From: Patellaria atrata CBS 101060
Taxonomy: Eukaryota
Assembly (NCBI GenBank): GCA_010093705.1
Contig: MU006095.1
Span: forward strand, 124,001 to 188,000
Direction of reading: 5' to 3'
DNA length: 64,000 bases
In this document: positions 1 through 64,000 of the stretch, piece by piece
How the letters are laid out: every line of letters begins with the position of its first letter
How positions within the stretch are numbered: position 1 is the stretch's first letter
Position numbers and translations under genes: made by a program
The notes under the pieces: generated by a model
What the model saw: the letters and a program-made list of their open reading frames with translations, nothing else
Databases searched by the model: none
Told to the model about the DNA's origin: nothing

Positions 1-1240
1 AACACTATCGTTTTCGGTGCACAAGGATTCAAAAGCTTCCTCGATGGTTCAGATGAGCAACATACTATGTTCCGTAGAATGCTCGCTCCCTCATTCTCTG
101 TATCTGCTATGAACAGAGCCGAGCCCACAATTCAAAGCTACATTAGCTTGTTGATTACTCAACTCAACAAAGAAGTTACAGAAAAGCAGCCTGTTAATAT
201 ATGCGAATGGTATAACTACTTTACATTCGATATCACAGGAGAACTGGCTTTCAGCGAGTCTTTTGGACAACTCGAACGCAAGGCTTACCATCAATGGGTA
301 AAATTGATCTTCAGCCATTTAAAATATTCCGCATTGAGCATCTGTCTTCGGTTCTGGCCACCTCTCGATGTACTCATGCCAAAACTGGCACCCGCCAGCC
401 TTCATAAACTCAAGCATCTGTTCTGTCAATTATCTCGTCAGAAGGTTGCCTACCGAATCAATCGTCCTGATGCTTCCCAGCTACAGGACTGGGTGAGTCC
501 GTGCTTGACTACCAAAGATCCAAGGGAAAAGATGGAACTCGAGGAGATCATGGATACCTTTACGATTTTTATCATCGCAGGTTCGGAGACAACCGCTACG
601 CTTCTATCAGGCCTGACGAATCATCTCTGCCAAAACAAGCGCGTATTGAAGCTTCTTTCAGATGAAATTCGTGGAACGTTCAAGAGTGAAGATGAGATCA
701 CACAAGCTGCTGCAGCGAAGCTCCCATATCTAAATGCTGTGTTGAATGAGGCACTCAGAATGTGCACCCCAATACCATGCGCGCTGGGCCGGATTGTACC
801 GAAAGGTGGTTCGGTAATTAGCGGAGAACATATTCCTACCAATGTGAGTGACTTCTTCCTTCCCGTCCCGTCTTCTACTAATCATTTCCGTGCAGACATA
901 CGTCGGAATCCCCCATTTTGCGGCTTACCATGACGCAACACATTTCGCGTCACCGTTTCGGTTCACTCCGGAGCGTTGGTTAGGTGATGCAGCATTTGAG
1001 AAGGATCTGCACCCCGTTTTCCAACCATTCTCCATGGGCGGGCGTAATTGTATAGGACAAGCGCTAGCTTGGGTTGAAATGAGACTCGTCATTGCACGAC
1101 TGATCTATAACTTCGATATGAAAAAGGCGGAGGGTCCAGATTGGATCGAACAAAGGACGTACATGCTGTGGGAGAAGCAGCCTTTCAGCGTACACTTAAC
1201 GCCGGTACAGCGGGATGAGGCCGTTGAGCTCCCATCTTAG
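1..1240 (+). CDS. Cytochrome P450 (CYP65/Tri11-like), 5' end outside window; intron 844-895
   Basis: I-helix AGSETTAT, K-helix EALR, PERW and heme motif PFSMGGRNCIG. A GTGAGT...CTAAT...CAG intron joins ORFs 67..933 and 848..1240. Confidence 0.95.
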
Positions 1241-3666
1241 GATCACCTAGGATATCGGTTTGCCATAGATTTCTGGATATGTGATAAGTCCAACATTGGT
1301 GTCTTCAATCGCTTGCATTTTCTTCTTTTGTCTTTCTTTTGAGTTCGTACGGATTCTGGGGCTCGGGATATGATTCGGTTTAGCACAAGATACCCTCCCC
1401 GAAAGTTCTGTCGTAATGGTAGCGTTTCAGCGTTGAGCGGGCGTTCTGGACAAACCTTCAGGAAGCCAGATATCTATTGTGCGAGTTCCTGGTGTTATAT
1501 ATGGACAGAGTACCTTGGACCATAAGCATCACCGCTTTTTCACAATCGAATATGTACAAGTACATGTACTTTGTATTGTAGTCTGTGCCGTACTCGTACA
1601 GAGACAGCACAACAGATCTCTACCTTTAAAATGAGACCAATGTGTCGGTAGTTTGATTATTACACGACTTGAAGGGACCCCACGACAATTTTAGCCCCCA
1701 CTGGATAATCCCCGGATCATCTCCAAAATCGGAATCCTGATTTAGCGATAGAGTTATTTATCGCGGCGCCACGGCCCGTTCCCGTTCCTTAAATTTATCC
1801 TCCCTCGTTAGATTTGGCTAGAAGCTTGCGTGGAGTTCCTCGGAACTTCCGTTCACTAAATCGTGGAAAGAATCGATAGATGCAATATCTATCCTGACTT
1901 TTTTTTCTGTATCCACTGCATCACCGTCGTTCTTTTTGTCTCAGCACCATGCCACAAGATAAGCGGACTGTGGTGCTTGGAAGCAGTGCATACAGCCCAC
2001 AGATCTTTCACTACTATATGCTGCAGGATTGTGGATCGATACCATGAACTGGGAAGCTTGGAGGATTCAACGTCGTTAGAACTATCCCTTGGACTGTACC
2101 CTGATCCCTCCTACTACAGTACTCGTACGAGATGTAACATTCTGATCTCCAGTTCTACACAGTAAACCCAAAACTGCCACTCCCACACGTCGGTTCCGAT
2201 CACATGACTACCCTTTGTTTAGGTCTATACTGTACTTCTCGATGTTCGGAATCCGTGAGGGCCGAAAATATCTCCCCTCTATATCGGCTCAAAAGACGCA
2301 ATAGAAATCAATGCGCGTTCCAGCCGCAAAGTGGTCTGAACAGCTCGTAATATTAATCAATCGCAATATAATGTCAATCTATCAGTCCGACACTAACCAA
2401 TCATGACTAACAACCGGTCTCTAGTGCTCTAATTGCCGAGTTCCCGAGACTCTTGACGTGCATATTGAGGGGTTTTTGATGGACCTTTCCCATACATAGG
2501 CTTGTTTCTCTTACCCGCCATCAAACACCACCTTTTGAACCTTTTCTGCTTTTTCTTTCCAACTCTCTGGCCCTTGCGCGTCCCATGGCGTCTTTGGAAT
2601 CCTGCGCTCCGTTCAAGGTGTGATCGCAGGAATTAGAGCCAACAAATGGGGATACTGCGGCACGGAGTTTGGGTAAAGCGATCCCTGTTGTCATATATGC
2701 CATCCTTGACCACAAACCTTTCTCTACCACACCCTTCGCCATTCTCTCCGTGTTCTTCCACCTTTCTCATCAACTTCATATGCGCCGCTCTGCGGTTCAG
2801 ATGCAGCTTACTCGATTCTGAAGGGAATCCTTCGTGATCCGAGTTTCTGGCCTGGAAAAGCGAAAGCTTTCGGCCTATTGTCAGATATATTTTCCAATAC
2901 ACGACCAATCAACTCACTGCTGGTCTTGCTTGTCATTCTGTCAATGTTACCAAGAAACTTCTTTGTTCTTAAAGGTATGGTCCGTAGCTATGAGTGTCGT
3001 GATGTCCCCCGATCCCTCCCCTCTTTGCATCCATGCTCTCCGGTATATACGGGAATGGTGTAGTATCCGTCCCGGGACGTCAGATTTCAAAGAAGTCTTG
3101 TCTGATTTTCGATATCCCTTGCTTGCCATTTCTTTGCCTGTCTTTCACTCCATCTTCATTTCACATCTGCGATACCCGTCCATGCAAGTCGCTCCAGCAC
3201 ACTGGAACACTGATATCCGCCGGAATCTTGTCTTGGGATCTTTTACCTAAGCGAGTTCACTTTCATTCTACGATAGGAGTGTCTACCAAATCCAGCTTTA
3301 TTCCCATTTCTGCAGTACTGTGCCGCAAAAAAACAAGAACCCCGCAAGTTCTCAAGTCGTACAATTTGAGCTTCGTATCCCCACGTGGAGTGGCGCCTCC
3401 ACCTCGCCTTTCTGCATCTCTAACCCGAAGACGGCGATCTCTCTTTTATTTCGCCCTTTCCATTTCTTTCCCGTGCTGTCCTCCTCACTGTCCTTTCTTG
3501 TGATACCGTCTCATCGTTCCTGGAGTTTTATGGTGCTACGACCGTCCGATTGAGCACAGTCGGGCCATATTGTTTACCTCGACTCTTTCACGATTCAGTC
3601 GCATGGTTGTATAATACTACTTTTTTTTTTTCGAGACTTTGATTGATTCTGTATCGGACTGCAACG

Positions 3667-5007
3667 ATGTCTCTCCCGCCAGGGGTCGATCTGAGCAAAA
3701 TCCCAATCGGAAAGCCGCCGCCAGGCGTGACGCCGAATTTCGTCGACCCGGAAGACAAGGCGTACCAGTACTATATCGTCGGCGGTATAGGAACGACATT
3801 GATGGTGATCTTCGTGTTACTGAGGTTCCATGTACGATTTGTCAAGACTAGGACCGGTTGGTGGGATGATGGTATGTTGGACTATCTGATTTTTAGCGGT
3901 TGAATACAAAGCTAATTGTATATCAATAGCTGCTTGTTTACTAGCACTGGTGAGAACATACAAGTAAAGGGGTAGTTAAAACCCATTACTCACACGGAAT
4001 CTAGTTATCTCAAGCTGCCTACACAGGTGTAATCATGCGATGTACGTCTATCACACCCCCAAACTCCCCTTATATCCCACTAATCCCCTCCAGTATGTAA
4101 AATCGCAATCGGCCGACACGCCTGGGACGTCTCAGCGATCATAGCCTCCGAATTCAAAACCCTCGCCAAAACCTCCGCCATCCTCACGGCACCAGCAATC
4201 TACTTCACCAAACTCGCCCTCCTCCTCCTCTACATGAAGCTCTTCACGCAGAACCGTCTCGTCAACAACCTCATCTGGGCCGCCATCGTCGTCTGCACAA
4301 TCTACTACACCGCCGTGATGTTCCTCTACATCTTCCTCAAAGCCGTCTCAGCCCAATACACCCTCACCGAGTCCGTCGCCGCCTTCGGCGTCGTCTCTGA
4401 CGTCTACATCATCTGCCTGCCCCTGCTCGCCATCTCGCGACTAAACCTAACCCGCAAGAAGAAGTGGGCACTCCTCGCCGTCTTCCTCACCGGTGCCGTG
4501 GCCGTCGTGATGTCCTTCGTCGGCTGCGCTTACCGCTTCCACTTCGTCGAAGACTCCAAGCGCGACAACACCCGCGCCCTCCTCCGCGTCTACCTTGTCA
4601 ACACCGTCGAGGTCGACATAGGGGTTATATGCGCCTGTCTCCCGCTCCTCGCGAAGCTCATCCGCCCTACCTCCCGCGGAGACGAGGATCGCCCCTGGTG
4701 GCTCAGCACGCTGCGCTCCATCGGCGCCCACCTGCTGGATACGCTGCGCTCGCTGTCGCCCACGTCATCGAGGCATAGTGCCGAGTCGAGGCGCAAGGGG
4801 GATAAGTTCAACGAGAAGGCGCTGGGCAGCGATACCGTGGAGTTGGAGCGGGAGAGGGATGTCGAGGTTGGACGCGCGGGCGCCATGAGGGGCAAGGGCG
4901 GGGATGTCACGGTCGATACGCTGGATACCGTTGATAGGGCCTATATGGCGCAGGACCTCGCGAGGGAGGAGCGCGAGGCGAGGAGTAGCGGGTCGGGGAC
5001 GAAGTGA
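3667..5007 (+). CDS. Fungal rhodopsin-domain (PTH11-like, no CFEM) integral membrane protein; introns 3872-3929, 3950-4004, 4042-4093
   Basis: N-terminal PPPGVTPNFVDP, LRF...WWDD, GRHAWDV, SDVYIICLP and EVDIGVICACLP motifs; the spliced frame is continuous. Confidence 0.9.
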
Positions 5008-5318
5008 GGGGGATAAAGAATAGCGGGAGTCGGGGTGTTGTTTCGGGGGGATCGGGCAGATACCATGGGCTAAGGAGTTTTTCATTTTTTTTTTTTGGGA
5101 GGCGGTGGATTTTTACGAAAGATATGATGGTCAAAAAGTGTGCTGGGACATGCACATGTTTCCTTAATGTGGTGTAGGATACCCGGGTCCGACTCTTAAA
5201 CTGCAATGCTGCTTGTTCTTAATTTCCGTATAGATTCGGAGTATCATATTAGCTACGAGAGTTTGATTCTCTTCATACCCAGTTACCAGTATACAGTCAT
5301 AAGACACATCCGATCCGA

Positions 5319-7885
5319 TCAGATCCTCATACCCGCCTCGCCCCTGTCCTCCCCAAACTCCTCCTCAGCCTTCCTCCTCGTGTCCAGATACCTCTGCGCC
5401 CAGTCCTCACTGACGCCCTCGTCCCCCCTCACCCTCGCCACAATACTCTTCTTCATCAAACACTCACATTGCCCCTCCACATCCTCCAGATGCGTATAAC
5501 ACTCCAGCGCATTATCAAGGAAGAATTCCGCGCGGGAGAGGTGCGTAAGGACCGGCGGGGAAAAATCAGGAGTCGTGGCTCTAGACGGAGTGGAGGGAGA
5601 AGATGAAGGGATGGATATGTATTTGCCGGCGAGGCCGATATGCGCGGTAGCCATATGCCCATGCAAATGCGCGACGAGGGCGAGATCTCCGCACTCGATG
5701 GCGTGCGGAATCGTACTGGCTAATATGCCCCTGGCGGCCTCGCACTCGCCCATCTCGTTCAGTATCCCCACTACCAGACCCAGCGCCTCCCATAGCGCGG
5801 GGAGGATCCTGCTTCGCCAGCTCAGCGCTGCGGCTCGCATGGCGAGGCTGAAGCCTAGCTCTGGTCTGTCGACTTTGGCCCAGAGCTGGGCTTTGAGGAT
5901 CAGCAGGTGGATGCGCTGGTAGATGTCTGTATCTGCGTTTTCGAGGTCTGCGTTCACGTCTTCTATTTTCCGTAGCGCAAGGGGGAAGTCCTGTTGACGG
6001 AGGCGGTGTTCTATTTCTAGGAGTGAGAACTGGAATAAAAGATCAGGGTCTGAGGCGCAGCCGGCGCGGAGGGAGAGTAGGAGATGCGATATGGCGGTGA
6101 TGTCGGAGCGGCGGAGTGCACGGCGAAGCTTGAGGAGGCCGGAAAAGGAGATGAGGTATTGGTGAAATTTGAGTGTGCGGTGAACATCCGGGTCTATGGA
6201 TTGGAAGATGGACATGGCTTGAGTGAACCGGCCAGCTTGGGCGGCTGTGAAGGCATTTCTGCAAATGGCTCGGAGGGCTTCTTCGACAGGGGAGTGATCT
6301 CTGTAGCAGTCGAGAATGAGATCACAATAGGAGGTTGAGAGATGTTGGAGTCCTATGTCTGCATTAGTGGATTAGGGTCAAGGTATTGGCTTCACCTAAC
6401 TAACCAATTCGACCATAGAGTGCAGAAAGCATCAATAGTTGGGTACCAAAATTGTTCGTTATTCGGTGCGTGATGTTAAGATGGGAAGACTGGAACAGTT
6501 GTTCAAGAGCTTTCGGAGCTGTGTCCCCCTGAAACCAGTTAGAGTTATCAAGTGTATGAGGGAAATTGCGTACATTTGATAGCCTCAATTTTGCCTCACT
6601 TAAGAGGGTCGAGCTGAGTAGAGCGTAATTTTTGCTCTCCCGTGCTTTCGCTTTCAGGAACGCAATTCCCTCCCGTTCCGAACCTATCATGCCGCCATAC
6701 TCAGTGCCCTTCATCCTCTTCGGGTAAGCCTTATTCAGGTGATTTAGCCAGCTTAGACTGAAGTTCAGACAGTTCAAGTCTTGATTCTCTCGAGCGGTGG
6801 CTATAGTCTCACTCATTGTAGCGATTGCTTCATCGAAGCATCCAAAATCTGCATGAAGAATAGCCATATGGAGTAGTGCGTAATGATAGTACGACTTGTC
6901 ACGGTTATGCATTGTGTAATCAAAGTAACGATGCAAGTTATCGAACGCTGAGGTATAGTCTCCAGCTCGCCATGCATCGAAGAAACTATGCTGGTCAGGC
7001 AATTGTCTTATAATGGTTGGCTCCAACTTACCGGACGAAATGTAGTAGACTCGGTGTAGCAACAGAAGGTGTTAGCATCTTACGGAACTGAGACTTCATC
7101 TCGTCTGGTATTCTGTTCCCAAGTCCTAGAGACATTTTAGAATTCCTTCAACGAGAGTAAAGGAGAAGAATCGTACTCTGTAACCGCTGTACCTGAAAAT
7201 CCAATATAGCTTCGATATCGTCTGCAGCAACCAGTCCAGTCTGATCATCATCAATATCAAGATTCGCCATTGCAATGGAGAATAGATCATGACTATTATC
7301 CAGATCTTGGATGCTGGCATCATTTACTGAAGTACGAGTGCCAGGATGTCTCCTTTTCCAGGCTGTCGTTGTTGGCTCCCTATATTTGAAGAATGCGGCC
7401 CACAACTTGATTGCGTCATCGAATTGAAGGCGGGTGAATTCTAACTGCGCTCTTCGAACATAAGCACCGCAAGGTGATGTCCGTGACAGTAGTATCCGAT
7501 CTCTGTTCGATAACTCGCTATTATCAACATCGTGAGGTACATTCCTACCTTTCGCAAGGTATTGTTCGAGATCGTCGAAAAAACTGTGTAAAGAATCAAG
7601 AGAGTTGATGGACCATAACTTATTTAAAAATAAATCGAAGAGAGTTCGACCAGGAACACTGGAAGAATGAGCCATCGTGAGATTTTCGAAATCTCGTATC
7701 GGAATGAAGAATCCATATCCTATTACGCGTTCCTTGCTCTTTCCGCTCGAAAACTGCGCGACTTCAAGATGGGAGAGAATAAAAGAGAGTACTGGAATGA
7801 CAGAAACACTAGGTACTACTCCATCACAATATAGACTGATCAAGCAAAGCAGTCCTATCTTTTGAGGTGTCAGATATCGCGTCAT
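5319..7885 (-). CDS. APC5: Anaphase-promoting complex subunit 5; introns 7176-7126, 7031-6986, 6573-6529, 6404-6353 (or 6359)
   Basis: MTRYLTPQKIGLLCLISLY start, FFDAWRAGDYTSAFDNLHRYFDY and YALLHMAILHADFG (Apc5/TPR-like). Three ORFs are joined by canonical introns. Confidence 0.92.
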
Positions 7886-8290
7886 GATTTCAGCGATACG
7901 TAAAACACGCGCATCTCAACGCGTTTTTTCGTAGTTCGAAGTTCTAGTGTGGGAGAAATGTTGAAGTTTATGTTGTAGACGGGAATTATAAGTCTCTTAC
8001 TATTTCATCAGGCAAGTAAGAAACGAAGCAAAGTGGGGTGTGAATTCTTAGGAGATAATCAACTTTCTCGTGGAGTTCTCGAGATGCAATCATAGTTCAT
8101 TATTTTCCATCTTAAAATGGAAACCTAGGGTTTAATAGTTACAATGCGAGATACCAGCTATCTACAGACGCTCCATGCTTTGGTCCCCACTCGTGAAGCA
8201 GACCAGCTAAACGCGCATTTTAATCCGTAGAAGAATCACGAACTCAATGGTTCAAACCGACACATAACACAAAACCTTTCTTCCTCTGCT

Positions 8291-9105
8291 CTAGTGCTTC
8301 TCAGGCTTGAGACTTTTGCTCGAGCTGGGAAAATCTTTCGACCAATCATCCTCCTGCGCATCCTGTTCCGATAGTCCATTTGTAGCCCATATCCGACTGA
8401 CACTCAAGTCGAACGCGCCCGGTGTGCGATCAATTAGGCTGACGCCTATTGTTCGTACTCTTTGCCGCAGCAGTTCCATCTGTGGTTCTACAACTTCCCC
8501 GTGATTCGTACGTACGAAATCATTCCAGTTGATAAGGATAGTTTCCCATTCTCCGGGTTTTCTAGTATACAATCGATGTTGATGTAAGTCTGTGGGTACA
8601 ATTGACTCCGTCTGTAGGTTGACAAAGTATTTACGACCATCGGATTTTATTCTCATAGCGAGATATGTGTAAGGGTCAATATCCCATAAGGATCTACCAA
8701 ATACAGTGGATCCACGGTACAGTGTTCGCCATCCTGCATAGCCACTCCTCTGTAAATTCGGGCGGTTTTTGGGTAGTTCAATTGAGATGTTTCCGTGAAA
8801 TCGCAGATGAGGTGGCTCGGTTTCTGAACCTGATACATAATCGATTTGGGCGTGCGAGAAACCACCAATATCGGCGTCTGACATTGCCTTACATCTCGTT
8901 ATCGAATCGGGATCGGAGAAGGTAATAAGCTGGTAGGGCCTGGTCGGAATTGAGACCGTCTCGAACCGCAAAGCTATTGGCAATCAGAAAAGTGTGGAAT
9001 GAGAGGGAGAGCAGCGGTCTATGTACCTGTGCCAGATAGTCTCTTGAACTCTTCTAGACTCCGTTTCAAAAAGCCGGGAGCGAAGCATCTTGCTGTACAG
9101 TGCAT
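8291..9105 (-). CDS. CIA30: Complex I intermediate-associated protein CIA30 (NDUFAF1 family); intron 9026-8974
   Basis: MSDADIGGFS, RSGYAGWRT, KSDGRKYFVNLQT and DLHQHRLY motifs. Exon 1 (MHCTARCFAPGFLKRSLEEFKRLS) resembles a mitochondrial presequence. Confidence 0.92.
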
Positions 9106-9640
9106 CTTCGTATCCCCAAGTTAATGTGAGGTATGCTGGGAGATGATGTAATGTTCAATGCGTCCCTCGTGTCTTGTACCTTTCAATTGAATGCGGAGGG
9201 GTGAAAAGGCTGTCAGGATGACAGCTATGGTAAGGGTTGAATTGTCTTCAAATAGAGTTGGGTCAAGAGATAATACAAAATTCTGATCTATCAAGTATCA
9301 CGAAAGCAAGCCGTGAGTGACGGCAGCTTGAGATCAAGGGGACGTCCCGCGGCCCGCTTGTGCAGGCCCTTTGCCGTCACCGCCCAAGGACTCCCGGAAG
9401 TGGTGGCAGAAAATCACGGCTTCGGCGTGACTGCGCGAAACTCAGGGTTCTTTTCTGTATAATCTTTCCAGAACCTTTTCGTCATCGTATACTCTTCAAC
9501 TATTCATCTCTGCATACACAAACACATTACACCCTTAGGTCTATTGATGCTTAGAGTTTTTACCTTTGTTAATTTATTCCTTAGTTGATTGTAGCTCTCA
9601 GGAGATCCCAATCGCCACAGAGCGATTACAACACCATTAC

Positions 9641-10894
9641 ATGACCTTCACATCCGCATCCACATCAGCCTCAGATGCCCGACGGCTAGCTGAACAGCAG
9701 TCCTATCTACAGAATCGCTTACCACAGTCGCGAGAACTCGGAGATGCAACACCAGAATCAGGCCGCAATGCGGTAGCGACGAAGCAGTCGCCGTTCGCGA
9801 AGTCATGGGCTCATTTCATCGCGGGAGCGTACGCAATACCAGACGATTCAAACCATCCCTTCACATTATGCTGATCGTAACAGCGCCGGAGGAATGACGT
9901 CGTCTGTTCTAACAGCCCCCTTGGATGTCCTAAAGACGCGGCTTCAGTCAGATTTCTATCAGGCTCAACTCATAGCCTCGCGCAAAGCACGAGGAATCCC
10001 ACCCCCTTCCACTATGTCAATACCTCGAAGCGCCCTTCTTCACGTCCGAGAAACGTTCCAGATTCTAGCGTCCGTACCTCGAATGGAAGGTTGGCGCGCC
10101 CTATTCAAGGGTGTTGGTCCAACTCTCGTTGGCGTCGTTCCAGCCCGCGCCATCAACTTCTACACGTACGGCAACGGCAAAAGGCTTATCAGCACATACT
10201 TCAATAACGGGCATGAAGCTGCCTGGGTACATTTGTACGCAGCAGCTTGTGCTGGTATAGCCACAGGCACAGCGACAAACCCGATCTGGGTAGTAAAGAC
10301 TCGATTACAGCTAGACAAGTCGCACTCGCACAATCCAGCTGAAAGACAGTACAAGAATGCTTTCGATTGTACGATGCAGATTTTGAGGCAGGAAGGTGTC
10401 AAGGGGCTCTATAGAGGATTAAGCGCAAGCTACCTCGGGGTCACTGAAAGTACATTGCAGTGGGTGATGTATGAGCAGATGAAGGGCGCACTCGCACGAC
10501 GAGAGGAAAGAGTTGCACTTTCCGGACGAGCACCAACAACATGGGATGTCGCAATTTCGTGGACTGGGAAACTTTTCGCAGCGGGCAGCGCCAAATTCGT
10601 CGCTGCTCTACTTACATATCCGCATGAGGTGAGCTCATTCTCGGCGTGTTCGAAACTGAAACTTACAAATTCTAGGTTGTACGAACACGATTACGACTGG
10701 GTCCTGCCGAGAACGGTCGGCTCAAATATACCGGTCTGCTACAATGTTTCAAGCTCATCTGGAAAGAGGAGAGACTTATCGGCCTCTATGGAGGCCTAAC
10801 ACCGCATATGATGAGAGTCGTCCCAAGCGCAGCTATCATGTTCGGAACGTACGAGGTAGTCCTAAAGATGCTCGGTGCTTCCTCGAACATGTAG
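9641..10894 (+). CDS. RIM2: Mitochondrial carrier, RIM2-like pyrimidine nucleotide transporter; introns 9829-9883, 10629-10675
   Basis: Three carrier signatures PLDVLKTRLQ, PIWVVKTRLQ and PHEVVRTRLR, plus SWAHFIAG and VPARAINF. Confidence 0.9.
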
Positions 10895-11636
10895 CTGAAC
10901 GATGGAGGAGTGTGATTGTATGATACGGGTTTTGCGTAGTAGAGGTGTCAACAATAGCATAATAAGGAAGGCGCTGGGGTTGTAAAATGTACTATACGCG
11001 GGCGTCTTAATATCAGTCACGGTCTGTATCATGTTAGGCATAACTCTGCTCTGGCGGAATGCCGCTTGCAGTTGATCATAGTTCACTGTACTATATTCAA
11101 GGAAGACTTGTTACACTTCATTCCCCTTCTATTTTATGCTACACCTACCATACACTGACGTTTAACCCGACCTCGAACTCAAGCATAGAAGTCAAGGGGA
11201 CCACAGCACGCATTCAGCCGGAAGATCAATCGTTATATGTACTGCAAGTGAACATCATCCAAGCAACACGCGGCCATTACGTCCATTCACATAACACTCT
11301 CGTTGGGGGAGACGTTGGGACGGGATGGAGTCGAGGTTTCGCTGGTGTCGACACGGGTCCAACTTGACCAGGGGTTCAAGACATAGTATATATACTGTAC
11401 ACACTAAACGAAACAGAAACGTACTTTCAGATTCTACTACCAAAAAGGGAAGATGAGAAGGATTAGATATACCGACTTCCACCTGGTACGAATCTCAATA
11501 TCGTTTTCAAGATCTCAACTGTCAACATCCCCACCCTTTTCACCCACCGCGGTCATCCCCCCTTCCCCCTTTCCCTCCTATCTCACCTCTACTCTCTCGC
11601 AAAACTCCTCATCCATTACCTCCTGCATAACGCATT

Positions 11637-14091
11637 TCAAAAGAACTTCCCCGCCTTTCCGTCCCCGGCAACCTGCTCACGCCCGACAAAACTCTGATCA
11701 TCATCCCGATCCTGATGTGCAAAACTAACCGTATGCACCGGACGATCGAAAACATTGAACCTGCGTCCCCTCGTTCGAGAAAGGACGTACAATACCGCAA
11801 CACGCGTACCGAAAGCAGCAAATGCCCATAGGAGACCGCCAATAGGAGCGGCTACGAAAGCGCCTGGAGGAATGTTAATAGTGGTTAGGGGGTTGAGCCA
11901 AGGGGCGGGGGGAAACAAGATAGGGGACTTACCAAAGGCGCTCCAATCATTCGCGTATAACCCGCCCTCGAGGATGATAAGATTTCCTGCTTTTCTCGCA
12001 TCGCCGTCGAAGTACACGAGCCCGAACAGAAAGACCGTGAAGATACCCCCGAGGCCACCGACGACGACCTCGAAGCCGCGCCACCAGTAGAAGCGGTTCC
12101 ATAGGCCGAGGACTAGCACTGGTATTAATGCAGCGCTGACTAAGTCGCTGATGAGGTAGATCTGGAGGATATCCGGACTCTTCAGCGCCACGACGACTAC
12201 AGGGACAATAATCACCACAACCGCTGCTCTGATCCACCATAGGCCTAGCTTATTTCTGAAAATGTCGTTACTACCAGTGCTCACCATCGCCGACTGAAAG
12301 CTATCGAAAGCGGCAGTGCTCAAGCTGACAACCATACAAAGCACAATCCCCACAACCCACGCCGGCATCTGTCCCAACAGGAGAAAGAAAGAGAGATAGC
12401 CCGTATACGGATCCGTCTCCGGATTCCACGCGCCAGACCAAGTCGCCAACAACCCCGTGGTACCGACAAATGTCAAGATAATCGCAACAACCACGCACGC
12501 AATCGTAGTACCGATACGGAGATCAGCGTCTGTGCGGGAGGCAAAGGTGCGGAGCCAGAAGCCGGAGATGAAGAAGGCGTTTGTGAAGATGGCGACGGGG
12601 AAGATGTAGATGAGTTGCCAGCCGAGAAGGGAGGAATCCAGGAGTCCGGAGGGATCTACAAGACTTTTGTCGATTTTGGTCTCGACGCCCACGGTTATGA
12701 TTCCTACCATGATGAGAAGGAGGACCATTGCGGCTTGAATGTTGTCGGTCAGGAAGGAGACTTTGAAACCGCCAAGTGCTATACAACATAATCAGTATAT
12801 GCAGAGTCTACAGTTCGGGAATCGAGTTCATGGAACAAATGATTGTCGTAGTGTTACTCACAGGTATATATGGTAGTTACTACACCTTGAACTATAATCG
12901 CTGGAAGTCCATCGAGTCCGGTGAGGGCATTAATGATCTGCTGCATGGCAGACAGTTCGGCAACCATGTAAAGGAAAAGCGTAATCAACCTATCGCTGTG
13001 AGTATTATATTTAAGGGTTACTGGCCGGAGGCCGCATATCTCACGTACGTCATGATACTGAGATACAAAGCAGTCACCGCACCATATCTCTGCCGGGTCC
13101 ATTCAGTCAACACGAAACCCTCAGGACATCTCTTCCGAATCTTAGGTCCCAAGAACCCGAAGATCAAGAGTGGAAGAGCGGAGGAGAGCGCATAGATTAT
13201 GAGACCCTGTACACCCGCGATGGTAGCGATCTCTGGATAAGAAAAGAGTATTCCTGAACCAAGAGCTAATAGTGATTGAACTGAGTTAGCAATAGCCTGG
13301 ATATATAGGGGAAGGGGGAAGAGCGGCAGCACATTCCCCACGCAAGCATTATCTTGATCGAGTATTTACGGTTCTTCTCAGCTTCGTCTCTCACATGCAG
13401 ATTCTCTAGTCAGGCACAGATACAATGTGCAGCCTGAGCGAGAAATGTTCTGGAAGTGAGTGACTCGGCGCCCGTAGTGAAGCCGCGCAGTGGCATCTCC
13501 TTATTGTCATCAAACAAGACTAATGGACTTGTCGAGCCAGATAAGGAGAGCCGAACCTGCGGAATTTCTTTCATATACGAACCTCGATAACTGCTTAAGA
13601 TGCTTTCAACACCTCTGAAATTCTGTGCAAACGACCAGCTCTCAACCATCCTCAGGGAACCGATAAACATCGCGTCAGATAAAAGAAAGCGTGCTGCCGT
13701 CTCTCGTAATCTATCGTCCTATTACACTCACCCGACGCTATAAAGTTTAGGGCAAGCGGAATACCTAGTTCGAAGTCAGTTCAGTCATCGACGGTTACAG
13801 TATCGCAAGAACATCTTCATAAGATGGCAGAAGTAGTCGTGAGAGGTGTATGTTTGCAGATAATATGTTTCTAACCCTTCTGTGTGCCATTGCTCGAAAG
13901 CCATTCAGTCTTCGATTGACGTCGAAGACGCCATGCTATGTATAAACCAATAGCCCTGCAGTTAATTAGCTATGATCGGAACCCAGTAAACATATTAATC
14001 GTATATGCGGCGCTACTGCGTCAACCTACAAGAAGGCTCCATATGTCAAATAGATGATAGCGTTCGACGCGGCGAATGATGGAACACCCAT
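11637..14091 (-). CDS. Sodium:solute symporter-family transporter, NCU01977-like (putative thiamine or thiamine-precursor transporter); exons 14091-14030, 13955-13876, 13764-13732, 13265-13049, 12990-12862, 12778-11933, 11863-11637
   Basis: Spliced frame reads MGVPSFAASNAIIYLTYGAFL-AIGLYIAWRL...-GIPLALNFIAS-ALGSGILFSYPEIA...CPEGFVLTEWTRQRYG. All six introns are GT-AG and phase-consistent, and there are many TM segments. Confidence 0.9.
13329..13488 (-). promoter_or_regulatory. TPP (thiamine pyrophosphate) riboswitch aptamer in intron 3 (13731-13266) of the transporter
   Basis: Minus strand: P2 ACGG/CCGT, GCG, extended P3, conserved CTGAGA (13381-13376), CTC-GAT-CAAG-ATAATG-CTTG-CGT-GGG (P4/P5) and P1 GCGCG/TGTGC. 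Confidence 0.92.
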
Positions 14092-15571
14092 GTTCAGTAG
14101 AACTATGTACCGCACAATACTGCAGGAAAGTCTTGTAAGGTGCAATAGTTTCGTAGGAGATGCGGTTATGAATTGAAGTTTAAGGAAGTTTTTGCAAAGA
14201 AAAAAAAACTGATGAAAAGCGGGATGACTTCTTGGTTATACCACTAGTTAATAATGGTATTTCCTCCGTTCTACAGAGTGAGGTGGGGGTGAAAAGTGGC
14301 AAGAAGCTTTCTTAACTTAACATCTACAGCGAGAATATTCGCCGGAAATTGTATTTGATGCACCGGCATTGGGGAAATACAATGCGCTTAAATTGTATGG
14401 GTATAGATACGTGTAAGTTAGTGCCTATACTCTATAGTACTACTAGTTCTACGCTTACACCATAAATAGTTGAATACTTGGGAGACTTTGTCTAGAAGTT
14501 ATATACATCTGGATACGATCCGCAGTAGGTCTAATTTCCGTCTTCGTAAGGTCATTTCTTTCCAAAGACGATTCTTCTCATTCAAAATCAATTTCTTTAT
14601 AGTATGTTCTTCGACGAGCAAAGAAGCACCGGTGCATTCAGGCCAATACGGATGGGGTTGTGATGTAACCTCTGTAGAGAAGAGATACAGTGGAAGAGAA
14701 GAGGAGAATGGAAAAGGAAGGGAAAAAAAAGGATTATAAAGTATTTCTGAACCGATGTACAGTACATCCTGCGCTTCTGACTTACCATATGGCCCCATTC
14801 ATCGACGACGACTCCGAGACCGGTTGAAGATAAGACTCGTAACAACATCGTAGCGACTACGGAAAAGCATTTGCCATGTGGACTTCTGGTTTGAACATAT
14901 TTCGAGTTAAATAGTACTGGTCCTACTGTACCTGCAGCAAGCATACAGTGAACAAGGGGTAGGATACCTATATCTTCCCTGCAATACAGCGTTCGATTTT
15001 AGCAAACGAATAAAACTGCAAAAGACTCAAAGAGAAATACGTATTCCGGGCCTACTTCTATAGTCTGAGATTAGATACCATATCATAATGACTGACTACA
15101 AGGATGACCTCGTTCAGGAGGGAAGTAGCATAACAAGATGACCAACATATCTTCCCTTTCTCATCCATAACTCACGTGCAGCTTAACAGATCATACATCT
15201 GATAATATCGTTCAACGTCCATATATAATGTCGTAGTTAGAAAATACGCATTTTCCTTAGGATCTATATATTGACGTCATAGATTCTGTACTCACATTGA
15301 TCAGCAGAATCTTAAAACTTTTATGGATAACGGAGATATGAAAAATTCAAACGTACATTCTTCGCTGGACAAGTCACCCTGATTCACTGTATCATCCTAG
15401 TTGAACCGGGTTCTGAAATATCTATACAGCACGGTGACATCAAGTTAGCATCCGACTACCGTACGCCATTACATATACAGCCACGATATAACACCCAGGA
15501 ACCGCGTACCTGAACGAAAGAAGCCTGGGACCACTAGTCACCAACTCCAAACCTCCACACCACCATCAAGC

Positions 15572-16984
15572 ATGTCCACCTCGACCGGTCCAAACAACTC
15601 GGGCCTGAAATCCTTCCTCGCCTCCCTCTCAACGGTCAAAGGCAACCTAAGCAACATAACCGCCCCTCCCTTCCTCTTAGCACCGCACTCCACGACCTCG
15701 CTCCCCCAATACCAAGCGAATCGGCCCTCCCTCTTCGTCGCTCCGGCCCTCGAGCCCCGCACCGATAAACGGGCCCTGCTGGTGCTCAAGCGCTTCCTAG
15801 CGTCGCTCAGGGGCCAACAGTACGCGGGCAGCGACGAATCAGACGGTGTGAAAAAGCCGCTCAACGCTTTTCTCGGGGAGCTATTCCTCGGTTCGTTCGA
15901 GGAGGACGGAGTCGGGGAAATCGAATTGGTGGTAGAACAAGTATCCCACCATCCGCCGGTCACGGCGTGCTATCTCTATAACGCGAGACACGGTGTCTCG
16001 TCGCAAGGGTTTGCGGCGCAGGAAGTGTCATTTTCGGGGAGCGTGAGCGTTAAGCAGAGGGGGTATACGATCGTGCGGCTTGAGAGGTTTGAGGAGGATT
16101 ATTTGGTTCCGTTGCCGGATGTTAAGGTTAAGGGAGTTTTGGGCGGTGTTATGTATCCTGAGATCACGGGGGCGTATGCGATTGTGGGGTCGAGTGGTTT
16201 CGTGAGTGAGATTCAGTTTGGGGAGAAGGGGTTTTTAGGTGGGGGAGAGAGAAATGGGTTTGAGGCGAGGGTGTTTGCGGCGGAGAAGAGGGAGGATGTG
16301 TTGTTTACGGTAGAAGGGCGGTGGGATGAGAGATTTACTGTACGGGATGGAAGGACGGGGGAAACTATGGAGGTGTATGATACACGTACCGCTCTAACTA
16401 CGCAGATTCGTGTTGCAGATATCGCTGAGCAAGATCCATGGGAGTCAAGAAGGGCGTGGGGATGTGTGATTGATGCCATGAAGCGAAGTGATATGCAGGC
16501 TACTGCCAACGAGAAGTCGATACTAGAGAATGGTCAAAGAGAAATGCGAAACCAGGAGCAAGCGGAGAACAGACAGTGGAAACCAGTCTTTTTCAAGAAG
16601 GTCAGTAAGGACCGGATCTATGAGAAACTTGCGGGTATGGCAAAGACGAATATTACAGTTGACCGTGAGGGTGGGATATGGAAGGTCGATCTGGAGGCAA
16701 TTCTGAACGCAAGAAGACCTTTCCATGATGGTATGACACCAAGAAATCAAAGAAAAAGTAGCAACAACGAACAATCAAAGCTTGAAAGGAGTAAAAATTC
16801 AGAAACAGATTGTCAGAGTGTGATGTCAACATCAGATTTTGAGGAGACTCAAGACGAAGCTAAGGGAGATAACCCGAACCACAAAGAACAAAGAGAAGAG
16901 CAAAGCATGGACAAGATCAACCATGAGCGAGAACGAATCCAGATCGAGGAGTTCCTTAGGAACAAATATAGCTCCGCACATTGA
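15572..16984 (+). CDS. Oxysterol-binding protein, Kes1/Osh4-like short ORP; intronless
   Basis: TAPPFLL, KKPLNAFLGE, signature EQVSHHPP, ESRRAW and EKSILENGQR. Confidence 0.93.
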   Translation: MSTSTGPNNSGLKSFLASLSTVKGNLSNITAPPFLLAPHSTTSLPQYQANRPSLFVAPALEPRTDKRALLVLKRFLASLRGQQYAGSDESDGVKKPLNAFLGELFLGSFEEDGVGEIELVVEQVSHHPPVTACYLYNARHGVSSQGFAAQEVSFSGSVSVKQRGYTIVRLERFEEDYLVPLPDVKVKGVLGGVMYPEITGAYAIVGSSGFVSEIQFGEKGFLGGGERNGFEARVFAAEKREDVLFTVEGRWDERFTVRDGRTGETMEVYDTRTALTTQIRVADIAEQDPWESRRAWGCVIDAMKRSDMQATANEKSILENGQREMRNQEQAENRQWKPVFFKKVSKDRIYEKLAGMAKTNITVDREGGIWKVDLEAILNARRPFHDGMTPRNQRKSSNNEQSKLERSKNSETDCQSVMSTSDFEETQDEAKGDNPNHKEQREEQSMDKINHERERIQIEEFLRNKYSSAH

Positions 16985-17123
16985 CTCGACGACTGCGTCA
17001 ATACCCTGATTCCTGACGTGTCACAATCTGCACGCAAAGCAGAATATACAAACATGTCCAATTGGAAGCACTGACCCGTCCCCCGTGTAACAGAAGAGTC
17101 TTCCACGTCCGTGAGACGAAAGA

Positions 17124-17665
17124 CAGATCCCATTCGAGGCCCTCCGGGGATCAAGAGGGTACAGATACTTCCAACTATACCTAAAAGAAGACCTCGCAGA
17201 TTCGAACTTCGTCATTCGTAGCATCGGACCGAGCCGTCAGTATTCCGTTAGGAGATCGGAACTCTACTCGGGAAGTCTGACGGAGTCACTGACCCGAAGG
17301 AGGTACAGATATCGAGCTATTCCCAAAAAGAAGACCTTGCAGATTCAAAATTCATCGTTCGTCGCATCGGACCGATTCCGTCAGTCTCCCGTTAGGAGAT
17401 CGGAACTCTACTCGGGCCAGATCCCCCTTCGAGTAGTACAGAGACTTCGAGCTATTCCCCAAGGAGACCTTGCATTCCGAAATTCATCGTTCGTCGCATC
17501 GGATCGAGCCGCCAGTCTTCCGTCAGGAAATCGGGAAGCGTGACGGTACCCAGATCCCTTTCGACTGGCACTATCCCAAAAGAAGACCTTGCATTTCAAA
17601 ATCCATCGTTCGTCGCAGCGGGCAGAGCCCGTCTCCCATTGGAGAATCGAAGCCCACGCGGGAAA
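17124..17665. repeat. Degenerate tandem repeat, 4 units of ~120-145 bp
   Basis: Core GAAGACCTYGCA...TCRTCRTTCGTMGCATCGGA recurs near 17185, 17328, 17461 and 17579. GTTAGGAGATCGGAACTCTACTCGGG is exact in units 1 and 2. Confidence 0.85.
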
Positions 17666-19778
17666 GTGTCGCGGTATACTTGAAGATTCCGGGTTCACTG
17701 TTGAGCATTCGACATACGATACCGGTATGATATCTCCGCAACCTTTCACCTCGCTCTTCACTGAATACCTCTCTTTTGATCATATATGAGTCGCCATTAC
17801 GCTGTTTGTCTACAACGTCTTTTCTCGTTCTCATTCTCTTGTTATCGTGTTCGATACGACATGCCTGAAGCAAGGGACAGCCAAACCTCCCCTATCCTTG
17901 ACGCCTTCTCGTCCTATCCTTCTAACGTCGATCATAGTCGCTAGAATGGCTTTCCTCTGATATATTCCGTGCTGCTCCACCAGAAGTTCGTTTGAGAGCG
18001 GCGGTAGGTGGAGGTTGTTGTCCTCTTACAACCGGCAGTCGCACTGGTGTCTTACACTTCAAGACCTGTCTTAGTCGGGGATCCGAGATCTCGAGGTTAG
18101 ATATAGAATGTTCCGAAACAAATCAACTTCTAAAACAAAGAGAACTTCGCCGTACACGGAATCCAAATAACGTCGCCCCCGGATTTTGCAAAAGGAACAT
18201 TCTCTCGTCGAACCGTAGAACCGTCGAACTAAGTGCAAGCCTATACGTGAGAACACGATATATGCCCACAACTGACACTCCAAACGCGCAAAACTGACTC
18301 CAAATGCCTCTTAGCCCAAGAGATGAACGACGAGCTCCCCCAGCAATCCACCCATTCAACTCCTCTCGCCCTCTAGCTACCTAAACCCCGATCCGGTTAT
18401 TTTCTCGTATCGCAAAGAGTTGCATTTGTTGTTCATTCTGCAGCAAGAAACATCGTATCCCTCCCTCAGCGTCCAAGTTCTAATCATTCAGGTCGTAAGA
18501 TCTGCGCTAGATATAGAATAGGGATTCATAGGACTACGCCTTACTACTCTCCCGAAGGGTTGTTATACCTTAGTAAATATCCCTGATAGATTGAGAGCGC
18601 GAGATCTAAGTTTGACGTGTGTTCCAGGCGCGGATGAAGGGAGGTGTACACGGTAAGAGATGTAGTTAAGATAGATCCAGAATCTAAATGTGATAACTAT
18701 GCCACACCCGCCCAAGGATGGAGTCAAGGAGCATGGAGTTTGAAGATTGAGGATGTGGTGTGGATAGTCGCGGCACGGTGCTCCCCATCGGACATCCAGT
18801 ACCATTGCCTTCTGTTTTCTGTAGATTGGAATAACAATGCGTGGTGAAATTCATATAGTTGACTCGATAGCTTCTAATATCAAACACGTCAAAATAAAAA
18901 TGAGGATGTCGAGTGTTTCTACTAGCCACTTGGGAGTATCCGAGCTTCCTTAAATTTGTTTAGAAGATGAGGGCGACTCACACCACAACCTCACCACCCG
19001 ACGACACACAAGGCACCAGGGCTTGAATACACCACTTCATTCATGCACGCAGTATCTAGGCTAACTACACCATTTTCCCTCCGCCCTTTGAGGCATTCCA
19101 AGCTCTTGAGCAATGGAATAGATACTACGCCGTCGTTCGCACCACAGCACATCTTCCGATTAGCAACATCCACGAGTTGTTATTATCAACTCTCGTAGCT
19201 AAACTCGGGAACCCCATGAAAATTCGGAAAGCATTGAGCAATAAAGTAAGAGAGAAAGCAAGAAAGGGAAGACCACCAAACTAACAAGTATGATTCTGAA
19301 GCAGCAGTAGACATCCAACGGAGAGTCCACAGCCAGGAGGGAAAGGAAGATGTGATGCAAGAAAAACCCCACTCGCCCATTCACAGAACATCAATATTAG
19401 AGCACTGGAAAGGGATAAATGCAACCCACAACTCGAGTAAACCTTGGCTCAAGGAAGGGTAAACAGAAGAGCCCGTACAGCATGAGAGAAACCAAATGGA
19501 CCTAACCAGTGGATATTCGCAACCCAGCCGACATCAATGAGCTTACAACGCCGGATAATGCAAGAAACACAATCATGGGGATAGCAGAAAGCTAATAGTT
19601 GATAATTGGAGAAAAACAGAAGATATGATCCGAGAGACTCATGCCGTTGTTGTTAAGAGTCATAGTTTAGCATAGGAAGTCGCAGTGGTCCTGAACAAAG
19701 CCGATGCCGAAGAATAAGGAAGACATTGACCGAAAGCTACCGGATCATAGACACGATACCGAAGCTGTTTGGACGTGT

Positions 19779-22602
19779 TCAATCCTCGGTGAAAACGGTG
19801 CGAATAGTTCTACCGGATTTTAAGCCGTCCCCACCGGCCTTGAGACGATATTTGGCGACCGCAGCTGCGCGCCTCTGGCCCTTCACGCTCTTTACAACGC
19901 CATGCTTCATGCTCTGGGCTTTGCTCTTGACACTAGGGCTTATAGTCGGACGAGCGAGCTTCGAGCGTGTAGAACGAACCGGAGAATCAGCTAACAGGTC
20001 AACCCCTGGCTCGTCTTCTTCATCTCCATCCTCGTTTTTCTGGCGCTCCGGAGTTTGTCTGTCTGACGGAACATCCCAGATGAGAGGATCTGAGGTCTTC
20101 TCTTGAGGAGTCTTTGCTCCAAGTAGAGAACGACGAGATGTAATTCGTGCTTGTCGAGCTGTCTTAAGAAGATCTGTCTGATTCATGATTCCAGTAGCAA
20201 AACGACCCATAGAGTTTCGAGCACGGGAGGTTGCGGACTGACGACGAACGACGACACTAGAGGTACGGCGAATGGGGGCGATAACTCTGCGAGAACTGGT
20301 AGAAGGAAGTGAACGACGAGCGGCCCGGGCATCTCGAGTCTGCTTCTGGTTGTCCTCTTTGTCTAAAGATTTTGCTTTGGGCACCGTGACACTATCCGCA
20401 GAACCCTTCTTTGACTTTTGAACAGTGGTCTTCGCACCGGTAGCAGTTTTAATACGTTTATTACCTACCTCAGCATCCTTAGATGAACCTCCGCGGCCGA
20501 ATGCCTGTTGGAGTTTGCGTTTAGCACCTCCGAGAACAGCTTCAACGGCTTGCTTCGCTCGGAATGACTCCTTGTTGGGTCTTGGACCAAGGAAACCACG
20601 GCAAGATTGAGCTCCACAGCGACAGACCTGTACATTCTTATCGGAAAAGGGACTAGGATCGGTTAGTACGCGGACAAGGGAGAAATTACAAAGGAACTTG
20701 ACAGTATACAGGCGCCGAGAACAATATATATCAAGGTGAGGGGAATAATAATTATGGATGACTTACTCAAAGTTGTAATCGTATGTCAACTCCTCACCGG
20801 TCATGATACCCCGGTTGCCTGCGAAGAGGCCCATGCGAGGTTCACCATTGACAATCCACTTCTGCATTTCGCAGTTGGGTTCACAAGAATGGTTAACAAA
20901 GCGCGCCATAGAGCCAACCGTTCCATCGATGACGAAGCCTTTGTCGAGGGTCATCAAATAGTAGTGCTAAATGAACGTTAGCTATCAACCTACACTAGTA
21001 ATAATAACTAGAGAAACTGGTATCGCAAGCAAAGTGATATCAAGGCTTCTCCACATAATGGATATAAACTTACAGGGTTATTCTTATATTCAGTCCTCAT
21101 ACGCCTCTCACATTCCTCCATGGTAATGATCTCGCCACAATATTCTGTAACGATCTGTCCTGGAGCAAATGGACGCATGGCACGAATGCCATATCCGCGG
21201 TTTTCAGTTTCCATAACTTCGATACCCACACTGAAATTAGAAGGAAGATCCTTCTTGATCTTCTCCTCTGATCCTTCAATCTTAGAGGGCTTCACTCCGT
21301 GGTGCTTGTGTGGCCCGATACGGCGTTTGAGATTAGCGAATTGACGGTTAGTACAAAGTTCTGGTCCTACAGCACAATTACTCCTATCACACTCGTAGCT
21401 CATCGCGCGATTAATGCAACGTTCGTCACATCCATCTTCATTGACACAATGACAGAGGGATTGGGCTAGGCGACCAGCCTTCTTCCACTCATTTTGTGCT
21501 TCACCAACAAACCGGTCTATTAAAGTCAGCAGGAGAACATTATGAACGTAACAGATGAAGCGAAGAACTCACTTTTGGACATCTTCTTCCAGTCTGGTAC
21601 CTTCACCTTGTGAGGTTGAGGGTTGAATACATCGTACGGAAGCACAAAATTCTTGAATACATGTTCATAGTTGCCCTTGGTGTTGAGGAAGTCTCCCTTA
21701 GAAAACATAGGGAGGGGCAAAGTCCTGTTCACTTTAACCGTGGTTGATAATTTCGATGCACGTCGTGACTTGTTCCTTGCTTCAGTAAGGTTCGATTTGA
21801 AGTCTACCTCTTGTCCCAAGAATTGTCCTCTATCAACCCAACGTTTCTGCCTCTTTGGTGGGGGCGCAGGCTGGCATGCTTCCTCTTCGGCTTGTAAGGA
21901 CAGATCGAGCATTGAGAACCTCGCCTTCTTTGCTTTGTTGTCTCGCTTTTCCGGACTGCTCATATTGCTAGTGGATTCCCTGGCCCTAAGATTCGGTTTC
22001 TTATCCTTGAGTACGTTCGTAAGCCCTGACGCTACAAGTGTAACAGCATCGAATGCTTTGGTCAAGGTATCCAGGCGCGTAGACTTGCGCCTTAAGAGAC
22101 CCTGACTTTGACTTTGTTCGGCTTCATTTGCGGCGATCTCAGGTAGAGCGTTGAGAGACCAACTCATGTTCAGCACTTTTTCGCTATCCTTGAGTAGCTT
22201 TCCGTTATCATCATCATGGTCCCCGGCTGCTGTCTCCCCACCGACATTCTTGTCCTTCAAATACTTCACTGGTGTATGTTTCGCGTTACCGGTTAAAGCG
22301 GAAAGGTTGTACGTGGCGACTGAATGCCTCACGCGTGTAGAGCGACGTTCTATTGCCTTCTCATCTTTTGGCGCGTCAGAAGCGATACTGGCGCTCTCCT
22401 GGCTTGTCGGTGGAGTGGAACTCGTCGACGCGGGTACAGAATCGCGGGGTGTGCTGGCAGCGCTATCTTCCATGGTGTTGACGTTGATGTTAGAAAGCAC
22501 TGAGGAAACGGTAGAATCGGAGTCTGCGGAGTCAGAGGTGGGAAGGGTCGTGAGGTAACGTGTAATGGACTGTTGTCCGGGTCCCTGGCGAACCCGAGCC
22601 AT
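19779..22602 (-). CDS. ash1: ASH1-like histone H3K36 methyltransferase (AWS-SET-postSET); introns 21572-21517, 21073-20967, 20766-20653
   Basis: AWS CHC...C...CINR...EC...C...[30 protein letters not shown] and post-[13 protein letters not shown]. No WW or SRI domain as in Set2. Confidence 0.85.
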
Positions 22603-23672
22603 AGTGAGTTCTTTATTCCGTGCTTCCAGCAACACGATAAGGGTATATTTTGACGCGCTCGGCTAAGTATCGGTGGAATTCAAGAGTTATTCAAAGAAGA
22701 TAAAGACCAAATACGCAAGGTGCAGGAGGAAAAGTTGAAGAAAGGGTTTCCTGATGGTGGTGGGAACAACACAGTAACGTTAACGCCTACCCTTACCCTA
22801 ACGCCAGGTTGAATCCTCCTGATGAAAGGTAACGCGGAACGGCGAATGCGGCCCTCGTGGTTTAACACACTCCGTCCTCAAGAAGCAGAATCACGGTACA
22901 GGATGCAATTGAGAATTTGTGAAGGTTGCGAGGGGTGGGAGGAGGTTAGGTTTGCTCTGGACCGTCCAACGAGCTGGAAGGCGAGAACATTTATTAGAGC
23001 TATATGGGGTAAACAAAACTGCGGACCGCTGCACCAATAGGAATAGCGGCAATTATTGACAGCCACCATGCTTTCTAATTCGGCATCAAAATGTTATTCT
23101 AAGTTGGAGAAGAAGCTAAAGAGGGTATTTTATAGGGGTTCATACGGATCAAGGCGATTGTGGGCACATATACCTCCGTACTATCTATCTCTCTTTGTCA
23201 CGGTGGATATTTCTTATTTGGTGTCTGCTTTGCTATTACCCATTCATATCATTGTAAGATTCAAGCAGTTGATATAGCGGAGTATAACGTCTCCTTGATT
23301 ATATACACGCGGTAAAAGACAATACGCCGAGAAAGGAAAGATATTACAGAGACAAATCTTGATATTACCTCACCTATTTCCTCCCTGAGGTGTCTGTCCT
23401 GTCGAACCTAAACCTTACCCAAGGGGTATGCAGCGCTCCTCTTCCTAGACTTCCTTCTTCTCAAGTGAATCAACCTCAAGCCCCAAGTCCAGAGGAGCTT
23501 TCCATACAATTAGGTCACCCGACGTGATATGCAGTATTAAAAAATCGTGACGGCCATAAAATATGCAAGAAATAAAAAAGCGCTCAGCAAAAAGACACGC
23601 TACAAATGAGAGATGCAAGACTAAATTGAGCTTATTCCTTGTATCTGTAAAACGCTTTGCTAAAAGAGAGCA

Positions 23673-25847
23673 TCATCCTTGTTGGACATCCACTCTTGGT
23701 GTTGAATTGATCACTGTTCCTTGACCCCTTCTCGGTCCTTGGAAACTTGGAGTTGCCCCAACTGCACTCACGTCTTGCATCTCGACACCTCCGTTTTGAT
23801 GCTCTGGTTGTAAGGGAGCCGCCCGTTTTCCCCTCCGCGGTCCAAATCTCTGGTCCCCTTCCTCGTACTTGTGTTTGAAGCGTAGGAAGGTCGGAGATCG
23901 TGGTCTGAGTAACACCACAATTAAGTTCTTTAGAATATTGGCTTGCATAAAAGGACGATGCCTATCCTTCTTACTGAGCTTCTGTGAGTTAAGGTATTCA
24001 CGAGTTGTTTCAGCCCGTGATACGAGGTAGAGATGGTAGCCGGTCAGTGACGCAGGATACCAGCTTAGGAGAATACTGTAAATGAACATAGCAAAAGGTA
24101 CACGCCATTTGTCAACGGCCTCACTGAAGGTGGTATTCTCTCTATTCATCCATACGAGCAAATGTGCCAGACTTGCTCCAAGAAGAAGTAAGCCTAGAAT
24201 CGTGCCCGAGGTGATGAAAGCGAAGAAGTAGCGATAGTTCCGCCGTCCAATACAGTTGTTGAGCCATACACAATGATGATCTTGTGTCTCGATGCAACTG
24301 TCACAGACCCGACAGTGATGAGCTCTTGGTGGCCGCCAATTATTGCAAGTCTTGCAATATTTCGTCGGCACTTCCATAGCAGCACTTTTGGAAGTTGCTG
24401 AAATGACTAACGTCCACTCCGTTAGTGGAGGACCTATGGCTAGAGGATCATCATTAGGATTACTTGGAGGAAATGGATGTAAATTTCGTGGATGGATCTG
24501 ATAGAACACATTTAGCCTCGGGTTCCGATGTTGATATACTATTAATAATGTTCAACTTACTCCGGGATCAGATAGAGAGGCATGGAAAAAAGAGGACATG
24601 CAGATAAGAAATAGGTACGCAAACAAAATGGGTATCGCTGGTGAAACATGGCGCCATAACCAGGGAGCTCTAAATCATCATATTAGCAACCATGATTATA
24701 TGAGAATTGGGAAACTGGATGCTCACGAGAACGCAAAGAAAAGAGCTGCTGGGACAACGATCAGAAGACCTGTGGCAACGACTATCGGTCGGTCTCGCGT
24801 GTTTTGTAGTCTACCACCCCAGCAAAAGACGGTATTACCAGAAAAGTACTCATAGTTTTTCCCGAGTTCATTTTTGACCTCCTCCTTAGTGGAAGCGGCG
24901 CCTGTTGCTAACCTAGGAGAAGATGCTGCGGAAGAAAGCTTTTCGTGTCCCTGAGGTCTACTGGTCCCGGGATTGCCTCCTCTACTAGGTAAAATGAAAC
25001 TTGATCTGAATGACCTTGGTGACTTCTGTGGCGTAGGAAGAGCTCCTGAATTTCCTTTATATGCCATTGAAAGATCAAGATGCTGAGGGGTGGGCCGTTG
25101 AAGAGGAGTGACACTTTCACCACGACTACGGACCGTTTCTGCTCCTGTCGGGGTAGTATTTGCAGTGGTCCTATCAGGCATATCCGCTGTAATATCTGTC
25201 CCTCTTGACGGAGGTGGTCGTGCATCATAGTCATGATGGAGTCCAAGTAAAGGGCCTCCTCTTATTGTCGGATTAGAACCAGTACTTTCACGATTTGGGT
25301 TACTTCCGCCATCGGTGGAGCTGAATGCTGGGGATGCACGTCCGAAAGTTGAATTGGGTCTTTGCCCGCGCTGAGCTTGTAACCTCTGGGAGCTCATGGG
25401 TCTAAAAAATGCGTGAGAGGTGATGGATGGTACATGTGTCCTGCTAGCAGCTGTTGATGGTCTCGTACTGGAAGCTCCCACACTTCCAGCAATACTCGCA
25501 CCCGGTGCGCCAGACGTACCAAGTCCCCGTCGCGATGGTGGAGGTGGTTGAGACCATGTTCCCCGCTTCGAAGATATACCCGTTACCGTAGAATCAGGCC
25601 GAGAAGGAGGTGATCCGTGTTCCCCACTCTTACCCGATACCTGTGTCCTGTCATTCGATTCCTGAACACCAACTGACGATTGCGCCGTTCCCGTAGCAGG
25701 GATTTCGTCGCCTCCCCGCAAGTCGGAATCGGTCATTCGAGAGGTTACCGGTGTGAATACGTTCGTATGCTGTGAATTTGGATTGTTATCATGGGTTGTG
25801 GTGTTTTTATTTGATTCCTCGGATGTCGGACCTTCCGGTTCGGTCAT
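23673..25847 (-). CDS. ERF2: DHHC palmitoyltransferase ERF2; introns 24726-24670, 24560-24498
   Basis: KYCKTCNNWRPPRAHHCRVCD...QDHHCVWLNNCIG, SDPG and ETTREY motifs; long low-complexity N-terminus. Confidence 0.92.
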
Positions 25848-26457
25848 TGCGATACACTGGTATCCAAAATCGCGGTAGAATATTGCGTCTGAGACGCTCG
25901 ATTCATGACCTGAGAGTCTATGGGAGAGTGAAGAATTGGGTTAGATAAGGGTGACGGTAGGTGGCAACAGAATTGATTGAAGTGGCCAAAAGAGATGCGA
26001 CCGAGGAGTCTGAGGTCAGATGCGGGCTCGACAAAAGAAGGAAATATGAGCAAGAGAGTGTATGAATCGAAGTAGAGGGAGGAGACGCGATTGCGAGTGA
26101 GAGATTGTTATTAGGGCATAAGTACGGAGTATGCAGGAACGCGGAGACGAGATTATGATTATGGATTAAGGTAAGGTAGTGAGCTGCTCAAGTGCTGCTG
26201 TAGTGACTTCTTCCAGATGCTCTCGCCCCTGAGCTTGGCTGTCTCTTGCCGAATAGAGTACAGACGCTATGTCAATCATGCGCATTGAAGGCGAACTTTG
26301 CCAAGCCCTCTCAAGTAGCCCGGCACAGCTCTGTAGGTCACCTCATCGCCAGCCCGACCTCACCTTATTCCATAACAGCAAGTCTTTACCTGAATCGACC
26401 GGCAACGCAACTACAACAGGGCATTACGGACTCAATAACCGGCCAATTGCAATCACC

Positions 26458-27122
26458 ATGTCTTCAATCATCGGACGATCTGCCTTTAGAGCTACTCGCG
26501 CCCTTCGTGATTCCGGTGTCAACGCCGGAGCCTCTTCAGAAAAGGAAGCGGGCAAATCAGCATTGAAAGAAGGAGCTAAGAAGGATCCCGAGCTTTATGT
26601 AAGTCTCGATGTGATATCATTTTCTATCTTTATTCCGTAGAATGGATGCTTGTTCAGTCTACTAACATTTCTGGATATACTAGGTCTTAGGCGGTATCAT
26701 GAGTCTCATCTTCGGCTTCGCCGGTTACCATTTCGGTAAGCTTTTTGTCTGTCACATCAACCCTCACTTCAGACCATGGATGATGTCCTATCATGTTTGA
26801 ATTTCACTTCTTCATCGGGCCTTATTCTCAAGCTCCCATTTGTTCCTCATGGCAGCGGCGCATTCTAATATGATTCCATACAGCTCGTTCTCCCACATCT
26901 TCCTCTTCCGAGAGTCCTGTTGCAAAAATCGGCCACTCTGAGCCTTGGAAAGAGGGTGGTGCAACTGAAGGCAAATACAGCTATCACCCTGGTGGCGATC
27001 CATCAAAAGGAAGACGTGAAGCTCCCTCGGCACTTAACGTTGTGGTCATACCCAATGTCAACTTACCAAAGCGCCTACATGAAGAATTCAATAAGTTTGA
27101 TATAGACGAGAAAGACTGGTAG
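26458..27122 (+). CDS. Small single-TM, probably mitochondrial protein (possibly MLRQ/B12D-like); exons 26458-26598, 26684-26735, 26884-27122
   Basis: Presequence-like MSSIIGRSAFRATRALR, KDPELY followed by TM VLGGIMSLIFGFAGYHF, then GKYSYHPGGD...APSALNVVVIPNVNLP; canonical introns in phase. Confidence 0.75.
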
Positions 27123-27799
27123 GTGGGGTTCTACGCCAGGAATACCATAGATGCCGCCTGGACTGAAAGATTTGATTGTAGATAAGGGTTCTCTGGGTGG
27201 GGTTTTCCAACAAATAAGCTGTTGTTTGTAGAACAGTGCAATTAGAGATGCTTCTTTTTGTCTACGTCAAGTGAGGATACTAACCATTTACAAAATGAAG
27301 TAGGAAACAAATCCACCAAACCTAGCTTGGATTTCGTAATGTAAATTACAGGTGTGGCTCTTCAAAGGTGCAAACACCTTACATTCCGTTTACCTTATCA
27401 AAATAGGACAATAGATACAGGTTTTTTAAGTTTGGTTATGATTTCTTTTTTTTCTTTTTTTTTTTTTGCAAGAGCATGGGTATATTTACTTCCAATAGTA
27501 GCAGATAATCGACTGAATTCCCACTAAAGGCCATTACCCAGTTGATTGATAAAACGACGGAATGCGAGTATTAGGACCTCAATGTTTGTGACTTTGGCAA
27601 GCAAGTCCAATTAACCTCATCGGGTGAAAAAAGCTGCACTCATCCGTCGCCCACTCAGGTTACGTCAACTCTTTCGTTTCCTTAAGTACCCGTCACGTAG
27701 TTTCTAGATTTTCTCATTTCCACCACCCCAACCTTTCATATCCATTTCCATCTTCAAAACTGAATCTCCATCCCTCCCATCAAGAGAGCATAGTACAGT

Positions 27800-30700
27800 A
27801 TGCTTACGGCAACCTATGTCAGTGTACGGGAGTTTTTCTACCCTTTCGGCAATATACCTGCTACCAACCTATTGCGTGATACAGCGATAGACGATACTGG
27901 AGCAGAAATTGAACTACTGCTCCTTGGATGCGGTGACCCTCGTAACATTTTATTTTCGCTTTATTCCCAAGGTGATCAGTGTACGTACGATTTTTTAATA
28001 ACCATTGAATTTTGAGACCTTATTAACGATCGCAATGCGGCAGGCCTAGCATCAAGTTATAACTTTACGTGTTGCGATAAGGAACCTGCTATCTTAGGTA
28101 TGTACAATATCACACTCGTCAATGAATCGATGACGGTTGTTCTCTAATAACAATAGCGAGAAACATAATCCTTCTCACACTCATCGCTGATGGACACTCC
28201 AACACCACTACTGTTTCTTCTCGGAAACATAATTCCGTGAAACACTCGTCATTATGGAATATATTCTATCATGTTTTCATACCGGAGTCTGATCTGAAGC
28301 TTCTACAAGAACAATCCGCCAAGTTAGCAGAGTTAGCCGTCACATCGGCGTCGTGGGCTTCTTCGAATTACGGCAATTGGATCAAATTCTTGGATAACGA
28401 TACTCTAGAACATGTACGATCCTTCTGGACGCAGTATGCAGAGACCCGCTACTTCACAACTGCGCATAAAGACGAGTTTGAGCGACAATACCGCCATGAA
28501 TTCAAACAGACAGCAATTCGCACTAAATCAAGTTTAGTCCTTAGTGGAATTCGTTCCGCAGGCCCACACATTGAGGAAGCAGGAGAGCGCATGAGTGATT
28601 GTTTTAAAAAGTACTGGGCTACCGGCGTAGTAGCTGGAAATCGATCTGATGTCATGGCTCTGGGAAATGGAGGGAAAGGTCATGTTAATCCCTTGATTGC
28701 TTTTTCCTCTGCTGGGGATGGTTCTTTTACTCTCCACTATGGCCTCGATCCATTACTTGGATTTCATCTTGCTAATGCATTCGACAACCTTGGTTCAAAT
28801 CCTTCCGAGACTATTGCTCGTACAGCTAAAGCTGAGTTTGGGGCTTGGTGCTCAACATTTGCCCAGTACCTGCACAACCAAAAAGTTCGACTTACTCTCC
28901 ATGATGGAGAAGCTGTACGACTCTGCTTCGAGCTTCAAGCTCACATAACTTACCTCCCAAAACCTTCTGGTCGGACTCGATTGTACAAGACTGTATGGAG
29001 TTCAGCGCCCGCTGTTCTTACCAACACGGACAATGTCAATAGGATTGTCCCGTTTGATGTAATTGACACATCGAATATCATTGATCATATCGGCATACTT
29101 AATATCCTTCCGGCAGCGGTACCTTTACTAAAGTTATCGCATACAGCGACATTATACACGGACGGTTTCTTGCTTGCTGCTGAAGACCCCGAGAATTCTT
29201 TGCAGAGCTTACTCTGTTCCGATGTCAATGGTATGGGTATCATACTCGGTGTGGTCCCATTAGGATATATGTCCGGAATCACGACAGATTCAAATCTCGC
29301 AGACTCTATGCTCTTCGCAAGCGGAACTACAAATAGACGACACTTTCGTCTTCGCATCCCTTGGAGGCGGCCAATATCAGGGGACTCCGCAAGTCTACAG
29401 ATTCCGAACGCTTGTTGGGAAAATAGCCGTAAGATCTGGATGGATCCGTTGGAGCTTGCATCATTCTTTTTCAATGTTTATCTCAACATGTTTGAGAACG
29501 AGTGTCTATCCAATGCATTGTCTAGGTTCCAGCGGCAGTTTACACGGCCACTAGCCAATGATCTTCGTTTTTATAACCGTCTTAGTCTGGTTAGATTGAT
29601 GCAAACTGCGAAACTACGTATCGATACGGAATGGCAAAATTGCATGGGTCTTTTCAAGAAGCTTGTCATGGAGGATAAAACTCTTCTTATAGGCAGCAAT
29701 AGCATCCAGGAACTACTTTTGCACATGCATACGTTCAACCTTATTCCCCAGGATGAAATCAATATGACACGATTAGAGTTCGCAAATCTACCCTCCAGCG
29801 ACTATCAATACGAGCCATCTGTACCAGGGCTTCTGAGTACAAAAGACCTTCGAGGTTCAATCTTTCTTGTACTGAAAGTTCCTCGCTATAAGCTAAGCAT
29901 CTTTACAGATGCTTCCCCACTGGATATTGTGACACCGGGACTTCACATGAATGTTCGTCATGGATTGAGGTGGGACAACGCGTTCCATTCAGTACAATGC
30001 TTCTTTGGGAACCTGGTAACTCGCGATACTGAAACATATGTCTGTGATGTGGATGAAGACATAGAAGGCTGGCGCGGTCAATCAGATCTTATCGCCGTTT
30101 GTGAAGCACCAATGTACAGTCTGGTAATGGGACCCTACAAGGAGGTGCGAGTGGGCTTAAGGGTCAATACTAGTCCATCTACGGCTCACTTCACTCAGAA
30201 GCTGGGGCTGAATATGGCCGTTTTCGAAACTGGCCTAAATGACAAGGAGCACCTGTGGGTTCTTAAGGAAGCACCCGGTTCACACTTAAACCTCCATTCA
30301 ACAGTTGAATCACCGTCGGCCTCTTCACCAGCCGAGAATAATCCCGTACAAGCTTTAAGAGAGGGTGTCAAGTTCAAGTGGAGTGCTCTATTCAATAGTC
30401 AGAGCTCTCTAAAAAATGTCTGTACGAAGTTAGACTTACAAGCACCTTTTTCTCAAGCACTAGCAAGCGGTGCAAAGGTGGAATGTATCTTTAATTCGGC
30501 ATGTACATTGAAGCTACTCATCAAAGGATGTCCAGAATTCGAAGTACCGTTCCCTTATCCGATTCAACAGACAACTCCAAAACTCCGGCTTGCCAGAAAG
30601 AGCGGCTGGGTTGAATGCATTGTACCGGTTGCTTCAGCTCTAACCTCGGGTGGATACGGGTGTAATCCGTTCTCTGTAACTCAGCAGGAGCTGCATGCGG

Positions 30701-31560
30701 GTTATTGTTACTCATGGGCCCTTCCTAGAATTAATCTAATACAGCAACCTCGATTGCCTGGTCAAAGATCACCGGAATGGGTCCGCACCTTCCTTCTTAC
30801 CAGCCTCGCTACGAGAATTGGTATCCAATCGTCAAAGACCCCATTACAAGAATTTAAGGAATCAATATTGGTCGGATTCTCGGGGATTGATAAGAACTCA
30901 CTTAGCCAGTACTTTCCTAAGCAATTCCAACTCACAAGAAAATTTGACCACAATTGTGATACCGTCTTATTTCTCTCCACCATTCGCTACGATATCGATG
31001 CGGGCTCCTTAGTGCTCGACGGGTACGTCTGTCCACTAACAAATTCCAATATCAAAATACTGGACGCTGGACTAGGGTATCTCTGGGGAGAAACAGTCAC
31101 AAACATGAAGGTAAGTGACCAGGAGCAGGTTCTATGGAAGCAGATTCTGCCAGCTGCCGCAGAACGCTGCCGTACTTGGAGACATAAACGATGCTGCGAG
31201 TACGTCAAGCACAGAACTATTCCCCTCTCCACTAAACATGGAGAAAATCCTTTGTGCTCATGTGGGAGAGGCCAGATGTTGGAAGAGTTTCCTCAGGATC
31301 CAGAACTTCGTGTCTTCCGTGATCATGTCACTCGAATCGCTTTACCAGTTATTTCTAGTGTTCCTTATATCGACAAACACCTTTCCACAGCAGAGATGAA
31401 TGCTGTAATAGAGTCCGTCAACGGCGAGCAGAAATGCAATAAATGTGGGAATCAGAAGAAGGATTTGAAGAAGTGTTCTCGATGTCTCAAGGTCAGATAT
31501 TGCAATCAGGATTGCCAAAAAGCGGATTGGAGTGAACATAAGAAGGTTTGTAACAAGTAA
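27800..31560 (+). CDS. DUF4470 plus C-terminal MYND zinc finger protein; introns 27981-28043, 28098-28156
   Basis: FFYPFGNIPA, LLLGCGDPRNIL, CCDKEPAILARN, FDVIDTSNIIDH; MYND CNKC...CSRC...YCNQDCQKADWSEHKKVC. Confidence 0.9.
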
Positions 31561-31821
31561 AGGTCCTAGGTGTAGTGGATCAGGAGGGGTTTTTGAACAG
31601 ATGAAGGGAACTACAAAGCTATGCAATAGGCTTTCCATAAACTCTCTTGTACTTGATGAAAATACTCCATTAGCACAACAGTCCACTAAATGTATTCCAC
31701 TGTGTGGTTCTGACATTATTGTACTCATGAGGAGGACGTCACTAATCCTCAATTGATTAAGTCCTTCCGAACGCGCCGATTCCCTCGCTAATTAGGTCAA
31801 GCCTTATTCCGACTGTCAGCT

Positions 31822-32098
31822 CTTATCAGTTCTTCCCATTTCATTCATCTACTGCACTTTTGAGAAGAATTCAACGTGATTGATTGAACATTATGCAGGT
31901 CACTCTCATTCCTCTGGCGTTCATCCACTGGCACATCTCTGAGTTCTCCGTGGGGCGTAGGAAGCAATTGCGGCACATTCGGACGACATCTTTCGGACGT
32001 TCTCCGCATCAACAAACCCTTTATAGATAGGATTGCTCTGCCCAGGAACGCAGAAGAGATAAGGAAACACCCATGACTAGAATAGCTGGCTGCTTATC
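31822..32098. promoter_or_regulatory. Cluster of GATA (AreA/NIT2-type) sites upstream of the ammonium transporter
   Basis: CTTATC at 31822 and 32093, GATAAG at 32058 and AGATAG at 32025, all within 500 bp of the ATG. Confidence 0.5.
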
Positions 32099-32307
32099 TG
32101 CTACTTGTGTAACAGTACACGACTACTTGAACATGTAAGCGGCAGCTTCCCCAGCTTTAATTTCACTTCCTTGTAGTTTCTCGCGGTCTTTTCCTAGCCC
32201 TATACGCACCATACCTGTTGGTGTCGAGGTAGTTGTACGTGTAAGGAGAATCAATGCTTCAGTGAGATCATTTTTCTTGCATTTGTTTTTCGTTATATCC
32301 TCCCAAC

Positions 32308-33826
32308 ATGATTGATACCGCCGTCCAACGCGCATGGGAAGCATGCTCCAAGACCGACACGGCCTTCATTCTCGTATGCAGCGTGTTCTGCTGGCCCATC
32401 ATTCCCGCTGTCGGGTTGGGATACTCTGGCTACTCAACGAGACGTAGCGGGTTGGCTTCATTTATGCCTGCGATTCTCTCTGTCGGAGTATGCTCCATTC
32501 AATGGTGGCTCATCGGCTATTCTCTCGCATACGGCGAGGGCAACGGAGTGATAGGAGATCTGAAATATGCTTTCCATCGAGGTGTTCTCGCTGAACCTGT
32601 TGGAACTATTCCAGCTATTCTATTCAGCGAGTTCCAATTGATCTTCGAAGCTACTGTTTGTGCAATTGCAGTAGGAGGGGCTTGTGAAAGAGGGAGACTG
32701 TTACCCCTGATACCCTTTATATTTGTATGCAACCCAGTTTCTCTGAACTCGCATATGATAACTAACACAATTCTGTAGATGTGGGCAACATTCATTTATT
32801 GCCCTCTGGCGCATATGGTCTGGTCTGGTAATGGGTTCTTAGGGAACTTAGGAGCTCTTGATTTTGCTGGTGGAACGTAAGTTAGTATCATCGATTTGTA
32901 TATCCAGTTATCTTACGTGGAAACAGTCCAGTCCATATCTGCAGTGGTGCTACGGCAACTGCTCTCAGTTTATATCTCTCCTATCCCATTGCGAGGTCCC
33001 GCAAATCCGCCATCCGCAATCCGTCACATCTCAAACTGCATAGACCGCACAACTCGATGTGTCAACTCCTTGCCATGGTCATCATCTGGGGCTCTTGGCT
33101 AGCATTCGACGCTGGCACGACTTTAAGTCTGAACTTCAAATCGGTCATGGCTCTCTGTGTGACAAACCTCTGCGCTTCCGCTGGAGCAATGACCTGGGCT
33201 TGCATTACTTACTATGAAACTGGAAAGTGGTCTCTGGATAGCACTTTTATGGGCGCAATTGCCGGACTAGTCTTTATCACCCCATCCGCTGGGTTCATTG
33301 ATCTCACGACATCCTTTTTCTTCGGTGTGGCTGGCGTATTGATCTGCAGACAAGCTCTCCGCTTCAAGTTTACGGATTTCGCTAGACGTATCAAGTGGGT
33401 TGACAATGGCGATACTTTCGCTACCCATTGCGTTGGTGGCTTCTGCGGGACCATTTTCACCGGACTTTTTGCGCAGAAGAGCGTGGCGAGCTATGATGGC
33501 GTGACTGAAATCGCTGGAGGAGTCTTCTTCGATGGGAATTTTCGACAAATCGGGATTCAGCTTCTGGAAGCTGTTATTGGGTTCACATGGGCATTTGTGG
33601 GGACATTGATCATTGTTACTTTGATTGATAGTGTACCTGGATTTGAGTTCCTTGCTCCCGATAAGTATGTATGCCTCGTTCATACGACGGAACGCTGCTA
33701 ACATTATACTACAGGGAGGTTATTGTAGGTATGGATGCTAGCCAGATGGACGAATCTTTGTATGAGGCTCAGTGGGAAGGCGAAGAGGATTATCACCCAT
33801 TGGCAAAGCACATTGAATTGGATTGA
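32308..33826 (+). CDS. Ammonium transporter (Amt/Mep family); introns 32725-32778, 32877-32926, 33665-33714
   Basis: [48 protein letters not shown] and second His in TFATHCVGG. Confidence 0.95.
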
Positions 33827-35285
33827 TCATAACTAATGATGTGAAAGGGGACTGAAATGGAGTAATTTCAAGGGATAATAGTAGGTCGGTGGTTGTCATT
33901 CCGAAGTCAATCTGTGAGCATAGCCATCATTCATCTTGAACATATTATCAACGCTATATTTTGTGCAAATCTTCAGACTTGACCTTTAGGATATACAATG
34001 ATGTTCTAAATTATTCCAGATCGATGACCTGCATACAAGTTATTTTTACTCAAACAACTAATGCATACTACCACATTCGGCCTAGCCTTCTAGTAGTTCT
34101 ACATCCGACATTACATTAACATATCGCGCTATTAATGTATGAATGCTACAAGTAATACCATATAGGCATAGACTCGAAGTCCTGCAGATGTAACGACATT
34201 TCAAACAAAAGAATATCATGCGCTGATTGCAAGTATGTGCAACAAAGCTTTCCCTTTTGCCACCACTGCGCAGTATATCGTCGAACAACTTCTGTAATGT
34301 TCTGGTAGACGTTGTATATTTTTATGGAATTTAAGGTTGTTCTAGAAGAGAATTTGTGTAACTTGAAGATTCATAAATAGGTTTCTCTGGTTTTCAAGCG
34401 CTGAGTTTCCATTCTTTGAAAAAGGATGAAAAAGGAATGGTTTGGGGTTGTTCTAGAAGAATGGTAAGGTAGAAGAGCTTGCCGCGTGGTCATTGCGTGT
34501 TTCATGTCCCTGAATCAGGAGCACCGAAGCTTCCTGTTGCCAAACTTGATTGGGCTGAATCAAGACGAATTCATCGCCGTATGCCCCTGAAGCAATCCCT
34601 TTTTGGGATTTTGACGATGAGGATGGATGGTCGTTGAGATTGTGGAGGAGAGGATTTTTCTCCCACATTGACACTTCATCTGCTTCCATTTCGGTGCAGC
34701 GCGCCTCGTCGGGTTATCAGGTTGTACCACAGCTTCAATTCTCTTCTCGCATTTCCAGTCAGTATCAATACGACCTGGATCAAATAATATCTTTCCTTTT
34801 TCCATCTTTTCTGTTATATGAGCGTTGACTAACTGCCCGCTCTCCCTCTTCTTTGGTCTCTTGACTGAATTGATCACTCCTCCGACGCGAACCCACGCGT
34901 CTCCCTAAGTCTCAATTACAGGAGAGATTGACAGTACAGTTATCGACACTCCAGTATCGCAATTATTCTCCATCGTCTCGCGCCCGTATGTTCGTTACAG
35001 ATAAATCTAGGTACTTTAATTTCTCTCCACCTCTTCGGATATTTCATATGACGCGGAGCGAGCGCGTTGCTGACAGCTTTGACATTTCATGTACAGTTCT
35101 GTGGATCTGCCCCTTAAACTTCTTGCCTACCTGATCCGTTTGAACTTTGCATTCTGACATTTTTATGTGCGCGCCGTCAGTCAACTCGAGACACCCCTTG
35201 ACTTAAACCCCAAGCGGCCGAGATCCCTCACCTAACTCGACTAAATTAACCGCGCGACTCCCGTCCGCTCATCTTTCCATTCAAC

Positions 35286-37224
35286 ATGCAGACTTCACCT
35301 TCCGCAATAAAACAAGACATACCACCTGACGACATCGGACAACCGAAAGAACACAAATTGTCACCTCCGCCGGCTAACGGTGGCAGTCGCGAAGTGCCGG
35401 GCCCAAGAAGGAGCAGCTTCAATTTCCTTAGACGACAAAAGTCTGGCGAGAAACCACAACCTGCTCAGCGCAGTGTATCTGGAGGAAAGATGAATAAGAA
35501 ACAGAAGGCGCAAATGCAGGAGGAGCTCCTTCGTCAACAGCGCGAAGCAGCTGCCGTTCCAAAGCAACCTCCAAGACTCCCCTCTCACGCTCCTTTACCA
35601 ACCATAAACACATTCGGTGGTGAGAACGCTCGTCAAGATTCATATGCAATCATGTCGAACAAAGCCCAACAAGCCGGCAACTTCAGCAGGCCGTCTGGAG
35701 ATTACAGGGCAACCAGCGCGAGTCCTCCACATGTCCCGATTCCACCGATTCCCGGTAGCTCACCATACGGTCGTAACGGTGACTTTGATCCCTATGCTAG
35801 AACAGAGAGCATGACACATCGTGGGAGGTATAGTTATGCAAGTAGTGCGGTCAGCACTATCAACAGTCCTAGAAGGGTTAGACGGAGGAAGGACCCTACA
35901 CCATTCAAGTGAGCATCCCCATCTATGAGTTTTTGAGCATCCGCTAACTTGGGTATACAGCATCCTCGTTATTGGCACAAAGAGTTGCGGCAAAACATCA
36001 TTCATCAACTTTTTGCAGACAGCCCTAAAACTTCCAGCTCGAAAGCAACAACAACAATCACCTTCTCCACCTCGAACTGCCCTACCTGTAGACTCGCCTT
36101 TCACATCTCAATATTTAGAAACGGAAATGGATAATGAGAGGATAGGGGTTACACTGTGGGACTCCCGAGGACTCGAACGGAATATCGTGGATCTCCAATT
36201 GAAGGAAATGGCAACATTCCTCGAGTCGAAGTTCGAGGAGACCTTCAATGAAGAGCAAAGGATAGTCCGAGCACCTGGCGTTCGTGATACACACATCCAC
36301 TGTGTTTTTCTCATCCTAGATCCTAGCCGTTTAGATGCCAACATTGCTGCAGCAACGGTGGCAAATGATGCCTCCGCAAAGAGTTTCAATTCCGCACGTG
36401 TGATCGGGGGTCTTGATGAGGATCTCGATCTTCAAGTTTTACGTACTCTACAAGGTAAAACTACCGTCATCCCAGTTATCAGCAAAGCGGATACGATAAC
36501 TACCGCACATATGGCGTTCCTAAAGAAAAAGGTATGGGATAGTCTAAAACAATCCAAACTCGATCCTTTAGAGGCTTTGGACCTTGGAGATTCCGATGAT
36601 GAGGACATCGATCGCCTTGATGAGCGTGACGAAGATGAATACAATCACTCTTCAGACAACGATGACAAGCACTCCGATATTCTCAACAATCTCATCGACC
36701 GTTCCAGTTCAGATGAAGAAGGCGAGGATTCTTCAAACACCTCATTCCACGGCTCCACTCCCGCCAAATCTCCCGCCGATCCTTCTAAACGTCCAGTAGA
36801 AGGCCACCGCCGCCGTGTTTCTGCCATGTCTGCCAGCATCAACCACGACTCCTCTAGGGACGAGCTTCCATATCTTCCGCTCAGCATCCTCTCCCCCGAT
36901 ATGTACGAACCGAACGTCATCGGTCGCCGCTTCCCCTGGGGTTTCGCGGATCCATATAACGTCGAGCATTGCGACTTCGTACGTCTCAAAGAGAGCGTGT
37001 TTGTCGAATGGCGTGCGGAACTTAGAGAGGCGAGTAGAGAGTGCTGGTATGAGGGATGGCGCACCAGCCGTCTTAACCGTCGCACCGATCAGCCTTCGCG
37101 AGCGCACACCAGCAGCGGATTGAGTCCTAACCCGAGCCCAGTCAACGGTATGGGCAATGGAAGAGCCGTTACGTCGAATGGTAGTCCACTAGCGCATCGT
37201 CAGATAGCAGCCAACATGTTCTGA
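35286..37224 (+). CDS. Non-core (group 5, AspE-like) septin; intron 35909-35960
   Basis: After splicing: PFNILVIGTKSCGKTS (P-loop), WDSRG (G3), DTHIHC, PVISKAD (G4), GRRFPWG and HCDFVRLK; long Pro/Ser-rich N-terminus. Confidence 0.85.
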
Positions 37225-38240
37225 GCCCCTTGGTACGGTTGGATCCTCTTCCGCATATCGGAAACAGAAAACCCCCCCTTCCCCCCCAGAAAAAAAAAAA
37301 ATTCCTCTGTGAAGTCGTACAGATTTCAATCTGACATCAATTTCCTTTTCAAAAAGTCGAGCGGGGCGTATCGGAGCTTGCTCAATTTTGCGAGTCCCAT
37401 CGGAACGCTATGCTCACGACCCTCTTACTTTCCCTTCTATCGTGTCTTCTACCCAAATATTTCAGGCGGCCTCGATTGTCTTCGATTTTAGCCCTCTTCC
37501 GGAAAATAGGATTATGAGCGGTTTCTGAGGAGAGGACTTGGTTATTTGCCTTTACTCGGTTATCCCACACTCCCTCCTTTCATCTTTCGGTCCGTTCGTG
37601 CCCTGGCATCTGTTTCATACTTTCTCTATGCTATGCTACTTTTTTCTTTTTTGTTTTTCACTTTTATGAGAACTGTGTTTATATCGGATCGGTACGATTC
37701 TTTTTTTTTTTCTTTTTCTGTGTTATTGTTCATACCCCCCCCCTTCCAATCTTTTCTTCTTTATGTGGAGGAAAACTTTTCTTGAGTGATTGGGCTTGGT
37801 AGTTGCTCCTATCGGCAAATTGGCCTGTGATTTTTGTGGGTGCTGTGAGTATAACTTCATGCAGTGGAAGAGGTAGAATTTGAACTGAATGATGAGTGAA
37901 TTGAGATTTCTATTGGGTTGGTGTGAGATGGTGATGTGATGTTTTTGGTGACTTCGTGTTCACCCCTGCGAGTCAGGCACGTCTGGTGTGAGCACCTGGT
38001 GACAACTCGCACAGTACACTGGCTGTACAGTACATGTCCAACAGATACTCTTCCCCGTTATTTCGACCAAGCTATATTCCGTAAGGTACCGTACATATTT
38101 TCATTGATACATTACTACATCTATCTAACCACCAGAGCTGCAAAATACAAACTACCTTACAGACCTCCACCGTGACATCCATAGATGTGGGTAGAACCCT
38201 CTCTACCTTGGTACACACAACCACCTCCCGTCACCTTACA

Positions 38241-38336
38241 CAACCATCACAACCACCACAACCACCACAATCACCACAACCACCACAACCACCACAACCA
38301 CCACAACCACCACAACCACCACAACCACCACAACCA
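38241..38336. repeat. 9-bp tandem repeat (CAACCACCA) x ~10.7
   Basis: Direct reading; two units carry a single C>T change. Confidence 0.95.
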
Positions 38337-39325
38337 GGTAGAACTACATCAGATCCCCGACGGGAAAACGTCATAAACGCATTGCTTTGCGATCGCTTGA
38401 TAGTAAGTAAAGGGGTCATTGACGCGATTATCTGAGATTGTCGAGAATGGGATGGATTTACGTGCGGGAAGGAGTGAATATGTGGTTATCCAGAATCGCG
38501 AGTGAAAATATCATCAAGTTCCAGTTCTACTCGCGATGAGATGGGAAGAGAGGAGCAGAGAACGTGAGCGTTGACGACTCGTTTTGGAAACAGTTTGCTT
38601 CAGAGATTATCTCCATACTTTACAGTATAGAGAGAGAATGAGTCGTATTTATGCTGTCTCTATGCAGGTAACGACAGGTGTATGAAGATTTTCTCACGAG
38701 TTTGTGTCAAGTGCAAGTGTACCTAGGATGGCGTTGATGGAATGACAGCTGGAGTTGCTGGACCTTTAGAGTTGGCGAGCTACTGCACATGCGTCGATCT
38801 CATGTCCTATGTGCTGCATGTAAATGAAACCGTTAGCAACGCTTAAAGAAATGAACGATTGGTATTCAAAACGGCTCGGCTGAGGGGAATCTTGGGAGAT
38901 TTGCTTGTGAGAGATGCTGTATCCCAGCTCATAGAGCAAGCGATGTGATGGGAGGTTGCTGACCGCCAACGAGGGGCAAAGCAATCCAAGCATATGAAGG
39001 GCGGCACCAGGCGGATAGTTCAATACTAGTTATAGTTTTAGATGATTAGTAGATCTGCTTTTGTATCATCATACCCCAATATCAACTAGATCGTCGAGGC
39101 AACTGCTATCTCCTCCTAACGAATCGTAGTTGGGGAGCTTGAAGGGTACAAGAGTACCTCAAACCAGAGGATGGAGTAGTCAAGTTCTCTTGTTCCTCTA
39201 CTTACTTTAGGTTAACTTCAAGACCTTCCCTCTGCATGTTTCAGTTCGGGCAGAAGAGGTAAATGTGTTTTCATCTCGTTGTTTGTTCTTTAATACCTCA
39301 AGCCTTGACTATTTCGTCCGTGGCT

Positions 39326-40776
39326 ATGGCCTCATCGCACCCGCCCCATTTGGACTCCTCTGATAAGGCATCTGACGAACAAGTCGCCCCTTCCCTAAAG
39401 GACAATCACAACGAGGAAGCCTTGGAAAATCAGGCCACTCAATATGAGGCCATCAACATATCCGTCATCGATGAGGAGGGGAGACGCGCCAGTCTCCAAG
39501 AGACTTCAACCGTTGGTTCCACATCTTCGTCATCTTCGTCATCTTCATCATCCTCATCCTCCACCCAGGGCTGTGAATCTCGAAGCTCAATGTCGTGGTC
39601 TTCTTCTGTATCCACAACTTTCACCTCAATCTTCTCTCACAGCAGCTCGGAAGAACACTTTGACCACGCAGATCCACTGACACGGTACCCCTCATCCCGT
39701 ATTCCCCTATCGATTCGCCAACGATGCGATGACATTCGGTCAACTTTGCGTCCGAAAACGCGGCATTCCATGTCTGCGAGCTCTGACCTTCTCCTCGTTG
39801 GGTCTTCCCAGATGTTAGACTCCGGTACGCTGTGGAACGCAAAGCACAAAAGAAGCCGGAGCTTCCTGTCAATCTTCAAAAGGGAGCAGAGGTAAAGAAG
39901 CTCCCGCTTGCAGACCGACGTTTTGAATTCGTTTCAATTCTCACACATTCTTTTTGATCCAGACCGTCAGAGAAGGAGGAGGCTTCGATGGGGGGAAAGA
40001 ACGATCTGCTCCAGATCAGGGTACGCCCACATAGTGTGAGCCACACCCGCTCCTTCCCACTAGCCACACCTCGGCATCACGATCACCTCCGCCCTCCCTC
40101 CACTTTATTCAAACCCGCTTTTCGTGATCTGAGACTCGAGTACGAGGATGAGGTTCAACGCATCGCCGTCTTCGAGACAAACCAGAAAGTCGCCCTCCTC
40201 GCTCACCATGACGCCTCGATAGCACGTTTGCGAGAAACCCAGCGCAAGGCTCGGGAAGAATTGACTGTCCGACAGTCCGAAGCGATGGAGAGGCTCGAGG
40301 AACGATTGTTGGCGCAAGAGCTCGATCAAGTGAAGGCCCAGGATGAGGAGCGTGCGAACGGCGAGACTGCACTGAAGCACATGTCGGCTTACTGCTGTTC
40401 GTCTGGGGATGATGGCCGTGAGGTCACCGCGAAAGATTTGAGGAAGCTCAAGTGGCAACAGCACAGGCAGGATCAGCTGGAACATACCCATCGTGCGGCG
40501 ATCAATGTCTTAAGGGGCTTGCAGGAAAAGACGATCAAGCAGCGGGAACGGAAACATGAGAATGAGATGGGAGAGTTGGCAGAAGCGCAGGTGAAGGAGG
40601 TTGATGAGAAGAGGAGGGAGTTTGAAGGTGAGATCAGGAAGTTCGAGAAGATGATGGAGCAGAGGAGAAGAAGGGCAGCGGAGAGGTGGGAGAAAAAGGT
40701 CAGACTTCGTGCCATTGAGGAAGGGTTCGAGGAGAAAGACTTGGAGCTGCCTCAATTACAACGTCTGGCTGTTTAG
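39326..40776 (+). CDS. Hypothetical protein: Ser-rich N-terminus plus long C-terminal coiled coil; intron 39892-39962
   Basis: A GTAAAG...CTCAC...CAG intron joins ORFs 39263..39895 and 39988..40776 in frame. ALKHMSAYC...REVT...AINVLR resembles, from memory, the C-terminus of fungal IBR-domain proteins. Confidence 0.65.
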
Positions 40777-41644
40777 AGAGGAATCATTCACACGAAAGGA
40801 GGGGGATGCCGCGATATCCCAATGTCACGGGCTGCGGCACAGCGCTACATCGTCGATTCAAGGGGTTTTGCTTTTGGGGAGGCACAAATCTTTATCACAT
40901 CTGCAAGGCGCTGGTGGAGAATTTTCTTTCTGCTTCGCGACAATCAATGTCACTGCGTCATCTGGGGAGTCTTCTTTTGCAGTTATGGTCATGTTTGCTG
41001 ATATCTATACCCATTGTATTTTATACAAGATTTAAAGTAGTGCTAATGGCAAATTTAGTTTCGTTCGAAGTTTTCTATTCCTGATAGTGGTTTTGATGTG
41101 ATAGTCAGGGAAGTCTGATCCGATGGAAGGTTGTATGGTTTCATCCGAGGAGAGCATGGGGAGCCAACTGGATGAGGTGGTCGGTCGTGTATGGTGGTGG
41201 AATAGGCAGGTACTGCCGGCTTAGAAGGGACGTGAGGAGGTCGTGCTTGTACTGTACAACTACCTAGAACTGACTTGGGTTATCCAATTCTCGACTGATG
41301 CTAAGGTAGTCCTCGTTTTCCCTTTTCTTCTATACCTCATCCATCTTACCGCCTAATCTTAACTCAAACTTCTCGTCATCCACCCAATTCCATAAAGGGG
41401 TTTTGTAGAAATCTCTCTGTCAAAGAAATTCAACATATTCCATTTTACACTTCCCCTTACTCATATCCTAGAGTCACCATAATAAACAAGTAAAGAACAA
41501 GTAAAGATGAATGAACAAAGACAGTCTTCCACTTTCCCCCCCCCCCCCCTCACGGCAAGAATAGTCACATGCCAAGAACAAGGAACAAAGACATTCCATC
41601 TTTTTATATTTATGTATTTCTACTCTAAGATCACCCATCGTCCT

Positions 41645-42615
41645 NNNNNNNNNNNNNNNNNNNNNNNNNNNNNNNNNNNNNNNNNNNNNNNNNNNNNNNN
41701 NNNNNNNNNNNNNNNNNNNNNNNNNNNNNNNNNNNNNNNNNNNNNNNNNNNNNNNNNNNNNNNNNNNNNNNNNNNNNNNNNNNNNNNNNNNNNNNNNNNN
41801 NNNNNNNNNNNNNNNNNNNNNNNNNNNNNNNNNNNNNNNNNNNNNNNNNNNNNNNNNNNNNNNNNNNNNNNNNNNNNNNNNNNNNNNNNNNNNNNNNNNN
41901 NNNNNNNNNNNNNNNNNNNNNNNNNNNNNNNNNNNNNNNNNNNNNNNNNNNNNNNNNNNNNNNNNNNNNNNNNNNNNNNNNNNNNNNNNNNNNNNNNNNN
42001 NNNNNNNNNNNNNNNNNNNNNNNNNNNNNNNNNNNNNNNNNNNNNNNNNNNNNNNNNNNNNNNNNNNNNNNNNNNNNNNNNNNNNNNNNNNNNNNNNNNN
42101 NNNNNNNNNNNNNNNNNNNNNNNNNNNNNNNNNNNNNNNNNNNNNNNNNNNNNNNNNNNNNNNNNNNNNNNNNNNNNNNNNNNNNNNNNNNNNNNNNNNN
42201 NNNNNNNNNNNNNNNNNNNNNNNNNNNNNNNNNNNNNNNNNNNNNNNNNNNNNNNNNNNNNNNNNNNNNNNNNNNNNNNNNNNNNNNNNNNNNNNNNNNN
42301 NNNNNNNNNNNNNNNNNNNNNNNNNNNNNNNNNNNNNNNNNNNNNNNNNNNNNNNNNNNNNNNNNNNNNNNNNNNNNNNNNNNNNNNNNNNNNNNNNNNN
42401 NNNNNNNNNNNNNNNNNNNNNNNNNNNNNNNNNNNNNNNNNNNNNNNNNNNNNNNNNNNNNNNNNNNNNNNNNNNNNNNNNNNNNNNNNNNNNNNNNNNN
42501 NNNNNNNNNNNNNNNNNNNNNNNNNNNNNNNNNNNNNNNNNNNNNNNNNNNNNNNNNNNNNNNNNNNNNNNNNNNNNNNNNNNNNNNNNNNNNNNNNNNN
42601 NNNNNNNNNNNNNNA
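41645..42615. other. Assembly gap (971 N)
   Basis: Run of N characters. Confidence 1.
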
Positions 42616-43100
42616 AAAAAAACCCCTCCTCCGGATATAAAGGACGTAAGCAGAGGGCAATAGGGGAGGAGGGTAGAGGGTAGTAGGAGTGGAGGGTAGG
42701 AGGGTAGTAAAAAGGGGGATATAAGAGGAGAGGATAGAGGAGTAAGGTAGTAAGATTTTCTACTCTCTTCTACTCTACTCTCCCTTACTCCTTACTCTAC
42801 TCTACTAGGAAGGGATAGAGTAGCAAAGGAAAGAGTAGTAAAGGGGGGAGTAGTGAGAAGGAGAGTAGTAGAGAGAAAGTAGTAAAGAGGAGGATAATAG
42901 GGGGAAGGGTAATAGGGAGGAGGATAGTAAGAGGGAGAGTATTATAAAATAGAGCAGTACGAGACAGAGTAAAAGGAGATAGAATAGGAGAGTAGGAGGG
43001 TAACAGCAGCGTAGGAGGGTAGGAGGGTAGTAAGAGATCCTTACTTAGTTTATAAGATTAGCCTTAACCCCCGGGATAGTATACCTAATATTATAAAGAA
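42616..43100. repeat. Purine-rich low-complexity, RIP-like repeat remnant containing a degenerate 15-bp array (~42818-42995)
   Basis: GAGTAGTAAAGRRRR-like units. TpA/TAG are abundant and CpA/TpG scarce; the tract abuts the gap. Confidence 0.65.
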
Positions 43101-45190
43101 GGCGAATATCCCTATATCGATACCAACCCTTTCCAATGTAATATACCGTTGTCCACCGAAGGGTGGGTTCAGTTTAAGGAATTGAGCGTCCGTTCCCGTT
43201 TAAATCGATGACACCATGCTTTTAGAGCCTATAGTCCTCGAATTCCCTTTTTCAATGACTTGTTTTGCCCTGATTTTTAGAGCTGGATATGGATACTTAA
43301 GAGACTGAACCTACTGAACCGCTTCGGAATCATATGAAATTGAACATGTAGATGATATACTGCGTCATGTAAATACGTAGGACTGTGTGATGTAACGGCG
43401 GTTTTAAGAAAATGTAAGATTTATCAAGATAGTTAGGATGTACAAACCAACTCCCCAACGCATCAAAACAAACTCTTAGGGGTAATCAAAATTTTACACC
43501 TCAGCGAGGTAGATCATCCAGGCCCGCGAACTTATACTACTGGGGGAATTATACGGTTGACCAGACCCCCGTCAACGGAGCACCTATGCACTATACATTA
43601 GCGACATAAACCCAACTTCCCACCATCACGAAGACGGCCGACGTTAACGGGGGATTCGGTAAATATAAGTCTCTTCCCTCCCTCCTCCTTCAACCATCTC
43701 AAGGAATTCCTCCGACGGGACTCACTCAGCAGAAGCGGACGAACGGGGATCAACGCCGCGCTCAGGCTCAAATTGCTCGGAAGATGCTGAGGAGGCTGCG
43801 AATCGCAGCTACCAACATTGCAAAGACTTGCCTCGGCCGTAGGGATTCATCTGAACTAAAGAGGCGGAGGCGGTGGAGGGGTTGTTGGATATAGGGTGGA
43901 CGTGTAAAGGGGTTACCTGCATGTGGGAGAAGAGATTTTTGATTACCTTGGGAATGCGGGTATAGATTCTGAAAAGGGATATCACGCGCTTGTATCCGAT
44001 GTTGGGATTTTATATCGAGGTGGAAACTGTACGATCGACTTCGTGTACGGAGCGGGGGAAGTGAACGAGGATTGCGGAGGTAAGAACACATCTCGTACAA
44101 GCCAGGAAGGGATGAAGAAAGAGGATCTCCGAATCTGACATTAGGGGGATGTTTCTACCGCTACCTCAATTGTTATGGATTTATGTGTTGTTTTTGACGT
44201 CTGTGTAAGCGGTCACAAGATCCCAGACTCGGGTAGTAATAAGATAGAGTCCTGATTCATAGATTTACGGCGTTTGAGAGATGATCTAGGAGTTGAGGGT
44301 AGATATAGACAACCCCATTAAGCACCACTATTATCACACCAGCGTCATCATGATTCTTATCTGATGGTGCACAACCGCGAGCCTCTTGTACGCGCTCCTG
44401 ATATCTGTTATCGAAGTGTTCATTCGTAGAACGATGAAAAGAGGAGAAACCGCGAGGAGGAACGGATATAAAAGGAACAGAAGCAAGCTCGCGAACGTAG
44501 GAATAACAACGGACCGCTCTTCTAGAGCATCAATGCCGTCTCCTCGACGGCGAAATCGGATTCCCGTACGATGGGTCTACATCAATACGCAATGATCTAT
44601 ATACTGTACTACAGGGGGAGGATTATGCTTCGTACGTTGCGTGTATTTATGAATGGATTTCCGACTCCACCGTATGCGATGAGCAACTCGTACAAAATAT
44701 CATGGTCAAAGTGACGTATTCTTTTGAAACCGATTGAACAAAGCATGACGTTTGACGCGACAAGTACGAGCGGAGTGAAGAACCAATGAAAGAGACTAAG
44801 GGGGTAGTTGAATAGCCAGCTAGACCGAGAAATTTTTCAGTGGAGTTTCTCATAACAGTACACAGGGGAGAACAGGGTAGTAGTGAAAAGACTTCAATGC
44901 ACGCACAAGGACTATTATATCACTCACCGATCTCTTCTTACCTAATAATAGCCGTTAAGAATGGGTTGGTAACGAATTGATTCCAGCAAGAGACACTCAA
45001 AATCCACACCGCCTGGAAGAGACGAGAATTAGAATATTCATGCCTATCATCTACCCTAACCCCTCCGCCGAAGCGCCCTCCAACTGAATATCATACAAAG
45101 TAAAGGATAAAAAGTAAACTGCATCGAAACCAACCCCTATCACTATTTTATTCCCACACATGCTTTTCTATCCCTACCATCATGGTTCCA

Positions 45191-48100
45191 TTACTCTCCC
45201 TTCGTGGCCTGTTTAGCCTCGCTCGCTGGTCTCGGGCTTCCCTTCCCAGATTCCACACTCTCTTCAGCTTGCAAATCGGCCCCAACCTCAGCGGTCGGTG
45301 GAGAATCCGATTTCTCCTCATCCTCATCATCTGATCTAGCCGTCTCCGGGTTTCTACCCTCTACGTCCGGATGCGGGGGTGCGACACCCTCGACAATATG
45401 TCCATTAGGTCCGTCACCTGAGTCAACAACTTCTTCATGGATGGGATTACCCTGAGCATCAATGATGCGGGTGCGCGTCTCATAGCGCGTCTTGAACGAG
45501 ACCTTACCTTGAAGAGCGGAGACCTGCTCTTCATCGAGTACATTGCCGTGTTCGTCACGGTATTCGACCTTCTCCTCACGACCGAGGATTTGTTGACCGG
45601 GAGGAAGGTTAGCTGCAGGGCCACCGACACCACCCGCGGGTGGTTGTGGAGTTACGGCAGAGTCGTCCTCTCCAGCTTGAGCTGGGTTCTGTTTGCCAGG
45701 AATAGCAGGCGCTTTCGATGTAGGAACAGCCCCAGCTGTAGAGGGTTTAATGTTCGAGTAGTCCTCGTACTGAGATAGAAGGTTAGCAATCGCTATATGT
45801 GATTGAAATGTCCAGGTGACTTACAGTATTCAAGAAATTATTGCAGTCCCAGTCCCATGTATCAAAGAGCTTGACTTTCTTACAGGAATCCTTGGTCCAT
45901 TGATTTCCATATGCGAGAGGTGCATAAAGAGAGAATGCAACGACACTGAGAGCTAAGAAGACAACTGCACCGGTCTGACCAATGACTGGGCGGGACTTCA
46001 ATCCAAATGTACCGAAACGGAATGAAACAAAATCGTAGATCTGGCACAATGCCATGATGGCAAAGTAGAGTGCTGGGAAATAATGATGAAGGAATAGCTG
46101 ACGTTGCATAAGGTAGAATGGGAAGTAGTGGAAGGCCCATGCAAGAACAGATGTGCCAACTTCATAATCGAAGCGCTTGAAGATGGAAGCATTGTAGTCC
46201 TTATAACCACGTTGCCATCGAATAACTGCTAGACCCTTAACAACTAGGTAGATGGCGATTGCGACAGTAGAAGACCACCAGATCACTGGATTACCGATGA
46301 GATAGATCTGACGGTGATCCTTACCCCAGAAGTTGATACCACGGCGAAGAACAGGCCAGGATGGGGGTCGAGAATCCCAGGCGTGAGATTCAACCAAACC
46401 AGCATTCGTCTTCCACATGACCTTTTGGAGTTCCCAAAATTTGCCAAAGAAACCAGGATTTCTGTAATTGACTTTCTCCGCGTCTTCTTTAAGCATCGGG
46501 TGAGTATTCGACTCAACGTACCAGACACTGTTTGGTAAAGATCCCCCCTTAGCGCAAGTAACTTCCTGTTGCTCGAAACCCCATTCCGGGAGTTTCACTT
46601 TATGGGAGAAAAGAACACATCCAGTCATGAGATGGATAAGCTTGAACTTGGATTGGATAGTCCGAAGGTGTGTCTTTGCTTTTGCCCCTTCAGATAGTGA
46701 CTTGACAATTTCTATTCTGAACAGATCGTTGGCGTCACCCTCGAAACCTTCATATCCATATGCAGAAACTTCGTTTTGCCAGTCCGCCTCTGTAATCGGA
46801 GGACGTACATCGTGTGAATGAATCCGGCGGTCAGTGGTCAAATGGTAGAGCCTGATCACGGCACCGTCCTCAATTAGCACTGGCTCGAGATTGTCCCATG
46901 CTTTCGGCCCTTCAATTTTGGTACCCTCGGGGAATTCTGGCTGGGTCTGATTTTCGACTAGGAAAATATTGTTCTCGTCCTTGTGTGGGTATAGAGTGAC
47001 TTGTTGTTGCTTGCTGCCAGTAGGATACATATGTTGATGAGAGTGAAGATAGCCACCTTGGGTATTGTGGTGACGGATAGAAATCCTGCTTCCATACGCA
47101 ATATCTGCGGGGACATCTTGCATACCTTTAGAATTCAATGTGGCTTGGAATTCGGAAGACATGAAACCATCACCTTCACCTGGATTGACTAGGCAAAGGA
47201 AGTGTATACCAAACATCATCATGTAGAAGCCTACTGGTATGACGATTAGACAGAAGACACGTGCGAAGAAGTGTTTGAACCATAATCTCTGTGAACTTTT
47301 CAGTATCAATACATCTGAATATATGTGTTATGCGACGTACGGGTGTCACGGTTCTAGAATCTCCGAGTAGAACCCAGAGTTGAAGGATAGTCAAACTTCC
47401 AACCCACGCAATCGTGAATAACCCGACCCATTTAACGCTGGCAGTTGCACCTAGACCGAGACCAGTTGCGACGAGCCAGAACCACCAAGCAGGTGAGAAT
47501 GCCTTCGAAGGACCTTGCTCATTTTGATTGGTAAATGATGTCCATGCAAGTCCTGTGAGAGCAGTGAATATGACCAAAGGTGAGTCCAACAGAATGAGGC
47601 GGGATTGAGTAAGGAGACCATTCTCTATAGCTACGGTTAGTTATCAATACCTAGAAACGGATGTTGGGACTAACCGAAGATGATTAAACTTGCTCCAAGA
47701 GCAGCAACAGTCGTACGACAGCCCGCTGCCTTCAAAGTCAGGAACATAGTAGGTATAGTTAAAATACCGCAGACTGCAGGTAACAATCGCATGGCCACAT
47801 AGGGTACTCCCGGCTCAAGATAATCCTTTCCAATCTCTTTGAAATCAAAGTTTCCATCGAAACCAGCCAAAAATCCAGCAAGTGTGATTAGAAGCTTAGC
47901 TAGGGGAGGATGCACGTCCATGAAGAATCTCCCTTTGATGTATTTTGTGGCAAATCCACCGAAACTATTCAAAACCAATGGTTAGTAGGGGTATTTTACG
48001 TGAACTGGTATGCCTTACTGGACTTCATCGAAGACGACACTGGTAGGCTGAGATAGTCTGAATAACCTGACAAGTGCCCCTATAAACGTGAGAATAGCAA

Positions 48101-48317
48101 CAAATGTCCAGTCAGAGCTTGGAAGTTCGAATATGTCATTGTCCTTGACGAGTTCCGAAGTATAGTCCTTATGCTTCGACTTTGGCGCAACCTGTCGACC
48201 ATTGGCGTTTTTGGCTCGATTAGGGGATCTAGCTGGAGACCTTGATGAAGATCTACCACCACGCCTTGCGCCAGCATTCTCTTGTAGATAAGGATTCGTT
48301 GGTGATGTTGGAGGCAT
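45191..48317 (-). CDS. PMT1: Dolichyl-phosphate-mannose protein O-mannosyltransferase, PMT1-type; four introns, last exon 45769-45191
   Basis: VVFDEVHFGGF (DE motif after splicing), DVHPPLAK, MIR domains (YLHSH, RIHSH, LFSH), RQLFLHHYFP and acidic tail REEKVEYRDEHGNVL. Confidence 0.92.
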
Positions 48318-48806
48318 GATTGCGCCTGAGTTGAGGGGTTCTATTCGATCGAATAAACTAAAGGAGCATATCCCAAAAAGTATCCCTGGTGTTGAAGGGT
48401 CTCTGAAAAGCTCCCAAGGTTCCTGCTGATTACAATAAAGTACCGAAGAGGGGTTAAAGGAAGAGAATCAGTATTAAAGAGTGTAAAGAAGACGTGTTCG
48501 AAAAAAGGTTTCGAATTGGTTCTGGCAGACTCAGCCCAGGGGGTTTGTTCGTATCTAACTTCGTGTGTGCTCCCTTGCGCGTTCACAAGCAAGATGGCCT
48601 TACAAAAATAGCAGCCACCAGGTCAGTACTAGCACTAAAAGGGGCTGCTCAACAACCGGGAAGTAGCCGGCGGCCGGAATATCTAATATACCGATATTGA
48701 ACTTTCAGATAGCAATGCGATCATTAGTTTACCATGATGTACACCATGTGAGAGTCTACACGTACATCTGAGTTGTCAAACAGCTCGGAGAAGCTGCCTT
48801 GCAGCT

Positions 48807-50171
48807 ATGGCGAACCAAGACTTAAAAGATGATTATGTTGCCGAACTTCTGAAAGAGGATGCCAAAAACATGTCCTTCAGATACACCCAAGTGGGGTTAC
48901 AGGCTTTTCTTCCTTCAAGGTAAGGTCTGGCAGTAGAATTGTTGGTTGTCCATTCTAATGATATTTGCAGACCGACTACTCGAGCTCCAAAACCGAACAC
49001 CAGATTTCTCAGAAACATCATTCGAGAGACTGATAATCATAATTCCGCACTGCTTGCGAAAGAAGCGCAAGAGTCCAGAACAAAATTGAGAGACTTGGGC
49101 ATTCATCCGAGTTCTCGGCCAAAACACAGCGATAGTTATTACAATGACCGCTCTGGACCCAAAAAGCGTCGTCGGGCAGACGAGGACGATACGGACGATC
49201 GGGACAGTCGCGACTGCAAGAGAAGTTCAAGGTTCTATAAGAGCCGTAGATTGCGCTCTCCAGATAAGTCTGAACGATCTTCTCGCGACAGGGTTCGTCG
49301 TCGGGACAAAGACTGGAGGAGGCGCGATTACAGTGAGACCGAGGATGACTATCATGAAAGTCATAGACGTTCGAGACGACATCATAGAAGCAAGAAAGAT
49401 TCAAGCGAGGGTAGAAGTCGGAGCAGGAGTAGGTCCTCAGAAAGACGTAGGGATCGACGACACCGGAGCAAGCGGCACAGGAGTGTTTCAGAGAATTCGA
49501 CTAAAGATCGAGGGTCACATAGGGTGCGTAAGCGGAGACCTACGCCGGAATGTTCACATTCGAGATCAAGGACAAGATCAAGGTCTATATCTAGAGCAAG
49601 CCCACATCGCAAGTCTCATCGAAGAAGGCGATCAAGGACACGTTCAAGAAGTACCTCGCCCAACGCTCACAAAAACCTTTACTCTGGAGATGGGGAGGTA
49701 TCAAGACTGACCCCACGTAGCACTCAATTAGCTGCACCCACGTCTAATGCATCTGATTCGGATCCTCTCGAAGCTATCGTAGGTCCTTTGCCACATTCGC
49801 CAGGACCAGTTGTCCGCTCCCGAGGTCGTGGCGTGTTCAAATCATCCTTAGGTATGGACGCTCGTTTTGCACAAGACTATGACCCTACGTTAGATGTGCG
49901 TCCTGATTCGGATCTGGAGGGTGATTGGGACCAAGCGGTAGAAGCATATCGGGACCGGCAAAGATGGAAGCAGCAAGGTGCTGAAAGGCTAAGGGCGGCT
50001 GGGTTCAGCGAAGGCGAGGTGAAGCGGTGGGGGAAAGGTGGAGAGAAAAATGAGGAAGATGTGAGATGGGCTAAGACTGGAGAGGGAAGGGAATGGGATC
50101 GTGGTAAAGTTATAAATGATGAAGGCCACATTGAACTCAAACCTGAATGGGGAAGAATCAAGGGAACGTGA
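48807..50171 (+). CDS. Conserved fungal RS/Arg-rich protein (putative splicing-associated); intron 48920-48970
   Basis: DDYVAELLKEDA, PKPNTRFLRNIIRETDNHN, an RS-dipeptide-rich middle and C-terminal WAKTGEGREWDRGK. Confidence 0.8.
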
Positions 50172-50542
50172 TCATCATATAGACTTGATGTGTGTCTCAC
50201 TGACATTCTTTTGGCACTGTTCTAAAACTGGGTCAATTTTGGTTACAATATTCTATGTAGAGTACCATTGGTGAGAGAGTAGAATTGATGATCTTGATAA
50301 GATAATAACTTGATCCGAAGAAATGGCACGTGACGTCGGAAAAACGCCGCTCCCACAGTTCGCTAAGCGAGATCCCAGCCAAGCACCGAAATTTGGACGA
50401 CGAGCAACTTGAACAATCAGAGACGACGACAACCTACGACCAACCCCTCGAACCTCTACAATTCCACAGGTACATCTCTAAGACTCTTCAAGAATTTGAT
50501 TCAAGAAACTAACAGAGTGTTTATTGCAGTTCCTAGCCTACA

Positions 50543-51099
50543 ATGAGTACGTCCAACACGCGACCTCTAACCCACACCTTTGGAAACAATGAGAACTGAT
50601 GAATCCGTGTAGCAAAGGGAACATCCAGCTTCGGCAAGCGCCATAATAAGTCGCACACTCTGTGCAGACGTTGCGGTTAGTGTCTCACTGGCGATATTGG
50701 AGGACATGAAAGAGTAGAACACTGATATCCCGGGTTACGGATAGGGCGTCGTTCATTCCACATTCAAAAGAGCACATGTGCCGCCTGCGGATACCCAAGC
50801 GCTAGTATGAGGAAATGTACGTTCTATTTACTTCCTTCCCCCTGGTCGGATCACTGGTTGTGTGGTGGATTATACAAGCCCCTGTGTCCTTACACTCACG
50901 GCGATCCTTTACTCAAACGGATGCATATCATGGGACGGAAATCACTAATGCATCATTAGACAACTGGGGTGAGAAGGCCAAACGACGACGAGGCGAAGGC
51001 TCCGGCCGTATGCGAACCAAGAAGCTCATCTCCCGCAAGTTTAGCAATGGTTTCCAGGCTGGTGCGCCAAAAGGAGCGAGGGGACCAAGCACATCGTAA
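50543..51099 (+). CDS. RPL37: 60S ribosomal protein L37 (eL37); exons 50543-50546, 50613-50675, 50745-50816, 50960-51099; probable 5'UTR intron 50470-50529
   Basis: Spliced product [40 protein letters not shown]...[10 protein letters not shown], with a C2-C2 zinc finger. Confidence 0.96.
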
Positions 51100-51582
51100 A
51101 TTTGAGATTCAGAACGGGGAGGGGGTGTATTATTGAGTGGCCAGATATAGGGGATGATTGATTGCATGAATTTCATCATTGTGGCGCGGGAGAGCGTCTT
51201 TCAAGCTTCATGGATTTGATATTCGGACATAGAGATGAATGAAATGGATCTTTGTGGCTCGATACCGATTCTCTTAGTATTGCATGCTTTTACCATCACT
51301 ACCATAAACTGGGGGAGTCTATCTCTGTTCCCTACCTCGGGTATGCTGGTCCTAAATATCATGAGGATCGCAATACTCCCCTGTACGGGACACAGTATCG
51401 TAATGCTCGCCTCAATGTGTTAAGTACACATCACGCCATCCCATTCAATCAAGTACCTCATATAATCTGATTCTATATACGACTCTACTTTGTAGATTAT
51501 GCCACACTCATGCATATACTACACAACAGACCCCAAAGAACCACCCCTCCCTATCCCAGAACAACATCCTAAATCTGCCACC

Positions 51583-52287
51583 CTACACAACAATCCACGC
51601 CACAACCCCCATAACGACCCCCAACACCCCACCCCTCGCGCCTCCAGCAGCAGCGCCACCAGTCGGCGCCGTAACCGTCTCAGTTCCCGAAGCCGCAGAC
51701 TCCCCCGTCGTAGTCGCCGCCTCACTCAAACTACCAAGGCCCCCCGAAACGAAACTACTGACCGCCGCGGCACCGGAGCTGCTCAGATCCCCAATTTCAC
51801 TACTCACAGCAGCAGCCTCAGAACTGAGATCCTGGATCTCGCTACTGAAGTCCCCGAGCGCGGAAGTGGGGAGCGGGACGAAGGTAATGGGCGGGGAGAC
51901 CAGGTGCGCGGAGCTCGAGGCTGCGGAGAGGCTGGAGGCTGTGGTTTCGGCGGCTTGAAAGTCGGGGAGGAAGGAGGGGGAGTAGGTTGCGCTGCCGGCG
52001 TATTGGGGGCAGCCGGGGACGGTGGTCTGGGTGGTCGTGAATCAGTGTGTGGTTTGATATATGTGTATTAGGGATTTGGAAGGGAGGGGATAAGGTACCT
52101 TTGGAGGAGCTCGTCCGCCTCCGCAGTCGAGGAAGGCGCAGATCTCGCCTGTGTCGGGGACGTACCAGATTAGAGAGGCTCCGCCGAACGCGACGGTTTC
52201 GGAGGAGATGCAGCCCTCTAGGTCGGTTCTGGCGAGGGAGAGAAGGGGGAGGGAGAGGAGAGTTAGGAGGATGGAGGGGTTACGCAT
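51583..52287 (-). CDS. Secreted, probably GPI-anchored Ser/Thr/Ala-rich surface protein; intron 52098-52027
   Basis: Signal peptide, Cys-containing head ARTDLEGC...WYVPDTGEICAFLDCGGGRAPPKTTVPGCPQY, S/T-rich stalk and hydrophobic C-terminus GVLGVVMGVVAWIVV. Confidence 0.85.
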
Positions 52288-53744
52288 GTTTGGTTTGTAG
52301 ATTCGGTCGATATGAGGTTTGATGGGGAAAGAGAGTGGTGTTAGTTTGATTGAGAGAGTGGATATGTGAAATTTTGGATAGTACACCAGGTACTTTGATT
52401 GTTCTAGATGTAGAACAATGAGAATGAGAGATCGTAGAAGAGAAAAAAAAGAAGAAAGGAAGAATGGAGAACAAAATATGAAAGATGTTTACTACCCCAT
52501 ACTAAAATATTCTGGGTTGAGCTTCGTTTCAGGACACTTGACGCGTGCGGCAAATCAAGCTCTTTGGTGGTGAAGCCATGACGCCATACCAAAAAGGGGT
52601 ACGCGAAAGGGGAAAGGCGTCGCGGTAACTCGGCACAATCGGCACCACCGGAACTTAGCTGCCGAGTTCCGGTTTAGAGCTACAGCCTCTGCCGCTTCCG
52701 TCGGGACGGTTAACTTCACAGAAACTCATCCGGCTTCATTGCTGGAACAGTATGCTGAGATGCGCCGTTAATGTGTACTGTACATTATAGTTTCATACAA
52801 CTAGGTCCGGCTTTCGACGCAGGCGACTTCCTAATTTCCATTCCTAAATGACCAATTGCGACGAATAATACTGTAAGCAAATGTCAGTTAGAAATAAAGG
52901 AAACCGGTTGAGCGACAAGACAATGAGTAGGATTTATCACTATTTTGTCTCCCTGATATCGGATTATAGAATATCTGGAAAGGTCGATATGGAATGAACA
53001 TCCATTGAGCGACCAAAGAGGACGTGGTACGCATGTCACGATATTGCCGTATTTATTTCCCTTCTATGCAAATGGGTTTTGCCTACCTCGAGCTCATTCA
53101 AGGTCTCGTTCATTTATATAGTTTAGGTACTGTACAGGTTGACCTACTTCGTACGTGCCTCTCTGTTTGTTGGGCTAGCTAGTGCCAAAATAATTACCCA
53201 GCTGTACGGTTTGACAAACCTGTACCGTCCTCTCGTACCCGTAAATTCATTCTTTCATAGAAAAACCGGCTTTAGTACCGGTTCGTCTTTGAGATAAAAA
53301 GTTTCCATGTGGTACGCTAGCGCCCATTTCCTACAGCATGTCCTTGGTTCCGCTCCGCTTGTTGAATACATTTCCCTCCACTTATGCTGTCCTACCTAAT
53401 ACTACCTACCCTAACCATGTTCAATCCCCATGGTCTATACAGTAAACTCGCTTTTACGGTACCGGCTGGCTGTGCAATCGAGTCTTTCAATACAAAGGAC
53501 CCCGAGGCCGGGTGTAAATTTCGTCTCCTCAAAAGGCCTCACTCCATCTGTATTGACATACAGTCATTGCAGCATTCACCCGCACCACTATAAGCAATAG
53601 AGGAAGTCAAAATCGACCTTTTAATACGGCCGCCTTTGGCGAAATTTTGCTAATATGACGCTGGGCGGTCTCAAGATAACGCCAAGAACACATGGAATAC
53701 GCTCTGTGGTGAGACACGTAAAGCAATGCATGTGATTCAAGAAG

Positions 53745-54470
53745 ATGTCCACATCGAGTAGCGGGGATGCCTCGGGGGATGGACGGTCGAACGACATGGT
53801 CGAGTACACTTCCGGTAGATGGATGTAAGCGCTTCCCGTTCTGTTGACCTAGAATAATTCTTACTCTTTTAGCTATAATGGGGCTCTCAGATTGAGAGAA
53901 AGAGCATTGAAATCCGACGGCCTGGAGCTTCGGAAAGAGATCACGACCTCCGTACATTCCGCAGATGTGATATCGCTTCAAAAAATCGCCGAGGGAGGCT
54001 TTAATCGCGTATTTCAGGCCACGTGCAACGACGGAAAGATCGTTCTGGCAAGACTTCCGTACCTTTGCACCGAGCCCGAGAGCAATTCGCGGTTGCAAGC
54101 GAGGTCGCCACGATCGAGTATCTGAGGTTGAACCAAATACCGGTTCCGCGAGTTTACAGCTGGTCTTCGACGAAATCTAATCCCATTGGAGCAGAGTACA
54201 TTATTATGGAAAAGCTTGAAGGGGTGACCTTAGCAAATGTTTGGATCGACTTAGATATCAAGAAGCGGCGCAAAGTCATCGAATAGATTGTACTCTTGGA
54301 ACAGAGATTGTTTGCATTGAGATTTCAAGCGAGCGGAAGCATGTACTTCCCGAATGATCTGAGCGATGAAGATCGGTCCCGTTCGGTCCCACCCCATATC
54401 GAGGCTCATGAGTTCTGTATTGGCCTAATGGCTCATTATAGTTGGTAGCATAGGGAACGAGGATCATTCA
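53745..54470 (+). pseudogene. Truncated APH/AIM9-like phosphotransferase (kinase-like) pseudogene
   Basis: EYTSGRWI (intron 53825-53872), KIAEGGFNRVF, ARLPY, ASEVAT, PVPRVYSW and IGAEYIIMEK. Frameshift at ~54078-54082, in-frame TAG at 54284 and 54446, and no catalytic C-lobe seen. Confidence 0.85.
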
Positions 54471-56256
54471 ACTCAGTAGGAGTCCCACCAACTTCGTCCG
54501 CACCCCATTTTGCAAAGAGTCTTTCTCCACAGGGACTTGTATCGGGGGGGTGCTATTGAGTTTTTCCAACCGGATCCGTATTTTGAATGTGTTACGAAGG
54601 GGAGACGTTTGTACTGTGCTCTAAAACAAACTCAGGAATATTCATTCCGGTACAGACTGGTGTCCTAGCGGCTGTATCCTAGCTTACAAATGAATACAGT
54701 ATGAGGTCCAGAGGGTCCAAGACCTTGAAGGTACGACCATACTTGGACGTTGGCGACTAAATGAAACGTAAACATACGTACGACTTAAACCCAGCATCCA
54801 AACGACTTTGGCCTTCCGAGATTGTACGGCTATCCTGGATCTCGACCGGAGATAGACTAATTAGTATGCGAGAAGAGGATTGACTAACCTTTCCAACGCA
54901 ATACCCCAAAAACGAGGCCGTCGGATACCGTACATCGATACATGGCATGAATACCAATTCTACAACGAAGCCACAGTATTTTACAGGACTCAGCCAGCGG
55001 ACAAAGATATCGCTCGTAAGGGCCCGCTGATCCTAGGTAGAATCTGGAATGCTTGGTCCGATGCTCTGCGTAGGGAACCACGAATGGAACTTGATGAATT
55101 CTTTGCTGTCCCTGTAAGAGTTAAGGACCACCCAGCAATGACAGTCGCTGGGATCCTACGAGTGCACCAGTACGTTTGCGCTCAGGTTTGAAAGACGATT
55201 AAAACCCAATGCAATCCCCATACGTACTGGGCCCAGCATTGGCCGGACCGAAGACACAAGCAATTGTGGACATTTGTTGTACCTATCGCGGTGGAAATAC
55301 TTATTGTAAAATTGTTCCAGACTGGTTTTTCTGTTACTTCTCAGCGAATGTGCCAACGGGTCAATGGCTCCAGTCCCGAATGCTCGGGTTTCATTGGACT
55401 GTCATGGCGGCCTGGTATAACTTACCCATACCAAATAAACGTATTCCTCCTGAGCCGCGGCGATGGACTGCAAAGGTGAGGTTGGATGTGTAGCATAACT
55501 TTTCTGGAATTCCTTTCGGTGCTTTCGGACTACTACTTGGAGGGTTCAAGACTTTCCAGCGTCACATTGCCAGTCCATCCCCGGTATAATTTCTCTGTTA
55601 ATCTGTTTAAGTCCTAAGTAGATCAAAGTAATTCTCTTTATCCATTCATCGTTCCAATCAGCGTGTCTCTTCAAATGGCGTTCATCTTTGTGCCTCTCGA
55701 CTCTTACATGATCTCTAGACTGTTGAGCTCATCAACCTCAATCAATGAATCACTACCAACGTATCTACTCATCCCCAAAACATATCCTCCAGACTTTGGA
55801 GAGAGTAAAGACACCCACTTATAACATCGTGCGCTATCTCGTGACCGATATTACTATCTATCGGTCCATATCAAACTCTGCAACTAAGAGCTTACAAATT
55901 TATAATCCTGTCCAGACACCTACACGTTTGATTTCGCATTCAATTTCCACCCTGCTCTGCTGTCCGATCGAGTATCCACATAAAGGACTGGAGTGGAAAG
56001 ATACCTATAGGAAGCAGAGCGGGGGAGGTATGCATATAGCACCAAAGGGGAGGAGCCGCGGGCTCATATTGTGGAGCCCTAGGGAACTTGGGGAAAGGGG
56101 TAGCGGAACGGCCTAAGACCGTACTGAAGCAGTAAGGTGAGTAAGCGCTCTTGATGATGGTCGTTGGTAGTGATTCTTGGTGGTTCTGATGACGATGAAC
56201 ATCCGTGGTGATGATGATTGGTGATGATGATGATTGGTGGTGATAATGATCGGTGA

Positions 56257-56352
56257 TGATGAAGACTCGCAGTAATGAAGACTCGCCGCGATGAAGACTC
56301 ACAGTGATGATGACTCGCAATGATGATGACTCACAGTGATGAAGACTCGTAG
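56257..56352. repeat. 16-bp minisatellite (TGATGAAGACTCRCAG) x6, preceded by a GAT/GGT-rich low-complexity tract from ~56150
   Basis: Six consecutive 16-nt units read directly. Confidence 0.9.
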
Positions 56353-57089
56353 TGATGATAAAACCATCTACACCTTCCAACCGCAGCGCAACGAATAACG
56401 ATACACCCCCAGATATCACAACCACCCTTCCCGTACAAAAGCTTATTCTGATAATAGGAAGGATAGCGATCTCCGGAATATATCGATGATGTCCCATTTA
56501 CTGAACCTGCGCTCATATCGGGCCTTGAAGGCTTGAACTAAATCTACACTAGTCGTTATAAAGTCCGATCAGAGACTTTTGAAGAATCGAAGATTGGATT
56601 TATGGAACTCGGTAGGTATGAGGGCCTATAGGTTTTATTACCTTTGGGATGGAAAGGGGGAGGGGAGGGGTACAGTAAGATCAGTCAATCATGGTGTTAG
56701 CGGGGTATTTCTTGATTTATTGACGTACGGTGGGTTGGATGGTAGGGTATGGTAGGGGGAGCGTGGAACTAGAGGGAGACGGGAAGGTATAAAATCAGGG
56801 CAGTCTTGGGAAGAGAGGATGTTGTACTGTACTAAGGGGATGTACGGTATAGGAGGAGGGGAGTGAATGGAATAAGGGTGCTGTATGAAAGGCGGTGGGT
56901 ACGGGATTAGTGAGAGAAATGGGGGGAGAGAAGGCGGTAAATTAGGTGAGGTATATAGTATAGGGGAAGTCTATAGAACAGGGGCAGGGTTTTCAATGGG
57001 GAGAGTGTATGGAATATGGGGATGATACAGTAGGTGGTCAGTGTAAAGAATACGAGCGCATAAATTAAGGAAACAATTAAGATGTGGGA

Positions 57090-57358
57090 ACTGTACAGGA
57101 TGAATGGACTGTATAAGATAAGGAAAGTGTGTAGAATAGGTAGACCGTACGGAATGAGCGAGTGTACGAATTGAGGAGACTGTATGAGATATGAGATCTG
57201 TACAGGATAAGGGAACTGCACAGAATAAGGAGCCAGTGCAGAATGGCTACACCGTACAAAATAACTACGCCATATAGAACGACCAGTCCGTATAAAATGA
57301 GTACCCGGTACAGAACAAGGGAGTAGTACAGGATAACCAGACCATTCAAAATATGGGG
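57090..57358. repeat. Degenerate 18-bp tandem array (consensus ~ACYGTACAGAATAAGGRR), 15 clear units with fading copies on both sides
   Basis: Units start at 57090, 57108, 57126, 57144 (17 nt), 57161 and so on to 57341. Confidence 0.85.
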
Positions 57359-57966
57359 GTGTACCGATATAATGTGACAAATTTACTGAGCCAAGGAGCT
57401 GTACAATAAGTGGAAGTACATAGAATAACAAAGGTTACAGGATAACAGCGCAGTAAGAATATCAGAACTGCATCAAAAAAAAAAGGTTTACATCATGAGG
57501 GGAGTGAAAAGAAGGGAGAAAGAAGCAGGACCAAGGATTGCGAAAATATTGCGCACTTTACTAAGAATACTCACCGGAGAAATACATGTGTGACCCTCAC
57601 CCAGCATTCCCAAGAGTCCGCAACCATGAAGCGGGATGAGGTAGGGAAACTTACTATTTCACCTCAGTGATGTCCCGGAAACCGGAAGACAAAAGTAAGC
57701 TTTGGGAAATTCATGGCAACACACCCACAAAGAGGAAATAGCACAATCAAGCAAGAAGTGGCAGAAATTCCAATGTTCTATACTACAAACTGCCAAAACC
57801 GGTCCTGATCGAAGAGTGGCGAATATGAGGAATTGCTATGAGTTCAGTTTACCATATCGCTAATGTACCCCATTCTACTCCAACTCTCTAGATCTTCAAG
57901 CAGAATCCAGACTAGCTCCCCCAAAAGCCACCCCCAACCCCATCAAGACCCCAGATCTACCCCCTC

Positions 57967-60900
57967 TCAACTCCCCCTGGTCTTCTTCCACATTGTTGTC
58001 AACCCTGACGACCCCGTCTTCGTGGTGGTCTGTACAACCACCCTGATTGGGGGCACCAGGGTATGCGGCGCTGTTGCCGGTACGGGAACCAGCGTATTCG
58101 GCGTGTTGGGGAGGACCGGCCCCTCAGTGGGGGGCGGCGAGGACGACGCACAAGCAGCGGAGGGTGGTGCGACCTGGTGATGCACCTCCGGCGCCAATGG
58201 TGGAATCAGTGATGATTCCGGAGCGGGCCGTGGTGCTGGCTCCGGTATCGTCACCTCCGCGAACTTGGGTGACGTGGCAGCATTACCTGCTCGTGCGATC
58301 CTCCCCAACTCGTTTCCAAAGATCCAGGGGAAGGAGATCATGGGTGTCTCCTCGAACTTTAGCCTTTCCTCCGCTTCCATCGCCGTTACAGTGTACATGG
58401 CGGCAATGAACCTTTCCATTTGGCCAAAATCATTTGGCGTACTGGCTCCGGCAGCTTGTGCACACTCTTTGCGTGCTGATTGTCTGAGTTCGCTCATGAG
58501 ATCCCCCATCTTCTCGATGAACCTGTAGTCGCTTCCGGAATAGTTGTGTTGGAGGATAAAGGTCGAAAAGACCTCAAACTCCGTCTTGATACCAGATCGG
58601 CGCAACATATTCCGCATTTCCGTATCGTAACTTTCTTTCACTGACCTTGCAGCTTCTAGCACTTCTGGCTCGAGATCGAAGGCGTTGAGGATACGGCGGT
58701 CAAACGGAAGGGAATAATCAGGCTCAAAAGCCTGTTCTTTCGCCCCATCGTACATCATCCCAAGGAATGATTCTGAGTGGTACTTTAGAAAGACAGGTCC
58801 AACTAGATAGTGAGGCTTTTGGCGGACAAAGAGATCTGGATCCATGATTGCTGGTACTCCAGTCTTGGCGAAGTCGACGGCGATGGAGTGGAGGTTTGCA
58901 AGCTTGAGGCCTACTTTAGGTTAGTGACTTGATGGATAGAATAAGGTAGAATACACTTACATTTCTCGTGTGAGACACCAAACGGATCGGTGTTCTTATC
59001 AAACCAGGTCAAATGTGCGTTAGCAATCTGACCAAGGTTGTCCTGCTTCATATACGTGAGAAAGAATTCCTTGGTATCTTCCGTCGTCACAGGATTTGGG
59101 AGAATGGGCGATGCGACGGAGGTATGCTGCATGGGTTTATGATTCCACTTGGAAGGAGCTGGAACCAGCGATGGGTCCCAGAAGACAAAGTATTCGTCGC
59201 CGTCAAGATCTCCACCGGAGCACATGCTGGGGATGTCTTGGTCACCGGTCTGTGGAAACACGACCACATTCCTGAGATGATTGAGTTCAGGCTTATTAAC
59301 AGCCCGAACAACGCGAATGTCGCCTGGATGCAAGCAAGGGCTGCGCCCTACGATACAGATCCCTTCTATGATTTCATATTTACCATTTTGATCTTGACAA
59401 GGAATCTGGAGAAATATTTCTGGCAGTGCGGATTCCAACTGCGCGCGGGTTGCATCCTTCAACGTTGCTTTATCCAATGGATAGTAACCTTGTAAGACGG
59501 CGCATTCATCCACACAGCCTAGGACAAAGGCGCTCTTGGGAATAGGTATACGCCCCTTATCCTTTACGAGTTTGAGGCTCCAGGAGTACCAATTTCCGAG
59601 AAGAGCTCTGATGAATGGATCTTGACGCTTCAGGAAGCCATAGGTTACCATGTCGGCGATGAATAATGTCGTCTCGTTTTTGTCAACTTGACGCCGGAGG
59701 ATCGATACAGCTCTGGCTTCATCATTCAGAGCGTCGTCTAGACCTCGATATAGAGCCTGCGTCTTGTTGATAAATACCTCTTTCTTGATACCGAGGGTGT
59801 AAAGGATGGCCATTATTTGGCGGTTTAGTGCTGCAATGCCGAAATTCGACACTTTGCAAATATGCAAGCCGGTGAATTTATTCCCGAACTTTTGTTGGCT
59901 TGGTCGCACCGCGATCTCAATGCCAGGCATTTCTAATTGACTCGTATTTCCGTCATCATTTGTTCGTGAATTGTTGCACACAGTGAGAACGCCTTTCCAT
60001 CCTCCTCCGCACGCACGGAATTGGACGAGTGAGGGTGGATCAATGAGACCCCACTCATGTGCAATAAGTTTAGCTGTCAACTGTGACATCTTACCAACAC
60101 CATCTGTGAATAGGACACCGTTTCGTTCGATGTCGTGTATATTGTGAACAGTAGCATTGGATCCTACTGTATGAATTGCTCTCGTAGTCGAGAATGCTTG
60201 AGCAAGGCGAGCAGCGTGCTTCGCTACAACCCGCTCATGATCGATGTTCCCAATCCATTTACGAATGTGCTCCGCTGTGATGCCATCGCCGTCTTCATTA
60301 GCAAAGAAGTACGCCGAATTATCCTTCAACTGAGAATTGCTGAAATGGAGAAATTCATAGACACGGTCGCCGATGCGAATCCCGTTGCGCAAGACATTCT
60401 TGATACGCTGTGATAGTGCGTCGCCATCTCGGTTGTATTGTGCTTGTATACCTGGACTGGTTTGCGCTTCGGTACCTTGACCGTGTTGTCCTATGGCACC
60501 TCGACCCTGCTGTCCTCCGGTACCTCGACCGCGTTGTCCACCGCGTTGTGTTTGGAAATTTCGACCACGATGTGCTCTGGTACCTCGACTACTTTCTGCT
60601 TCGGGTTTCCGGTTACGTAGGTTTAGTTTGCTTTCGCTTTGCTCCTCAGTAAATTTGATTCGGATGAATCTGTCCAGGACACGGCGGAAGTGCCGAAACA
60701 CATTGTTGGACGTTTCTAGTGTGGGTGCACACGGCATGAAACGGGTTGGGGTTACAATACCAGACCGGATCCGAACGAATTCCTCCGAAGAAGACTTCCA
60801 GACCCTCCGTGCACGTGTGCCCCGGAGGTGAAACAGCTTGGTCGGGTCCAGTAGCCTGACGTTAGAGGCGACTGCTTGCTCCAGAAGGGATGAAGCTCGT

Positions 60901-61625
60901 TCGGGTTCCATAGCTTGTAACGTTCTCAACCATTCAAGCGTAATGGAGTGTGAGTTAATGACACGCTCACAAAGACAGACCTCTAGCATATACCTCACAG
61001 TAAACGGGAGATGGACCTTTTCTTCGATCATGCTCAAGATCGAGCTATCCTTGTCTACTAGCGGGTGATTTATCAAAGACCAGACTACCGATTGTTGAAG
61101 GTCCACCCATTTAACTTTGTTATCTGACTGGGTGAGAAATGCAGGTGTTAAGCTGTTGATGGCTACAGCAATTTCATTGGGCTTTGGTAGCTCACTCGAT
61201 CGGGTTAAATCGTATCTGAAGCACATTGCTTTGCCTATATCGATTTCAACGTTTTCCATTTGGTAACTGAGGGGTTGGGTCATGAGTGGATCTTCATAGG
61301 GGGGAAGGTGAGTTATCCGCTGCCAGTTGAGTTGTTCACGATTCTTAGCAGCCGGCATGGCGAGGTACCGAGGTGGGTTGTCGAGGGCTAGGGTCAAAGT
61401 ATTGCTGTTGATTGAACCGTATATAATGTCATACGCGTGTATCTCGATCATGTAAGACATCCCTTCTCGTGAAAATGTAAACCGAAGCCCGCGTGCCACG
61501 AAGTCAACCTGGAGAATCATGGGAGTGAGACCAGCAGTGTTCACTGCATCGACCGTAGCCACATTCATGATCACATTGAGAGCAATCTGTCTCCCAAAGG
61601 AGAGGCGAGCGCCTTGAAGGTTCAT
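57967..61625 (-). CDS. Cellular RNA-dependent RNA polymerase (RNAi), SAD-1-like, ~1202 aa; intron 58960-58911
   Basis: RFIRIKF, YEFLHFSNSQ, ARLAQAFSTT, FTDGVG, RPSQQKF, LNRQ, PCLHPGD, catalytic CSGGDLDGD, HSIAVDFAKTG (after splicing) and ISFPW. Confidence 0.93.
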
Positions 61626-64000
61626 CGGCTTGAGCTCTGCTGGAGTTATTGGCTTTTCGTTGGGCGGTATCGCCTGTCTATAGAGTAGCTAAAAGCGAAT
61701 CAGCTTTAGAAGCAAGAGAAGGTTGTGGATTCTTCAAGGATTGTTTGTTTCGTGGTTTGTTGAGTACCGGAGACGTAGAAGAAGGAAATGAGGTGACAAA
61801 AAAGAAAGGAAGGAAGAAGGAAAGGAGGGAAAGAGAGGGCTTTATGCTTAAAGAAGCAAGGAGCGAGCGGCGGATAAGGAAATACGCGTGCAGGTAGTCA
61901 TGTAATGGTTGCTTTTGCAGGTGCAGGTGGAATGGCACTCGTGAGCTACTGCGCGCGAGTTCGGCGTTGAGTGTCGTCTAACGAGGAGATGTTCTCTAGG
62001 ACTATAGCAGCATACAAAGGATGGATGATGAAGAAAAATAGAACAATAGAGGTATAAATGTGCTTACCTGATCCATCATTGCCGTCTGTTGAATGTTGAA
62101 GGTATGTGATGGGAAGAACAAATAGAAGTAAGGTAGATGTTGATGTTTGCGCTGCCTGAGAGGAAAACGCCAAGACATCAATTCTAGTACAAACTTGAAC
62201 CATCTATCCAACCGAAGATCGGGATGGTGGTATTTCTTCGTGCTCTACTCTTGAATTACATAGCCTTTCGTTTTTATGGATGAGGTAGATATTGCCAGAA
62301 GGGACCCCATACCGAAGAACAAAACAAACCCCACGACGTGGAGTCCACGGATAAAAATCAATTTCGACAGAACCAGAAATTTGTTAATAGATGAAATTCT
62401 ATAGCAGATATGGAATTTCGTAAGAATTTAAACATCCAGACCGAGACAGTGTGCACCAGAACTTAGTTGAGGAAACAAGCCGTCCACTCGATTGCGATCA
62501 AAAATCTGTTTCTATCCATGCTTTGAGGTGCTATCAAGACTTGTATCGTAAGTCAAGGCTGAAAGAACCTTTTAATCGGAAGACTTTCTACGTACCATTT
62601 CTGTTCATAACTGGTTATAGTGAAGTACTGACCTATCCGAGAACGGCAGGTTCGGCTCGAAGTTTCATACTACCAACCTAGTAGATCTGACTGAGTGCGA
62701 TTTCTAGTACCGATTTAAGCTAATCCCCGTCTTCATAGATAGTAAAGCCATAAACTAGATTCTTCCTTCTCCCTGGTCGATCCAACCGCTCTGGTCGAAC
62801 AGCAGTGTCGCCACTCGCAATGATCGACATACCATCTTATCGGTAAATAGCAAATCAAGCTGGACGTACTTCCGGCCTCTCGATATTCGGTCTGTTACGC
62901 AAAGCACATAGCTCCGCTGAGCCCCTACTCCTCTCTTAAAAGGACTCAAACCGCGCGACACCTTGTCATTGCACCAAAATAAGGTCAAATTTTGATACAA
63001 TCACAGGGATGGGTGTTGGGCAGAGAAACTTTTAAAATAAACAACCCCTTAACAAGGTGGCCAGGGAGCTTTTCAATCTAGTTTTATATCGTGCGAATGA
63101 CGCAGAGTCGAGAAAAAGAGAAGACTGTACGGAGCATTGAAGGTTATGCATCGATATATGCACAAGAAGTGGCTGGAGTTTTGAAAGAGGTAGTCTCTTC
63201 GGCAATAGCTATCCCATGAGAACAGAAGAGTATCTATAGTTCCAGTTAACTGGGAGTACCAATAAGAGATGGAAACAATTGAGATACCTACTGAAAAGTA
63301 GCTATTTTGAGCATACAATGCCCATTTCGGCACGAATGAAAAAATCTACCTTGGAGGCGTTCATATCTAATACTAGATGTCATAGCCTAATGGCCACATC
63401 ATTGTGTAAAATGACGGTCGTCAATTGCTAGTTTGGAAAGGACGAACTGATCCAATACATAAAGCGTACTGTCCGGTTACGATATCGCGTTACTGGCATT
63501 CGATCACTGAGATGCATTTGCCTCATCCCGGTTTTCGACGACCCGTATCAATGTCACATAAGCATTGGCAGCTTTATTTACCCTTCGTTTCAAGCATGGC
63601 GTACCATTTGGCTCATTTATGCCTGGGGCGGACACTATAATTTATATATTGTTTTGCTTGATAAACCGTTGCCGTGGAGAAAGAGTCGCCCATCCTCTTG
63701 TTATGGGGTTATTACGGATTAGACCATGGTTGCTCCGTATCCGTTGTAATTAAATGGTGCTTGTTACAATGTAACCAATCTCCTCGGTTAGGCTACTCAG
63801 TTGTTACTAGAACTTCGAGTATGGAAGGCCTATGGCCATCCTGTTAACATGTTGAGATTGAGTCGAACCTATACCGAAGGAGGGGTGTAAACGGCAGGGA
63901 TAAAAGAGATACGATATGATACATTTTAAATTATCTCCTTAACGGCAGCACCGATTCATTCTTATTTTGTAAGGGAGTTTGCTATATATTTCTGGATATC

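Follow-up and report, generated by a model that had tools for sequence, protein, structure and literature searches.

The switch closest to the one described here was reported in the Neurospora crassa gene NCU01977, where a TPP riboswitch works through a long-range pairing between two intron elements, alpha and alpha-prime (Li and Breaker 2013, PMC3597705). The class is Type II in PMC5882874 and TPPsw-UREA in PMC11683625, which counts 81 instances. According to the available text of PMC3597705, it is the pairing and not the exact alpha sequence that matters; sequencing showed use of the internal donor S3 in the presence of thiamine, and mutating S3 singly left regulation unchanged. A second relevant gene is DUR31 of Candida parapsilosis (Donovan et al. 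2018, PMC5997356), which encodes an SSF protein (PF00474) of 525 aa and has a riboswitch intron near its 5' end. Unlike the Neurospora intron, this one is 351 nt long, its long-range pairing is thought to be unused and thiamine mainly raises intron retention, as far as the accessible part of that paper describes. Deletions of dur31 in Candida confer resistance to pyrithiamine (PMC5997356), and Blumeria DUR31 complements yeast (PMC12329505), again as given in the available sections. The TPP riboswitches of fungal THI4/NMT1 (Type I) and NUC-transporter genes share the aptamer class but lie upstream of the coding region, and their published mechanism is masking of a proximal donor by P4-P5, together with uORFs, rather than exchange of P1 over 370 nt.

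The riboswitch class and its interpretation are thus largely published already, as is the thiamine-importer role of the orthologues, and the locus that we describe from Patellaria atrata is one more dothideomycete member of a described, validated class. It lies on the minus strand of the window, the whole stretch of 64,000 nt that was analysed (Table 1). In the predicted model, the spliced exons form an open 1593-nt reading frame free of internal stops, every intron is GT-AG, and the 530-aa protein has 12 hydrophobic segments. Intron lengths are 74, 111, 466, 59, 83 and 69 nt. The initial annotation had placed a TPP riboswitch in a 466-nt intron with a GCTAAC branch point, and both were found where it put them; it had given 58–111 nt for the other introns, of which the upper value was right and the lower proved to be 59 nt.

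Table 1. Positions of the gene, its riboswitch intron and the elements within it, numbered along the window; a slash separates paired strands in the positions and marks the splice point in the donor sequences.
Feature	Position	Strand	Remarks
DUR31/NCU01977-type SSF transporter gene	11637..14091	(-)	predicted model; 7 exons, 530 aa
Exons 1-7	14091-14030, 13955-13876, 13764-13732, 13265-13049, 12989-12862, 12778-11933, 11863-11637	(-)	
Micro-exon 3, 33 nt	13732..13764	(-)	ends at productive donor S1, G/GTGAGT, GT at 13731
Intron 3, 466 nt, riboswitch carrier	13266..13731	(-)	GT-AG, phase 1, after codon 58
Alpha element, P1 competitor	13690..13705	(-)	begins at intron nt 27
Possible second anti-aptamer stretch (beta)	13657..13672	(-)	pairs with 13374-13359, lengthening the alpha helix, in the minimum-energy fold; weak
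In-frame TGA, codon 85	13652..13654	(-)	met on retention of intron sequence beyond it
Invariant decoy donor AG/GTTCGT(A)	13576..13584	(-)	GT at 13582; equivalent of N. crassa S3
Further candidate donor CAG/GTTCGG	13551..13559	(-)	GT at 13556; consensus score only
TPP aptamer	13323..13486	(-)	RF00059, relatives' profile, motifs
P1	13486-13477/13332-13323	(-)	
P2	13475-13472/13371-13368	(-)	
P3, 89 nt	13469-13381	(-)	
J3/2 UGAGAA	13380-13375	(-)	
P4	13362-13359/13340-13337	(-)	
P5	13356-13353/13346-13343	(-)	L5 13352-13347
Alpha-prime, 3' strand of P1 and following bases	13319..13333	(-)	ends 53 nt before the 3' splice site
Branch point GCTAAC	13285..13290	(-)	3' splice site TAG ends at 13266

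Five full-length homologues share 369–400 identities with the predicted protein over 524–529 aligned residues, and 41–50 of its first 58 residues. PF00474 scored above its cut-off for P0001 (31.4 bits against 22.8), the public protein that carries the gene's exons 4–7, and for P0009, while single exons searched alone gave no match at 1e-3. With PF00474 seen through P0001, a length near 525 aa and a multi-pass membrane protein, the gene has the features of the DUR31 clade. The micro-exon peptide before the intron, the acceptor peptide and the intron phase are identical, by eye, to those of NCU01977 as given in the PMC3597705 supplement, and the donor GTGAGT and the intron position are also shared. 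In C. parapsilosis DUR31 the premature stop comes after 58 codons (PMC5997356, available text), and in P. atrata intron 3 follows codon 58. Because of the shared peptides, donor hexamer, phase and codon-58 position, the gene is on its sequence an orthologue of NCU01977/DUR31, beyond mere similarity.

Exon peptides, intron positions (by eye) and the contrast with DUR3 likewise group the gene with NCU01977/Dur31 rather than with Dur3. The urea-proton symporters of the DUR3 type (PDB 9vim, 9j7c, 9x5u) belong to the same SSF family but are only distantly related, P0009 matching solved DUR3 at E 4e-9 over its whole length. The DUR31-type gene is single copy in the assembly. Its one distant paralogue is DUR3-like and sits at a separate locus (L084; E 6e-48 to solved DUR3 over 127 residues), where the 3.4 kb fetched contained no aptamer-like motif. 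The best protein match was P0001, labelled Patellaria atrata, and most of the named matches are, judging by genus, presumably from dothideomycetes and other filamentous ascomycetes.

A complete TPP aptamer on the minus strand had been proposed from the letters of the window, and the searches bear it out. RF00059 matched 13485-13317 (-) across all 105 model positions (39.3 bits, E 5.6e-6; cmscan of the 1-kb segment 13200-14200), and a profile built from 26 relatives with the P. atrata locus excluded found the aptamer at E 1.2e-30, the next match in 64 kb having E 0.71. The RF00059 search that the initial annotation had suggested as a check therefore came out significant, although below the gathering score of 54.3 bits, and for that reason a default Rfam scan of the 64-kb window at the gathering score returned nothing. 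None of eight relatives tested reached this score and neither did the two further aptamers of the genome; according to the part of PMC11683625 available, RF00059 fails on fungal aptamers whose P3 is longer than ~60 nt.

The putative TPP-binding structure has the three-way junction of P1–P5, with UGAGA in J3/2, GCG in J4/5 and UAAU in L5 (motif names from the available text of PMC5882874); J3/2 reads UGAGAA in P. atrata and UGAGAU in N. crassa. P1 is a 5-pair plus 3-pair helix, an arrangement equal to that targeted by the Neurospora mutagenesis primers listed in PMC3597705, and it reaches 13323, so that the boundary first drawn at 13329 was 6 nt short. All four P3 stems noted beforehand (13460-56/13394-90, 13444-40/13406-02, 13437-34/13413-10 and 13430-26/13418-14) occur in the minimum-energy fold. 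The aptamer alone folded no better than shuffles (z -0.46); it is conservation rather than stability that speaks for it.

We draw on relatives of the locus. A metagenome scan returned 76 loci, of which 51 had both flanking exon peptides; the 25 dropped mostly had a contig ending before the intron, and six of them still showed an aptamer before the acceptor. All 51 retained loci carried the aptamer in the orthologous intron, which ranged from 420 to 652 nt. Together with P. atrata they formed 27 clusters, whose counts are not independent events since the clusters share ancestry; in their best local match, the 26 relatives had a median of 14% identical letters. Across the 27 sequences, 99.5–100% of cells were paired in P2, the P3 base and P4/P5, but most of the aptamer pairs never vary and so give no covariation signal. 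Changes on both sides of a pair were seen in 15 cells, mainly in proximal P3, a count matched in 2/500 shuffles. An in-frame stop ahead of the aptamer and a downstream donor were present in every one of the 27 clusters.

The initial annotation was right about the aptamer but missed the expression platform, namely the alpha element and the decoy donor. Alpha lies within ~60 nt of S1 and is complementary to the 3' strand of P1, with 10 contiguous pairs, a bulged A and 5 further pairs. In the fold of exon 3 plus the intron, pairs between 13705-13690 and 13319-13333 had probabilities of 0.85–1.0. The duplex has an energy of -26.0 kcal/mol, against -15.0 kcal/mol for P1 itself, and was reached by 0/500 dinucleotide shuffles of the upstream intron (mean -15.4). 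The distances from S1 to alpha and from alpha-prime to the 3' splice site are each <60 nt, in agreement with NCU01977 as described in the accessible text of PMC3597705. Unlike NCU01977, alpha in P. atrata is interrupted by one inserted A and matches 8/9 letters of the consensus RGCGGYRRY, so that neither the exact consensus nor a run of at least 11 continuous pairs is present.

The exact alpha consensus occurred in 19/27 clusters, and in 21/27 the best alpha duplex was matched by no more than 2/30 shuffles; in the other six alpha was weak or missing, and one locus (L071) lacked alpha-prime. When alpha was anchored on CGG/CCG, as was possible in 25/27 clusters, cells were paired at 93% in register and at 26–66% when slid, with 3 of the 10 columns fixed by the anchor. 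AU/GC exchanges were seen in the pairing at positions -3 and -4. Directly observed are the elements in the sequence, how far they complement one another, how well they are conserved and the orthology of the gene.

In P. atrata, as in NCU01977, the aptamer lies close to the 3' splice site of a long coding-region intron of a DUR31 orthologue, with an S3-type donor AG/GTTCGT upstream of it, and the retained sequence contains stops. The intron is shorter, at 466 nt against roughly 680 nt in N. crassa (from printed coordinates) and published Type II ranges of 550–650 nt (PMC3597705) and 650–900 nt (PMC5882874) in the parts of those papers available. The donors at 13582 and 13556 are candidates whose use would lead to the premature stop at 13654-13652; there is no S4-like donor just before P1, unlike in NCU01977. 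On these features, which depart from the class only in the Rfam cut-off and the exact alpha consensus, the locus would work like NCU01977.

Thus, the intron very probably contains a Type II (NCU01977-type) TPP riboswitch that acts as an OFF switch on the splicing of a thiamine importer. For TPP binding, the splicing shift and the substrate we infer from experiments in N. crassa, Candida and Blumeria. When TPP is low, alpha-prime, the 3' strand of P1, would pair with alpha ~370 nt upstream and 27 nt behind S1. This pairing would bring S1 near the branch point and the 3' splice site and loop out the internal donors, so that the entire intron would be removed and the 530-aa DUR31 transporter made. 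When TPP is high, the aptamer would bind the cofactor and P1 would close on alpha-prime; splicing would then move to the decoy at 13582 (or to 13556), or the intron would be retained, and with translation ending at codon 85 the importer would not be made. By analogy with the characterised genes, thiamine-dependent repression of splicing is the most likely behaviour of the P. atrata gene.

The decoy donor is possibly the one new detail of this otherwise known switch. The sequence AGGTTCGT was present in 52/52 introns (27 clusters), 115–219 nt behind S1; the 175,210 nt of flanking DNA contained it 4 times. No other 7-mer in the 5' part of the intron is shared so widely: 27/27 clusters have it, as against 17/27 for alpha. 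It is identical throughout, whereas the S1 donor takes five forms. C. parapsilosis DUR31 also has a non-consensus second donor, although its letters differ (GTTGGA; PMC5997356, available text). The literature searched did not describe the P3 loops or the constancy of the decoy; either Moldovan et al. 2018 or Fig. S6 of PMC3597705, an alignment, may already show them. The invariant decoy offers a precise handle on the unexplained residual regulation of NCU01977-type riboswitches.

Several other roles for this part of the intron were considered, of which a cassette exon and a shortened isoform were rejected. A poison cassette exon before the decoy was compatible with 0/27 clusters when a strict branch point and acceptor were required, and with 2/27, at a length of 3n, under relaxed settings; the same search recovered 25/27 at the true 3' end. 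A zero-length (recursive) exon at NAG/GTTCGT is unlikely, since the GAG found in 9/27 speaks against an acceptor; a TRAY motif lay within 13 nt of NAG/GTTCGT in 10/27 (control mean 1.9). A conserved, N-terminally shortened isoform starting from an intronic AUG also found little footing, with an in-frame AUG before the invariant donor in 2/27 clusters and before any strong donor in 5/27.

We investigated whether the aptamer might act on the decoy as well as on alpha-prime. In such a two-lock switch, which would extend the mechanism above and which we regard as possible but improbable, the TPP-free aptamer also masks the decoy, using either the P3 base (3' strand) or P2 (5' strand), and TPP frees it. 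The constancy of the decoy beside a changeable S1 would fit this. Among the 16 GTNNGT hexamers the native one was the best at pairing with the 3' strand of the P3 base in 24/27 clusters, but that partner was one of three segments and was chosen after looking, and against any segment the native hexamer had a median rank of 6/16. In the free ensemble of P. atrata, P2 is the partner of the decoy (0.88), and fixing the aptamer raised the opening of the decoy from 0.26 to 0.47; over the 27 clusters, however, the ensemble partner was inconsistent and the change in opening lacked significance (p 0.12), with the decoy more open in 14 and less open in 9.

The available text of PMC3597705 bears on this idea in both directions: it states that a second, undiscovered route exists, and its shortened P3 retains the P3 base, whereas its single S3 mutation had no effect on Neurospora regulation. 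Several relatives alter the partner strand while the donor stays unaltered, and the P3 base may be conserved for another reason, its contact with L5 (PMC8786325, in the part available). If the aptamer did mask the decoy, the unusual U+3 and C+4 of AG/GUUCGU would be the means, and this would be the 'undiscovered second route' of Li and Breaker; in a fungus seemingly without NMT1/THI5, two locks would control the intake of thiamine's pyrimidine half.

Returning to the OFF switch on splicing, we compared the public gene model with ours. P0001 agrees with the gene letter for letter but is spliced at the decoy donor 13582, starts at an ATG inside intron 3 (13670) and has 501 aa, which confirms the earlier expectation that annotation based on open reading frames would miss the riboswitch intron. 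Only 6–9 positions of its first 29 residues agree with the homologues, and it lacks the conserved first 58 residues, so the public model calls for correction. P0001 is a hint that the decoy is used, short of proof. In 15/27 clusters, six of which share one context, position -7 or -10 holds a stop codon that is in frame with the downstream exon, compared with 2 and 4 clusters for the other frames. The P. atrata gene is an exception to this pattern, and hence has a long false frame.

Import of thiamine by the 530-aa protein is a prediction that carries over from orthologues, for three of which uptake of thiamine or pyrithiamine has been demonstrated in the accessible reports. It is unlikely that the protein serves chiefly to transport urea or polyamines, or that it imports only the pyrimidine precursor (HMP) and not thiamine. 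Database labels do read 'urea transporter', and polyamine uptake is reported for C. albicans Dur31, which was first described as a spermidine transporter in the sources available in part; but a separate DUR3-like paralogue is present, and the uptake data for the orthologues point to thiamine. Import of HMP would be useful if NMT1 is missing, as the genome suggests. It contains THI4, a THI20-like kinase with a TenA domain and a second TenA gene, and no match to NMT1/THI5 was found with PF09084, PF13379 or a sequence motif. Because PF09084 was run without a fungal positive control and the assembly may be incomplete, the apparent loss is a lead only; it hints that P. atrata may have to import thiamine or the pyrimidine half of it, and as a lead it predicts dependence on uptake of thiamine or HMP.

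Two more aptamers were found in the genome among 49 scored of 1193 candidates, one before THI4 (L077) and one before an NCS1-family permease (L078). When the whole genome was searched by pattern for another intron of the NCU01977 type, with a spacing that was too short, one chance match came up, and the reversed control gave more.

Also unlikely is local control of the Type III or Candida-like kind, in which TPP affects whether the intron is retained or how accessible the branch point and 3' splice site are, with alpha secondary. The intron is only 466 nt, alpha-prime is 28 nt ahead of the branch point, and thiamine chiefly raises the unspliced form in C. parapsilosis and O. polymorpha (PMC5997356 for Candida, in the text available). 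Against this stand the strong alpha duplex at its canonical distance and the conservation of alpha in relatives with introns of 420–652 nt.

In an energy model without tertiary contacts or ligand, the aptamer-constrained fold of P. atrata lay 17.5 kcal/mol above the alpha-paired one, a gap among the larger ones in the 27-cluster range of 0–18 kcal/mol. The gap is partly due to a species-specific extension of the alpha helix by the possible beta stretch, for which 20/500 shuffles were equally good when the query had been picked after the fold was seen. As a family feature beta was rejected: no more than 1/30 shuffles were as good in 2/27 clusters only, at differing places. In this model TPP binding may not make up for the gap unless it takes place during transcription, and since alpha-prime is transcribed last and the model lacks contacts and ligand, co-transcriptional binding could decide the outcome. 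That the aptamer binds TPP while the beta-extended helix leaves the P. atrata switch weak or stuck ON is very unlikely, for although the gap, the minimum-energy fold in which beta pairs across P2 and P4, and the predicted diatom aptamers that did not confer regulation (source available in part) speak for it, the ligand-binding motifs, decoy donor and stop are all retained and P0001 uses the decoy.

The P3 arm, regarded as 'variable' in this riboswitch family, carries two conserved loops. The CGA/GAA loop at the P3 base is shared by P. atrata and N. crassa, whereas a distal CAA/A loop that is missing in P. atrata is present in N. crassa and in 20/27 clusters.

Two internal loops recur in the P3 stem of the transporter-gene TPP aptamers. 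In 20 of the 27 clusters of riboswitch introns, P3 carried a 3x1 internal loop about 23 nt from its base (for example L007:3267-3425 and L014:3313-3482), mostly CAA facing A and closed by C-G pairs. Shuffled sequences gave a mean of 0.08 such clusters and a maximum of 1 (200 shuffles), the pattern having been derived from the same sequences. The flanking helices show AU/CG exchanges among the relatives. We take this loop to be similar to a C-loop. It is present in N. crassa P3, whereas the window P3 lacks it. The second loop, NGA/GAN (3x3), lies at the P3 base in 25/27 clusters, including the window (13467-13465 with 13385-13383), and probably forms tandem sheared G-A pairs. The shortened P3 of Li and Breaker (PMC3597705) lacks the 3x1 loop, with expression falling by about half, and retains the NGA/GAN loop.

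The public protein model of the window gene, P0001, starts at an intronic ATG (13670), takes in the intron sequence 13670-13583, is spliced at the decoy donor and is missing the conserved first 58 residues. Because the micro-exon peptide was found in only 30 of 120 homologues among the matches listed, truncated models look common in the DUR31/NCU01977 family. Further downstream, intron 6 is in frame and lacks a stop codon; a plain ORF call therefore continues straight across it. Among the relatives, stop codons (TGA, TAA, TAG) that share the downstream exon's reading frame were enriched 4-10 nt upstream of the decoy donor, falling within the last three codons in 19 of 27 cases, compared with 2 and 4 in the other frames; the window has no such stop.

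Several relatives diverge in the switch or the protein. In L071, L030 and L005, the long-range alpha/alpha-prime pairing that competes with P1 is lost or weak, with aptamer and decoy donor kept, making these loci natural test cases for the proposed second regulatory route. L048, L050 and L051 still have the aptamer and carry substitutions at positions that are invariant elsewhere: H replaces L within the micro-exon peptide, and R replaces P downstream of the acceptor. They are possibly decaying copies.

Positions of intron 6, neighbouring genes and other TPP aptamers
Feature	Position	Strand	Remark
Intron 6	11864-11932		69 nt
CIA30 complex I assembly factor	8291-8983	-	
Mitochondrial carrier	9777-10799	+	
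Oxysterol-binding protein	15449-16984	+	
L077, TPP aptamer	G000:C27:49785-49881	+	before THI4
L078, TPP aptamer	G000:C4:1049337-1049416	-	before NCS1/purine-cytosine permease

Since the same genome holds the window aptamer and L078, whose L5 reads UUCAU in place of the usual UAAU, UREA-type and NUC-type switches co-occur. THI4 and THI20-like salvage genes were found in the assembly. No NMT1/THI5 gene was found across it using PF09084 (without a fungal positive control), PF13379 and a sequence motif, nor was a riboswitch at such a gene among the 49 of 1193 aptamer candidates scored. It is possible that the fungus depends on imported HMP or thiamine. None of the transporter gene's tabulated neighbours points to a thiamine gene cluster. 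Elsewhere in the window, 42001-44000 is AT-rich (GC 0.32 versus about 0.47 elsewhere), which, as a guess, may be RIP-mutated repeat DNA.

Follow-up and report, generated by a model that had tools for sequence, protein, structure and literature searches.

Does the third intron of a minus-strand gene in Patellaria atrata CBS 101060 hold a TPP riboswitch that governs splicing through long-range base pairing, as Neurospora crassa NCU01977 does? A sequence-only reading of a 64,000-nucleotide stretch of contig MU006095.1 (hereafter the window) had proposed so. The pairing mechanism itself is already known and not new: a 2013 paper described it and a 2018 survey covered it. Our analysis makes it very probable that the intron is a canonical OFF switch of the NCU01977/DUR31 type, long-range pairing included.

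The host gene of this Dothideomycete (11637..14091, minus strand) has a spliced reading frame that is open from the ATG at 14091 and encodes about 530 amino acids of the sodium:solute symporter family. It is the orthologue of NCU01977/DUR31, as membership in the NCU01977 type (Type II) requires. By orthology its product in Patellaria atrata is probably a thiamine transporter; thiamine transport is demonstrated for the Candida orthologue in the accessible text of Donovan et al. (PMC5997356). The open frame places minus-strand introns at 14029-13956, 13875-13765, 13731-13266, 13048-12990 and 12861-12779, and we infer a last one at about 11932-11864 because the database protein P0001 lacks 23 residues there. 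An exon of 281 residues matches P0001 at 100% identity; the source of P0001 assigns it to Patellaria atrata. Protein homologues at E ≤ 1e-20 numbered 389; the 120 listed are 65-100% identical, the remaining 119 of them being fungal proteins of 65-79% identity, and PF00474 is present in most of these 120, while a Pfam scan of two exons taken singly (cut-off 1e-3) gave no match. Compared by eye, the positions of introns 1-3 agree with those of N. crassa NCU01977. The donor of intron 2 (13875, minus strand) is a weak GTTAGA, by eye the same in N. crassa, and most orthologues have GT(T/C)AG(A/G/C) at this place.

The riboswitch intron, the third, is 466 nt long (13266..13731, minus strand) and runs from the donor S1, G/GUGAGU at 13731, to the acceptor AG at 13267-13266. 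Its removal fuses ...NFIAS with ALGSG... in frame, as in the homologues. CUAAC at 13285..13289 (minus strand), within a conserved block ahead of the acceptor, is the likely branch point. Near the 3′ end lies a TPP aptamer with a long P3 (13323..13486, minus strand), placed within an internal coding-region intron as Type II membership requires. The match to RF00059 spans the full model (13485-13317; 39.3 bits, E 5.6e-6); an Rfam scan of the window at the gathering threshold (54.3) returned no match, the aptamer scoring below it. In the Rfam alignment, all on the minus strand, the P1 5′ strand GCGGC-UU-CAC (13486-13477), by eye the same as that of NCU01977, pairs with GUG 13332-13330 and GCCGC 13327-13323 (GUG-CU-GCCGC); the P2 5′ strand ACGG (13475-13472), the GCUGAGA motif (13382-13376) and P4/P5 (13361-13336) follow. 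Core motifs of the aptamer are common to 38-40 of 41 clusters. An in-frame UGA (13652..13654, minus strand) is reached if the whole intron or its part upstream of the alternative donor S3 (see below) stays. In that upstream part stops occur in frame in 41/41 clusters, but in the other frames too, in 41/41 and 32/41, and so they tell nothing about selection.

Two segments of this intron are complementary. The first, α (13691..13705, minus strand), reads GAGAG (13705-13701), an A (13700) that is bulged out and CGGCAGCAC (13699-13691), and lies 26 nt downstream of S1. The second, α′ (13319..13332, minus strand), reads GUGCUGCCG (13332-13324) followed by CUCUU (13323-13319), and lies 53 nt from the acceptor; 358 nt separate the arms. 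They form nine Watson-Crick pairs, the bulge and then five pairs including one G-U, just as the sequence-only reading had it, coordinates and donor spacing included. Two traits asked of a Type II intron are thus present: α is less than about 60 nt from S1 and complementary to α′, and α′ is the 3′ strand of P1, less than about 60 nt from the acceptor. In the ensemble of the whole intron (466 nt) the nine pairs have a probability of 1.0 and the five of 0.76-0.98. A further G-U pair (13690-13333, P 0.93) lies beyond the helix first described, and a weaker predicted extension of UUUCUU (13688-13683) with AAGGGG (13334-13339; P 0.63-0.75), which takes the α side to 13683, runs into J4/1 and the P4 3′ strand. 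At -26.0 kcal/mol the duplex is more stable than the rival P1 duplex (-15.0) and than pairings with the dinucleotide-shuffled upstream intron, which average -17.1 over 200 shuffles (p = 0.010). α′ consists of the P1 3′ strand and a 4-nt tail (13322-13319) that is unpaired once P1 forms. Because all eight P1 pairs use α′ bases that α takes, the two folds are mutually exclusive; the overlap and exclusivity had been claimed from the sequence, and the Rfam alignment, with the P1 pairs inside α′, bears this out.

A second long-range helix, between the S1 donor region (13730-13719) and the branch-point region (13295-13282), appeared in the window with P of about 0.8. We rejected it as chance: its z of -2.55 is confined to the window (mean z -0.03 over 37), and native combinations did not rise above swapped ones (861/5000).

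Conservation and covariation among orthologues had been set beforehand as the test that could refute the pairing. A single metagenome scan with the exon 3′ of the intron yielded 168 confirmed stretches, and we retained the best 80. Matching intron boundaries were found at 68 of these 80 loci; the other 12 were left out, their upstream exon not being found. The window and the 68 loci formed 43 clusters at 85%, and removal of L041, which has no aptamer, left 42. In a FastTree phylogeny the orthologues cluster with reference proteins from Dothideo-, Eurotio-, Lecanoro-, Leotio- and Sordariomycetes, five classes of Pezizomycotina. The intron measures 364-705 nt over the 42 clusters, with a median of 475. 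In an unanchored search, window included, the best partner of α′ begins +15 to +57 from the donor in 37/42 clusters. The duplex beats its shuffles at p ≤ 0.05 in 28 of the 42 clusters and fails to in 14, in 32/42 intron ensembles the probability of the core duplex exceeds 0.5, and RNAalifold recovered the α/α′ helix unprompted from 41 introns. With the window and the transcript L052 set aside, at least 7 of the 9 core pairs are present in 37 of 40 orthologue clusters; those with fewer are L006, L063 and L079. GTGCTGC in α′ is kept in 37/41 clusters.

The core columns are nearly invariant, so covariation sits in the flank, where G-C, A-U, U-A and C-G interchange at positions -3 to -6. Relative to swapped flanks, native ones gain 2.35 (38 rows), 2.54 (23 clades) and 2.82 kcal/mol (12 clades) in pairing, the largest p being 0.008 (200 draws) and the four weak or lost cases (L006, L079, L063, L072) being either left out or diluting the difference. 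The tree shows few changes on both sides of a pair: each flank column from -3 to -7 has 1-3, and -2 has none. The outcome of the test favours the pairing. It also bears on chance, under which α′ would find a fit in any GC-rich 9-mer similar to the P1 5′ strand: in the window the duplex outscored 199 of 200 shuffles and one shuffle equalled it, yet the orthologues refute such an origin by the shared location in 37/42 clusters and the flank covariation, as does the experimental proof in N. crassa (accessible text of PMC3597705), and we give it practically no credence.

Some loci depart from this pattern. In L079 the α′ core is lost while P1 is fully paired and both aptamer and alternative donor are kept; in L063 and L072 the pairing is weakened, and the three form a Leotiomycete-like clade. 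L006 has a damaged aptamer, and its α pairing and alternative donor are both gone.

The window has peculiarities of its own. A 13700 stands where 37/37 orthologues show a G-C just before the CGG core; the best reading is that this one base was inserted into AGAG-CGG and bulges out. As a result α agrees with the published consensus RGCGGYRRY at 8/9 positions, and 10 contiguous pairs precede the bulge; PMC3597705 gives 11 or more for almost every published species. The exact consensus is not defining, because the rescued N. crassa mutants M3 and M6 deviate from it yet work (same source). The α of the window pairs with its own α′ at -26.0 kcal/mol and with those of other clusters at a mean of -25.9, 21/37 being better, so the window shows no private compensation.

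The inserted A invites the view that selection on α has relaxed and that α is a decaying relic, with retention of the intron or use of the alternative donor exerting the control, as has been suggested for Candida DUR31. The A is unique at an otherwise invariant position, L079 retains aptamer and donor having lost the α pairing, and in DUR31 the regulated intron is shorter and probably has no long-range pairing (accessible part of PMC5997356). Yet the duplex is of ordinary strength (-26.0 against a family mean of -25.0 kcal/mol), the AGAG/CUCU flank is preserved across the bulge, and position and spacing are canonical; we hold a relic to be highly improbable.

With a working NCU01977-type pairing as the preferred reading, the switch would operate as follows. 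At low TPP, α would capture α′, perhaps by way of the free tail 13322-13319, and the base of the aptamer would unfold. Some 360 nt, the alternative donor at 13582 among them, would be looped out, so that the intron would effectively measure about 80 nt (26 + 53). This resembles the gene's other introns (59-111 nt), which suggests that S1 would be used and full-length transporter mRNA made. At high TPP, the ligand would lock the aptamer during transcription and P1 would keep α′; the intron would then stay or be cut from 13582, both of which would lead to the UGA at 13654 and an early stop of translation. Closeness of S1 to the branch point may be what affects splicing; why the pairing enhances it, by proximity or by looping-out, is a matter of proposals in the accessible text of PMC3597705. 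The same text reports from N. crassa that deletion, disruption and compensatory rescue show the pairing to be required. TPP dependence and compensatory rescue are demonstrated there, in N. crassa only, and would extend to Patellaria by analogy; the present analysis demonstrates the complementarity, the exclusivity, the conservation, the flank covariation and a relative's use of the alternative donor.

Constraining the intron to the aptamer fold costs 18.1 kcal/mol relative to the free fold in a nearest-neighbour model that holds no tertiary or ligand energy; over the 42 clusters this gap has a median of 10.8 and a range of 0-26.2 kcal/mol. A cost of 18.1 kcal/mol exceeds what ligand binding likely repays, which suggests that TPP acts during RNA synthesis. 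The earlier proposal that TPP binding disrupts the duplex is therefore upheld in its OFF logic and altered in its manner: tentatively, and from the modelled energies, a TPP-locked P1 more likely blocks formation of the duplex than opens it once formed.

The same stability could mean that the duplex is real and a constitutive splicing enhancer, TPP barely switching it and regulation being weak or mainly transcriptional. The 15 pairs with invasion of P4, a gap among the higher of the 42, and an extra C-G pair, at the end of α nearer the junction, that the window shares with just 2/37 orthologues all point that way. Against this, the ligand-binding motifs, the P1 5′ strand and the alternative donor all remain intact and conserved, the gap is as large or larger in several orthologues, co-transcriptional folding favours the nearer P1 strand, and the modelled gap contains no tertiary or ligand energy. 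We regard a mere enhancer as very unlikely, and a TPP-controlled OFF switch as the better account.

The alternative donor itself, AG/GUUCGUA (13576..13584, minus strand; first intron base 13582), reads as N. crassa S3 (nt 495-496), of which it is the homologue. It lies between α and the aptamer, as in a Type II intron, and retention of the S1-S3 piece leads to the premature UGA at 13654. Of the 42 clusters 40 have AG/GTTCGT between α and aptamer, where even a wider class of donor-like sites would be expected in 5.4, and the 8-mer is invariant in 39/41, which equals the aptamer core and exceeds α or S1. Among 137 constitutive donors of the same genes (a rough, non-independent recovery) the hexamer occurs once, and the 9-mer occurs 204 times in the 28.7-Mb genome; given this rarity, the donor's place in the intron is not chance.

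Use of the donor is seen in a relative. The contig L041 lacks 270 nt, from alternative donor to acceptor, and introns 1 and 2 are absent from it in comparison with the 96% identical L040; judged by its sequence, this single contig is a transcript spliced from the alternative donor. The database model P0001 starts at an intronic ATG (13670), splices from the alternative donor and misses the first three exons, and the S1 junction is absent in 21/93 fetched homologues having a recognisable ALGSG junction, so these genes are often mis-modelled. In the accessible text of PMC3597705, regulation in N. crassa was unchanged when S3 alone was mutated; S2 and S4 also exist there, and the single-site mutants suggested that alternative donors are unimportant.

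What keeps the donor so constant? Its +3 U and +4 C show no variation. Pairing with U1 presumably explains positions -2, -1 and +5 to +8, and not these two. The donor could be a second arm of the switch, the α state freeing UACGGGC of the P2 5′ strand (13476-13470) to mask it and TPP-driven P2 releasing it. Seven pairs are possible (P 0.88 in the window), the complementarity is possible in 40/42 clusters, and the P2 5′ strand was the best-conserved donor partner in an unbiased scan. Such masking, if true, would supply the 'other undiscovered route' for which Li and Breaker left room, and would account for the fixed +3 U and +4 C. The ensembles do not support it, P exceeding 0.5 in 5/42 only; the two segments show no covariation, native combinations being no better than swapped ones (4714/5000 permutations as good), and the pairing is worth just about -4 kcal/mol in 6 clusters. 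We consider this second arm doubtful. Masking by the P3 3′ strand ACGAAGCU was rejected (P > 0.5 in 5/39, several positions broken). Opening the donor seemed to cost more in the α state (5.2 against 4.2 kcal/mol, p = 0.002), but six shifted windows behaved alike (excess 0.06, p = 0.44), and we rejected a donor-specific effect. Other readings are a tuned weak decoy or a protein site. Conservation of this donor is nowhere stated in the literature we covered, which included few subscription papers; the alignment figures of PMC3597705 may show it.

Several other sequences bear transcript-like features. In L052 (about 225, against L070 1493-1540), the junction links S1 with a cryptic AG that lies 47 nt further on, directly before α; the rest of the intron is retained and three other introns are absent from this single, transcript-like contig. 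L030 (1-51) and L076 (1-37) carry short upstream pieces fused to the post-intron exon, with neither aptamer nor S1 exon, and are possibly transcripts from further alternative donors. Two more TPP-like matches occur in the genome, L001 (about 1440-1590) and the weak L002 (about 1500-1580); we take the reading frame after the former to be THI4-like.

The genus Patellaria has no entry in the three supplements of PMC5882874 available to us, and the pairing adds one species to a published mechanism, which matters little alone. More is to be gained from lengths and from the donor. At 466 nt the intron falls outside the ranges of 550-650 nt (Li and Breaker) and 650-900 nt (Mukherjee) given in the accessible texts; these ranges form no boundary, since the 42 clusters span 364-705 nt, and introns of this family are often shorter than the ranges used for sorting 'long-range' from 'short' types. 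The donor, conserved like the ligand-binding core across filamentous ascomycete classes, offers a testable missing piece, and one strong alternative donor makes this intron a cleaner test bed than that of N. crassa.

Among known systems the closest is NCU01977 (Li and Breaker 2013, PMC3597705), 'Type II' in Mukherjee et al. 2018 (PMC5882874). As far as the accessible texts go, the parallel drawn by the sequence-only reading holds for gene, intron, aptamer near the 3′ end, α position and α′/P1 overlap: in both, α is less than 60 nt from S1, α′ is the P1 3′ strand with 12 nt identical by eye, AG/GUUCGU equals S3, and mis-splicing leads to a premature stop. The differences are an intron of 466 against 684 nt, an arm distance of 358 against about 530 nt, the extra A within the α consensus and the predicted P4 extension in the window; S2 (GUAUAA) and S4 (GUUAGA) have no evident counterpart among the window's three AG/GU sites between α and P1. 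Candida parapsilosis DUR31 (Donovan et al. 2018, accessible text of PMC5997356), an orthologous thiamine transporter gene, likewise has an intronic TPP aptamer, a non-consensus second donor and OFF logic through premature stops, but its intron is 351 nt, its second donor is GTTGGA, its control is mostly by intron retention and long-range pairing is thought unlikely. Fungal riboswitches of the NMT1/THI4 type share the aptamer class and the control of splicing; in these, P4-P5 masks a nearby donor in a 5′ UTR intron, whereas in the window P1 pairs with a distant element that is not a splice site, within the coding region.
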